Notes under the pieces: model-generated | What the model saw: only the letters and a program-made list of their open reading frames with translations | The model's database searches: none | What the model was told of the DNA's origin: nothing | IMG/VR virus record: IMGVR_UViG_2563366908_000002 | Reading direction: 5' to 3' (one strand) | DNA length: 10,721 bases | From: a virus | Taxonomy: Duplodnaviria > Heunggongvirae > Uroviricota > Caudoviricetes | Made by a program: the position numbers and the translations under genes | Shown: one piece after another, positions 1-10,721 of the stretch | How the letters are laid out: each line of letters begins with the position of its first letter | Position numbering within the stretch: position 1 is the stretch's first letter

Positions 1-21
1 GCCTGCATCCTGAACCAGGAA

Positions 22-1530
22 TTATTCTTCGGACTGGTCGTCGGTGTGCTGCGGCTCCTGTCGTTTCGTTGCGGCACTGCTGCCTCCTTTATCACTGGCC
101 GGATCGGTATCAAATACCAGATCCAGCTTGCGGTTTTCATCAATTTCGGCCTTGCGCCGACGTTTGACATCATCCGGATTACGACCACCTGCACGTACCC
201 AGTCTGATTCTGTCGCCGCTCCACCACGAATCTGAATTTTCCAGGCCTCAGCCTCCTTAACAGGGTCAATCCACGGCATCACCGGTCCGGAATACACCGC
301 GGTATACAGTGAAGAACGATCAAGATCGCGGGGTAGCCTGATAACACCGGATGCCACAGCCTGTTTCAGCCAGGCACGATACATCGGGCGGGTGACGGCA
401 CCAATAAACCAGTCCTGCAGGATCAGGTAGCCATCAGTAGACTCAACCAGTTCCTGACGCTGGGCGCTGTAAGTGCCGTTATAGTTGCGTGCCGTACTGG
501 AAAAACTCAGACGACTGCCCGCCGCCACGGCACGCAACTGACCATTACGAAAAGTTTCAAGATTAGGATTGGGGCGATCCGACTTCACCATTCCAATTTC
601 TTCGCCGGGTTTCAGATCGTCGTAAATAATGCCTGGCTGAATGGTAAGCTCGCGTTCCTTATCCTTGCTGCCATTACCATCCGGTTCATAGCTCTGCCCG
701 TCGCCTTTCCGGATGTACATCCCCAGAGCAGCGGCGATCCTTGCTGCAGTCAGCTCAGAATCTTCATACTCTTTCAGGGCACTGAGGCGGATCAGCACAC
801 CGGACAACAAAGACGTCCCGCGCATCTGGTGCAGACGGCGAACAAATTTAAGATGCAGCATTCGCTCTGCATCCACTTCTTTGGTTTCCATCTGCCGTCC
901 GGATACGGGACGGCTTTTATACACCAGATATTTTTCGGGACGCCCCCAGTCATCAACAAACACGCCCTGATTCAGCCTGTTGCTCTCATCACTGGTCATG
1001 GGAATAAAGTCTGGCTCGAGCGCCTCCAGCCAGAAATGAACATCGGCAGAAGGCGTCAGGCTGTTTATGCGCCCGGAAACCATCTGGGCAAACACCTCAC
1101 CATCGCGCAGCCAGGTACGCAGCATCAGACGTTCCAGCATCGGACGGGTAAACTGCCCGGTGACTTCCGGACTGACAGACCATTCACTCCATCGGGTGCG
1201 TATCTCCGCTGCCAGATCACGGGCAATGGCCCCATTGCGTAATACCGGATGTGGCTCGACAATAATCCCGTTTTTCCCCACCACCCGTTCTTCCAGCTTG
1301 TCAAATACACCAATAACCAGATCGTGGTTGTTATCAAGGTAACGGGCCTGCTCACGTAACGACACGGCCCCGTACTGGCTTAACTGGTCGGCAGTTCGGT
1401 TTTCCCGCCGGGCTTTGTGTGTCCGTGTCGTTTTTACGGCCTCATAAGCCTGGATCACCGCACGGGAACGCAGCCTTGCCGCTTTCCATCCTGGTGAAAA
1501 AACGCCAATCACATCATCAATAATTGCCAT
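22..1530 (-). CDS. phage portal protein (lambda gpB-like by position and size)
   Basis: Track ORF 22..1602 begins at a GTG; the first ATG (1530..1528) overlaps the stop of the upstream W-like gene (TGATG). About 502 aa, last gene in a Nu1-A-W-B order as in lambda. Local motif resemblance to lambda gpB is recalled from memory, not aligned. Confidence 0.8.
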   Translation of the reverse strand: MAIIDDVIGVFSPGWKAARLRSRAVIQAYEAVKTTRTHKARRENRTADQLSQYGAVSLREQARYLDNNHDLVIGVFDKLEERVVGKNGIIVEPHPVLRNGAIARDLAAEIRTRWSEWSVSPEVTGQFTRPMLERLMLRTWLRDGEVFAQMVSGRINSLTPSADVHFWLEALEPDFIPMTSDESNRLNQGVFVDDWGRPEKYLVYKSRPVSGRQMETKEVDAERMLHLKFVRRLHQMRGTSLLSGVLIRLSALKEYEDSELTAARIAAALGMYIRKGDGQSYEPDGNGSKDKERELTIQPGIIYDDLKPGEEIGMVKSDRPNPNLETFRNGQLRAVAAGSRLSFSSTARNYNGTYSAQRQELVESTDGYLILQDWFIGAVTRPMYRAWLKQAVASGVIRLPRDLDRSSLYTAVYSGPVMPWIDPVKEAEAWKIQIRGGAATESDWVRAGGRNPDDVKRRRKAEIDENRKLDLVFDTDPASDKGGSSAATKRQEPQHTDDQSEE

Positions 1531-1742
1531 CAGAACCTCGCCAGCCGGTACCCGGGATGCCCCCGTCGTCGTGTAATCAGAGCCGCAAGGCGGCGCTCCC
1601 ACTCCTGCCGTCCCTGCCGGATCTCAGATAAGTTTTCCATGGTCATCTGCTGACCATTAAAGGTGACGGATTTTCCGTCCAGCACCGCCATTTCAGCTTC
1701 CGTATAACGCTGAATCATGGCTTCAATATCATTCTGATTCAT
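1530..1742 (-). CDS. gpW-like head-tail joining (head completion) protein
   Basis: About 70 aa ORF between large terminase and portal, the position and size of lambda W. GGAGG sits 6 nt upstream of the ATG at 1742 (third codon of track ORF 1530..1748), which overlaps the terminase stop (ATGA). C-terminal RRRG motif resembles lambda W. Confidence 0.7.
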   Translation of the reverse strand: MNQNDIEAMIQRYTEAEMAVLDGKSVTFNGQQMTMENLSEIRQGRQEWERRLAALITRRRGHPGYRLARF

Positions 1743-3841
1743 AACCATCCTCCGGAAGTCAGCCAGGGGTTAACATCGTCAGTTACTGTTTTCTTCCGTT
1801 TTTGTTTTTTAACAGGCGTGGATACCGGTTCCGGTGAGGGTGACGGTTCGGTACTGTCCGGGACACACTCCAGCCAGGTTTCCCGGCTCGCCCACTCCGG
1901 TGCATCCGGCCAGCGGATCTTTTCGTATCCATGCAGAATGACCAGAGCCTCGGCATACACCATCAGGTCAAAGGCTTCGTTGGCACCGCGACCCGGCTTA
2001 CTCCATTTCCCGTCACTGCTCCGCTCTTCATACGTCAGTTCGTCGTAAAACCAGCTCCCCAGCCAGTCAGGGAAATGCACATAGCCTGGACCTGGCGAGT
2101 CACGCCATAACGCGTTATTCACCCGGTCTTTCAGGGCATCCGTCTGAAGAAGCCAGAGCGGCACATCACCTGCGGCCTGCGCCCGTCGGCCCGTTCGTCC
2201 GGTGTTATCAGGGAATGTACGGGTGATCAGTTTTGCGCGCCGGATGCTGTCGCCCTTAAACAGGTAAATACGTTTACCAAGGCCATCACGACGGCAACGA
2301 CGCCAGAATTTATAGGCATTATCAGTGACCCCGTCTTCACCGCCGGAGTCCACCGCCATTGCCATCAGTCGCATTTGTTGAGAAGGATCGGAGGCCAGCG
2401 GCCAGCTTTTATGAAAAACATCCGTCAGCAGGACATCCCAGTCTTCCGGATAGCTGGCCGGATCAATTCGCTGGCTCTCCCCGTCGCTGTCACCGCGCAA
2501 TGACTGCGTGATATTGTAACGATCAATAATCCAGCGTTCGCCACGGCTGCCATAGCCTGTTACCTGAACCACAAAACGGCGATGACGTCCCGCCTGCACA
2601 TCCACTGTCGCCACAAGGAAATTAACGCCATCCGGCACACTGCGGGAAGGAACTGGCTCTGCCCGCTGCTCAAGCAGTTCACTTTTTCGTTGCTCCATGC
2701 TGGCGCGGGGAAGATAAGGTAATCCCCAGTCGGTATTGATAACCGTCTTGAGTGTCTCTTCACTTCCGGTTGTCTCGTATTCCTGTTCTGCAGTAAGCAG
2801 TTTGTAAACGAGTTGCGAGAGTGTCTGATAAGCAGCTGCCGGACCCTCCATCCAGAATGACGCAATACGTGAACGCCGGGGATCACCATAACGACTGCCA
2901 TCTGCATTGATGGATTCACCATCCCGTAACCAGACCCCACGTCCGTTCAGCTCGCGTTTTTGTTCAGGCAAAATCCGTCCTGAACAGGAAGGACACTGAA
3001 TATAAGCCGCCTCACTTGCCAGCACAGGATCGGCAATATCACGGAAACCAGCAACCACATCGCCGCAGGGCTGAAAATACTCACCACAGTGTGGACAGGG
3101 CCAGTACCAGCGACGGCGATCGCCACGGTTATAGAGCGACAGTATACCCGTGGTTGGTGGAGCCTCATGCGGTGAAGTCCGTCGCCATTTCACATCCTTC
3201 ACATCCCTGCCGGGGGAACTCTCCACCAGCGTCATACCACTGGACATAAATGTGGTGGTACGTTTTGAGGCAAGAGAGAAGGCATCCCCCTCACCATCAA
3301 TATCTTCCGGAAAACGGTCATAATCCGTCAGCGCCACGCATTTATAATCTGATGAAGACATGATATTGACTGACGGCCAGCCGATTTTCAGGTAGTTGCC
3401 AGCAAGGAATGTTCTGTCATAAACGTTGTTGTCATTTTTGTTCGGACTCAGGCGACTGACCACTTCCGGGCTGACGCGAAACGTTCTGGCGAGTCGTTTT
3501 TTGGAGTGTTCGCGGGCTTTTTCCTCCGTCATCTGAATGATCAGCATATCAGCAGGATCGCAAATCACGTTGTAAATCACCCAGCCGTCAATCAGGCCGA
3601 TAGTCTTGCCGGTTCGTGCCGGGCCAACAAATATCACTGCGTCGTATTCACGCGAGGCCAGGCAGTTCATAGGCTCAATAACATACGGTGCCACCAGCGG
3701 ATCCCACGGGACTGAGTTCCCTGCCCCCATAGGCACCCGCATATACTGAGCAACGGCATCAGCAACCCGCATTCGTCTCGGTGCGCGAAGGATATAACCT
3801 GAATCGGTTCGTGCTGCCTTTGCGGTTTCCTGATTCAGCAT
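1739..3841 (-). CDS. terminase large subunit (lambda gpA family)
   Basis: 700 aa ORF with Walker-A-like VGPARTGKT, a WPCPHCGEYF motif resembling lambda gpA ACPHCGEE, WIIDR resembling gpA WLIDR, and C-terminal NEAFDLMVYAEAL resembling gpA NEALDCFVYALAAL. ATG at 3841 overlaps the small-terminase stop (TAATG). Confidence 0.9.
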   Translation of the reverse strand: MLNQETAKAARTDSGYILRAPRRMRVADAVAQYMRVPMGAGNSVPWDPLVAPYVIEPMNCLASREYDAVIFVGPARTGKTIGLIDGWVIYNVICDPADMLIIQMTEEKAREHSKKRLARTFRVSPEVVSRLSPNKNDNNVYDRTFLAGNYLKIGWPSVNIMSSSDYKCVALTDYDRFPEDIDGEGDAFSLASKRTTTFMSSGMTLVESSPGRDVKDVKWRRTSPHEAPPTTGILSLYNRGDRRRWYWPCPHCGEYFQPCGDVVAGFRDIADPVLASEAAYIQCPSCSGRILPEQKRELNGRGVWLRDGESINADGSRYGDPRRSRIASFWMEGPAAAYQTLSQLVYKLLTAEQEYETTGSEETLKTVINTDWGLPYLPRASMEQRKSELLEQRAEPVPSRSVPDGVNFLVATVDVQAGRHRRFVVQVTGYGSRGERWIIDRYNITQSLRGDSDGESQRIDPASYPEDWDVLLTDVFHKSWPLASDPSQQMRLMAMAVDSGGEDGVTDNAYKFWRRCRRDGLGKRIYLFKGDSIRRAKLITRTFPDNTGRTGRRAQAAGDVPLWLLQTDALKDRVNNALWRDSPGPGYVHFPDWLGSWFYDELTYEERSSDGKWSKPGRGANEAFDLMVYAEALVILHGYEKIRWPDAPEWASRETWLECVPDSTEPSPSPEPVSTPVKKQKRKKTVTDDVNPWLTSGGWL

Positions 3842-4335
3842 TACTCCTCCTGCTGTAATTCCTCCTCATCATCCGCACCTGCTTCGGTCACCCGCAGGGC
3901 TATCTGATCGCGCAGATCATCAATAATGGACTGAACACGGCTCACAGCGGCAGGCTGCAGACCGCAGTCACGTTCCAGAATATCCGGTAATGTCTCCAGC
4001 ACCTGCACGACCGCTTTTGCCCAGATGGCAAACTCCCGTCTGACATCACTGGCCGGAATGAGTTGCGCCGTTTCCTGTTCGAACTTAAGACGCTCACGTT
4101 CAGACTGATACCAGGCTTTGCGCTCATGCGCGTCCATTTCGCCTTCTGCAACCGGCGGTGGTAATGCCAGAAATGCCGACACAATATCAACCACCCGATA
4201 AAGCTTGAGGTTGCTTTCATGCCCCCCTGCAACGGGTAGATTTTGCAGCCTTGCCGCAGCAGTCTGGCGATGTACACCTGACAGTGCCGCCAGTTGACTG
4301 ATATTCAGCGTCAGATTTTTTAACTCTCGATCCAT
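3841..4335 (-). CDS. terminase small subunit (Nu1-like DNA-packaging protein)
   Basis: 164 aa ORF immediately upstream of and coupled to the large terminase. N-terminal helix-turn-helix-like segment (LTLNISQLAALSGVHRQTAAARL) and acidic C-terminus. GGAG 5 nt upstream of the ATG at 4335. Lies about 175 bp from the putative cosN, as Nu1 does in lambda. Confidence 0.8.
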   Translation of the reverse strand: MDRELKNLTLNISQLAALSGVHRQTAAARLQNLPVAGGHESNLKLYRVVDIVSAFLALPPPVAEGEMDAHERKAWYQSERERLKFEQETAQLIPASDVRREFAIWAKAVVQVLETLPDILERDCGLQPAAVSRVQSIIDDLRDQIALRVTEAGADDEEELQQEE

Positions 4336-4509
4336 ACCCGCTCCAGAATGTTTTAAACATGCATCTTGCGAACAACTTTAGGCAAACGGTGTTAGTGATG
4401 AACAAAAAACAATCAGAATCGACACCATAAAAATAAATCCACTGTAATATCAATCAATTACAGTAGTGGTGATGACGAATAAAATTTCAAAAACTAGCCT
4501 TTTTCCGCG

Positions 4510-4521
4510 ACGCTCCCGCCC
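4510..4521 (-). other. putative cosN cohesive-end site
   Basis: Minus strand reads CCACG-GGGCGGGAGCGT-CGCGGAAAAAGG, against lambda TTACG-GGGCGGCGACCT-CGCGGGTTTTCG recalled from memory. Conserved flanks with a variant 12-mer core, at the expected distance upstream of the Nu1-like start. Confidence 0.5.
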
Positions 4522-4550
4522 CGTGGCAGGGGCCCCCACCGGGAGGACCC

Positions 4551-4573
4551 GACAGCCTGACAGCCTGACAGCC
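4551..4573. repeat. tandem 8-bp repeat GACAGCCT, about 3 copies, beside cosN on the side opposite the Nu1-like gene
   Basis: Direct reading: gacagcct gacagcct gacagcc. Confidence 0.8.
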
Positions 4574-4709
4574 GTGACGAGCATCTGATACAGCGCTTTA
4601 CATAATGGCATAGGAATAATTCAGAAGGACATCACAGCATGCCCACACAAATTAGTGTGAGTGTCCTGTTTCTTCCTACGCACAGGACTGACGAGCATGA
4701 GGGGAAAAT

Positions 4710-4877
4710 ATGCGAACCATAAATGCCTCATCTTCAGCAATGCAGCCGGCATCCGAACAGGACGATATTGTAAATTCACCTAATTACGAGGACATTGCAG
4801 TAGTTGAATTGCAGCTCTGTATTAGCCTGACAGTGACAGAATGCGATATTGACTCTGTCACAGGTGAAATAGTTTGA
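4710..4877 (+). CDS. hypothetical small acidic protein (55 aa), below the ORF-track cutoff
   Basis: Hand translation gives MRTINASSSAMQPASEQDDIVNSPNYEDIAVVELQLCISLTVTECDIDSVTGEIV. GAGGGG sits 5 nt upstream of the ATG. No recognisable family. Confidence 0.3.
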   Translation: MRTINASSSAMQPASEQDDIVNSPNYEDIAVVELQLCISLTVTECDIDSVTGEIV

Positions 4878-4897
4878 ATGATTAGCAGTTATGGTGC

Positions 4898-5104
4898 TCA
4901 GTCAACCACCAGGGAATAATCCTTCGAATTCTTATCGTGCTTCACCAACGCTGCCTCAATTGCCCTGAATGCTTCCAGAGACACCTGATGTTCTATACAT
5001 GCAATTACAACATCCGGGTAACTCATAGAAATGGTGCTATTAAGCATATTTTTTACACGAATCAGATCCAACGAGAGTTCATCAGCAGATTGTTCTTTAT
5101 TCAT
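4898..5104 (-). CDS. hypothetical 68-aa protein (possibly YnfO-like accessory protein of Qin-type prophages)
   Basis: ATG-initiated ORF with GGAG 7 nt upstream. Divergent from the YdfO-like gene and convergent with the 55-aa ORF. Family assignment is from locus memory only. Confidence 0.5.
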
Positions 5105-5404
5105 TTTGTCGCTCCATGCGTTTGCTCGTCATCTAGCGGTTAAAATATTACTTCAAATCTTACTGCATAAAAGAGGAAAAGTATGAAAGTTTGAGTACAT
5201 CGACCTTACATACATCTGTCGGTTGCATATCCCTCCTGGATGCCAGCAAGGCTCAATTTTGTTACGCAATCAACACTATTCATTAAAAACAGGCTTAATA
5301 TTTGACATAAATCATCAACAAAACACAAAGAGGTCAGACCAGATTAAAACAATAAACACGATAATGCAAACTACGCGCCATCGTATCACATGGAAGGTTT
5401 ACCA

Positions 5405-5815
5405 ATGGCTCAGGCTGCCATTTTTAAAGAAATATTCGATCAAGTGCGTAAAGATTTAAACTGTGAATTATTTTATTCTGAGCTAAAACGTCACAATATC
5501 TCACTTTATATTTACTATTTAGCCACAGATAATATTCACATTGTGTTAGAAAACGACAACATAGTGTTAGTAAAAGGACTCAAAAAGGTTGTAAATGTTA
5601 AATTCTCCAGAAACAAACATCTTATAGAGACCTCCTATAATAAGTTGAAATCAAAAGAAATCACATTTCAACAATACAGGGAAAATCTTGCTAAAGCAGG
5701 AGTTTTCCGATGGGTTACAAATATCCAGGAACACCAAAGATATTACTATGCCTTTGATAACTCATTACTATTTACTGAAAGCATCCAGAAAACTACACAG
5801 ATCTTACCACGCTAA
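5405..5815 (+). CDS. ydfO: DUF1398-family protein, YdfO-like
   Basis: Track ORF 5390..5815; preferred start is the ATG at 5405 with GGAAGG 6 nt upstream (136 aa). Matches the size and position of YdfO between nohA and gnsB in K-12 Qin, recalled from memory. Confidence 0.6.
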
Positions 5816-5920
5816 ACCATAACGTCCGGCTTCTCTCACTCCTGAGCCGGACTGCATTGGTTTAATAAAAACCATCAACAATTGTGATTTAGATATTCGG
5901 AACCATTCAAATATAACAAA

Positions 5921-5940
5921 ACCCCGTAAAAACGAGGTTT
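5921..5940 (-). terminator. weak terminator-like hairpin downstream of the GnsB-like gene
   Basis: Minus strand cctcg-ttttta-cgggg (one G-U wobble) followed by TTTTGTT. Confidence 0.3.
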
Positions 5941-5966
5941 ATGGATAAATTTTATTATTGAATACA

Positions 5967-6140
5967 TCAGATTAAATTAATCTTGACATCATAGCTTTCA
6001 AGACCCGTCATTTTTTCCCGTGCGGTAAACTGAATACTGGTAACTTCTTTCCCGGTCTTTTTCTTAAGTTCAATAATTTTTTTTGTTATATATTCAGAAA
6101 TATCTGCTTCTGCTTTTGTTTTTAAGTTTTCAATATTCAT
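5967..6140 (-). CDS. gnsB: GnsA/GnsB-family protein (57 aa), not in the ORF track
   Basis: Hand translation gives MNIENLKTKAEADISEYITKKIIELKKKTGKEVTSIQFTAREKMTGLESYDVKINLI, very close to E. coli GnsA/GnsB as recalled (MNIEELKKQAE...FTAREKMTGLESYDVKIKIM). AGAGGAA precedes the start; an extra in-frame ATG lies 3 nt upstream at 6143. Confidence 0.75.
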   Translation of the reverse strand: MNIENLKTKAEADISEYITKKIIELKKKTGKEVTSIQFTAREKMTGLESYDVKINLI

Positions 6141-6311
6141 CATTTCCTCTTTTAGTCTGTTATGACTTTCCAGTTACACAGTAAGTCGATTATATGGTGC
6201 AAACGTGTAAAAGATAAGATGAAACATCGCAATAATCAACATACGATAGTCTAAATTTTACACAAACAGACAAAGAGAATTTTCCTGAATTATCAATACA
6301 ATAGCATCAAA

Positions 6312-6542
6312 TCAACTCAAGAGCCTTATTGCTGCTTCCAGAATTTCTTCTGAAGTAACATGTCGATCCGCGGCTACATAAATGACTTTATGATCTCCGG
6401 TCAGAGATGGAAACCCTGCGGCCATTACAGTAAGGTGTGTTTTTTCGCCATTTGGATATTCACGCATGATGGTGTTAACTCCAGTCATCGCTGGCACTAC
6501 CACTGCTGGTTCAGAGTTAAAAAAAACTATGATTTTTTTCAT
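6312..6542 (-). CDS. small protein (76 aa), possibly YmcE/YnfN-family cold-shock-associated partner of Gns
   Basis: Track ORF 6312..6584; the 6584 start would overlap a terminator T-tract, so the ATG at 6542 (MKKIIVFFNSEP...) is preferred. Sits directly upstream of the gnsB-like gene, like ymcE-gnsA and ynfN-gnsB in K-12. Family assignment is from memory. Confidence 0.5.
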   Translation of the reverse strand: MKKIIVFFNSEPAVVVPAMTGVNTIMREYPNGEKTHLTVMAAGFPSLTGDHKVIYVAADRHVTSEEILEAAIRLLS

Positions 6543-6590
6543 GATGTTACCGTAGTATGTGAGTATCCATCGAATAGATACCAAGCAAAA

Positions 6591-6609
6591 AAGCTCCCGA
6601 AGGAGCCTT
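6591..6609 (-). terminator. Rho-independent terminator-like hairpin, possibly bidirectional
   Basis: gctcc-cgaa-ggagc stem-loop; on the minus strand it is followed immediately by TTTTTTGC. About 200 nt downstream of the cspI stop. Confidence 0.5.
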
Positions 6610-6813
6610 CATTTTCACTTTTTTAAATCCAACGACAGACGGCTGGCATTTAAGTATTGTGAAATATTATCAAATGTAATCATCATTGATTTACAAAAGA
6701 TACATTTTGCCCCGAAAGGATTCATGTCAGAAACATCAAAAGATGATGTTCTATACTGGGAACCATGACAACACGGGCATCTAAAGTGAATATGGTTTGT
6801 AATATTGTCTACC

Positions 6814-7026
6814 TCAAAGCGCCACTACATGAACAGCGGCAGGACCTTTAGGTCCGTTCTCAATACCAAATTCAACTTCCTGATTCTCAGTTAATGTTTT
6901 GAAATCGTTGCTCTGAATTGCTGAGAAATGGACAAACACATCTTTGCTGCCATCTTTCGGCGTGATGAAACCAAAACCTTTTTCAGGGTTAAACCATTTC
7001 ACTAAACCAGTCATTTTGTTAGACAT
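6814..7026 (-). CDS. cspI: cold-shock protein CspI (CspA family)
   Basis: 70 aa beginning [38 protein letters not shown] with RNP1/RNP2 motifs; matches E. coli CspI as recalled. AAGG ribosome-binding site upstream of the ATG. Confidence 0.93.
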
Positions 7027-7176
7027 AATTATTACCTTTTGAAGAAATTAGCCCTTGGGCAGAATGGTCCGAAAAAAAATATCAGAGAGAAAAACCAACA
7101 AGGAAATCTCAAGAGGTACAAATAATAAAATTATAACAATGACTGCTTCAGATAAATTTGTAACAAACCAGAACAC

Positions 7177-7206
7177 CATTAACGCATGATTAACCACCCA
7201 TAGCAA
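7177..7206 (-). promoter_or_regulatory. putative cspI promoter with cspA-like architecture
   Basis: Minus strand TTGCTA, 17-18 bp spacer, then GTTAAT/TTAATG, with an AT-rich tract upstream. Resembles the cspA promoter (TTGCAT ... CTTAAT) as recalled. Implies a 5' UTR of about 145 nt, consistent with the long leaders of csp genes. Confidence 0.45.
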
Positions 7207-7389
7207 GGATTACTTTTGTAAAGAAAAACACAGCAATGAAAGAATAGCTTTATTTATTAATAATAACGTGTCATTCTGATTAAGACCTTTTATCTTACCC
7301 TTAAGATTTCAGGAATTTTGGCTCATGGAAGAGTCCTTTTTATTTAAATTTTACATTCCGCGATGTAAATGTTCCGATTTAATATTACC

Positions 7390-8413
<1,024 letters not shown>

Positions 8414-8417
<4 letters not shown>

Positions 8418-8701
8418 ATATATTTATGATGAGGACGCTCGTGCTTATTGGCAGGATTTTCAATCTTAAAGGAGTACTGATGCTGCAGATAAGACTCAAC
8501 TTTTTCTGACAATTTTTCTGCTACTTCCAGGAAGACTTGCCGGACGCTCCTTCTGGCTGCTGCCTCATAAAACTCCAGCGCAGCTCCTTCAACACGGTCC
8601 ATGGCGACATCCAGGTCAAAAATTTCACCGTCAAAGCGTTCTTTGTCCTGTAAGGCTACAGTTACCGTAACTTTATTCTCAAAATTACGGACTCCTTTCA
8701 C
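8414..8701 (-). CDS. ydfR: YdfR-like small protein between holin and lysozyme
   Basis: 95-codon ORF in the position ydfR occupies in K-12 Qin. The only start codon at its 5' end is a GTG with no clear ribosome-binding site; the next in-frame ATG is 33 codons in. Stop overlaps the lysozyme ATG. Confidence 0.5.
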
Positions 8702-8729
8702 AACCAGTTCATAGTCTTGAGTCGTTGGA

Positions 8730-8945
8730 TTACTCTCCTCTCGCAGCCTTACGCCTGTCTTCTTTAATCTTGAAATAAAGATTTGTCAGATACGTCAGCA
8801 GGCCAAAAACCAGGCTACCCAGCACACCGATTGCAGCCCACTGTGACGGAGTTACTTTATCGAGTAACTGCAATGCCCAGAAACCAGCATTACCCGCCGA
8901 TGTGCCATAGGCAACACCTGTTGTTAACTTATCCATTGATTTCAT
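8730..8945 (-). CDS. essQ: class II pinholin (phage 21 S21 / EssQ family) with dual-start motif
   Basis: 71 aa: [71 protein letters not shown]. Two transmembrane segments and a Met1-Lys-Ser-Met4 dual start. GAGGAT precedes the ATG at 8945. The track's extension to 9020 is discounted. Confidence 0.88.
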
Positions 8946-9164
8946 ATCCTCACCCCGATGTACACGGATGGTGCAATATGTTTGAAAAGATCGGAGTCTA
9001 CGGGGTAGTTTTGACAGCACACGTTGTTCTCAACGGCGCTAAAAAAACATACACATTAAAAATGTGGGTAATTATTTTGAAAGAAAGTCATATATAAAAT
9101 AATAATACGAGAAATGTTTTCATATTTAGTGTACTGTATACGGCCATTTATACAGGAAAAGCCT

Positions 9165-9335
9165 ATGTCAGAACGTAAAAACTCAAAATCACGCCGTAAT
9201 TATCTCGTTAAATGTTCCTGCCCAAACTGCACCCAAGAGTCAGAACACAGTTTTTCAAGAGTACAAAAAGGTGCCCTTTTGATCTGCCCTCATTGCAACA
9301 AAGTATTCCAGACAAATCTTAAAGCTGTAGCCTGA
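9165..9335 (+). CDS. small basic zinc-ribbon-like protein (56 aa), possibly YnfU-like
   Basis: MSERKNSKSRRNYLVKCSCPNCTQESEHSFSRVQKGALLICPHCNKVFQTNLKAVA with CxCxxC ... CxxC. AGGAAAAG precedes the ATG at 9165 and a terminator follows. Opposite strand to the lysis genes. The YnfU assignment is a memory-based guess. Confidence 0.55.
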   Translation: MSERKNSKSRRNYLVKCSCPNCTQESEHSFSRVQKGALLICPHCNKVFQTNLKAVA

Positions 9336-9401
9336 TTGATTTTATTAGTAACAAGTATTTTTTATATTTTAATAATATATTTAAAGCAGATAAATAAATA
9401 T

Positions 9402-9425
9402 CCTCCGGCATAGCCGGAGGTTTTT
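9402..9425 (+). terminator. Rho-independent terminator downstream of the zinc-ribbon gene
   Basis: cctccggc-ata-gccggagg (8-bp GC-rich stem) followed by TTTTT on the plus strand. Confidence 0.65.
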
Positions 9426-9501
9426 CAAATGCGCCTATAAGGCTCTCTTACCAGCCGCGCCCTAACAGGCGCACACGATCTGACATTTGCATCCAACTTC
9501 G

Positions 9502-9960
9502 TTACTTACGGCCCGTAAACGGGCTGCCCGGATAGGGAATCGATAACTGCTCTCCCATTTTATCCTCTTCAAGCTGGTGCTTTATGTAATCCTGTATCTT
9601 CGCCGTGTTCTTACCCACTGTATCGACGTAGTACCCTCTGCACCAGAACTCCCTGTTCCTGTATTTGAATTTCAAATCACCAAACTGCTCGTAAAGCATC
9701 AGACTGCTTTTCCCTTTCAGATATCCCATAAACCCGGATACGCTCATTTTAGGCGGGATCTCCACAAGCATATGGATATGATCTGCACAGCATTCAGCTT
9801 CCAGAATCCGTACGCTTTTCCACTCACACAGCTTTCTCAAAATACTGCCTATTGCTCTACGCTTCTCTCTGTAGAACACCTGTCTTCGGTATTTTGGCGC
9901 AAAAACTATGTGATATTTACAGTTCCATCGGGTGTGCGCTAAGCTCTTTTCGTTCCCCAT
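9502..9960 (-). CDS. tnpA: IS200 transposase TnpA (Y1 HUH transposase)
   Basis: MGNEKSLAHTRWNCKYHIVFAPKYRR ... HIHMLVEIPPKMSVSGFMGYLKGKSS ... YYVDTVGKNTAKIQDYIKHQLEEDK; near-identical to Salmonella/E. coli IS200 TnpA as recalled. GGGGG precedes the ATG at 9960. The track ORF extends 17 codons further upstream. Confidence 0.95.
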   Translation of the reverse strand: MGNEKSLAHTRWNCKYHIVFAPKYRRQVFYREKRRAIGSILRKLCEWKSVRILEAECCADHIHMLVEIPPKMSVSGFMGYLKGKSSLMLYEQFGDLKFKYRNREFWCRGYYVDTVGKNTAKIQDYIKHQLEEDKMGEQLSIPYPGSPFTGRK

Positions 9961-10070
9961 TGGGACCCCCTTTTGATTTCTTGTTTGACACTTGCAGTTG
10001 CCAGACCGCAAGGTGTTTTAACAAATCAAAAGGGGTTTTAATAACTGGCTCAAAGCTGAAAGCTTTCCGG

Positions 10071-10093
10071 AACCCCCAGCCTAGCTGGGGGTT
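10071..10093. repeat. perfect palindrome in the IS200 left end
   Basis: aacccccagc-cta-gctgggggtt, a 10-bp perfect stem. Candidate subterminal hairpin of the kind IS200/IS605 transposases recognise on single-stranded DNA. Confidence 0.6.
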
Positions 10094-10106
10094 TTCTGTG
10101 CACAAT

Positions 10107-10130
10107 AAAAAACCCGCCTGAGCGGGTTTG
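10107..10130 (-). terminator. IS200 left-end terminator hairpin facing incoming minus-strand transcription
   Basis: Minus strand caaacccgc-tcag-gcgggttt followed by TTTTTT. Matches the known IS200 feature that blocks read-in transcription of tnpA. Confidence 0.7.
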
Positions 10131-10410
10131 AGATTGTGGTGCTTTTTGTGGGAGTCATCCACTTACGCACTTTGTTTTGCCATGCCAGCAGTTAGCTTCT
10201 GCTGTAAAACTATTCATGCAGCAAACCTGCACTTCACCACAATGGTTAGCATACTTTTCCTGATTAAGATTTTGCCAAATATGCTAGCCATTGTTTCATG
10301 TATTGGACCTCCTTACTTTTTATTAAAGAGATCCAATATTCACTACTCTGTCCGTATCTCTACTCAGGCATCAGCCTTCTTCGTTATCGTATACAGACGA
10401 GCGATGAATT

Positions 10411-10626
10411 TTAATCAGTAATGATGACATTTGCTGCTGCAGGACCTTTAGCACCACTCTCTATAGAGAAGGTAACCTTTTGACCTTCAAATAAGGTTCG
10501 ATAATTATCATTCTGAATCGCAGAAAAATGCACAAACACATCTTTACTACCATCAACAGGAGAAATAAAGCCGAAACCTTTATCAGCGTTAAACCATTTT
10601 ACTAAACCAGTCATTTTATTTGACAT
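10411..10626 (-). CDS. cspB: cold-shock protein CspB (CspA family)
   Basis: 71 aa: [71 protein letters not shown]; matches E. coli CspB as recalled. The 5' leader runs off the window end. Confidence 0.93.
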
Positions 10627-10721
10627 TCGGTGATGCTGCCAACTTACTGATTTAGTGTATGATGGTGTTTTTGAGGTGCTCCAGTGGCTTCTGTTTCTAT
10701 CAGCTGTCCCTCCTGTTCAGC

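Follow-up and report, generated by a model that had tools for sequence, protein, structure and literature searches.

A putative lambda-type cos site upstream of a DUF1441 small terminase gene in a lambdoid Escherichia coli prophage

Terminase genes and their neighbourhood

The window analyzed in this work (the whole 10,721-nt stretch of IMG/VR virus record IMGVR_UViG_2563366908_000002) carries on its minus strand a gene for a small terminase subunit (TerS) of 164 aa belonging to the DUF1441 family (3841..4335; Pfam E = 2.7e-41, PHROG 141 E = 7e-74), followed on the same strand by genes for a 700 aa large terminase subunit (TerL) of the gpA family (1739..3841; GpA_ATPase 1.6e-71, GpA_nuclease 1.1e-85), a W-like head-tail adaptor identified by profile match (1530..1748) and a lambda-family portal protein identified by Pfam (22..1602). 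All four were full-length open reading frames with full-length domain matches. Upstream of the predicted cos site, which lies ahead of terS, were ybcW-like, DUF1398, gnsB, ynfN and cspI genes together with lysis genes. Over 9.4 kb the window shared 99.7% identity with a prophage of E. coli 118UI, in which the head genes continue intact, the next one being a ClpP-protease/capsid fusion. The prophage is very probably a lambdoid E. coli type with a head module of the Gifsy-2/mEp213 type.

An earlier note on this DNA had described the small terminase as Nu1-like. This description holds for the position and function of the gene but not for its family, as TerS is a DUF1441 protein (PF07278) which had no match to Phage_Nu1 (PF07471) at E <= 10, and a blastp comparison with Nu1 homologues gave E ~1, which is not significant. 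A PDB sequence search with TerS for a Nu1-like winged HTH returned nothing relevant. Residues 3-33 of TerS gave weak, sub-threshold HTH Pfam matches only, and the case for a DNA-binding domain in this protein therefore comes from the co-variation described below and not from its fold. The window TerL was approximately 25% identical to lambda gpA and 88% identical to the TerL proteins of phages cdtI and Tritos, and as a gpA-family protein it is the enzyme expected to nick cosN.

Rfam matches above gathering score were obtained at 6787..7172, 10383..10721 and 9970..10093 (minus strand) and consisted of two cspA thermoregulator 5'-UTRs (those of the prophage cspI and cspB) and the Hfq-binding sRNA STnc490. 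Three Chi octamers (GCTGGTGG) were observed, with their 5' bases at minus-strand positions 7999, 3698 and 3230. All lie on the top strand of the phage, and none was present on the other strand of the window. Chi in this orientation is active for RecBCD that enters at the right end, and the bias agrees with that reported for Tritos-type lambdoid phages (PMC12315714).

Sequence and subsites of the predicted cos site

Positions 4524..4505 of the minus strand read ACG|GGGCGGGAGCGT|CGCGG, with the 12-base core at 4510..4521. Base by base this is A(4524)C G | G(4521)GGCGGGAGCG T(4510) | C(4509)GCGG(4505), and the wider minus-strand context of the core is ...GGGTCCTCCCGGTGGGGGCCCCTGCCACG|GGGCGGGAGCGT|CGCGGAAAAAGG... 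These are the letters and core coordinates on which the earlier note had based its proposal of a cos site, and its spacing of about 175 bp to the small terminase start was also correct, the terS ATG lying 175 nt past the last core base, or at +187 counted from the predicted left end. In lambda the gene starts at 191 and in phi80 at 190, and in most of the IMG/VR relatives that were scored the start is at +185..+187.

The packaging-termination signal cosQ, GGGTCCT, was found at 4544..4550 (minus strand) as a 7/7 match which was invariant in all relatives. Homology among the loci starts exactly at cosQ, sequences further upstream being unrelated, and cosQ is highly conserved among lambda-like phages generally (PMC4669245). 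In the window 20 nt separate cosQ from the CG preceding the left nick, whereas the spacer of lambda, phi80 and Gifsy-1 is 21 nt long. Immediately upstream of cosQ the octamer GGCTGTCA is present three times in tandem (4551..4573, minus strand). Relatives carried two or three copies, and as the octamers were absent from relatives with other right ends they are probably outside cos.

The cosN subsite, defined as 16 bp (PMC9026076), corresponds to CG|GGGCGGGAGCGT|CG at 4508..4523 (minus strand), that is, the core and both nick-flanking CG dinucleotides. Exactly 12 bp lie between the two CG pairs (4523-4522 and 4509-4508), which is the lambda spacing. Over 22 bp, dyad symmetry held at 6/11 positions in the window and at 5/11 in lambda, the partial symmetry of the window core being centred between bp 6 and 7. 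Nicks are predicted at 4522/4521 (minus strand) and 4509/4510 (plus strand), matching the ends of the cdtI and Tritos records. By analogy with lambda, and from the gpA-family TerL, cleavage would leave a 12-nt 5' cohesive end at 4510..4521, with 5'-GGGCGGGAGCGT on the left end and 5'-ACGCTCCCGCCC (plus strand) on the right. As the TerL proteins are only about 25% identical and TerS belongs to another family, the transfer of this geometry from lambda rests on conservation of the site.

The segment from +13 to +34, CGCGGAAAAAGGCTAGTTTTTG (4488..4509, minus strand), occupies the position of lambda I2, which is needed for termination (PMC4669245), and forms the end of the constant cosQ-cosN block. 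It was identical or nearly so across all of the cosB types described below, with divergence starting from +35.

The remaining sequence up to terS (4336..4487, minus strand) is the presumed TerS recognition region, a cosB equivalent which we designate type C and which varies in step with the TerS N-terminus. A repeat search, which recovered R3, R2 and R1 when applied to lambda as a control, identified a direct repeat TT(C/G)(G/T)TCATCAC at +43 and +117. The first copy lies within TTTTATTCGTCATCAC (+38..+53; 4469..4484, minus strand), a candidate R3-like TerS site that coincides in position with the R3 sites of lambda (bp 50-65) and N15 (bp 48-60) (PMC9026076), and the second within TTTTGTTCATCAC (+115..+127; 4395..4407, minus strand), a candidate R1/R2 equivalent. 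An inverted R2 was sought in the window cosB by the same search and was not found, so that a lambda-like R3-I1-R2-R1 layout is not established. Between the two candidate sites is a predicted IHF site, TATCAATCAATTA, which is an exact match to the consensus (+62..+74; 4448..4460, plus strand) and is flanked by a perfect 8-bp inverted repeat, ACTGTAAT/ATTACAGT (4441-4448 and 4457-4464). The consensus WATCAANNNNTTR was matched once in the window, where 0.77 matches would be expected per 10.7 kb and approximately 0.01 in this 150-bp region. The type A cosB of other phages also contained an exact IHF consensus, at +64.

The pattern of cosQ, 20 nt and CGGGGCGG matched once with no mismatches, for an expectation of 0.01 even with two mismatches allowed, and the composition-based expectation for cosQ + CG + GGGCGG + T + CGCGG with five spacings allowed was 8e-9 per window. 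The alignment to lambda that had been proposed at the outset was less informative: in a Smith-Waterman comparison with an 80-nt lambda cos probe the best place in the window was indeed this site, but the score of 24 fell within the null (22.1 +/- 2.0, maximum 30) and on its own is weak. For this reason a four-phage profile was used instead. With an nhmmer profile built from the cos regions of lambda, phi80, N15 and Gifsy-1 only, the sole significant match in the window was 4551..4480 (minus strand; E = 8.5e-5).

The non-significant score against lambda alone would fit a chance likeness to lambda cosN in GC-rich intergenic DNA, but the profile match and the composite motif expectation argue against this. 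The region might otherwise be read as coding, since an ATG open reading frame at 4450..4611 overlaps the cos site and a similar one is annotated in PhiR40_1, but the limits of the conserved block at cosQ and +34 cut across this frame, which had no Pfam or PHROG match. The only sign of a terminator was a weak terminator-like hairpin at 4466..4439, which has just three GC pairs and encloses the IHF consensus, and a structured RNA is opposed by a fold z-score of 0.13 and an Rfam search that gave no match at cos. The cos site showed neither a competing RNA family or fold nor a convincing terminator, and these readings are effectively refuted.

The open reading frame at 4450..4611 (minus strand, 53 aa) spans cosQ, cosN and cosB, and in PhiR40_1 a hypothetical-protein ORF is annotated across the cos region (493-798 of our extracted locus L131). 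With no family match, and cut as it is by the mosaic boundaries, the cos-spanning frame is almost certainly a spurious gene call.

Deposited genome ends, module co-variation and prevalence

Two deposited phage genomes, cdtI (AB285204, deposited 2007) and Tritos (OV696610), open with GGGCGGGAGCGT and close with ...CCTGCCACG. The Tritos record begins GGGCGGGAGCGTCGCGGAAAAAGGCTAGTTTTTG and ends ...GGGTCCTCCCGGTGGGGGCCCCTGCCACG, and the cdtI record does likewise, so that both start at the equivalent of 4521 and end at the equivalent of 4522. The cosQ and 12-nt core sequences were identical in cdtI, Tritos and the window, and over the +13..+34 segment Tritos was identical to the window while cdtI differed at one base. 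By sequence, then, the site is already known, as the ends of deposited phage genomes match it base for base, and these records together with the profile match agree with the placement of the cos site and its nicks in the earlier note. That note had also assigned the accessory genes to the right end of the packaged genome, and the right end of Tritos carries the same set (ybcW, DUF1398, gnsB, ynfN and csp) as found at 4600..7200 of the window. Both phages differ from the window in having a cosB that is unrelated from +35 onwards (type A as opposed to type C) and a TerS only 42% identical; their packaging-initiation specificity is probably different. Tritos is prophage 3 of E. coli LF82 and yields virions and plaques; the paper describing it gives no basis for its genome ends (PMC9928086).

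We regard 4336..4550 of the minus strand as the cos site of a lambdoid E. coli prophage, and put the probability of this reading at roughly 0.88.

Type C cosB and TerS were also present in the phage isolates mEp460_4F5, phi458 and vB_EcoS-569R4, and the virion-derived assembly of mEp460_4F5 was opened 5 nt from the predicted nick. Positions 1-25 of mEp460_4F5 (locus L005, LR595868) read CCACGGGGCGGGAGCGCGG, which is 3 nt short within the cohesive end compared to the window and all other type C relatives; the shortfall probably arose in assembly, at the physical end of the genome. The authors of the Ayreon genome were unable to place its cos (PMC5764929). Literature searches with GGGCGGGAGCGT or its complement returned no relevant paper and one unrelated match in vascular biology. 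We found no verifiable experimental end-mapping for this terminase clade in the literature covered, which did not take in Vahanian et al. 2017 (Virology 509:140), reportedly a survey of cosN, or Asakura et al. 2007, which is said to be the cdtI paper. Searches with the Gifsy-1, mEp213 and VT1 cores returned only PMC12315714.

At least 120 IMG/VR contigs contained the exact 20-mer, and in these the sequence from cosQ to +34 was constant while both the sequence upstream of cosQ and that downstream of +34 were mosaic. Downstream of +34 there were at least four types of cosB, which changed in step with the N-terminal ~55 aa of TerS. Type A (cdtI, Tritos) was accompanied by a TerS 42% identical to that of the window and a TerL 87-88% identical, type B (locus L013) by a TerS 86% identical and a TerL ~99.5% identical, and type C, the type of the window, by TerS identities of 99-100% and TerL identities of 91-100% (median 99.6%). 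The fourth type (locus L036) had a TerS N-terminus unlike those of types B and C. This last locus, with an open reading frame at +110, had been considered as a possible phage-inducible chromosomal island (PICI), a reading that was rejected since the frame is terS itself, with a GTG in frame further upstream.

The comparison of types B and C is the most direct, as all of the differences between the type B TerS and that of the window were located in the N-terminal ~55 aa, the C-terminal half being essentially the same. TerL and the TerS C-terminus thus match between these types where cosB and the TerS N-terminus differ, indicating that cosB travels with the TerS N-terminus. Across the loci sampled, the constant block from cosQ through cosN to +34 travels with TerL, and the co-variation of cosB with the TerS N-terminus supports a recognition role for cosB.

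A 285-bp region containing the site was matched in 2,113 of 5,426 complete E. coli genomes, at up to seven places per genome, and with at least 99% identity in 232 genomes. No annotated feature lay under the region among the matches listed, and PGAP annotates nothing there. Many lambdoid prophages of E. coli are defective. The site could accordingly be a true cos by descent which is no longer used, a relic in a defective prophage that might be usable only by a helper with a matching terminase. The window shows only 10.7 kb, many of the copies in the 2,113 genomes must be remnants, and in one IMG/VR locus (L010) the same cos lies beside a truncated terL. Against this, terS, terL and the adaptor and portal genes are full length in the window, the 118UI prophage that matches it so closely has intact head genes, and none of the cos subsites is damaged, all being the same as in the plaque-forming Tritos. 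We consider a relic unlikely.

The L010 locus (IMGVR_UViG_2574179916_000005, 1-11983) contained a type C cos, terS and a terL truncated after the ATPase domain, followed by an integrase-bearing island of approximately 9 kb with Bro-N, an AAA_25 replication protein and SSB. Two more copies of cosQ-cosN were present in the island, one before a ClpP/capsid fusion gene and the other, with the core GGGCGGGAGCGG, before a DUF1441 TerS homologue. From its gene content the island looks like a satellite or PICI-like element which has inserted in the terminase gene of the prophage and carries the same cosN. Two or three copies of cosQ-cosN were also observed in L066, L125 and L137.

A further alternative is that the cos is real but the terminase of this clade cuts it otherwise, leaving a 10- or 11-nt overhang or placing the nicks 1-2 bp away. 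The distance of TerL from gpA (~25% identity), the different family of TerS and the cosQ spacing of 20 instead of 21 would all be compatible with this, as would the relatives in which 10-11 nt separate CG|GGGCGG from CGCGG and the cosQ spacer is 22 nt, since the interval is then not fixed; with right halves 1-2 nt shorter in such relatives, the sequence alone does not guarantee the position of the right nick. However, the nick-flanking CG dinucleotides of the window have the lambda spacing of exactly 12 bp, the partial dyad has its centre between bp 6 and 7, and two depositors set their genome ends at exactly these positions. In the CP-1639-type variant, too, a stagger of 12 nt counted from the left nick ends before a CG. 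We judge a different stagger in the window to be very unlikely and retain the 12-nt cut described above.

The relatives with the shorter interval are of the Stx-phage type. VT1-Sakai (L129, AP000400; 401-480) and CP-1639 (L130, AJ304858; 401-480) have kept cosQ, CG|GGGCGG and CGCGGAAAAAGG, with 10-11 nt (GGGCGGGCGG(G), GGGCGGAGGGG) in place of the 12 nt of the window, and the same pattern was observed in the IMG/VR loci L134, L135, L140 and L146. As the cosQ spacer in these is 22 nt compared to 20 nt, cosQ and the right flank remain 34-35 bp apart. Their sequence implies that the nicks are shifted, that the overhangs are shorter, or that a 12-nt stagger is cut without regard to the right flank. 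There is accordingly a slight chance that the cohesive-end length or right-nick position is not fixed at 12 nt in this clade. If this were so, cos sites of a single terminase family might give overhangs of different length, or the nicks might be measured from cosQ or the +13..+34 segment instead of being read from cosN, and the window cos would be the 12-nt member of a length-variable series.

Subsite identity, geometry, module co-variation and the coincidence with the deposited ends of two phages were observed; we infer the nick positions, the polarity and length of the overhangs, the binding of TerS and IHF, and any activity of this particular prophage, and propose the following. During late growth the DUF1441 TerS, bound to cosB (~4336..4487), would position the gpA-family TerL, the DNA probably being bent by IHF at 4448..4460. 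TerL would then nick cosN twice, 12 bp apart, after the CG on the top strand (4522/4521) and on the bottom strand (4509/4510), giving virion DNA with 5' overhangs of GGGCGGGAGCGT on the left and ACGCTCCCGCCC on the right. Packaging would run from 4521 to lower coordinates through terS, terL, the portal gene and onward, and terminate at the next cos by means of cosQ (4544..4550), cosN and the +13..+34 segment. This direction would place the cold-shock, gnsB, ynfN, DUF1398 and ybcW genes (~4600..7200) at the right end of the packaged chromosome.

If correct, the cos assignment establishes where the virion DNA ends, and in what order the genes lie, in a very common and so far unannotated type of E. 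coli prophage, would allow the genomes of Ayreon and similar phages to be opened correctly, and marks the cold-shock/gnsB/ynfN/DUF1398 morons as right-end cargo. The comparison of loci also provides a natural example of modular packaging specificity in the style of lambda, here in a clade of terminases very distant from that of lambda. Established principles are confirmed and none is new, and the practical value is modest.

Comparison with lambda, Gifsy-1 and other cos sites

The cos of lambda reads ...GGGTCCTTTCCGGTGATCCGACAGGTTACG|GGGCGGCGACCT|CGCGGG..., with nu1 starting at 191. Lambda and the window are alike in cosQ (7/7), cosN bp 1-6, 10 and 12, both CG dinucleotides and the CGCGG flank, as well as in the distance of the small terminase gene from the left end (~190 bp), a gpA-family TerL, the order of the subsites and the direction of packaging. 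As the earlier note had recognized, the flanks are those of lambda and the core differs at several positions: GGGCGG|GAGCGT in the window and GGGCGG|CGACCT in lambda differ at bp 7, 8, 9 and 11 only. The two systems differ further in the family of TerS (Nu1 in lambda, DUF1441 in the window), in TerL (~25% identity) and in the cosQ spacer (21 nt vs 20 nt), and instead of recognisable lambda R sequences the window cosB has one direct repeat and an exact IHF consensus.

The features shared by the window with lambda, phi80, N15 and Gifsy-1 were cosQ (7/7), both CG dinucleotides and bp 1-6 of cosN. Work of the Feiss laboratory describes cosQ, the CG flanks and the left half of cosN as the conserved elements of lambda-like phages, while natural variation in cosN is common in bp 7-12, to which it is confined, N15 differing at 9 and 12 and Gifsy-1 at 8, 9 and 11 (PMC4669245). 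By its sequence the window core is an ordinary example of this published pattern and not an unusual variant. The same study reported that changes in the right half of cosN had no measurable effect on cleavage, lambda and N15 terminases being indifferent to them, and that a 2/12 mismatch of the cohesive ends lowered yield only about 4-fold (PMC4669245). The earlier statement that the ends would not be lambda-compatible is a reasonable inference for annealing, given mismatches at 4 of 12 positions, but it need not extend to cutting, since the lambda and N15 enzymes tolerate right-half changes.

The closest core among these phages is that of Gifsy-1 (NC_010392), whose cos is listed as lambda-like by Feiss et al. 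(PMC4669245) and reads GGGTCCT-21nt-CG|GGGCGGCAGCGT|CGCAGG. Its cosQ and flanking CG are as in the window, and the window core is the Gifsy-1 core with C changed to G at bp 7. Gifsy-1 differs in having a true Nu1-family TerS, a lambda-like TerL of 643 aa that is ~25% identical to that of the window, the right flank CGCAGG, a cosQ spacer of 21 nt and another cosB.

Putative cos ends have been described for mEp213/LLS (PMC12315714), where they were inferred. These (GGGCGGCGCGCT) contain a lambda-like 12-nt core which also varies in bp 7-12, with a right half of CGCGCT compared to GAGCGT in the window. The mEp213/LLS TerL is only distantly lambda-like (E = 4e-18), and the head genes include a Gifsy-2-like fused protease-capsid (PMC12315714). 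The likeness to the window is taken from this published description.

PICIs of the EcCICFT073 type have cosQ and cosN near-identical to those of their helper phages with other sequence replacing cosB, followed by rpp at approximately +102 and no terminase (PMC9026076). In the window it is terS, terL and the portal gene that come next, indicating that this is a phage cos and not a PICI cos. From its subsites it would work like the cos of lambda but belong to another initiation-specificity group than lambda or 21, since its TerS is a DUF1441 protein and not Nu1 and no lambda R-like sequence is present. The logic of the modules, with a constant cosQ-cosN block and a cosB that changes together with the TerS N-terminus, mirrors by analogy the packaging specificity of lambda versus 21.

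Follow-up and report, generated by a model that had tools for sequence, protein, structure and literature searches.

Positions 4390 to 4509 of the window (here the whole stretch of 10,721 nucleotides that was analysed) very probably form the cosB part of the cos site of an mEp460-like lambdoid E. coli prophage. We put the probability of this reading, which was obtained from sequence comparison, at about 85%. The comparison supports an equivalence with lambda cosB through the layout of the subsites, the position and strand of an IHF consensus match, the co-variation of the R-like repeats and the way in which these repeats track the wing of the small terminase (TerS). The lambda-type design is known; what is new is a different recognition sequence together with a different TerS family. 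The analysis shows how the elements are arranged, that this arrangement is conserved, that the repeats co-vary, and what fold and remote homology TerS has.

The interval 4336-4509 is non-coding and lies among late genes of the minus strand; all genes in this region of the window are on that strand, in late-gene direction. With a GC content of 35.6%, compared with 46.2% for the whole 10.7-kb window, it is indeed the AT-rich stretch that the initial annotation had described, and it is located as described there, between cosN (4510-4521) and the small-terminase gene, the ATG of which is at 4335. TerS (3841-4335, minus strand, 164 aa) belongs to Pfam DUF1441 and phrog_141 and has a predicted N-terminal winged helix-turn-helix domain. 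It is followed by the large terminase TerL (1739-3841, minus strand, 700 aa), a gpA-like protein with ATPase and endonuclease domains (Pfam GpA_ATPase, 1.6e-71; GpA_nuclease, 1.1e-85). Direct reading of the sequence shows a GGAG motif resembling a ribosome binding site at 4341-4344 (minus strand), 6-9 nt upstream of the TerS ATG, within the 56-bp leader that separates the R1-like site from the gene. A search for promoters in the interval gave three weak sigma-70-like matches, against 1.1+-1.1 expected, and was unconvincing.

The cohesive end GGGCGGGAGCGT is predicted as a 12-nt 5' overhang at 4510-4521 on the minus strand (bp 1-12 in the cos numbering used here). This placement was made because 4521/4522 of the window corresponds to base 1 in the record of phage cdtI and to the end of that of phage Tritos, because a cosQ-like heptamer aligns with that of lambda, and because of the CG dinucleotides that flank the end on both sides at the predicted nicks (4522-4523 and 4508-4509, minus strand), the GGGCGG of its left half and the CGCGG that follows it. 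On the gene strand the region thus reads ...CCACG, the cohesive end GGGCGGGAGCGT and then CGCGGAAAAAGG. The heptamer, GGGTCCT, lies at 4544-4550 (minus strand), 29 nt upstream of the predicted nick (30 nt in lambda); it occurs only once within the window and is conserved in the relatives. The pentamer CGCGG (4505-4509, bp 13-17, minus strand) is invariant among them. The cosQ heptamer, the CG flanks, the GGGCGG half and the CGCGG pentamer are all shared with the joined ends of lambda, and an alignment with the lambda cohesive end GGGCGGCGACCT shows differences at bp 7, 8, 9 and 11 only within the remaining half, which is the half reported as naturally variable (PMC4669245). With cosN placed at 4510-4521, the interval is therefore positionally equivalent to lambda I2 plus cosB. 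Directly upstream of cosQ in the late-gene direction, the window carries an 8-bp tandem repeat, GACAGCCT, in 3.4 copies (4551-4578); lambda and many relatives have a Fur-box-like palindrome, GATAATCATTATC, in its place.

The segment next to the pentamer, AAAAAGGCTAGTTTTTGAAATTTTAT (4479-4504, bp 18-43, minus strand), aligns with lambda bp 18-43 and contains conserved A5, T5 and A3T4 tracts. Conservation in the interval is highest in this I2-like segment, with a mean information of 1.16 bits across 33 dereplicated Enterobacterales loci, compared with 0.3-0.5 bits in the R sites. The I2 segment of lambda forms a static bend and is essential (PMC4856287). Positions bp 1-33 (4489-4521) are identical in the phages PhiR47_1 (L002), cdtI (L004) and HannyBb (L013), the TerS proteins of which have 86% and 42% identity to that of the window and the R sites of which differ. 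The identity of this stretch despite divergent TerS proteins and R sites suggests a mosaic joint between a cosN/I2 module and a cosB/TerS module near bp 33-40.

Beyond the I2-like segment, three R-like sites follow one another on the minus, plus and minus strand, i. e. with R2 inverted. The predicted R3-like site TCGTCATCACCACTA occupies 4464-4478 (bp 44-58, minus strand) and has its core, TCATCACC, at 4468-4475. The predicted R2-like site ATCGACACCA lies at 4418-4427 (about bp 93-107) on the plus strand, inverted relative to R3 and R1, with the core TCGACACC at 4419-4426; on the minus strand the motif reads GGTGTCGA. A T-run spacer, ATTGTTTTTTG (4404-4414, minus strand), which relatives keep as GTTTTTTGTTC or AAAAAGTGTTC, separates it from the predicted R1-like site GTTCATCACTAACA at 4390-4403 (about bp 119-130, minus strand), the core of which is TCATCACT at 4394-4401. 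The initial annotation had reported two direct copies of GTGATGA. Both exist, a few bases at most from the positions given, as GTGATGAA at 4396-4403 and GTGATGAC at 4470-4477 (bare heptamers at 4396-4402 and 4470-4476), with starts 74 bp apart; they belong to the R1-like and the R3-like site, respectively. The count was incomplete, however, as the third, inverted copy (TCGACACC, 4419-4426) had been missed. The degenerate motif TCRWCACY occurs five times on both strands of the whole window, three of these occurrences falling within 82 bp here; as the sites themselves served to derive the motif, this count is no more than descriptive. A direct repeat of at least 7 bp arises in 75% of dinucleotide shuffles of the 174-bp interval, and a repeat search reported no direct-repeat family. 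Since the statistics of the single sequence are at chance level, the significance of the repeats can come only from the relatives.

Between the R3-like and the R2-like site there is a match to the IHF consensus, corresponding to I1 of lambda: TATCAATCAATTA at 4448-4460 (bp 62-74, plus strand) conforms to WATCAANNNNTTR and is the one perfect match to it in the 10.7-kb window. This consensus match, a candidate IHF site, had not been among the features listed before. In bp 55-95 of 38 dereplicated loci, matches with at most one mismatch were found at the same place and on the same strand in 26, compared with 3.8+-1.7 after shuffling of the same segments, and nearly all of them begin at bp 61-64. 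Perfect matches were present in nine of the 38 loci, where 0.21 would be expected.

The comparison set comprised 14 phage and 66 genome loci encoding relatives of TerS, about 80 in total. When anchored at cosN, the upstream regions of the Enterobacterales loci align almost without gaps, and the same order of elements recurs: cosQ, cosN, A/T tracts, R3, IHF, inverted R2, R1, TerS. In related cos regions across the Enterobacterales, all three R-like sites recur with their positions kept. The distance of R3 from cosN is fixed (bp 44-58) in all anchored relatives, and at the position of R2 nearly all relatives from the Enterobacterales carry an equivalent, (A/G)TGTCGA(A/T).

While the positions are kept, the sequence of the repeats varies between lineages, and the three copies of any one genome are similar to each other. 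The window class has CATCACCAC as R3, GGTGTCGA as R2 and TTCATCAC as R1; in the mEp043 class the corresponding sites are CATCATCAT, GATGTCGAA and TTCACCATC, in Fels-1 CATCATCATCATG, AAGATGATGAT and TTCATCATCTT, and in Gifsy-2 GTCAGCACTGAA, CAGTGTCGAA and TTCGACACTGAA. Because ungapped per-column conservation past bp 44 is blurred by register shifts of 1-2 bp and by the class differences, a register-free statistic was used, i. e. the highest number of matching positions, out of 10, between two zones, compared for the same and for permuted genomes in the 38 dereplicated loci. R3 and R1 matched at 8.16 positions in the same genome and at 7.63 in other genomes; in these tests on related and linked sequences, the numbers of which overstate independence, none of 10000 permutations reached the observed value for R3 and R1, eight of 10000 did so for R3 and the reverse complement of R2, and one of 10000 for the reverse complement of R2 and R1. 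Controls with the wrong strand or with the spacer/IHF zone were not significant. We argue that these negative controls mitigate the problem of kinship, without removing it, and that the co-variation signal is real. That R2, R1 and the IHF consensus keep their positions and that the repeats co-vary is difficult to account for without selection.

The R sites also vary in step with TerS. The R3 class CATCACCAC is paired with the TerS wing GG(H/N)xxNL in 7 of 7 loci and the R3 class CATCATCAT with the wing GSNxK in 20 of 20 intact genes, counts to which the same reservation about linked relatives applies. Larger changes of the R sites are accompanied by changes of the recognition helix, from HRQT to NRNM or HRDT. 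In the CATCATCAT class (e. g. mEp043, L008, and the loci L033-L049), the R1-like site at bp 119-132 overlaps the start codon of TerS, as GTTCACCATCATG with the ATG at bp 130, and TerS bound there could influence how it is itself translated. The R1-like site of the window is situated 56 bp upstream of the ATG.

TerS had been labelled Nu1-like, which is correct for its fold and remote homology and incorrect for its Pfam family. The protein matches DUF1441 (2.7e-41) and did not match Phage_Nu1 (PF07471), even at E<=10 with the N-terminal 67 aa; BLASTP against lambda Nu1 found nothing, and phmmer against the PDB sequences gave no meaningful match. Among the PHROG families, however, TerS matched not only phrog_141 (7e-74) but also phrog_57, the family of lambda Nu1 (8.2e-10, residues 5-160), and reciprocally lambda Nu1 matched phrog_141 (5.6e-8, residues 2-150). 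Remote homology is therefore detectable over the full length. As the full-length model gave only weak and mixed matches in Foldseek, the isolated N-terminal domain was needed for structural comparison. The AlphaFold model of residues 1-64 (pLDDT 86.5) has the order beta-alpha-alpha-wing-alpha of a MerR-like winged helix-turn-helix domain. Its top Foldseek chains were 7lw0, 7lxs and 7lwr (probability 0.99). The titles of their entries refer to structural studies of viral DNA-packaging motors, and we take the chains to be terminase DNA-binding domains. These were followed by 6hn7_B (0.99), a chain of a TerS-Rpp complex from an entry on PICI 'hijacking'. The gpNu1 domain 1j9i was retrieved with a probability of 0.90 (TM 0.55, rmsd 2.7 A, 27% identity), and MerR-type domains (BldC, RacA, MtaN) were found as well; for such a small domain the E-values were weak (0.03-0.2). 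Profile comparison and model together indicate that TerS is a remote homologue of gpNu1 with the same winged-helix DNA-binding fold.

The published layout of lambda is R3-I1-R2-R1 with R2 inverted and I2 between cosN and R3 (PMC9026076, PMC4669245, PMC4856287). The window has the same order and orientation of subsites, including the inverted R2 (PMC9026076), an IHF consensus between R3 and R2, an A/T-tract segment between cosN and R3, the cosQ GGGTCCT about 30 bp upstream, a 12-nt end that starts with GGGCGG and has CG flanks, and the location of the cos site immediately upstream of TerS and a gpA-like TerL. Spacing and sequence differ. R3 is at bp 50-65 in lambda, so that the R3-like site of the window is about 6 bp closer to cosN; the centres of R3 and R2 are about 50 bp apart in the window and about 60 bp in lambda, and R2 and R1 about 24 bp and about 41 bp, respectively. 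The repeats were said to differ from those of lambda, and this is the case: the lambda R cores are CGTTTCC, and the window cores TCATCAC(C/T) / TCGACACC do not match them (this comparison of cores was made against lambda only). Finally, lambda TerS belongs to Phage_Nu1, in contrast to the DUF1441 protein of the window.

From sequence, the Feiss laboratory inferred tripartite R sites, each specificity group with R sequences of its own, together with an IHF site for 21, phi80, Monarch and Gifsy-1 (PMC4669245, PMC9026076). Phages 21, phi80 and Monarch are treated as having a lambda-like TerS (PMC4669245, PMC9026076), as is N15 (PMC4669245). Gifsy-1, the published example from outside E. coli, was checked for a TerS of the DUF1441 type and does not have one; its TerS is of the Nu1 type like that of lambda and unlike that of the window. 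Members of DUF1441 / phrog_141 are found in mEp460, mEp043/213, VT1-Sakai, Gifsy-2, Fels-1 and cdtI. For this group we found no description of cosB subsites in the literature, and an earlier description may exist. Reportedly, the subject of Vahanian et al. 2017 is the cosN of lambda-like phages. For mEp213/LLS a cosN is mentioned only as 'putative' (PMC12315714), and for the cyanophage Cr-LKS3, which encodes a member of the TerS family, 5' cohesive ends with lambda-like flanks have been reported (PMC9303873).

All steps of binding, bending and cutting are inferred from lambda. By this analogy, a TerS dimer would bind R3 and the inverted R2 with its winged helix-turn-helix domains (PMC9026076). 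IHF would bend the DNA sharply, in a U-turn, between R3 and R2 and thereby bring both sites face to face, and the A/T tracts could contribute a static bend. Bound in this way, TerS would anchor the gpA-like TerL on cosN, about 45 bp away, for the staggered nicks; R1 would have an accessory role.

A simpler cosB is conceivable, in which only the R3-like site (4464-4478) is functional, as in N15, and the R2, R1 and IHF elements are dispensable or relics. In lambda R3 is critical and R1 accessory, and N15, the single R3 of which lies at bp 48-60 and thus at a similar distance from cosN, works on R3 alone (PMC9026076, PMC4669245). Moreover, R2 of the window matches R3 at only 6 of 8 core positions. 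The Pasteurellaceae relatives (L052-L067) have a single R3-like site, GGCATCATCATCTT, at bp 45 from cosN, and in these loci no R2- or R1-like copy was found within 700 bp, so that R2, R1 and the IHF site may be non-essential. On the other hand, the window differs from N15 in having three R-like sites plus an IHF consensus, and across the Enterobacterales R2, R1 and the IHF consensus keep their positions, with the repeats co-varying with R3. We therefore consider the simple, R3-only arrangement unlikely.

The inverted repeat of the interval allows a different reading again. Its 8-bp arms, ACTGTAAT (4441-4448) and ATTACAGT (4457-4464), are present as the initial annotation had stated; they are 8 nt apart and surround the IHF core, so that the consensus match lies in the loop and the right arm. 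On the gene strand, 4439-4466 has the appearance of a terminator, with a stem of 10 pairs followed by ATTTATTTTT, and an RNA hairpin or intrinsic terminator at this place might modulate late transcription into the terminase genes. The fold has -11.5 kcal/mol (z -3.7), and the version in phi458 has -16.7 kcal/mol. However, the repeat, present in the window, phi458, L015 and L017, has been lost from 569R4 and L016, two loci whose TerS is the same as that of the window, and the other classes lack it; as a conserved element of cosB it thus does not hold up. Hairpins with arms of at least 8 bp arise in 6% of dinucleotide shuffles of the 174 bp, which is not significant by itself, no compensatory changes were seen in the hairpin among the relatives, and a search for RNA elements gave no Rfam family at E<=1. 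The hairpin bases also carry the conserved IHF consensus. Lambdoid late transcription, furthermore, is Q-antiterminated and reads through terminators. We regard a role as RNA element or terminator as very improbable; because the inverted repeat is not conserved, its terminator-like look is probably incidental, and it happens to frame the IHF site. That the repeats arose by chance in an AT-rich spacer, or that the interval codes for small proteins (minus-strand ORFs 4217-4453 and 4450-4611), is barely credible. The chance-level repeat statistics of the single sequence would fit the former, and the latter finds some backing in related phage records, where 'hypothetical protein' CDSs have been annotated across cosN/cosB (L001, 1672-1797; L002, 1525-1767; L013, 384-616). 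Chance does not account for the conservation of position, the enrichment of the IHF consensus and the co-variation of the repeats. As for coding, close relatives carry stops or frameshifts in each of the two ORFs, neither of which has a Pfam match and one of which spans the cos cleavage site. Since their frames are interrupted in close relatives, the annotated CDSs are probably over-predictions.

Returning to the three-site cosB, the sequence data support the proposal of the initial annotation that this terminase has a distinct specificity. Only three lambda-like packaging specificities have been tested experimentally, those of lambda, 21 and N15 (PMC4669245). Because the R-site sequence of the window differs from that of lambda and is taken to differ from those of 21 and N15, its terminase should select only DNA with its own type of cosB. 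A wider interpretation, towards which we lean slightly, is that the DUF1441/phrog_141 TerS proteins represent a second large branch of lambda-type packaging, in which five or more classes of R sites co-vary with the wing and the recognition helix. The candidate classes are TCATCACCAC (window), CATCATCAT, CAGCACTGA (Gifsy-2), GTGCAGCAGCA and GGCGGCGGCA (cdtI). If this is true, there would be several packaging specificities beyond lambda, 21 and N15, and the cosB/TerS pair of the window would be one of them. The module of cosQ, cosN and I2 would then be exchangeable, because bp 1-33 are identical in the window, PhiR47_1 and cdtI, and the classes would bear on the question which co-resident prophages of E. 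coli package each other's DNA.

The specificity of the terminase decides which DNA is encapsidated and thus matters for the cross-packaging of co-resident prophages, for hijacking by chromosomal islands and for transduction. With the map of subsites, the specificity of a very common cos type of E. coli prophages becomes directly testable, and the R-site classes together with the TerS wing motifs constitute a data set on how the winged-helix domain of terminases reads DNA. The architecture itself is what one would expect of a lambda-like phage, an addition to a known system that overturns nothing.

The locus is widespread. The interval is matched, wholly or in parts, by 36 phage records and the TerS protein by 58, including mEp460, phi458, Ayreon, mEp043/213, VT1-Sakai, Stx2 phages, Gifsy-2, Fels-1 and cdtI. 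A single genome scan yielded the 66 loci with TerS relatives, which come from Enterobacterales, Pasteurellaceae, Marinobacter and others. DNA of the cos region (4336-4560 of the window) is present in 2113 of 5426 complete E. coli genomes, at up to seven places per genome, and no RefSeq feature is annotated under it in these genomes; E. coli strain 118UI has a 100% match. A TerS 100% identical to that of the window, next to a nearly identical cos, was also found in two metagenome-assembled genomes labelled 'Bacillota bacterium' (L015, JAEWTL010000010.1) and 'Proteobacteria bacterium' (L016, JAGTSE010000010.1), the contigs of which are probably mis-binned Escherichia prophage sequence.

Follow-up and report, generated by a model that had tools for sequence, protein, structure and literature searches.

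Layout of the cassette

Positions 5967–6542 of the window (the whole stretch of viral DNA analysed, 10,721 nucleotides) hold ynfN and gnsB, the last two genes of cspI–ynfQ–ynfR–ynfN–gnsB, a well-known accessory cassette of Qin-type lambdoid prophages. The region is ordinary and already known, all five genes being present in RefSeq, with ynfN at 76 residues; its sole unusual point is that ynfN is full-length here, whereas it is frameshifted in the K-12 reference. An initial annotation, made from the sequence alone, had described a prophage cluster with cspI and cspB, and both genes are found (6814–7026 and 10411–10626, respectively), each with a match to the Rfam cspA thermoregulator.

Flanking the cassette are lysis genes on one side and terminase genes on the other. 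The late region of lambdoid phages carries ‘moron’ cassettes, such as bor/lom-type accessory genes, between the lysis and packaging genes. The cassette of the window resembles these in its site between Rz and the terminase, in apparently having its own promoter and terminators, and in that its genes are counted as accessory genes of the LF82 prophage Tritos, for which YnfN, CspI and CspB are so listed (PMC9928086); it differs in its cargo of cold-shock-related genes (csp, a YmcF-like gene, ynfN and gns). It is most likely a cold-shock accessory (‘moron’) cassette. Temperate phages have the same 1-kb stretch, and in one of them, Tritos, the cassette is identical. Of 5426 complete E. coli genomes, 2150 contain the stretch, many with 100% identity, and strains LF82 and ATCC 25922 are among those with the identical region; E. 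coli annotation of the identical region reads ynfN / ynfQ or ymcF / gnsB / ynfR. No PADLOC defence-system model matched GnsB, YnfN or YnfQ.

With the Qin cryptic prophage of K-12 (b1552, b4724, b4749, b1551 and b1550) the window shares the gene order and strand of the entire cassette. CspI, YnfQ and GnsB are 100% identical, as are residues 26–76 of YnfN, and YnfR is one residue apart (I versus V). With K-12 YdfO, the neighbouring DUF1398 protein shares just 77% identity, and the prophage of the window, unlike Qin, retains terminase and portal genes and has an IS200-family insertion near cspB.

The cspI unit and its terminator

Heading the cassette on the minus strand, on which all features described below also lie, is the cold-shock protein gene cspI. 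A cspA-type thermoregulator spans its 5′ untranslated and coding regions (6787–7172; Rfam RF01766, 112.8 bits, E 7.5e-29). The second gene of the unit, ynfQ (6615–6803), encodes a YmcF-like CxxC small protein (Pfam PF23641, E 7e-32), and directly after its stop codon is an intrinsic terminator (6585–6610), detected by scan and folding, whose hairpin was also noticed upstream of ynfN in the initial annotation. Its minus-strand sequence is AAGGCTCC-TTCG-GGAGC and then T6 (approximately 6610–6585), with the hairpin core placed by the scan at 6593–6606, and a 46-nt segment containing it folds at −14.5 kcal/mol. Overlapping the hairpin is ynfR (6547–6612), a 21-residue ORF annotated in RefSeq; beyond the E. 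coli Qin type it is shortened or missing.

The terminator is conserved. Hairpin and T run are kept in 15 of 16 loci, and in the remaining one (L025) the hairpin is kept with a degraded T run; one locus (L028) carries a compensatory U–A to C–G change, and others have G–U intermediates. Between the terminator and ynfN lie about 70 nt, in which a scan of the minus strand found no promoter.

An intact 76-residue YnfN

Starting at an ATG inside a 90-residue, TTG-started entry of the ORF list, ynfN (6312–6542) encodes 76 residues. The product is identical to the RefSeq ‘protein YnfN’ of strain 118UI (WP_000720962.1), where the feature table also gives the gene as 231 nt, and its C-terminal 51 residues (26–76) are 100% identical to K-12 YnfN (b1551). 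It matches phrog_3425 over 76 of 76 positions (E 7e-54), and dN/dS against orthologues is 0.09–0.20 over the full frame. Homologues of 75–76 residues keep K3, F7, F8 and N9, with D59/R60 and E66/I67 likewise invariant or nearly so; two family motifs, an N-terminal (V/I)FFN strand and a C-terminal DR..(S/T)..E(I/V) helix, are present here and extend to distant members. A profile searched against 1.84 billion representative proteins returned just 45 clusters, with full-length members of about 70–92 residues, mostly 72–80.

The AlphaFold2 model (pLDDT 88) has five strands and one helix. A profile searched against the sequences of solved structures gave only noise (E 0.77 or worse). YnfN is predicted, with confidence, to adopt a fold without a known relative. 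Of the five predicted strands, three are formed by residues 2–28, modelled with pLDDT above 90; the 25 residues absent from K-12 YnfN hold these three strands.

Located in codons 6–9 (V-F-F-N) is a run of eight T residues (6519–6526; A8 on the plus strand). Side-by-side comparison shows T7 in K-12, which frameshifts the N-terminus, so that the YnfN annotated there consists of the last 51 residues only. With an 81-nt query, the T8 version was found exactly in 1045 E. coli records and the T7 version exactly in 417 of 1479 records. The 76-residue gene of the window is the intact, ancestral allele and the K-12 gene a 51-residue remnant left by a 1-nt deletion in the T8 run, so the full length given to this neighbour of gnsB in the initial annotation holds. 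Programmed phase variation at the run was considered and rejected: other lineages have T6, T7 or an interrupted run, and 7 of the 11 T7 records among the matches listed are K-12 or laboratory strains.

That the first 25 codons might instead be a chance extension of a true 51-residue product, as in K-12, is a reading to which we give next to no credence. The annotation of just 51 residues in K-12 and phage Tritos would fit it, as would the existence of a PHROG family built on the 51-residue form (phrog_4911). No part of the family is better conserved than the N-terminal MKK-VFFN segment, and this holds down to about 35% identity; the low dN/dS covers the whole frame, the confidently modelled N-terminal strands belong to the same region, and K-12 is apart by a single homopolymer T. 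On the strength of the dN/dS, the conserved VFFN and the pLDDT, the 76-residue ORF is not a chance ORF.

gnsB and the region upstream of it

At the end of the cassette is gnsB (5967–6140; phrog_2301). The initial annotation had placed its 57-residue product in the Gns family, and it proves to be GnsB itself, with 100% identity to K-12 GnsB over 57 residues and a match to Pfam PF08178 (GnsAB_toxin) over profile positions 1–54 of 54 (E 3e-35, 120.3 bits against a cut-off of 27). Its genomic setting is that of K-12, with the same neighbours, ynfN and a DUF1398 gene, and its dN/dS is 0.05–0.22. The ORF list gives a form of 58 residues (5967–6143, minus strand, MMNIENL...), whereas the 57-residue form starts at the second ATG (6140). 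The ribosome-binding site AGAGG (6150–6146), whose GAGG is invariant across the gns-locus alignments, is separated by 5 nt from the 6140 ATG and by just 2 nt from the 6143 ATG, which makes the 57-residue start the likely one. Downstream of gnsB, scanning and folding placed an intrinsic terminator-like hairpin, AAACCTCGT-TTTT-ACGGGGTTT followed by a T-rich tail (5919–5940).

The crystal structure of GnsA, reportedly determined by Wei and colleagues in 2015, is said to be a helical-hairpin homodimer. GnsB is 65% identical to GnsA and matches the sequences of the GnsA crystal structures 4XO1/4XO2 at E 5e-20; by analogy, it would form a small helical-hairpin dimer. Abundant GnsB would move the membrane lipids towards unsaturated fatty acids: according to papers citing Sugai 2001, overexpression of the identical K-12 protein increases unsaturated fatty acids, and fabA6(Ts) and the secG null mutation are suppressed. 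These fatty acids also increase when gnsA is overexpressed; plasmids carrying gnsA or gnsB rescue growth in several studies, the lipid effects of Gns are strongest at low temperature (PMC10607373), and overexpression of gnsA and gnsB raises persister counts and lowers ATP (bioRxiv 10.1101/310961).

Separating ynfN from gnsB is a spacer of 171 nt, with no overlap between the genes. Within it is a promoter-like block (6205–6239) composed of TTGATT (6239–6234), a gap of 17 nt and TATCTT (6216–6211); in the Escherichia Qin type it is followed by a perfect TATAAT (6194–6189). Alignments between locus types show that, besides the ribosome-binding site, this block alone aligns among gns loci with ynfN, with a ymcE-like segment and with neither. 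It agrees with the consensus at 8 of 12 positions, and its hexamers line up imperfectly between locus types. No consensus-grade sigma-70 promoter was found in 6141–6311 by a scan with a threshold of 9 of 12 positions, which is why the block was missed. We infer that it functions as a promoter. A search of the gns leader in 14 loci for conserved RNA structure, such as a thermometer, gave three trivial pairs only and no covariation.

Comparison with the cspG–ymcF–ymcE–gnsA locus

The K-12 locus cspG–ymcF–ymcE–gnsA has the same layout of csp, a YmcF-like gene, an intrinsic terminator, the promoter-like block, a ribosome-binding site and gns, and its DNA aligns with that of the window at 74% identity over csp plus ymcF and at 73% over gns. 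It differs in that ynfN is absent; in its place is a spacer of approximately 195 nt, which has been read as a 76-residue ORF, ymcE. This ORF overlaps the end of ymcF, the terminator, the promoter-like block and the start of gnsA. The same hairpin is translated at both loci, as RLPRGAFF in YmcE and as KAPSGAFL in the YnfR of the window, and by position the 5′ part of ymcE corresponds to the segment comprising ynfR and the terminator, not to ynfN.

YnfN is not a homologue of YmcE, judged by sequence comparison, and their shared length of 76 residues is a coincidence. BLASTP of the 76-residue YnfN against K-12 YmcE gave no local alignment at E ≤ 100. YnfN matched neither Pfam PF15939 (YmcE_antitoxin; 188.9 bits for the K-12 YmcE control) nor any other Pfam family, nor NCBIfam NF007379 (187 bits for the same control), its sole NCBIfam match being an unrelated one of 11 bits against a cut-off of 340. 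That ymcE and ynfN are diverged versions of one gene was likewise rejected, as the DNA segments between ymcF/ynfQ and gns at the two loci do not align. Only half of the earlier label ‘YmcE/YnfN-like’ is therefore retained, the YnfN half; when the two proteins were aligned with the K-12 proteins as the annotation had proposed, GnsB found both GnsB and GnsA, YnfN found its namesake, and YmcE had no counterpart.

The ymcE frame itself is poorly kept. Of eight other genomes of the Escherichia/Shigella lineage in which gnsA is intact, six have the frame broken or without its start codon, and its dN/dS, derived from few substitutions, is about 0.8–0.9. We lean towards the view that the ‘YmcE antitoxin’ is an ORF that happens to span a terminator and the gns promoter and leader, rather than a conserved protein.

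Distribution of ynfN and gns

Species-representative genomes supplied 26 gns loci, and in every one gns is preceded by csp and a YmcF-like gene, the latter being fragmented in two degraded loci (L039 and L040). Lying between these genes and gns is ynfN in 14 loci, a ymcE-like segment in 11 and neither in one. Most of the ynfN loci sampled are also accompanied by csp and a YmcF-like gene. Five loci (L010–L014) have csp, a truncated ymcF-like segment and ynfN without gns; phage PHB10 has csp and ynfN without a YmcF-like gene or gns, and plasmid-borne relatives of YnfN have neither csp nor gns nearby. The 14 species-level loci (of 26) that have ynfN keep it next to gns and in the same orientation, which leaves room for some functional link between the two.

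A proposed model of two separately controlled units

Published transcriptomes place ynfN with cspI, and gnsB with gnsA. AZT induces cspI, ynfQ and ynfN approximately 6-fold, with a dependence on SspA of 38- to 51-fold (PMC11228462); in long-term stationary phase the profiles of cspI and ynfN are almost the same (PMC7406224), and tagged YnfR protein is induced by cold shock (PMC6001520). The main text and main-text tables of PMC11228462, PMC7406224 and PMC9928086 make no mention of gnsB, which is grouped with gnsA in persister RNA-seq (bioRxiv 10.1101/310961).

Taken as a whole, the locus is probably best explained as a Qin-type cassette with an intact ynfN, whose product is unrelated to YmcE, and with two separately controlled units rather than a toxin–antitoxin pair. 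The first unit would begin with the cspI promoter and a cold-sensing leader of the cspA type, continue with cspI and ynfQ, and end at the conserved intrinsic terminator within ynfR. Placed just behind this terminator and having no promoter of its own, ynfN would be produced only when polymerase reads through, for example, when cells meet cold shock or replication stress or are in long-term stationary phase. Read-through may be aided by ribosomes, either those completing ynfQ or those that cross the hairpin while translating ynfR, or by antitermination by CspA-family proteins. Such proteins are known to have antitermination activity; a Csp role at the ynfQ/ynfR terminator, which could follow, extrapolates from this general knowledge. 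In the second unit, gnsB would be served by a conserved promoter-like block, a ribosome-binding site and a terminator of its own. Thus ynfN is probably expressed by read-through past the terminator behind cspI–ynfQ, and gnsB separately; the read-through and the separate gnsB promoter are both deduced from the sequence and the published gene lists. YnfN would be a small protein of five strands and one helix, from an orphan family on mobile elements.

A single long cold-shock operon is the strongest competitor, though an unlikely one. Here gnsB, like ynfN, would be transcribed by read-through from the cspI promoter, YnfN and GnsB would be co-induced during cold adaptation without forming a toxin–antitoxin pair, and the conserved block upstream of gns would be something else, such as a protein-binding or RNA-processing site. 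The five genes do lie on one strand with strong terminator-like sites only after ynfQ and gnsB, csp and the YmcF-like gene are constant upstream of gns, and the low-temperature peak of the Gns lipid effects would fit, as would the lack of a consensus-grade promoter in the spacer. Against this, the block (TTGATTATTG...TATCTT or TATAAC) has the layout of a promoter and is the sole intergenic sequence conserved across locus types, gnsB co-varies with gnsA instead of appearing in the main text of the three papers in which cspI and ynfN do, and the gns leader has no conserved RNA structure.

A toxin–antitoxin-like pair, in which the 76-residue YnfN would restrain GnsB after the manner proposed for YmcE and GnsA, appears to us very improbable. 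The initial annotation drew this analogy, and the proposal is in the literature: ymcE–gnsA is given as a type II pair in some papers, as ‘predicted’. Like type II modules such as RelBE and MazEF, ynfN and gnsB are small same-strand neighbours on a mobile element, and one of the two families is labelled a toxin, Pfam and NCBI calling Gns an ‘addiction module toxin’; their adjacency in just over half of the gns loci and the persister and ATP effects of overexpression also speak for a pair. Against a pair, the genes are neither overlapping nor tightly coupled, the 171-nt gap containing the promoter-like block, and ynfN is preceded by a terminator; YnfN has no antitoxin fold that can be recognised, DNA-binding or other; and the two are not constant companions, as 12 of 26 gns loci lack ynfN and ynfN also occurs without gns. 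They fall in different published expression lists. YnfN is truncated in K-12 and in the 417 T7 records, with GnsB unchanged in K-12, the strain in which gnsB was compared. The supposed toxin acts as a multicopy suppressor and often makes cells grow better, its overexpression giving rescue rather than killing in several studies. YnfN is unrelated to YmcE, and ymcE–gnsA is itself a weak precedent, the ymcE frame being so often disrupted. The analogy is contradicted by these features, namely, the separability of the genes, the spacer, the differing expression lists, the K-12 truncation and the broken ymcE ORFs. A softer version, in which YnfN made on terminator read-through in cold shock or deep stationary phase would be a conditional partner tuning the lipid effect of GnsB, a separable, stress-gated regulator–effector pair rather than a classical toxin–antitoxin module, seems to us a similarly slim prospect.

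Implications

Nothing has to be added to the genome annotation of the region. The YnfN of K-12 is a frameshifted remnant of 51 residues in which the best-conserved motif of the family is missing, together with three of the five strands predicted; work done with K-12 ynfN, clones from knockout and overexpression libraries included, probably probes a non-functional fragment. If ymcE is merely an ORF spanning other elements, the database labels ‘GnsAB_toxin’ and ‘YmcE_antitoxin’ are misnomers. On comparative grounds there is only a weak argument for calling the Gns family toxins of toxin–antitoxin systems, with the ymcE ORF unconserved and neither ynfN nor ymcE a constant companion of gns, so that counting gnsB as an ‘addiction module toxin’ in surveys of prophages or toxin–antitoxin systems is likely to be misleading.

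A catalogued cold-associated cassette

The window covers a segment of a lambdoid prophage. In order of decreasing coordinates, on the minus strand unless marked (+), it carries cspB, an IS200-family transposase gene, ynfU (+), holin, DUF1327, lysozyme and Rz (DUF2514); after Rz come cspI, ynfQ, ynfR, ynfN, gnsB, a DUF1398 gene (+) and a ybcW-like gene, followed by a DUF1441 gene, large terminase and portal. The 57-aa ORF at 5967–6140 (minus strand) is indeed a Gns gene, 100% identical to K-12 GnsB and spanned over its whole length by a match to Pfam PF08178. Its neighbour, ynfN (6312–6542, minus strand), encodes 76 aa, the last 51 of them identical to K-12 YnfN, in agreement with the full-length partner proposed by the initial annotation. 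The proposed cold-associated cluster is also borne out: cspI and cspB lie in the same prophage. cspI has a cspA-type thermoregulator (6787–7172, Rfam).

These ORF identities and existing annotations make the feature one that is already catalogued. The 1 kb at 5800–6800 is present in 2150 of 5426 complete E. coli genomes (at least 99% identity in 1500 records), annotated as ynfN, ynfR, ynfQ or ymcF, and gnsB; the 231-nt (76-aa) ynfN is already in RefSeq, strain 118UI being one case. Of the known systems, the K-12 Qin segment comes closest, and the cassette differs from it only in a T run and one ynfR codon. Temperate phage Tritos has an identical cassette, and mEp460, 2H10 and others have close variants.

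At 9502–10093, the IS200-family Y1 transposase gene (Pfam PF01797) adjoins an Rfam STnc490 small RNA match (9970–10093); this insertion between ynfU and cspB is absent there from K-12 and strain 118UI. The annotated start codon of ynfQ (6615–6803) in RefSeq and K-12 is not ATG, GTG or TTG, with translation beginning with I (ITNHIHF...), so that ORF listing gives only a shorter, 36-aa ATG-started ORF (6615–6725).

A frameshift truncates ynfN in K-12

The two ynfN alleles differ by a single T in a homopolymer at codons 6–9: the window reads GTTTTTTTTAAC (T8; A8 on the plus strand at 6519–6526), and K-12 has T7 (K-12 ynfN locus L002, 4123–4202). An 81-nt T8 probe matched 1045 E. coli records exactly and its T7 version 417 of 1479 records; among the matches listed, 7 of 11 T7 records are K-12 or laboratory strains. 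Orthologue lengths, a profile search, dN/dS and an AlphaFold2 model show that, as judged from comparison and prediction, the 76-aa protein is the functional, ancestral form. Orthologues (52–76% identity) are 75–76 aa long and keep K3, F7, F8 and N9. Searched against 1.84 billion representative proteins, the profile recovered only 45 clusters, whose full-length members of ~70–92 aa (mostly 72–80) share an MKK-(V/I)FFN start. The dN/dS over the whole frame is 0.09–0.20. The model (pLDDT 88) has five strands followed by a C-terminal helix, and predicted strands 1–3 (residues 2–28) lie within or border the part missing from K-12. The 51-aa K-12 gene (b1551) is thus a frameshifted remnant, produced by a T8-to-T7 slip; its product lacks VFFN, the most conserved motif of the family, along with three predicted strands.

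The YnfN family is small and part of the accessory gene content of mobile elements. Further members, at L010 3037–3264, L013 725–949 and L044 2501–2728 (comparison loci), comprise extra paralogues that some genomes carry near the csp–ynfN unit (35% and 55% identity) and a plasmid-borne one, which adjoins a DUF551 gene and traI (TraI relaxase) and has neither csp nor gns in its vicinity. In Citrobacter/Enterobacteriaceae prophages with a csp–ymcF–ynfN–gns cassette, an unannotated 76-aa gene without a Pfam match lies 3′ of the DUF2514 (Rz) gene (L004 2125–2355; also L005–L009); tblastn with YnfN did not match this gene. Cassettes on contigs assigned to a Veillonella parvula MAG (L016) and a Mucilaginibacter MAG (L032) encode proteins 100% identical to those of the E. 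coli Qin-type and cspG–gnsA loci, and are most likely binning contamination.

YnfN is distinct from YmcE

The initial annotation had also likened the 76-aa protein to YmcE, a link that sequence comparison does not bear out. BLASTP of YnfN against YmcE, both 76 aa, gave no alignment, and YmcE models (Pfam, NCBIfam) matched K-12 YmcE but not the window protein. Between the cspG–ymcF–ymcE–gnsA DNA and the window, alignment is confined to csp and ymcF, and to gns and 18 nt of its leader. Finer alignment of the spacers reveals three shared elements: an intrinsic terminator immediately past the ymcF/ynfQ stop codon, then, farther downstream, a block TTGATTATTG...(TATCTT or TATAAC), and an AGAGG ribosome-binding site. 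The K-12 ymcE ORF crosses all three. As the same hairpin is translated as RLPRGAFF in YmcE and KAPSGAFL in YnfR, it is ynfR, not ynfN, that corresponds in position to the 5′ end of ymcE.

ynfR (6547–6612) is largely this hairpin read as codons. In other lineages the ORF is truncated (as in L018) or absent, or in Citrobacter loci absent or in other frames, so the peptide is probably not what functions here and may be incidental to the RNA element.

Terminators and a model of expression

The hairpin noted upstream of ynfN is present, lying 3 nt past the ynfQ stop codon and followed by T6. Hairpin and T run are kept in 15 of 16 loci, with a compensatory U-A to C-G change in L028 and G-U intermediates in others. 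A promoter scan of the hairpin-to-ynfN stretch found no promoter-like site. ynfN would be expressed from the cspI promoter by read-through of the ynfQ terminator, which is consistent with two observations: tagged YnfR, encoded across the hairpin, is cold-induced (PMC6001520), and ynfN co-varies with cspI. In published tables, ynfN tracks cspI and ynfQ under AZT treatment, with matching SspA dependence (PMC11228462), and follows cspI during long-term stationary phase (cspI 2.61/5.82/3.76/2.01, ynfN 2.01/5.59/3.92/2.16; PMC7406224); the accessory genes of LF82 prophage Tritos include YnfN, CspI and CspB (PMC9928086).

Ribosomes could promote read-through as they terminate on ynfQ or translate ynfR through the hairpin 5′ arm. 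CspA-family proteins have established antitermination activity, and may promote it too. gnsB is probably transcribed from the block at 6239–6205, as the conservation of this block suggests, and has its own terminator (5940–5919, terminator scan). GnsB would have its known multicopy effect of modulating how much unsaturated fatty acid the cell contains.

Evidence against a toxin–antitoxin pairing

A toxin–antitoxin reading of ynfN–gnsB takes ymcE–gnsA as its precedent, given as a type II pair in literature citing Wei et al. 2015 and termed 'predicted' in another paper. Against this reading, plasmids carrying gnsA or gnsB rescue growth in several settings (PMC10607373 among the sources), and PMC10607373 explicitly calls the mechanism of the lipid effect unknown. 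The comparative evidence argues against extending the pairing to ynfN–gnsB, and the analogy does not hold. The genes are separable. Surveying one genome per species recovered 26 gns loci, all with csp and a ymcF-like gene upstream; 14 contain ynfN, 11 a ymcE-like segment and one neither. Conversely, ynfN is found without gns in L010–L014, together with csp and a ymcF-like segment that is truncated, and phage PHB10 has csp and ynfN without a ymcF-like gene or gns. The genes lie 171 nt apart, with the promoter-like block in the gap, and K-12 gnsB is unchanged despite the truncated ynfN. They also appear in different expression lists: gnsB is listed alongside gnsA in a persister RNA-seq study (bioRxiv 10.1101/310961) and goes unmentioned in the main text of PMC11228462, PMC7406224 and PMC9928086.

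The ymcE–gnsA precedent itself is shaky on comparative grounds. Among eight further genomes of the Escherichia/Shigella lineage in which gnsA is intact (K-12 reference L003 3348–3578), the ymcE frame is broken by a frameshift or stop in four (E. sp. E1V33, E. whittamii, E. ruysiae and E. coli SCPM-O-B-8794) and its ATG lost in two (E. albertii and MOD1-EC7003); disrupted copies were compared in L030, L031, L034, L035, L036 and L038. In the non-overlapping part, ymcE dN/dS is ~0.8–0.9, from only 3–13 substitutions, against 0.05–0.22 for gns. The ORF overlies the ymcF terminator, the promoter-like block and the gnsA ribosome-binding site, and its conservation looks nucleotide-level rather than protein-level. 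Two points merit the attention of curators: a frameshift has reduced ynfN to a remnant in K-12, and the ymcE 'antitoxin' ORF is not conserved and sits over regulatory DNA.

Follow-up and report, generated by a model that had tools for sequence, protein, structure and literature searches.

ynfU beside the holin of a Qin-type prophage: a putative zinc-ribbon gene of a cold-shock gene island

Among the late genes of a lambdoid prophage of the Qin type in Escherichia coli, one very small gene is oriented opposite to the holin and thus against the late transcript. Two explanations for such an arrangement were put forward in the original prediction, which was made from the DNA alone: the gene might encode an independent factor expressed in the lysogen, or its transcription might collide with late transcription and thereby modulate the lysis genes. 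Which of these applies depends on what the gene is, how it is expressed, and which neighbours it keeps when it is found elsewhere.

Identity and expression signals of the small gene

The stretch of DNA analysed here (the window, 10,721 nucleotides in full) is the late region of the prophage. Its genes are arranged in the order portal, terminase, nohA; ynfO, ydfO, cspI; rzpQ, rrrQ, ydfR, holin; ynfU; IS200; cspB. The features around the small gene are as follows.

8730..8945, minus strand: holin (essQ/essD type), first gene of the lysis cassette, divergent from ynfU (RefSeq, list of open reading frames)
9077..9106, plus strand: candidate promoter P1, TTGAAA at 9077..9082, 18-nt spacer, AATAAT at 9101..9106 (10/12 consensus positions)
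9109..9137, plus strand: candidate promoter P2, GAGAAA, 17-nt spacer, TACTGT (family-conserved positions; weak, 6/12 consensus positions)
9114..9164, plus strand: in-frame upstream extension of a 73-aa open reading frame, outside the protein (Pfam start, non-conservation, RefSeq)
9154..9157, plus strand: Shine-Dalgarno sequence AGGA, 7 nt 5' of the ATG at 9165 (direct reading of the sequence)
9165..9335, plus strand: ynfU coding sequence, 56 codons and TGA (K-12 identity, RefSeq, Pfam and NCBIfam, published translation)
about 9394..10103, minus strand: IS200C insertion, ends ambiguous by 2 nt (gap in the K-12 alignment, RefSeq, Rfam)
9402..9425, plus strand: hairpin of the IS200 right end followed by TTTTT, with an 8-bp stem (7 G-C pairs) at 9402..9420
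9502..9960, minus strand: tnpA of IS200C (RefSeq annotates the IS200C transposase here)
10110..10129, no strand assigned: native bidirectional hairpin AAACCCGC-ctga-GCGGGTTT, between the convergent ynfU and cspB
10411..10626, minus strand: cspB, a cold-shock-domain gene convergent with ynfU (RefSeq)

The open reading frame is certainly a real and translated gene, beyond any chance occurrence, and it is ynfU. Positions 9165..9335 of the plus strand match ynfU (b4776) of K-12 MG1655 with no differences over 171 nt and 56 amino acids, and identical E. coli DNA retrieved by megablast with positions 9000..9450 carries the RefSeq name "ynfU: putative zinc-binding protein YnfU". The window protein matches Pfam PF23499 (YnfU) at 107.3 bits (cut-off 27, E 3.5e-31, model positions 1-49 of 49) and NCBIfam NF038384 at 79.4 bits (cut-off 36, E 1.1e-22, model positions 1-51 of 52). 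The K-12 gene shares with that of the window not only its DNA and protein, including the CPxC...CPxC knuckles, but also its place in a prophage of the Qin type, flanked by the holin gene essQ on one side and cspB on the other. Publication of ynfU, with both its translation and the zinc-knuckle motif, dates from 2019, and RefSeq, Pfam, and NCBIfam all list it; the original prediction missed both the existing name and the catalogue entries.

The protein, MSERKNSKSRRNYLVKCSCPNCTQESEHSFSRVQKGALLICPHCNKVFQTNLKAVA, is basic, with ten lysines and arginines against three acidic residues and a pI of 9.6. Its cysteines lie at positions 17, 19, 22, 41, and 44, so that the predicted 56-residue basic protein with a five-cysteine CxCxxC...CxxC signature is indeed present. 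The features of the family, namely C19-P-N-C22, C41-P-H-C44, and S26-E-H-S-F30 in a protein of about 55 residues, are all found in it.

The original prediction placed the start at 9114, an upstream in-frame ATG which yields a 73-residue product; the true start is the ATG at 9165. The Pfam alignment begins at residue 18 of the 73-residue version, which is the annotated methionine, and both RefSeq and published ribosome profiling give a length of 56 residues. Just 39 of 77 loci keep an open, in-frame upstream extension, and this, together with the Pfam start, rules out an N-terminal extension beginning either at ATG 9114 or at a conserved GTG/ATG-TAT-GGT box. The gene does have a ribosome-binding site of its own, as had been claimed: AGGA is found 7 nt ahead of the ATG, and across 36 aligned leaders, drawn from different genera, CAGGA is kept, with an invariant G.

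The published record of ynfU concerns expression. In the work of Weaver et al. (bioRxiv 10.1101/511675), YnfU emerged from ribosome profiling in which initiation complexes were stalled, and a western blot of the SPA-tagged protein in E. coli K-12 confirmed it; none of the other small proteins new in that study reached the level of YnfU-SPA. The same authors pointed out a pair of CPXC zinc knuckles and, by threading, a moderate match to PA0128. RiboReport gives complete Ribo-seq and translation initiation site (TIS) coverage of ynfU, and the gene was recovered independently by PIRT-seq, a reporter-transposon screen. Later papers merely repeat "possible metal binding" or place ynfU in expression or pangenome tables; the literature found reports no function, which agrees with the original prediction on this point.

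K-12 carries a cryptic Qin prophage only, and YnfU accumulates there under ordinary growth, without prophage induction. Since YnfU is detected in uninduced K-12, its expression is independent of late transcription. The independent lysogen-expressed factor of the original prediction thus fits the detection of YnfU-SPA in K-12, the Ribo-seq and TIS data, and the PIRT-seq recovery. Translation and conservation of the cysteines were the two points on which that prediction staked itself; the former has been published and the latter extends over 78 loci.

A promoter of the sigma-70 type would be expected within the 219-bp spacer that separates the holin from ynfU, and P1 and P2 are the candidates for it. 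P1, proposed at the outset as a TTGAAA/AATAAT-like promoter, is the best consensus match in the spacer (10 of 12 positions). The sequence is present as described, but sites of this quality occur at chance level for an AT-rich spacer (three promoter-like sites in 900 bp, compared with 2.0 +/- 1.2 in shuffled sequences) and P1 is specific to Escherichia: its region cannot be aligned beyond this genus, and even within it the G of the -35 element is lost (TTAAAA) in two other loci (L014 and L017). P2 is a second, family-wide candidate. In the alignment of the 36 leaders, G9111, T9132, A9133, G9136, and T9137 are invariant, and they are spaced as positions -33, -12, -11, -8, and -7 of a sigma-70 promoter. 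They may be read as a promoter because neither a conserved RNA fold nor a coding extension explains them.

Other signals were sought in the same leaders. RNAalifold on the 36 diverse leaders returned no pairs, and thus no conserved 5' leader structure or thermosensor; a hairpin of the E. coli leader (CUGUAUA/UAUACAG) was dropped, with a shuffle z of -0.97 and no conservation. A possible LexA box, CTGT-N14-ACAG at 9134..9155, is wrongly spaced and lacks conservation in the leader alignment. The alignment showed by eye no consistent -35/-10 pair for sigma-32 or sigma-E. In a genomic-SELEX paper, the holoenzymes of RpoH and RpoE give peaks within the spacer between essQ and cspB, but neither the resolution nor the coordinate system of that work permits an assignment.

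Downstream, the window strain differs from K-12. The K-12 alignment stops at 9398 and picks up again at 10104, leaving about 710 bp between, which correspond to IS200C; an Rfam match to STnc490 (9970..10093, minus strand) also falls within this element. The insertion sits 58 nt past the ynfU stop codon and displaces the native hairpin as the first terminator-like structure. The hairpin at 9402..9420 has a free energy of -15.5 kcal/mol (z = -5.6). It is genuine, but it is the end of IS200 downstream of tnpA, with the same sequence in thousands of IS200 copies, and it is no ancestral part of ynfU. Thus, the strong terminator attributed to the gene exists as a hairpin and T-run, and likely terminates ynfU in the window strain, although it belongs to the insertion sequence and not to ynfU. 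Of 5426 complete E. coli genomes, 58 have the IS200 junction and 1581 the uninterrupted K-12 form; for annotation, the "terminator" should count as an IS200 end, which about 1% of these genomes carry here. The native hairpin lies 63 nt past the ynfU stop in K-12 (5039..5058 of locus L003) and has been pushed about 710 bp away from ynfU by IS200. Its free energies are -15.3 and -12.8 kcal/mol, and its T-run is good on the minus strand, that of cspB and the late transcript, and just TTT on the plus strand, that of ynfU. The ynfU transcript would then end at the IS200 hairpin in the window strain and, in most strains, at the bidirectional hairpin that it shares with cspB.

Conservation and predicted fold of YnfU

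YnfU is under strong constraint. Across 78 loci, each representing a species, there is no variation at C19, C22, C41, or C44, and 75 of them retain C17; the central motif is SEHSF in 73 and SEHSY in five. His28 is invariant as well. The median dN/dS over these loci is about 0.10, with synonymous sites near saturation. The distant members, from Cronobacter, Hafnia, Erwinia, and Mangrovibacter, have the four ribbon cysteines only; C17 is therefore an extra of the subfamily rather than a family-wide ligand.

The family is small. Among 1.84 billion representatives, a profile search returned 43 at E up to 0.001, most of them small proteins of about 50-100 residues, and the members with an identifiable source are confined to Enterobacterales. 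Two longer members that were examined as possible domain fusions (P0050 and P0058) look like read-through gene calls.

A first AlphaFold2 model of YnfU was poor (pLDDT 58). The second, built on an alignment of 38 sequences, reached a pLDDT of 73, with 76-85 in the core, and has strands at 14-18, 25-29, 38-40, and 47-49, a short helix at 30-34, and the CPxC knuckles at turns. The modelled fold is a zinc ribbon, in which one zinc ion is most likely chelated by the four invariant cysteines.

Relatives outside the family are distant. A Foldseek search of the PDB with the first model gave no match at or below 0.001, the best being PA0128 (E = 0.62), and the best match in a sequence-profile search of the PDB was Tim15 (E = 0.01). 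Two Pfam families were considered and rejected: the PhnA/YjdM zinc ribbon (PF08274), which scores 22.4 bits, below its gathering cut-off of 30.8, and the DNL zinc finger of Tim15/Hep1 (PF05180), which scores 13.5 bits, under a cut-off of 27. The weak best matches of the sequence and fold searches are generic small zinc-ribbon proteins: the N-terminal ribbon of PhnA/YjdM (PA0128), LysW, 9o17_AZ (a zinc-finger protein bound to the archaeal ribosome), and L44e/eL42. They are of about the size of YnfU and, like its model, place a pair of CxxC knuckles where beta-hairpins turn.

Neighbours of ynfU in chromosomes and phages

A pattern scan with one genome per species yielded 80 loci, practically all of them in Enterobacteriaceae, and their neighbouring genes were called by tblastn with the window's own proteins. 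Qin-type lysis genes lie within 5 kb of ynfU in 10 of the 80 loci. A cold-shock-domain gene lies no more than 1 kb from ynfU in 58, and the remaining 22 have no such gene within 5 kb. The commonest layout, in 40 loci, has ynfU converging on a cspB-like gene with a median gap of about 250 bp; 25 of these 40 carry the full set, with a divergent cspF-like gene too. In the other csp-linked loci, the csp gene is upstream or in tandem. When the loci were clustered by their outer flanks, 26 distinct contexts were obtained, with csp adjacency in 20 and lysis genes in 3. The conserved unit is thus the ynfU-cspB-cspF island, and not ynfU with the holin.

In most species, ynfU is found outside prophages. 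The following arrangements, read from Pfam annotation (CSD, cold-shock domain), give an impression of their range.

Kluyvera, core chromosome: thrS-pheST, a YmcF-like gene (leftward), ynfU (rightward), a CSD gene (leftward), a CSD gene (rightward), a YniD-like gene
Enterobacter cloacae complex: ynfU site adjoining PmrD
Klebsiella and Salmonella: chromosomal ynfU sites adjoining a CSD gene
Hafnia: ynfU, DUF2058, and a CSD protein in succession, the first two rightward
Cronobacter: a CSD gene and a YmcF-like gene 2 kb from ynfU
Other Enterobacter: ynfU without any csp gene

Phages with ynfU are rare. The gene was found in 8 of 50,697 phage records, and related lambdoid phages lack it. Five Qin-like temperate coliphages (2H10, Tritos, HannyBb, PhiR42_1, and PhiR63_1) carry near-identical copies; in 2H10, the sole one of the five whose annotation was inspected, ynfU lies between cspB and the holin gene S. 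In the Klebsiella phage ST13-OXA48phi12.4 it is again divergent from the holin, with no csp gene in the 10-kb stretch examined, while in phage PHB10 a homolog adjoins csp genes near the integrase and far from the lysis genes.

The interval between Q and S is the classical site of morons in lambdoid phages. In 2H10 and Qin, ynfU lies between Q and the holin, and it has chromosomal homologs outside phages, which are the marks of a moron. It resembles other genes of this interval, such as stx of the Stx phages, in its position between Q and the holin, putative expression signals of its own, its expression in the lysogen (a cryptic one for ynfU), and its chromosomal counterparts elsewhere. In contrast to stx, ynfU faces against the late transcript and hence gains nothing from Q-dependent read-through, and unlike the other morons of the interval it appears to have arrived as a block with two csp genes. 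We propose that Qin-type lambdoid phages captured the ynfU-cspB-cspF island, which came to lie between the holin and the gene for the antiterminator Q. If they did so, the orientation of ynfU and cspF against the late transcript would be an accident of insertion.

Other small open reading frames share this company. YmcF/YnfQ, YnfR, and YnfN resemble ynfU in lying close to csp genes, both in Qin and in islands of the chromosome, and the YmcF-like gene of Kluyvera is divergent from ynfU. YnfR has been published as cold-induced. They have no sequence relationship with YnfU, however, and ynfU is without the leader of the cspA type: Rfam matches to RF01766 occur in the window at cspI and cspB only (for cspB, the cspA thermoregulator at 10383..10721) and are absent at ynfU. 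Neither the csp linkage itself nor any connection of ynfU with cold shock or expression in the cold is mentioned in those published ynfU papers that were read.

Why ynfU lies beside the holin, and what YnfU may do

Taken together, ynfU is a known gene, and it is probably an independently expressed moron of the csp island, whose zinc-ribbon product has a physiology linked to that of the csp genes, and no device for timing lysis. The opposite view, in which head-on transcription of ynfU or its antisense RNA tunes the holin and the lysis cassette and the protein is secondary, appears quite unlikely. It draws on the layout: the gene was confirmed to be oriented opposite to the holin, with which it is directly divergent in the Qin-like phages; it is antisense to the late transcript; and the homolog in the Klebsiella phage ST13-OXA48phi12.4 is divergent from the holin too, there with no csp gene in the 10-kb stretch. 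However, the homologs are mostly chromosomal, Qin-type lysis genes are lacking near ynfU in 70 of the 80 species loci, and PHB10 carries ynfU far from its own. Selection also acts on the protein sequence and not on position alone, as the dN/dS of 0.10 indicates; this strong purifying selection in non-phage contexts points to the protein, rather than the act of antisense transcription, as the functional product. In lambda lysogens, late transcription terminates shortly after pR' in the absence of Q, so that there is no late transcript to collide with; on induction, Q-modified polymerase passes terminators and would presumably overwhelm a convergent promoter of modest strength. Collision with late transcription is, on these grounds, not supported as the purpose of ynfU. 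Since the gene is directly divergent from the holin in two lambdoid lineages, interference with the holin is conceivable, though only as a side effect of the location in a phage. Still less probable, and the least so of the explanations considered, is a factor that benefits the phage, whether in anti-defence, superinfection exclusion, or late-gene regulation by a zinc finger of the Ogr/Delta or Mu Com type. Small zinc-finger regulators do occur in phages P2 and Mu, and functional temperate phages carry ynfU in a moron hot spot. Nevertheless, members of the family are mostly outside prophages, PADLOC defence models matched no family at E up to 1, and PHROGs gave nothing better than E = 0.002, all matches being of unknown function; neither Com nor Ogr/Delta is among the Pfam matches listed at E up to 10.

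If the protein is what matters, the remaining explanations concern its partner. YnfU might be a small regulator or escort that binds a protein rather than a nucleic acid, in the manner of the DNL zinc fingers that keep Hsp70 soluble. The Tim15 match in the PDB profile search aligns CxxC...S-H...KG...CPHC, Pfam zf-DNL is matched at E = 0.074, and Weaver et al. (10.1101/511675) expect many bacterial small proteins to bind larger ones; we regard this as unlikely, if less so than any of the other rivals. A role in metal homeostasis, as a zinc or iron buffer or a metallochaperone, would agree with five conserved cysteines and an invariant His28 within 56 residues, and with a preprint that groups ynfU, up-regulated together with suf and enterobactin genes, as iron-related. 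That preprint offers no mechanism, however, no gene for metal transport or metal regulation is a conserved neighbour, and in a CPxC...CPxC ribbon the zinc normally has a structural role (Krishna, Majumdar and Grishin 2003, cited by Weaver et al.), which makes such a role very unlikely.

Among specific functions, our preference is a tentative one, for the binding of RNA or the ribosome in cold or stress physiology. It is suggested by the combination of the modelled ribbon fold, the conserved basic tail (R4, K5, R11, N12, and K16), and the Csp neighbourhood. With its ribbon and basic N-terminal tail, YnfU would most likely bind RNA, the ribosome, or a partner protein, and, to judge from fold, charge, and neighbourhood, would most likely act in the same stress physiology as the Csp proteins encoded beside it. 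A fuller version may be imagined, equally tentatively, in which YnfU is the zinc-ribbon RNA or ribosome binder of a cold island, working alongside the CspB and CspF chaperones, YmcF/YnfQ, YnfR, and YnfN, and was captured by phages for a benefit to the lysogen at low temperature. Since ynfU is convergent with cspB and not co-transcribed with it, the csp linkage could also stem from hitch-hiking, the genes travelling on one compact mobile island with no shared function behind it.

What is new for this family is the linkage itself: an abundant orphan small protein is encoded next to cold-shock genes in 58 of 80 species and in 20 separate contexts. This lead directs experiments on YnfU towards cold and RNA physiology, and away from phage lysis.

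The ynfU leader and its transcription

An alignment of 36 ynfU leaders from different genera reveals a small set of invariant positions within window 9109..9146 (G9111, T9132, A9133, G9136, T9137 and C9145), while the sequences flanking them are variable. The spacing of these positions is compatible with a sigma-70 -35/-10 pair, which by consensus would be a weak one. A conserved RNA structure was also looked for in these 36 leaders, and none was found. The E. coli leader carries a perfect 7-nt inverted repeat, CTGTATA...TATACAG (window 9134..9155), whose 3' arm adjoins the Shine-Dalgarno sequence of ynfU. The predicted fold of this repeat is no better than that of shuffled sequences (z = -0.97), and the repeat is missing from the other genera that were aligned.

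Genomic SELEX in K-12 listed RNA polymerase holoenzyme peaks of RpoH and RpoE, whose positions map only approximately, for the spacer labelled 'essQ < < cspB', a label that predates the annotation of ynfU within it (PMC5493296). This spacer corresponds to window 8946..10410, and the window version additionally holds an IS200 insert.

The IS200C insertion and the origin of the window

The insert lies in the interval that separates the convergent genes ynfU and cspB, and has split the native bidirectional terminator off from ynfU. The junction is rare, being found in 58 of 5426 complete E. coli genomes.

Features of the IS200C insertion (window coordinates)
9394..10103, IS200C insertion
9502..9960, minus strand, tnpA of IS200C
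9970..10093, Rfam match to STnc490 within IS200C

Across the ynfU region, strain 7/2 (locus L001) matches the window at 100%. An IS1 lies between ydfO and gnsB in strain 7/2 and is absent from the window (window 5816..6813 versus L001 6041..7815), and the distance from ydfO to cspI is 1776 bp in that strain, as opposed to 999 bp in the window. The window thus comes from a strain that is related to 7/2, yet different from it.

Unusual records of ynfU

Enterobacterial ynfU loci were encountered on contigs labelled as Veillonella parvula MAG, Vagococcus, Kocuria and Bacillota MAG (L015, L037, L047 and L049). One of them, L015, is a Qin-like prophage whose YnfU is 98% identical. Contamination or mis-binning in public assemblies is the most likely explanation for all four. 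In protein cluster P0006 (190 member sequences, ENA), tyrosine takes the place of C41, a putative zinc ligand that does not otherwise vary across the 78 species loci; this cluster may represent a decaying allele within one lineage.

Cold-shock genes in Qin and in Kluyvera

The prophage carries two complete cold-shock expression units, since Rfam cspA-thermoregulator matches span both the leaders and the genes of cspI and cspB.

Rfam cspA-thermoregulator matches (window coordinates)
6787..7172, minus strand, cspI leader and gene
10383..10721, minus strand, cspB leader and gene

On a Kluyvera chromosome (locus L093, 5403..7595), a non-prophage island bounded by thrS-pheST and a yniD-like gene contains a 75-aa ORF, a YmcF-like gene, ynfU and two cold-shock-domain genes. 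These are counterparts of the cold-shock morons found dispersed in Qin, for example, ynfQ, ynfU, cspB and cspF.

Follow-up and report, generated by a model that had tools for sequence, protein, structure and literature searches.

The question raised by this locus is what becomes of late transcription in a lambdoid prophage when an insertion sequence settles downstream of the antiterminator gene Q and upstream of the genes for lysis and packaging. The window, i.e., the whole stretch of DNA that was analysed (10,721 nucleotides of IMG/VR virus record IMGVR_UViG_2563366908_000002, Caudoviricetes), had been described in a first-pass annotation as carrying an intact IS200 between cspB and the holin gene. 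It had been proposed there that the terminator hairpin of the element either puts Q-dependent antitermination to the test or attenuates lysis and head gene expression and so domesticates the prophage. The explanation favoured here, to which as a whole a probability of roughly 75% is given, is that an ordinary IS200C inserted at a target typical for this element and that its effect on late expression is small.

The gene content was assigned from the list of open reading frames, Pfam matches and RefSeq annotation. All phage genes of the window lie on the minus strand, except ynfU; in minus-strand order they are:

10411-10626, minus strand: cold-shock moron cspB, which precedes the insertion sequence (Pfam CSD; RefSeq annotation in the prophage of E. 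coli MSB1_7C)
9165-9335, plus strand: ynfU, a small zinc-ribbon gene in the interval between insertion sequence and holin gene, antisense to late transcription (Pfam PF23499; RefSeq)
8730-8945, minus strand: essD, holin of phage 21 type, the lysis gene that comes first after the insertion sequence (Pfam PF04971, Phage_holin_2_1; RefSeq)
After essD and before rrrQ: ydfR
7884-8417, minus strand: rrrQ, lysozyme (Pfam Phage_lysozyme)
7390-7887, minus strand: rzpQ, spanin (Pfam DUF2514/Rz)
6814-7026, minus strand: cspI
Between cspI and the DUF1441 gene, minus strand: several small morons
3841-4335, minus strand: DUF1441 protein, probably the small terminase
1739-3841, minus strand: large terminase of 700 amino acids, open reading frame intact
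Last in this order: portal, open reading frame intact

A holin-endolysin-spanin cassette is followed on the same strand by terminase and portal genes (Pfam, open reading frames, RefSeq), and head genes come next in the prophage of E. coli MSB1_7C (L001). This prophage is full-length, from the excisionase to the tail genes, and is 99.73% identical to positions 1-10628 of the window; its Q-type antiterminator gene ydfT precedes cspF and cspB, and the portal gene is succeeded by head and tail genes. Also in phage Tritos (L012, OV696610.1), which matches window positions 4522-9398 and 10104-10628 with 99.6-99.7% identity, a Q gene is present; the window itself stops within an IS1, and no Q gene is visible in it. 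Because of the identity to Tritos, the window prophage can be regarded as Tritos/PhiR42_1-like and apparently complete, unlike the truncated Qin remnant of K-12, which presumably is without the intact packaging and head genes that the window carries. The earlier placement of the insertion sequence ahead of the lysis and packaging genes was borne out by these near-identical prophages, in which it also lies downstream of Q, and so was the orientation of tnpA, which lies on the strand of the holin, endolysin, spanin, terminase and portal genes.

The element in the window is the known IS200C of the IS200/IS605 family, in an ordinary and intact copy. Its parts and the native features next to its left end are:

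9393-10103, minus strand: complete IS200C, 711 bp, left end 10103, right end 9393 (empty-site alignment and ends of multiple copies)
9502-9960, minus strand: tnpA, Y1 HUH transposase of 152 amino acids, HUH motif H61-I-H63, catalytic tyrosine Y125 (Pfam PF01797)
9970-10093, minus strand: STnc490, IS200 left end plus 5'UTR (Rfam RF01405; 146.4 bits, E = 1e-30, gathering score 56, model positions 1-124 of 124)
10071-10093: IS200 left-end hairpin, element nucleotides 11-33, folding at -19 to -22 kcal/mol
9402-9420: IS200 right-end subterminal hairpin, terminator-like on both strands (-15.5 and -15.9 kcal/mol)
10104-10108, minus strand: target pentanucleotide TTATT, directly 5' of the left end, native and unduplicated DNA
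10110-10129, minus strand: native intrinsic terminator hairpin and T-tract, about 280 nt downstream of cspB and outside IS200

The Pfam model Y1_Tnp (PF01797) matched tnpA over the full length of the domain with 130.3 bits, and this match, together with that to STnc490 and the RefSeq name, upholds the presence of an intact IS200 between cspB and the holin gene. The motifs 'DHIHMLV' (with H61 and H63) and 'QDYIKHQ' (with Y125) are intact and align with the same motifs of solved transposases; by phmmer, tnpA is homologous to the solved TnpA proteins of Sulfolobus IS200, ISHp608 and ISDra2. In RefSeq the identical sequence is labelled 'IS200/IS605-like element IS200C family transposase', and WP_000526135.1 is found at the same position in the prophage of MSB1_7C. 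Within the 711 bp, tnpA is the only open reading frame with a family match; tnpB is absent. Subterminal hairpins are located at both ends, and the termini, GTGCACAG... and ...ATATTTATT, form no inverted repeats. The left-end hairpin, the evidence for which comes from folding and from the literature, is presumably also the subterminal hairpin that binds TnpA; the terminator scan missed it on both strands, since the A and T residues beside it are taken up into its stem. The right-end hairpin is followed by TTTTTCAAAT on the plus strand and by ATATTTATTT on the minus strand and is kept in all intact IS200C copies examined. Every defining feature of the IS200 group that can be judged from sequence was found in the element, and by analogy we infer that IS200C would move by single-strand 'peel-and-paste' transposition. 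The window copy agrees in 711 of 711 nucleotides with three of the other copies (L004, L007 and L013), and such 100% identity among dispersed copies suggests recent mobility.

The first-pass annotation had placed the element at 9440-10145, which is about 45 bp off. This interval falls 47 bp short at the right end, so that the hairpin at 9402-9420 is lost, and takes in 42 bp of native DNA with the T-tailed terminator hairpin at 10110-10129; it was ruled out by alignment with an empty site and by the ends of multiple copies. The empty-site comparison, already proposed in that annotation, was made with the allele of EC590 (L002), which aligns to window positions 9001-9398 and 10104-10628 and leaves as sole ambiguity a 6-nt AATAAA present on both sides. 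The multi-copy comparison drew on the window copy and on loci L003-L011, L013 and L015-L022: first ten copies from unrelated loci, and then eight more, which represented seven further distinct sites. To keep the flanks from influencing the selection, these last eight were picked with a query from the interior of the element only. All 18 independent copies start GTGCACAGAAAACCCCC, in the sense of tnpA GTGCACAGAAAACCCCCAGC, and all except one finish GGAGGATATTTATT; the 3' terminus of the intact copies is CCGGAGGATATTTATT, and each of them is 711 bp long. In the exceptional copy (L020, NZ_CP158426.1, NRZ14408), the right end is cut by the IS256-like element IS1414, an instance of nested IS decay. 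The empty-site alignment and the ends common to independent copies together define the element as 9393-10103 (711 bp). A 6-bp target duplication of AATAAA was considered and rejected, since all intact copies end TTTATT whatever the flank; for the same reason AATAAA is the element's own right-end terminus, which resembles the target.

The same sequence context was found at all 18 sites. Directly before the left end stands a T-rich pentanucleotide, which is of the form TTNTT in 17 sites and TAATT in one (TTTTT, 12 sites; TTATT, 3; TTGTT, TTCTT and TAATT, 1 each). The pentanucleotide or left end lies 3-7 nt behind a strong hairpin (-12.8 to -28.9 kcal/mol), again in 18 of 18 sites; in the first 11 sites, folds averaged -17 kcal/mol next to the left end and -5 kcal/mol next to the right end (Mann-Whitney p = 4e-5). 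Judging from sequence, the hairpins resemble intrinsic terminators that belong to adjacent genes, among which, on the hairpin side, are fabF, secF, guaA, eno, gndA, pqqU, wzzB and carB. At every site checked, tnpA is co-directional with the hairpin-side gene, except in L011 (NZ_CP019243.1, Combat2C1), where IS200C points against the ren-ninB operon. The copy of Combat2C1 and that of phage Lambda_ev058 (L013) are located on opposite faces of one lambda-type tR2 palindrome between ren and ninB, each after TTATT. From this pair, the site seems to be set by hairpin and pentanucleotide rather than by the direction of operon transcription. Since all 18 sites have the same context, insertion at the cspB terminator is a typical IS200C event. 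The IS200C sites also fit the rule of the IS200/IS605 family, insertion 3' of a fixed short sequence without duplication (PMC7290912).

It appears doubtful, in spite of this regularity, that IS200C is a true terminator-homing element, which needs both the hairpin and the T-rich pentanucleotide of an intrinsic terminator; alternatively, T-runs alone may be the target, and selection may leave the copies that are adjacent to terminators. No passage naming terminators outright as targets of IS200 or IS1541 was found in the searchable literature, and one may be published elsewhere. If there were true terminator homing, IS200C would systematically enter phage operons which are punctuated by terminators and depend on antitermination, as at tR2 in Lambda_ev058 and Combat2C1 and at the cspB terminator here. 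Such copies would then be natural probes of the ability of N- or Q-modified polymerase to override stacked terminators, and the extra hairpins of ST405-type carriers, in addition to the IS1 in this strain, might measurably damp late expression.

The conspicuous T-tailed hairpin in front of the element is the phage's own terminator. By folding and by the terminator scan, it consists of AAACCCGCTCAGGCGGGTTT at 10129-10110, followed by TTTATT (-18.4 kcal/mol, z = -5.2), and it is also present in K-12 MG1655, in EC590 and in phage Tritos. In viable phages it is located 1-7 nt from the insertion point, and because of its presence late transcription in Tritos, PhiR42_1 and HannyBb must pass a terminator here. 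Of the earlier statement that the terminator of the insertion sequence faces the incoming transcript, the part concerning the IS200 left-end terminator (PMC5435999) can stand, but the hairpin at 10110-10129 is native. On the plus strand, the right-end hairpin followed by TTTTT (9402-9429) is a canonical intrinsic terminator about 67 nt past the stop codon of ynfU; as the native hairpin of the empty site has no T-tail on this strand, ynfU incidentally acquires a new terminator through the insertion.

Late transcription in lambdoid phages is carried out by a Q-modified, terminator-resistant RNA polymerase. IS200C transposed into the cspB-ynfU spacer of a Qin/Tritos-like lambdoid prophage and landed directly 3' of TTATT after a GC-rich hairpin, the native cspB terminator, with tnpA in the same direction as cspB; no coding sequence was disrupted. 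Two further hairpins thereby came to stand between the late promoter and the lysis genes, namely the left-end terminator and the right-end hairpin with its ATATTTATTT. Just downstream of ydfT in the prophage of MSB1_7C, a promoter match, of consensus level only, was found at 16231-16202 (minus strand), and a hairpin with T-tract at 16156-16133, about 45 nt after this candidate promoter; the two resemble a lambdoid PR'/tR' pair and are a candidate for it. On its way to the holin gene, a Q-modified transcript would have to cross tR', cspF (antisense), cspB and the native terminator behind cspB, even in viable phages free of the insertion sequence. We infer that the Q-dependent late transcript crosses the IS region and that read-through is largely preserved. 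The effect of the insertion on induced late expression is most likely small, since Q-modified polymerase already has to pass tR' and the native cspB terminator.

This reasoning assumes that Q is connected with the lysis genes, and a second insertion sequence at the end of the window bears on the connection:

10629-10721, plus strand: left end of IS1, which separates the ATG of cspB from its Shine-Dalgarno sequence and is cut by the end of the window

The sequence 10629-10721, which we take to be the left end of IS1, begins where homology to all relatives, including MSB1_7C and EC590, stops (10628), and it occupies the remainder of the window; related records have IS1 transposase annotations here or close by. 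The insertion strips cspB of its cspA-type thermoregulator (cold-shock) 5'UTR, and the match to Rfam RF01766 is cut at the 5' end. IS1 is located either between Q and the lysis genes or in place of that connection. It is accordingly possible, if a good deal less probable than the explanation favoured above, that IS1 at 10629 is the insertion that matters and IS200 is irrelevant, because IS1 cuts the late genes off from Q and PR' or else stands at the breakpoint of a rearrangement by which Q and PR' were removed or inverted. A precedent is found in LCP30S3_I3 (L014, NZ_CM149863.1, about 3800-7400), where an independent IS1 is inserted in the same cspB leader, 8 nt further upstream, and goes together with an inverted hokD-ydfU-ydfT(Q) block; the 5' region of cspB may be hit by IS1 repeatedly and serve as a point of rearrangement. 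A simple insertion of the 768-bp IS1, however, would leave Q upstream, in DNA that lies beyond IS1 and outside the window. The exact IS1-cspB junction together with IS200, moreover, had no match in the complete E. coli genomes and was found in 0 viral contigs and 0 metagenome contigs.

Next to be weighed against a small effect of an ordinary IS200C is a large one: the hairpins of the element could substantially cut Q-dependent transcription into essD-rrrQ-rzpQ, the terminase and the head genes, so that lysis and phage yield are lowered and the prophage is fixed. In Salmonella, the IS200 left-end terminator is reported to stop about 85% of incoming transcripts (PMC5435999), and a bidirectional Rho-independent terminator was located at nucleotides 12-34 of the element (PMC4513863), with which the window hairpin at nucleotides 11-33 agrees. 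Given such termination of unmodified polymerase, some polarity is plausible here if Q modification is inefficient. The position of the element between Q and the lysis genes, in the same orientation, and its fixation in 59 genomes of what is seemingly one clinical lineage, would also be in keeping with strong attenuation. Yet this outcome is considered unlikely, since antitermination must already work in viable phages with the native terminator 1-7 nt from the insertion point. The carrier prophage, furthermore, is still full-length in MSB1_7C, and its late genes show no visible decay, with 99.7% identity to Tritos and intact open reading frames for terminase and portal.

Phage Lambda_ev058 (L013, LR597651.1, 4002-4712) also argues against strong attenuation. 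It contains an IS200C identical in 711 of 711 nucleotides to that of the window. This copy directly follows tR2 in the interval from ren to ninB, has the orientation of the early-right operon and precedes Q. Phages with the suffix 'ev' are plaque isolates from viromes (Mathieu et al., PMC6969025), and Lambda_ev058 is included by the naming scheme. Since a plaque-purified phage carries it there, an IS200C within an antiterminated operon is compatible with a working lambdoid phage, and by analogy with Lambda_ev058 sufficient read-through would be the prior expectation also for the window. The two cases differ, as the element of Lambda_ev058 is in the N-dependent early-right operon of a different phage and that of the window in a Q-dependent late operon, and as it is Lambda_ev058 that is known to form plaques.

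It is very improbable that the IS200 copy was exapted, i.e., kept for a regulatory RNA (a 5'tnpA-derived sRNA or art200) or as terminator of ynfU. The full STnc490/5'UTR module is intact, the 5'tnpA RNA of IS200 regulates invF in Salmonella (PMC5435999), and the canonical plus-strand terminator behind ynfU, where the native hairpin is without a T-tail, would suit such a role. On the other hand, carrier genomes have 10-35 places that match queries containing the element, mostly other IS200 copies, so that this copy adds little RNA dosage; 1,580 genomes manage without it, and there is no evidence of selection.

These numbers come from a survey of the occupied and the unoccupied site. With a 200-nt query over the reconstructed junction, which had to be covered uninterrupted, the empty site was detected in 1,580 of 5,426 complete E. 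coli genomes; with a query of 1,001 nt that reached across the two junctions of the element, the filled site was detected in 59. The cspB-ynfU-essD region is free of the element also in the isolated phages PhiR42_1, Tritos and HannyBb (97.4-99.8% identity). For K-12, the earlier statement that no IS200 is present here proved right: the site is uninterrupted, and the match that contains the native hairpin starts exactly at 10104. Two of the 59 carriers, WCHEC96200 and WCHEC4533, are ST405 according to the literature, and only these two are typed. It appears that the insertion occurred in the ancestor of one E. coli lineage and that the 59 carriers are seemingly a single clinical lineage. IS200/IS605 elements are capable of precise excision, and an ancestral arrangement with IS200, from which the empty allele arose by excision, was therefore considered; it has a next to negligible chance and was rejected on distribution, with 1,580 empty sites across diverse strains and three independent viable phages versus 59 filled sites and an element 100% identical to copies elsewhere. 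That the arrangement is an insertion, as had been assumed, agrees with the uninterrupted site in K-12, in the complete genomes and in viable phages.

The discovery value is small, since the element is catalogued and RefSeq annotation already covers the same insertion in 59 genomes. The results are mainly corrective: the ends are 9393 and 10103, the hairpin at 10110-10129 that had passed for a terminator of the insertion sequence belongs to the phage, and the site is typical for IS200C. Natural material on antitermination versus the IS200 terminator is thereby pointed out, in the form of ST405-type carriers in comparison with IS-free Tritos-like lysogens, and of Lambda_ev058 in comparison with lambda.

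Comparison with known systems places the locus as follows. Tritos, PhiR42_1, HannyBb and the Qin prophage of K-12 have in common with the window the module Q-cspB-ynfU-essD-ydfR-rrrQ-rzpQ-cspI, with 97-99.8% identity and including the native terminator hairpin, and differ from it by the empty site, which in the window is occupied by IS200C. From the IS200C of E. coli in RefSeq, the element itself is no different: nucleotides (711 of 711), transposase WP_000526135.1, ends and target context are the same, and only the location is particular, one that is common to 59 complete genomes. The IS200 of Salmonella, studied in the laboratories of Beuzon/Casadesus and Haniford, has 707-709 bp compared with the 711 bp of E. 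coli IS200C, and the termination of about 85% and the control by art200 were measured there, on a copy other than that of the window. IS608 and ISDra2 have as targets TTAC or TTGAT; unlike these elements, the IS200C of the window is without tnpB, and its target is a T-rich pentanucleotide beside a hairpin. Common to all of them are a homologous Y1 HUH transposase (E = 4e-19 for IS608 and 2e-16 for ISDra2 with tnpA of the window), subterminal hairpins, lack of terminal inverted repeats, lack of target duplication and insertion 3' of a short fixed sequence, according to the rules of the family (PMC7290912).
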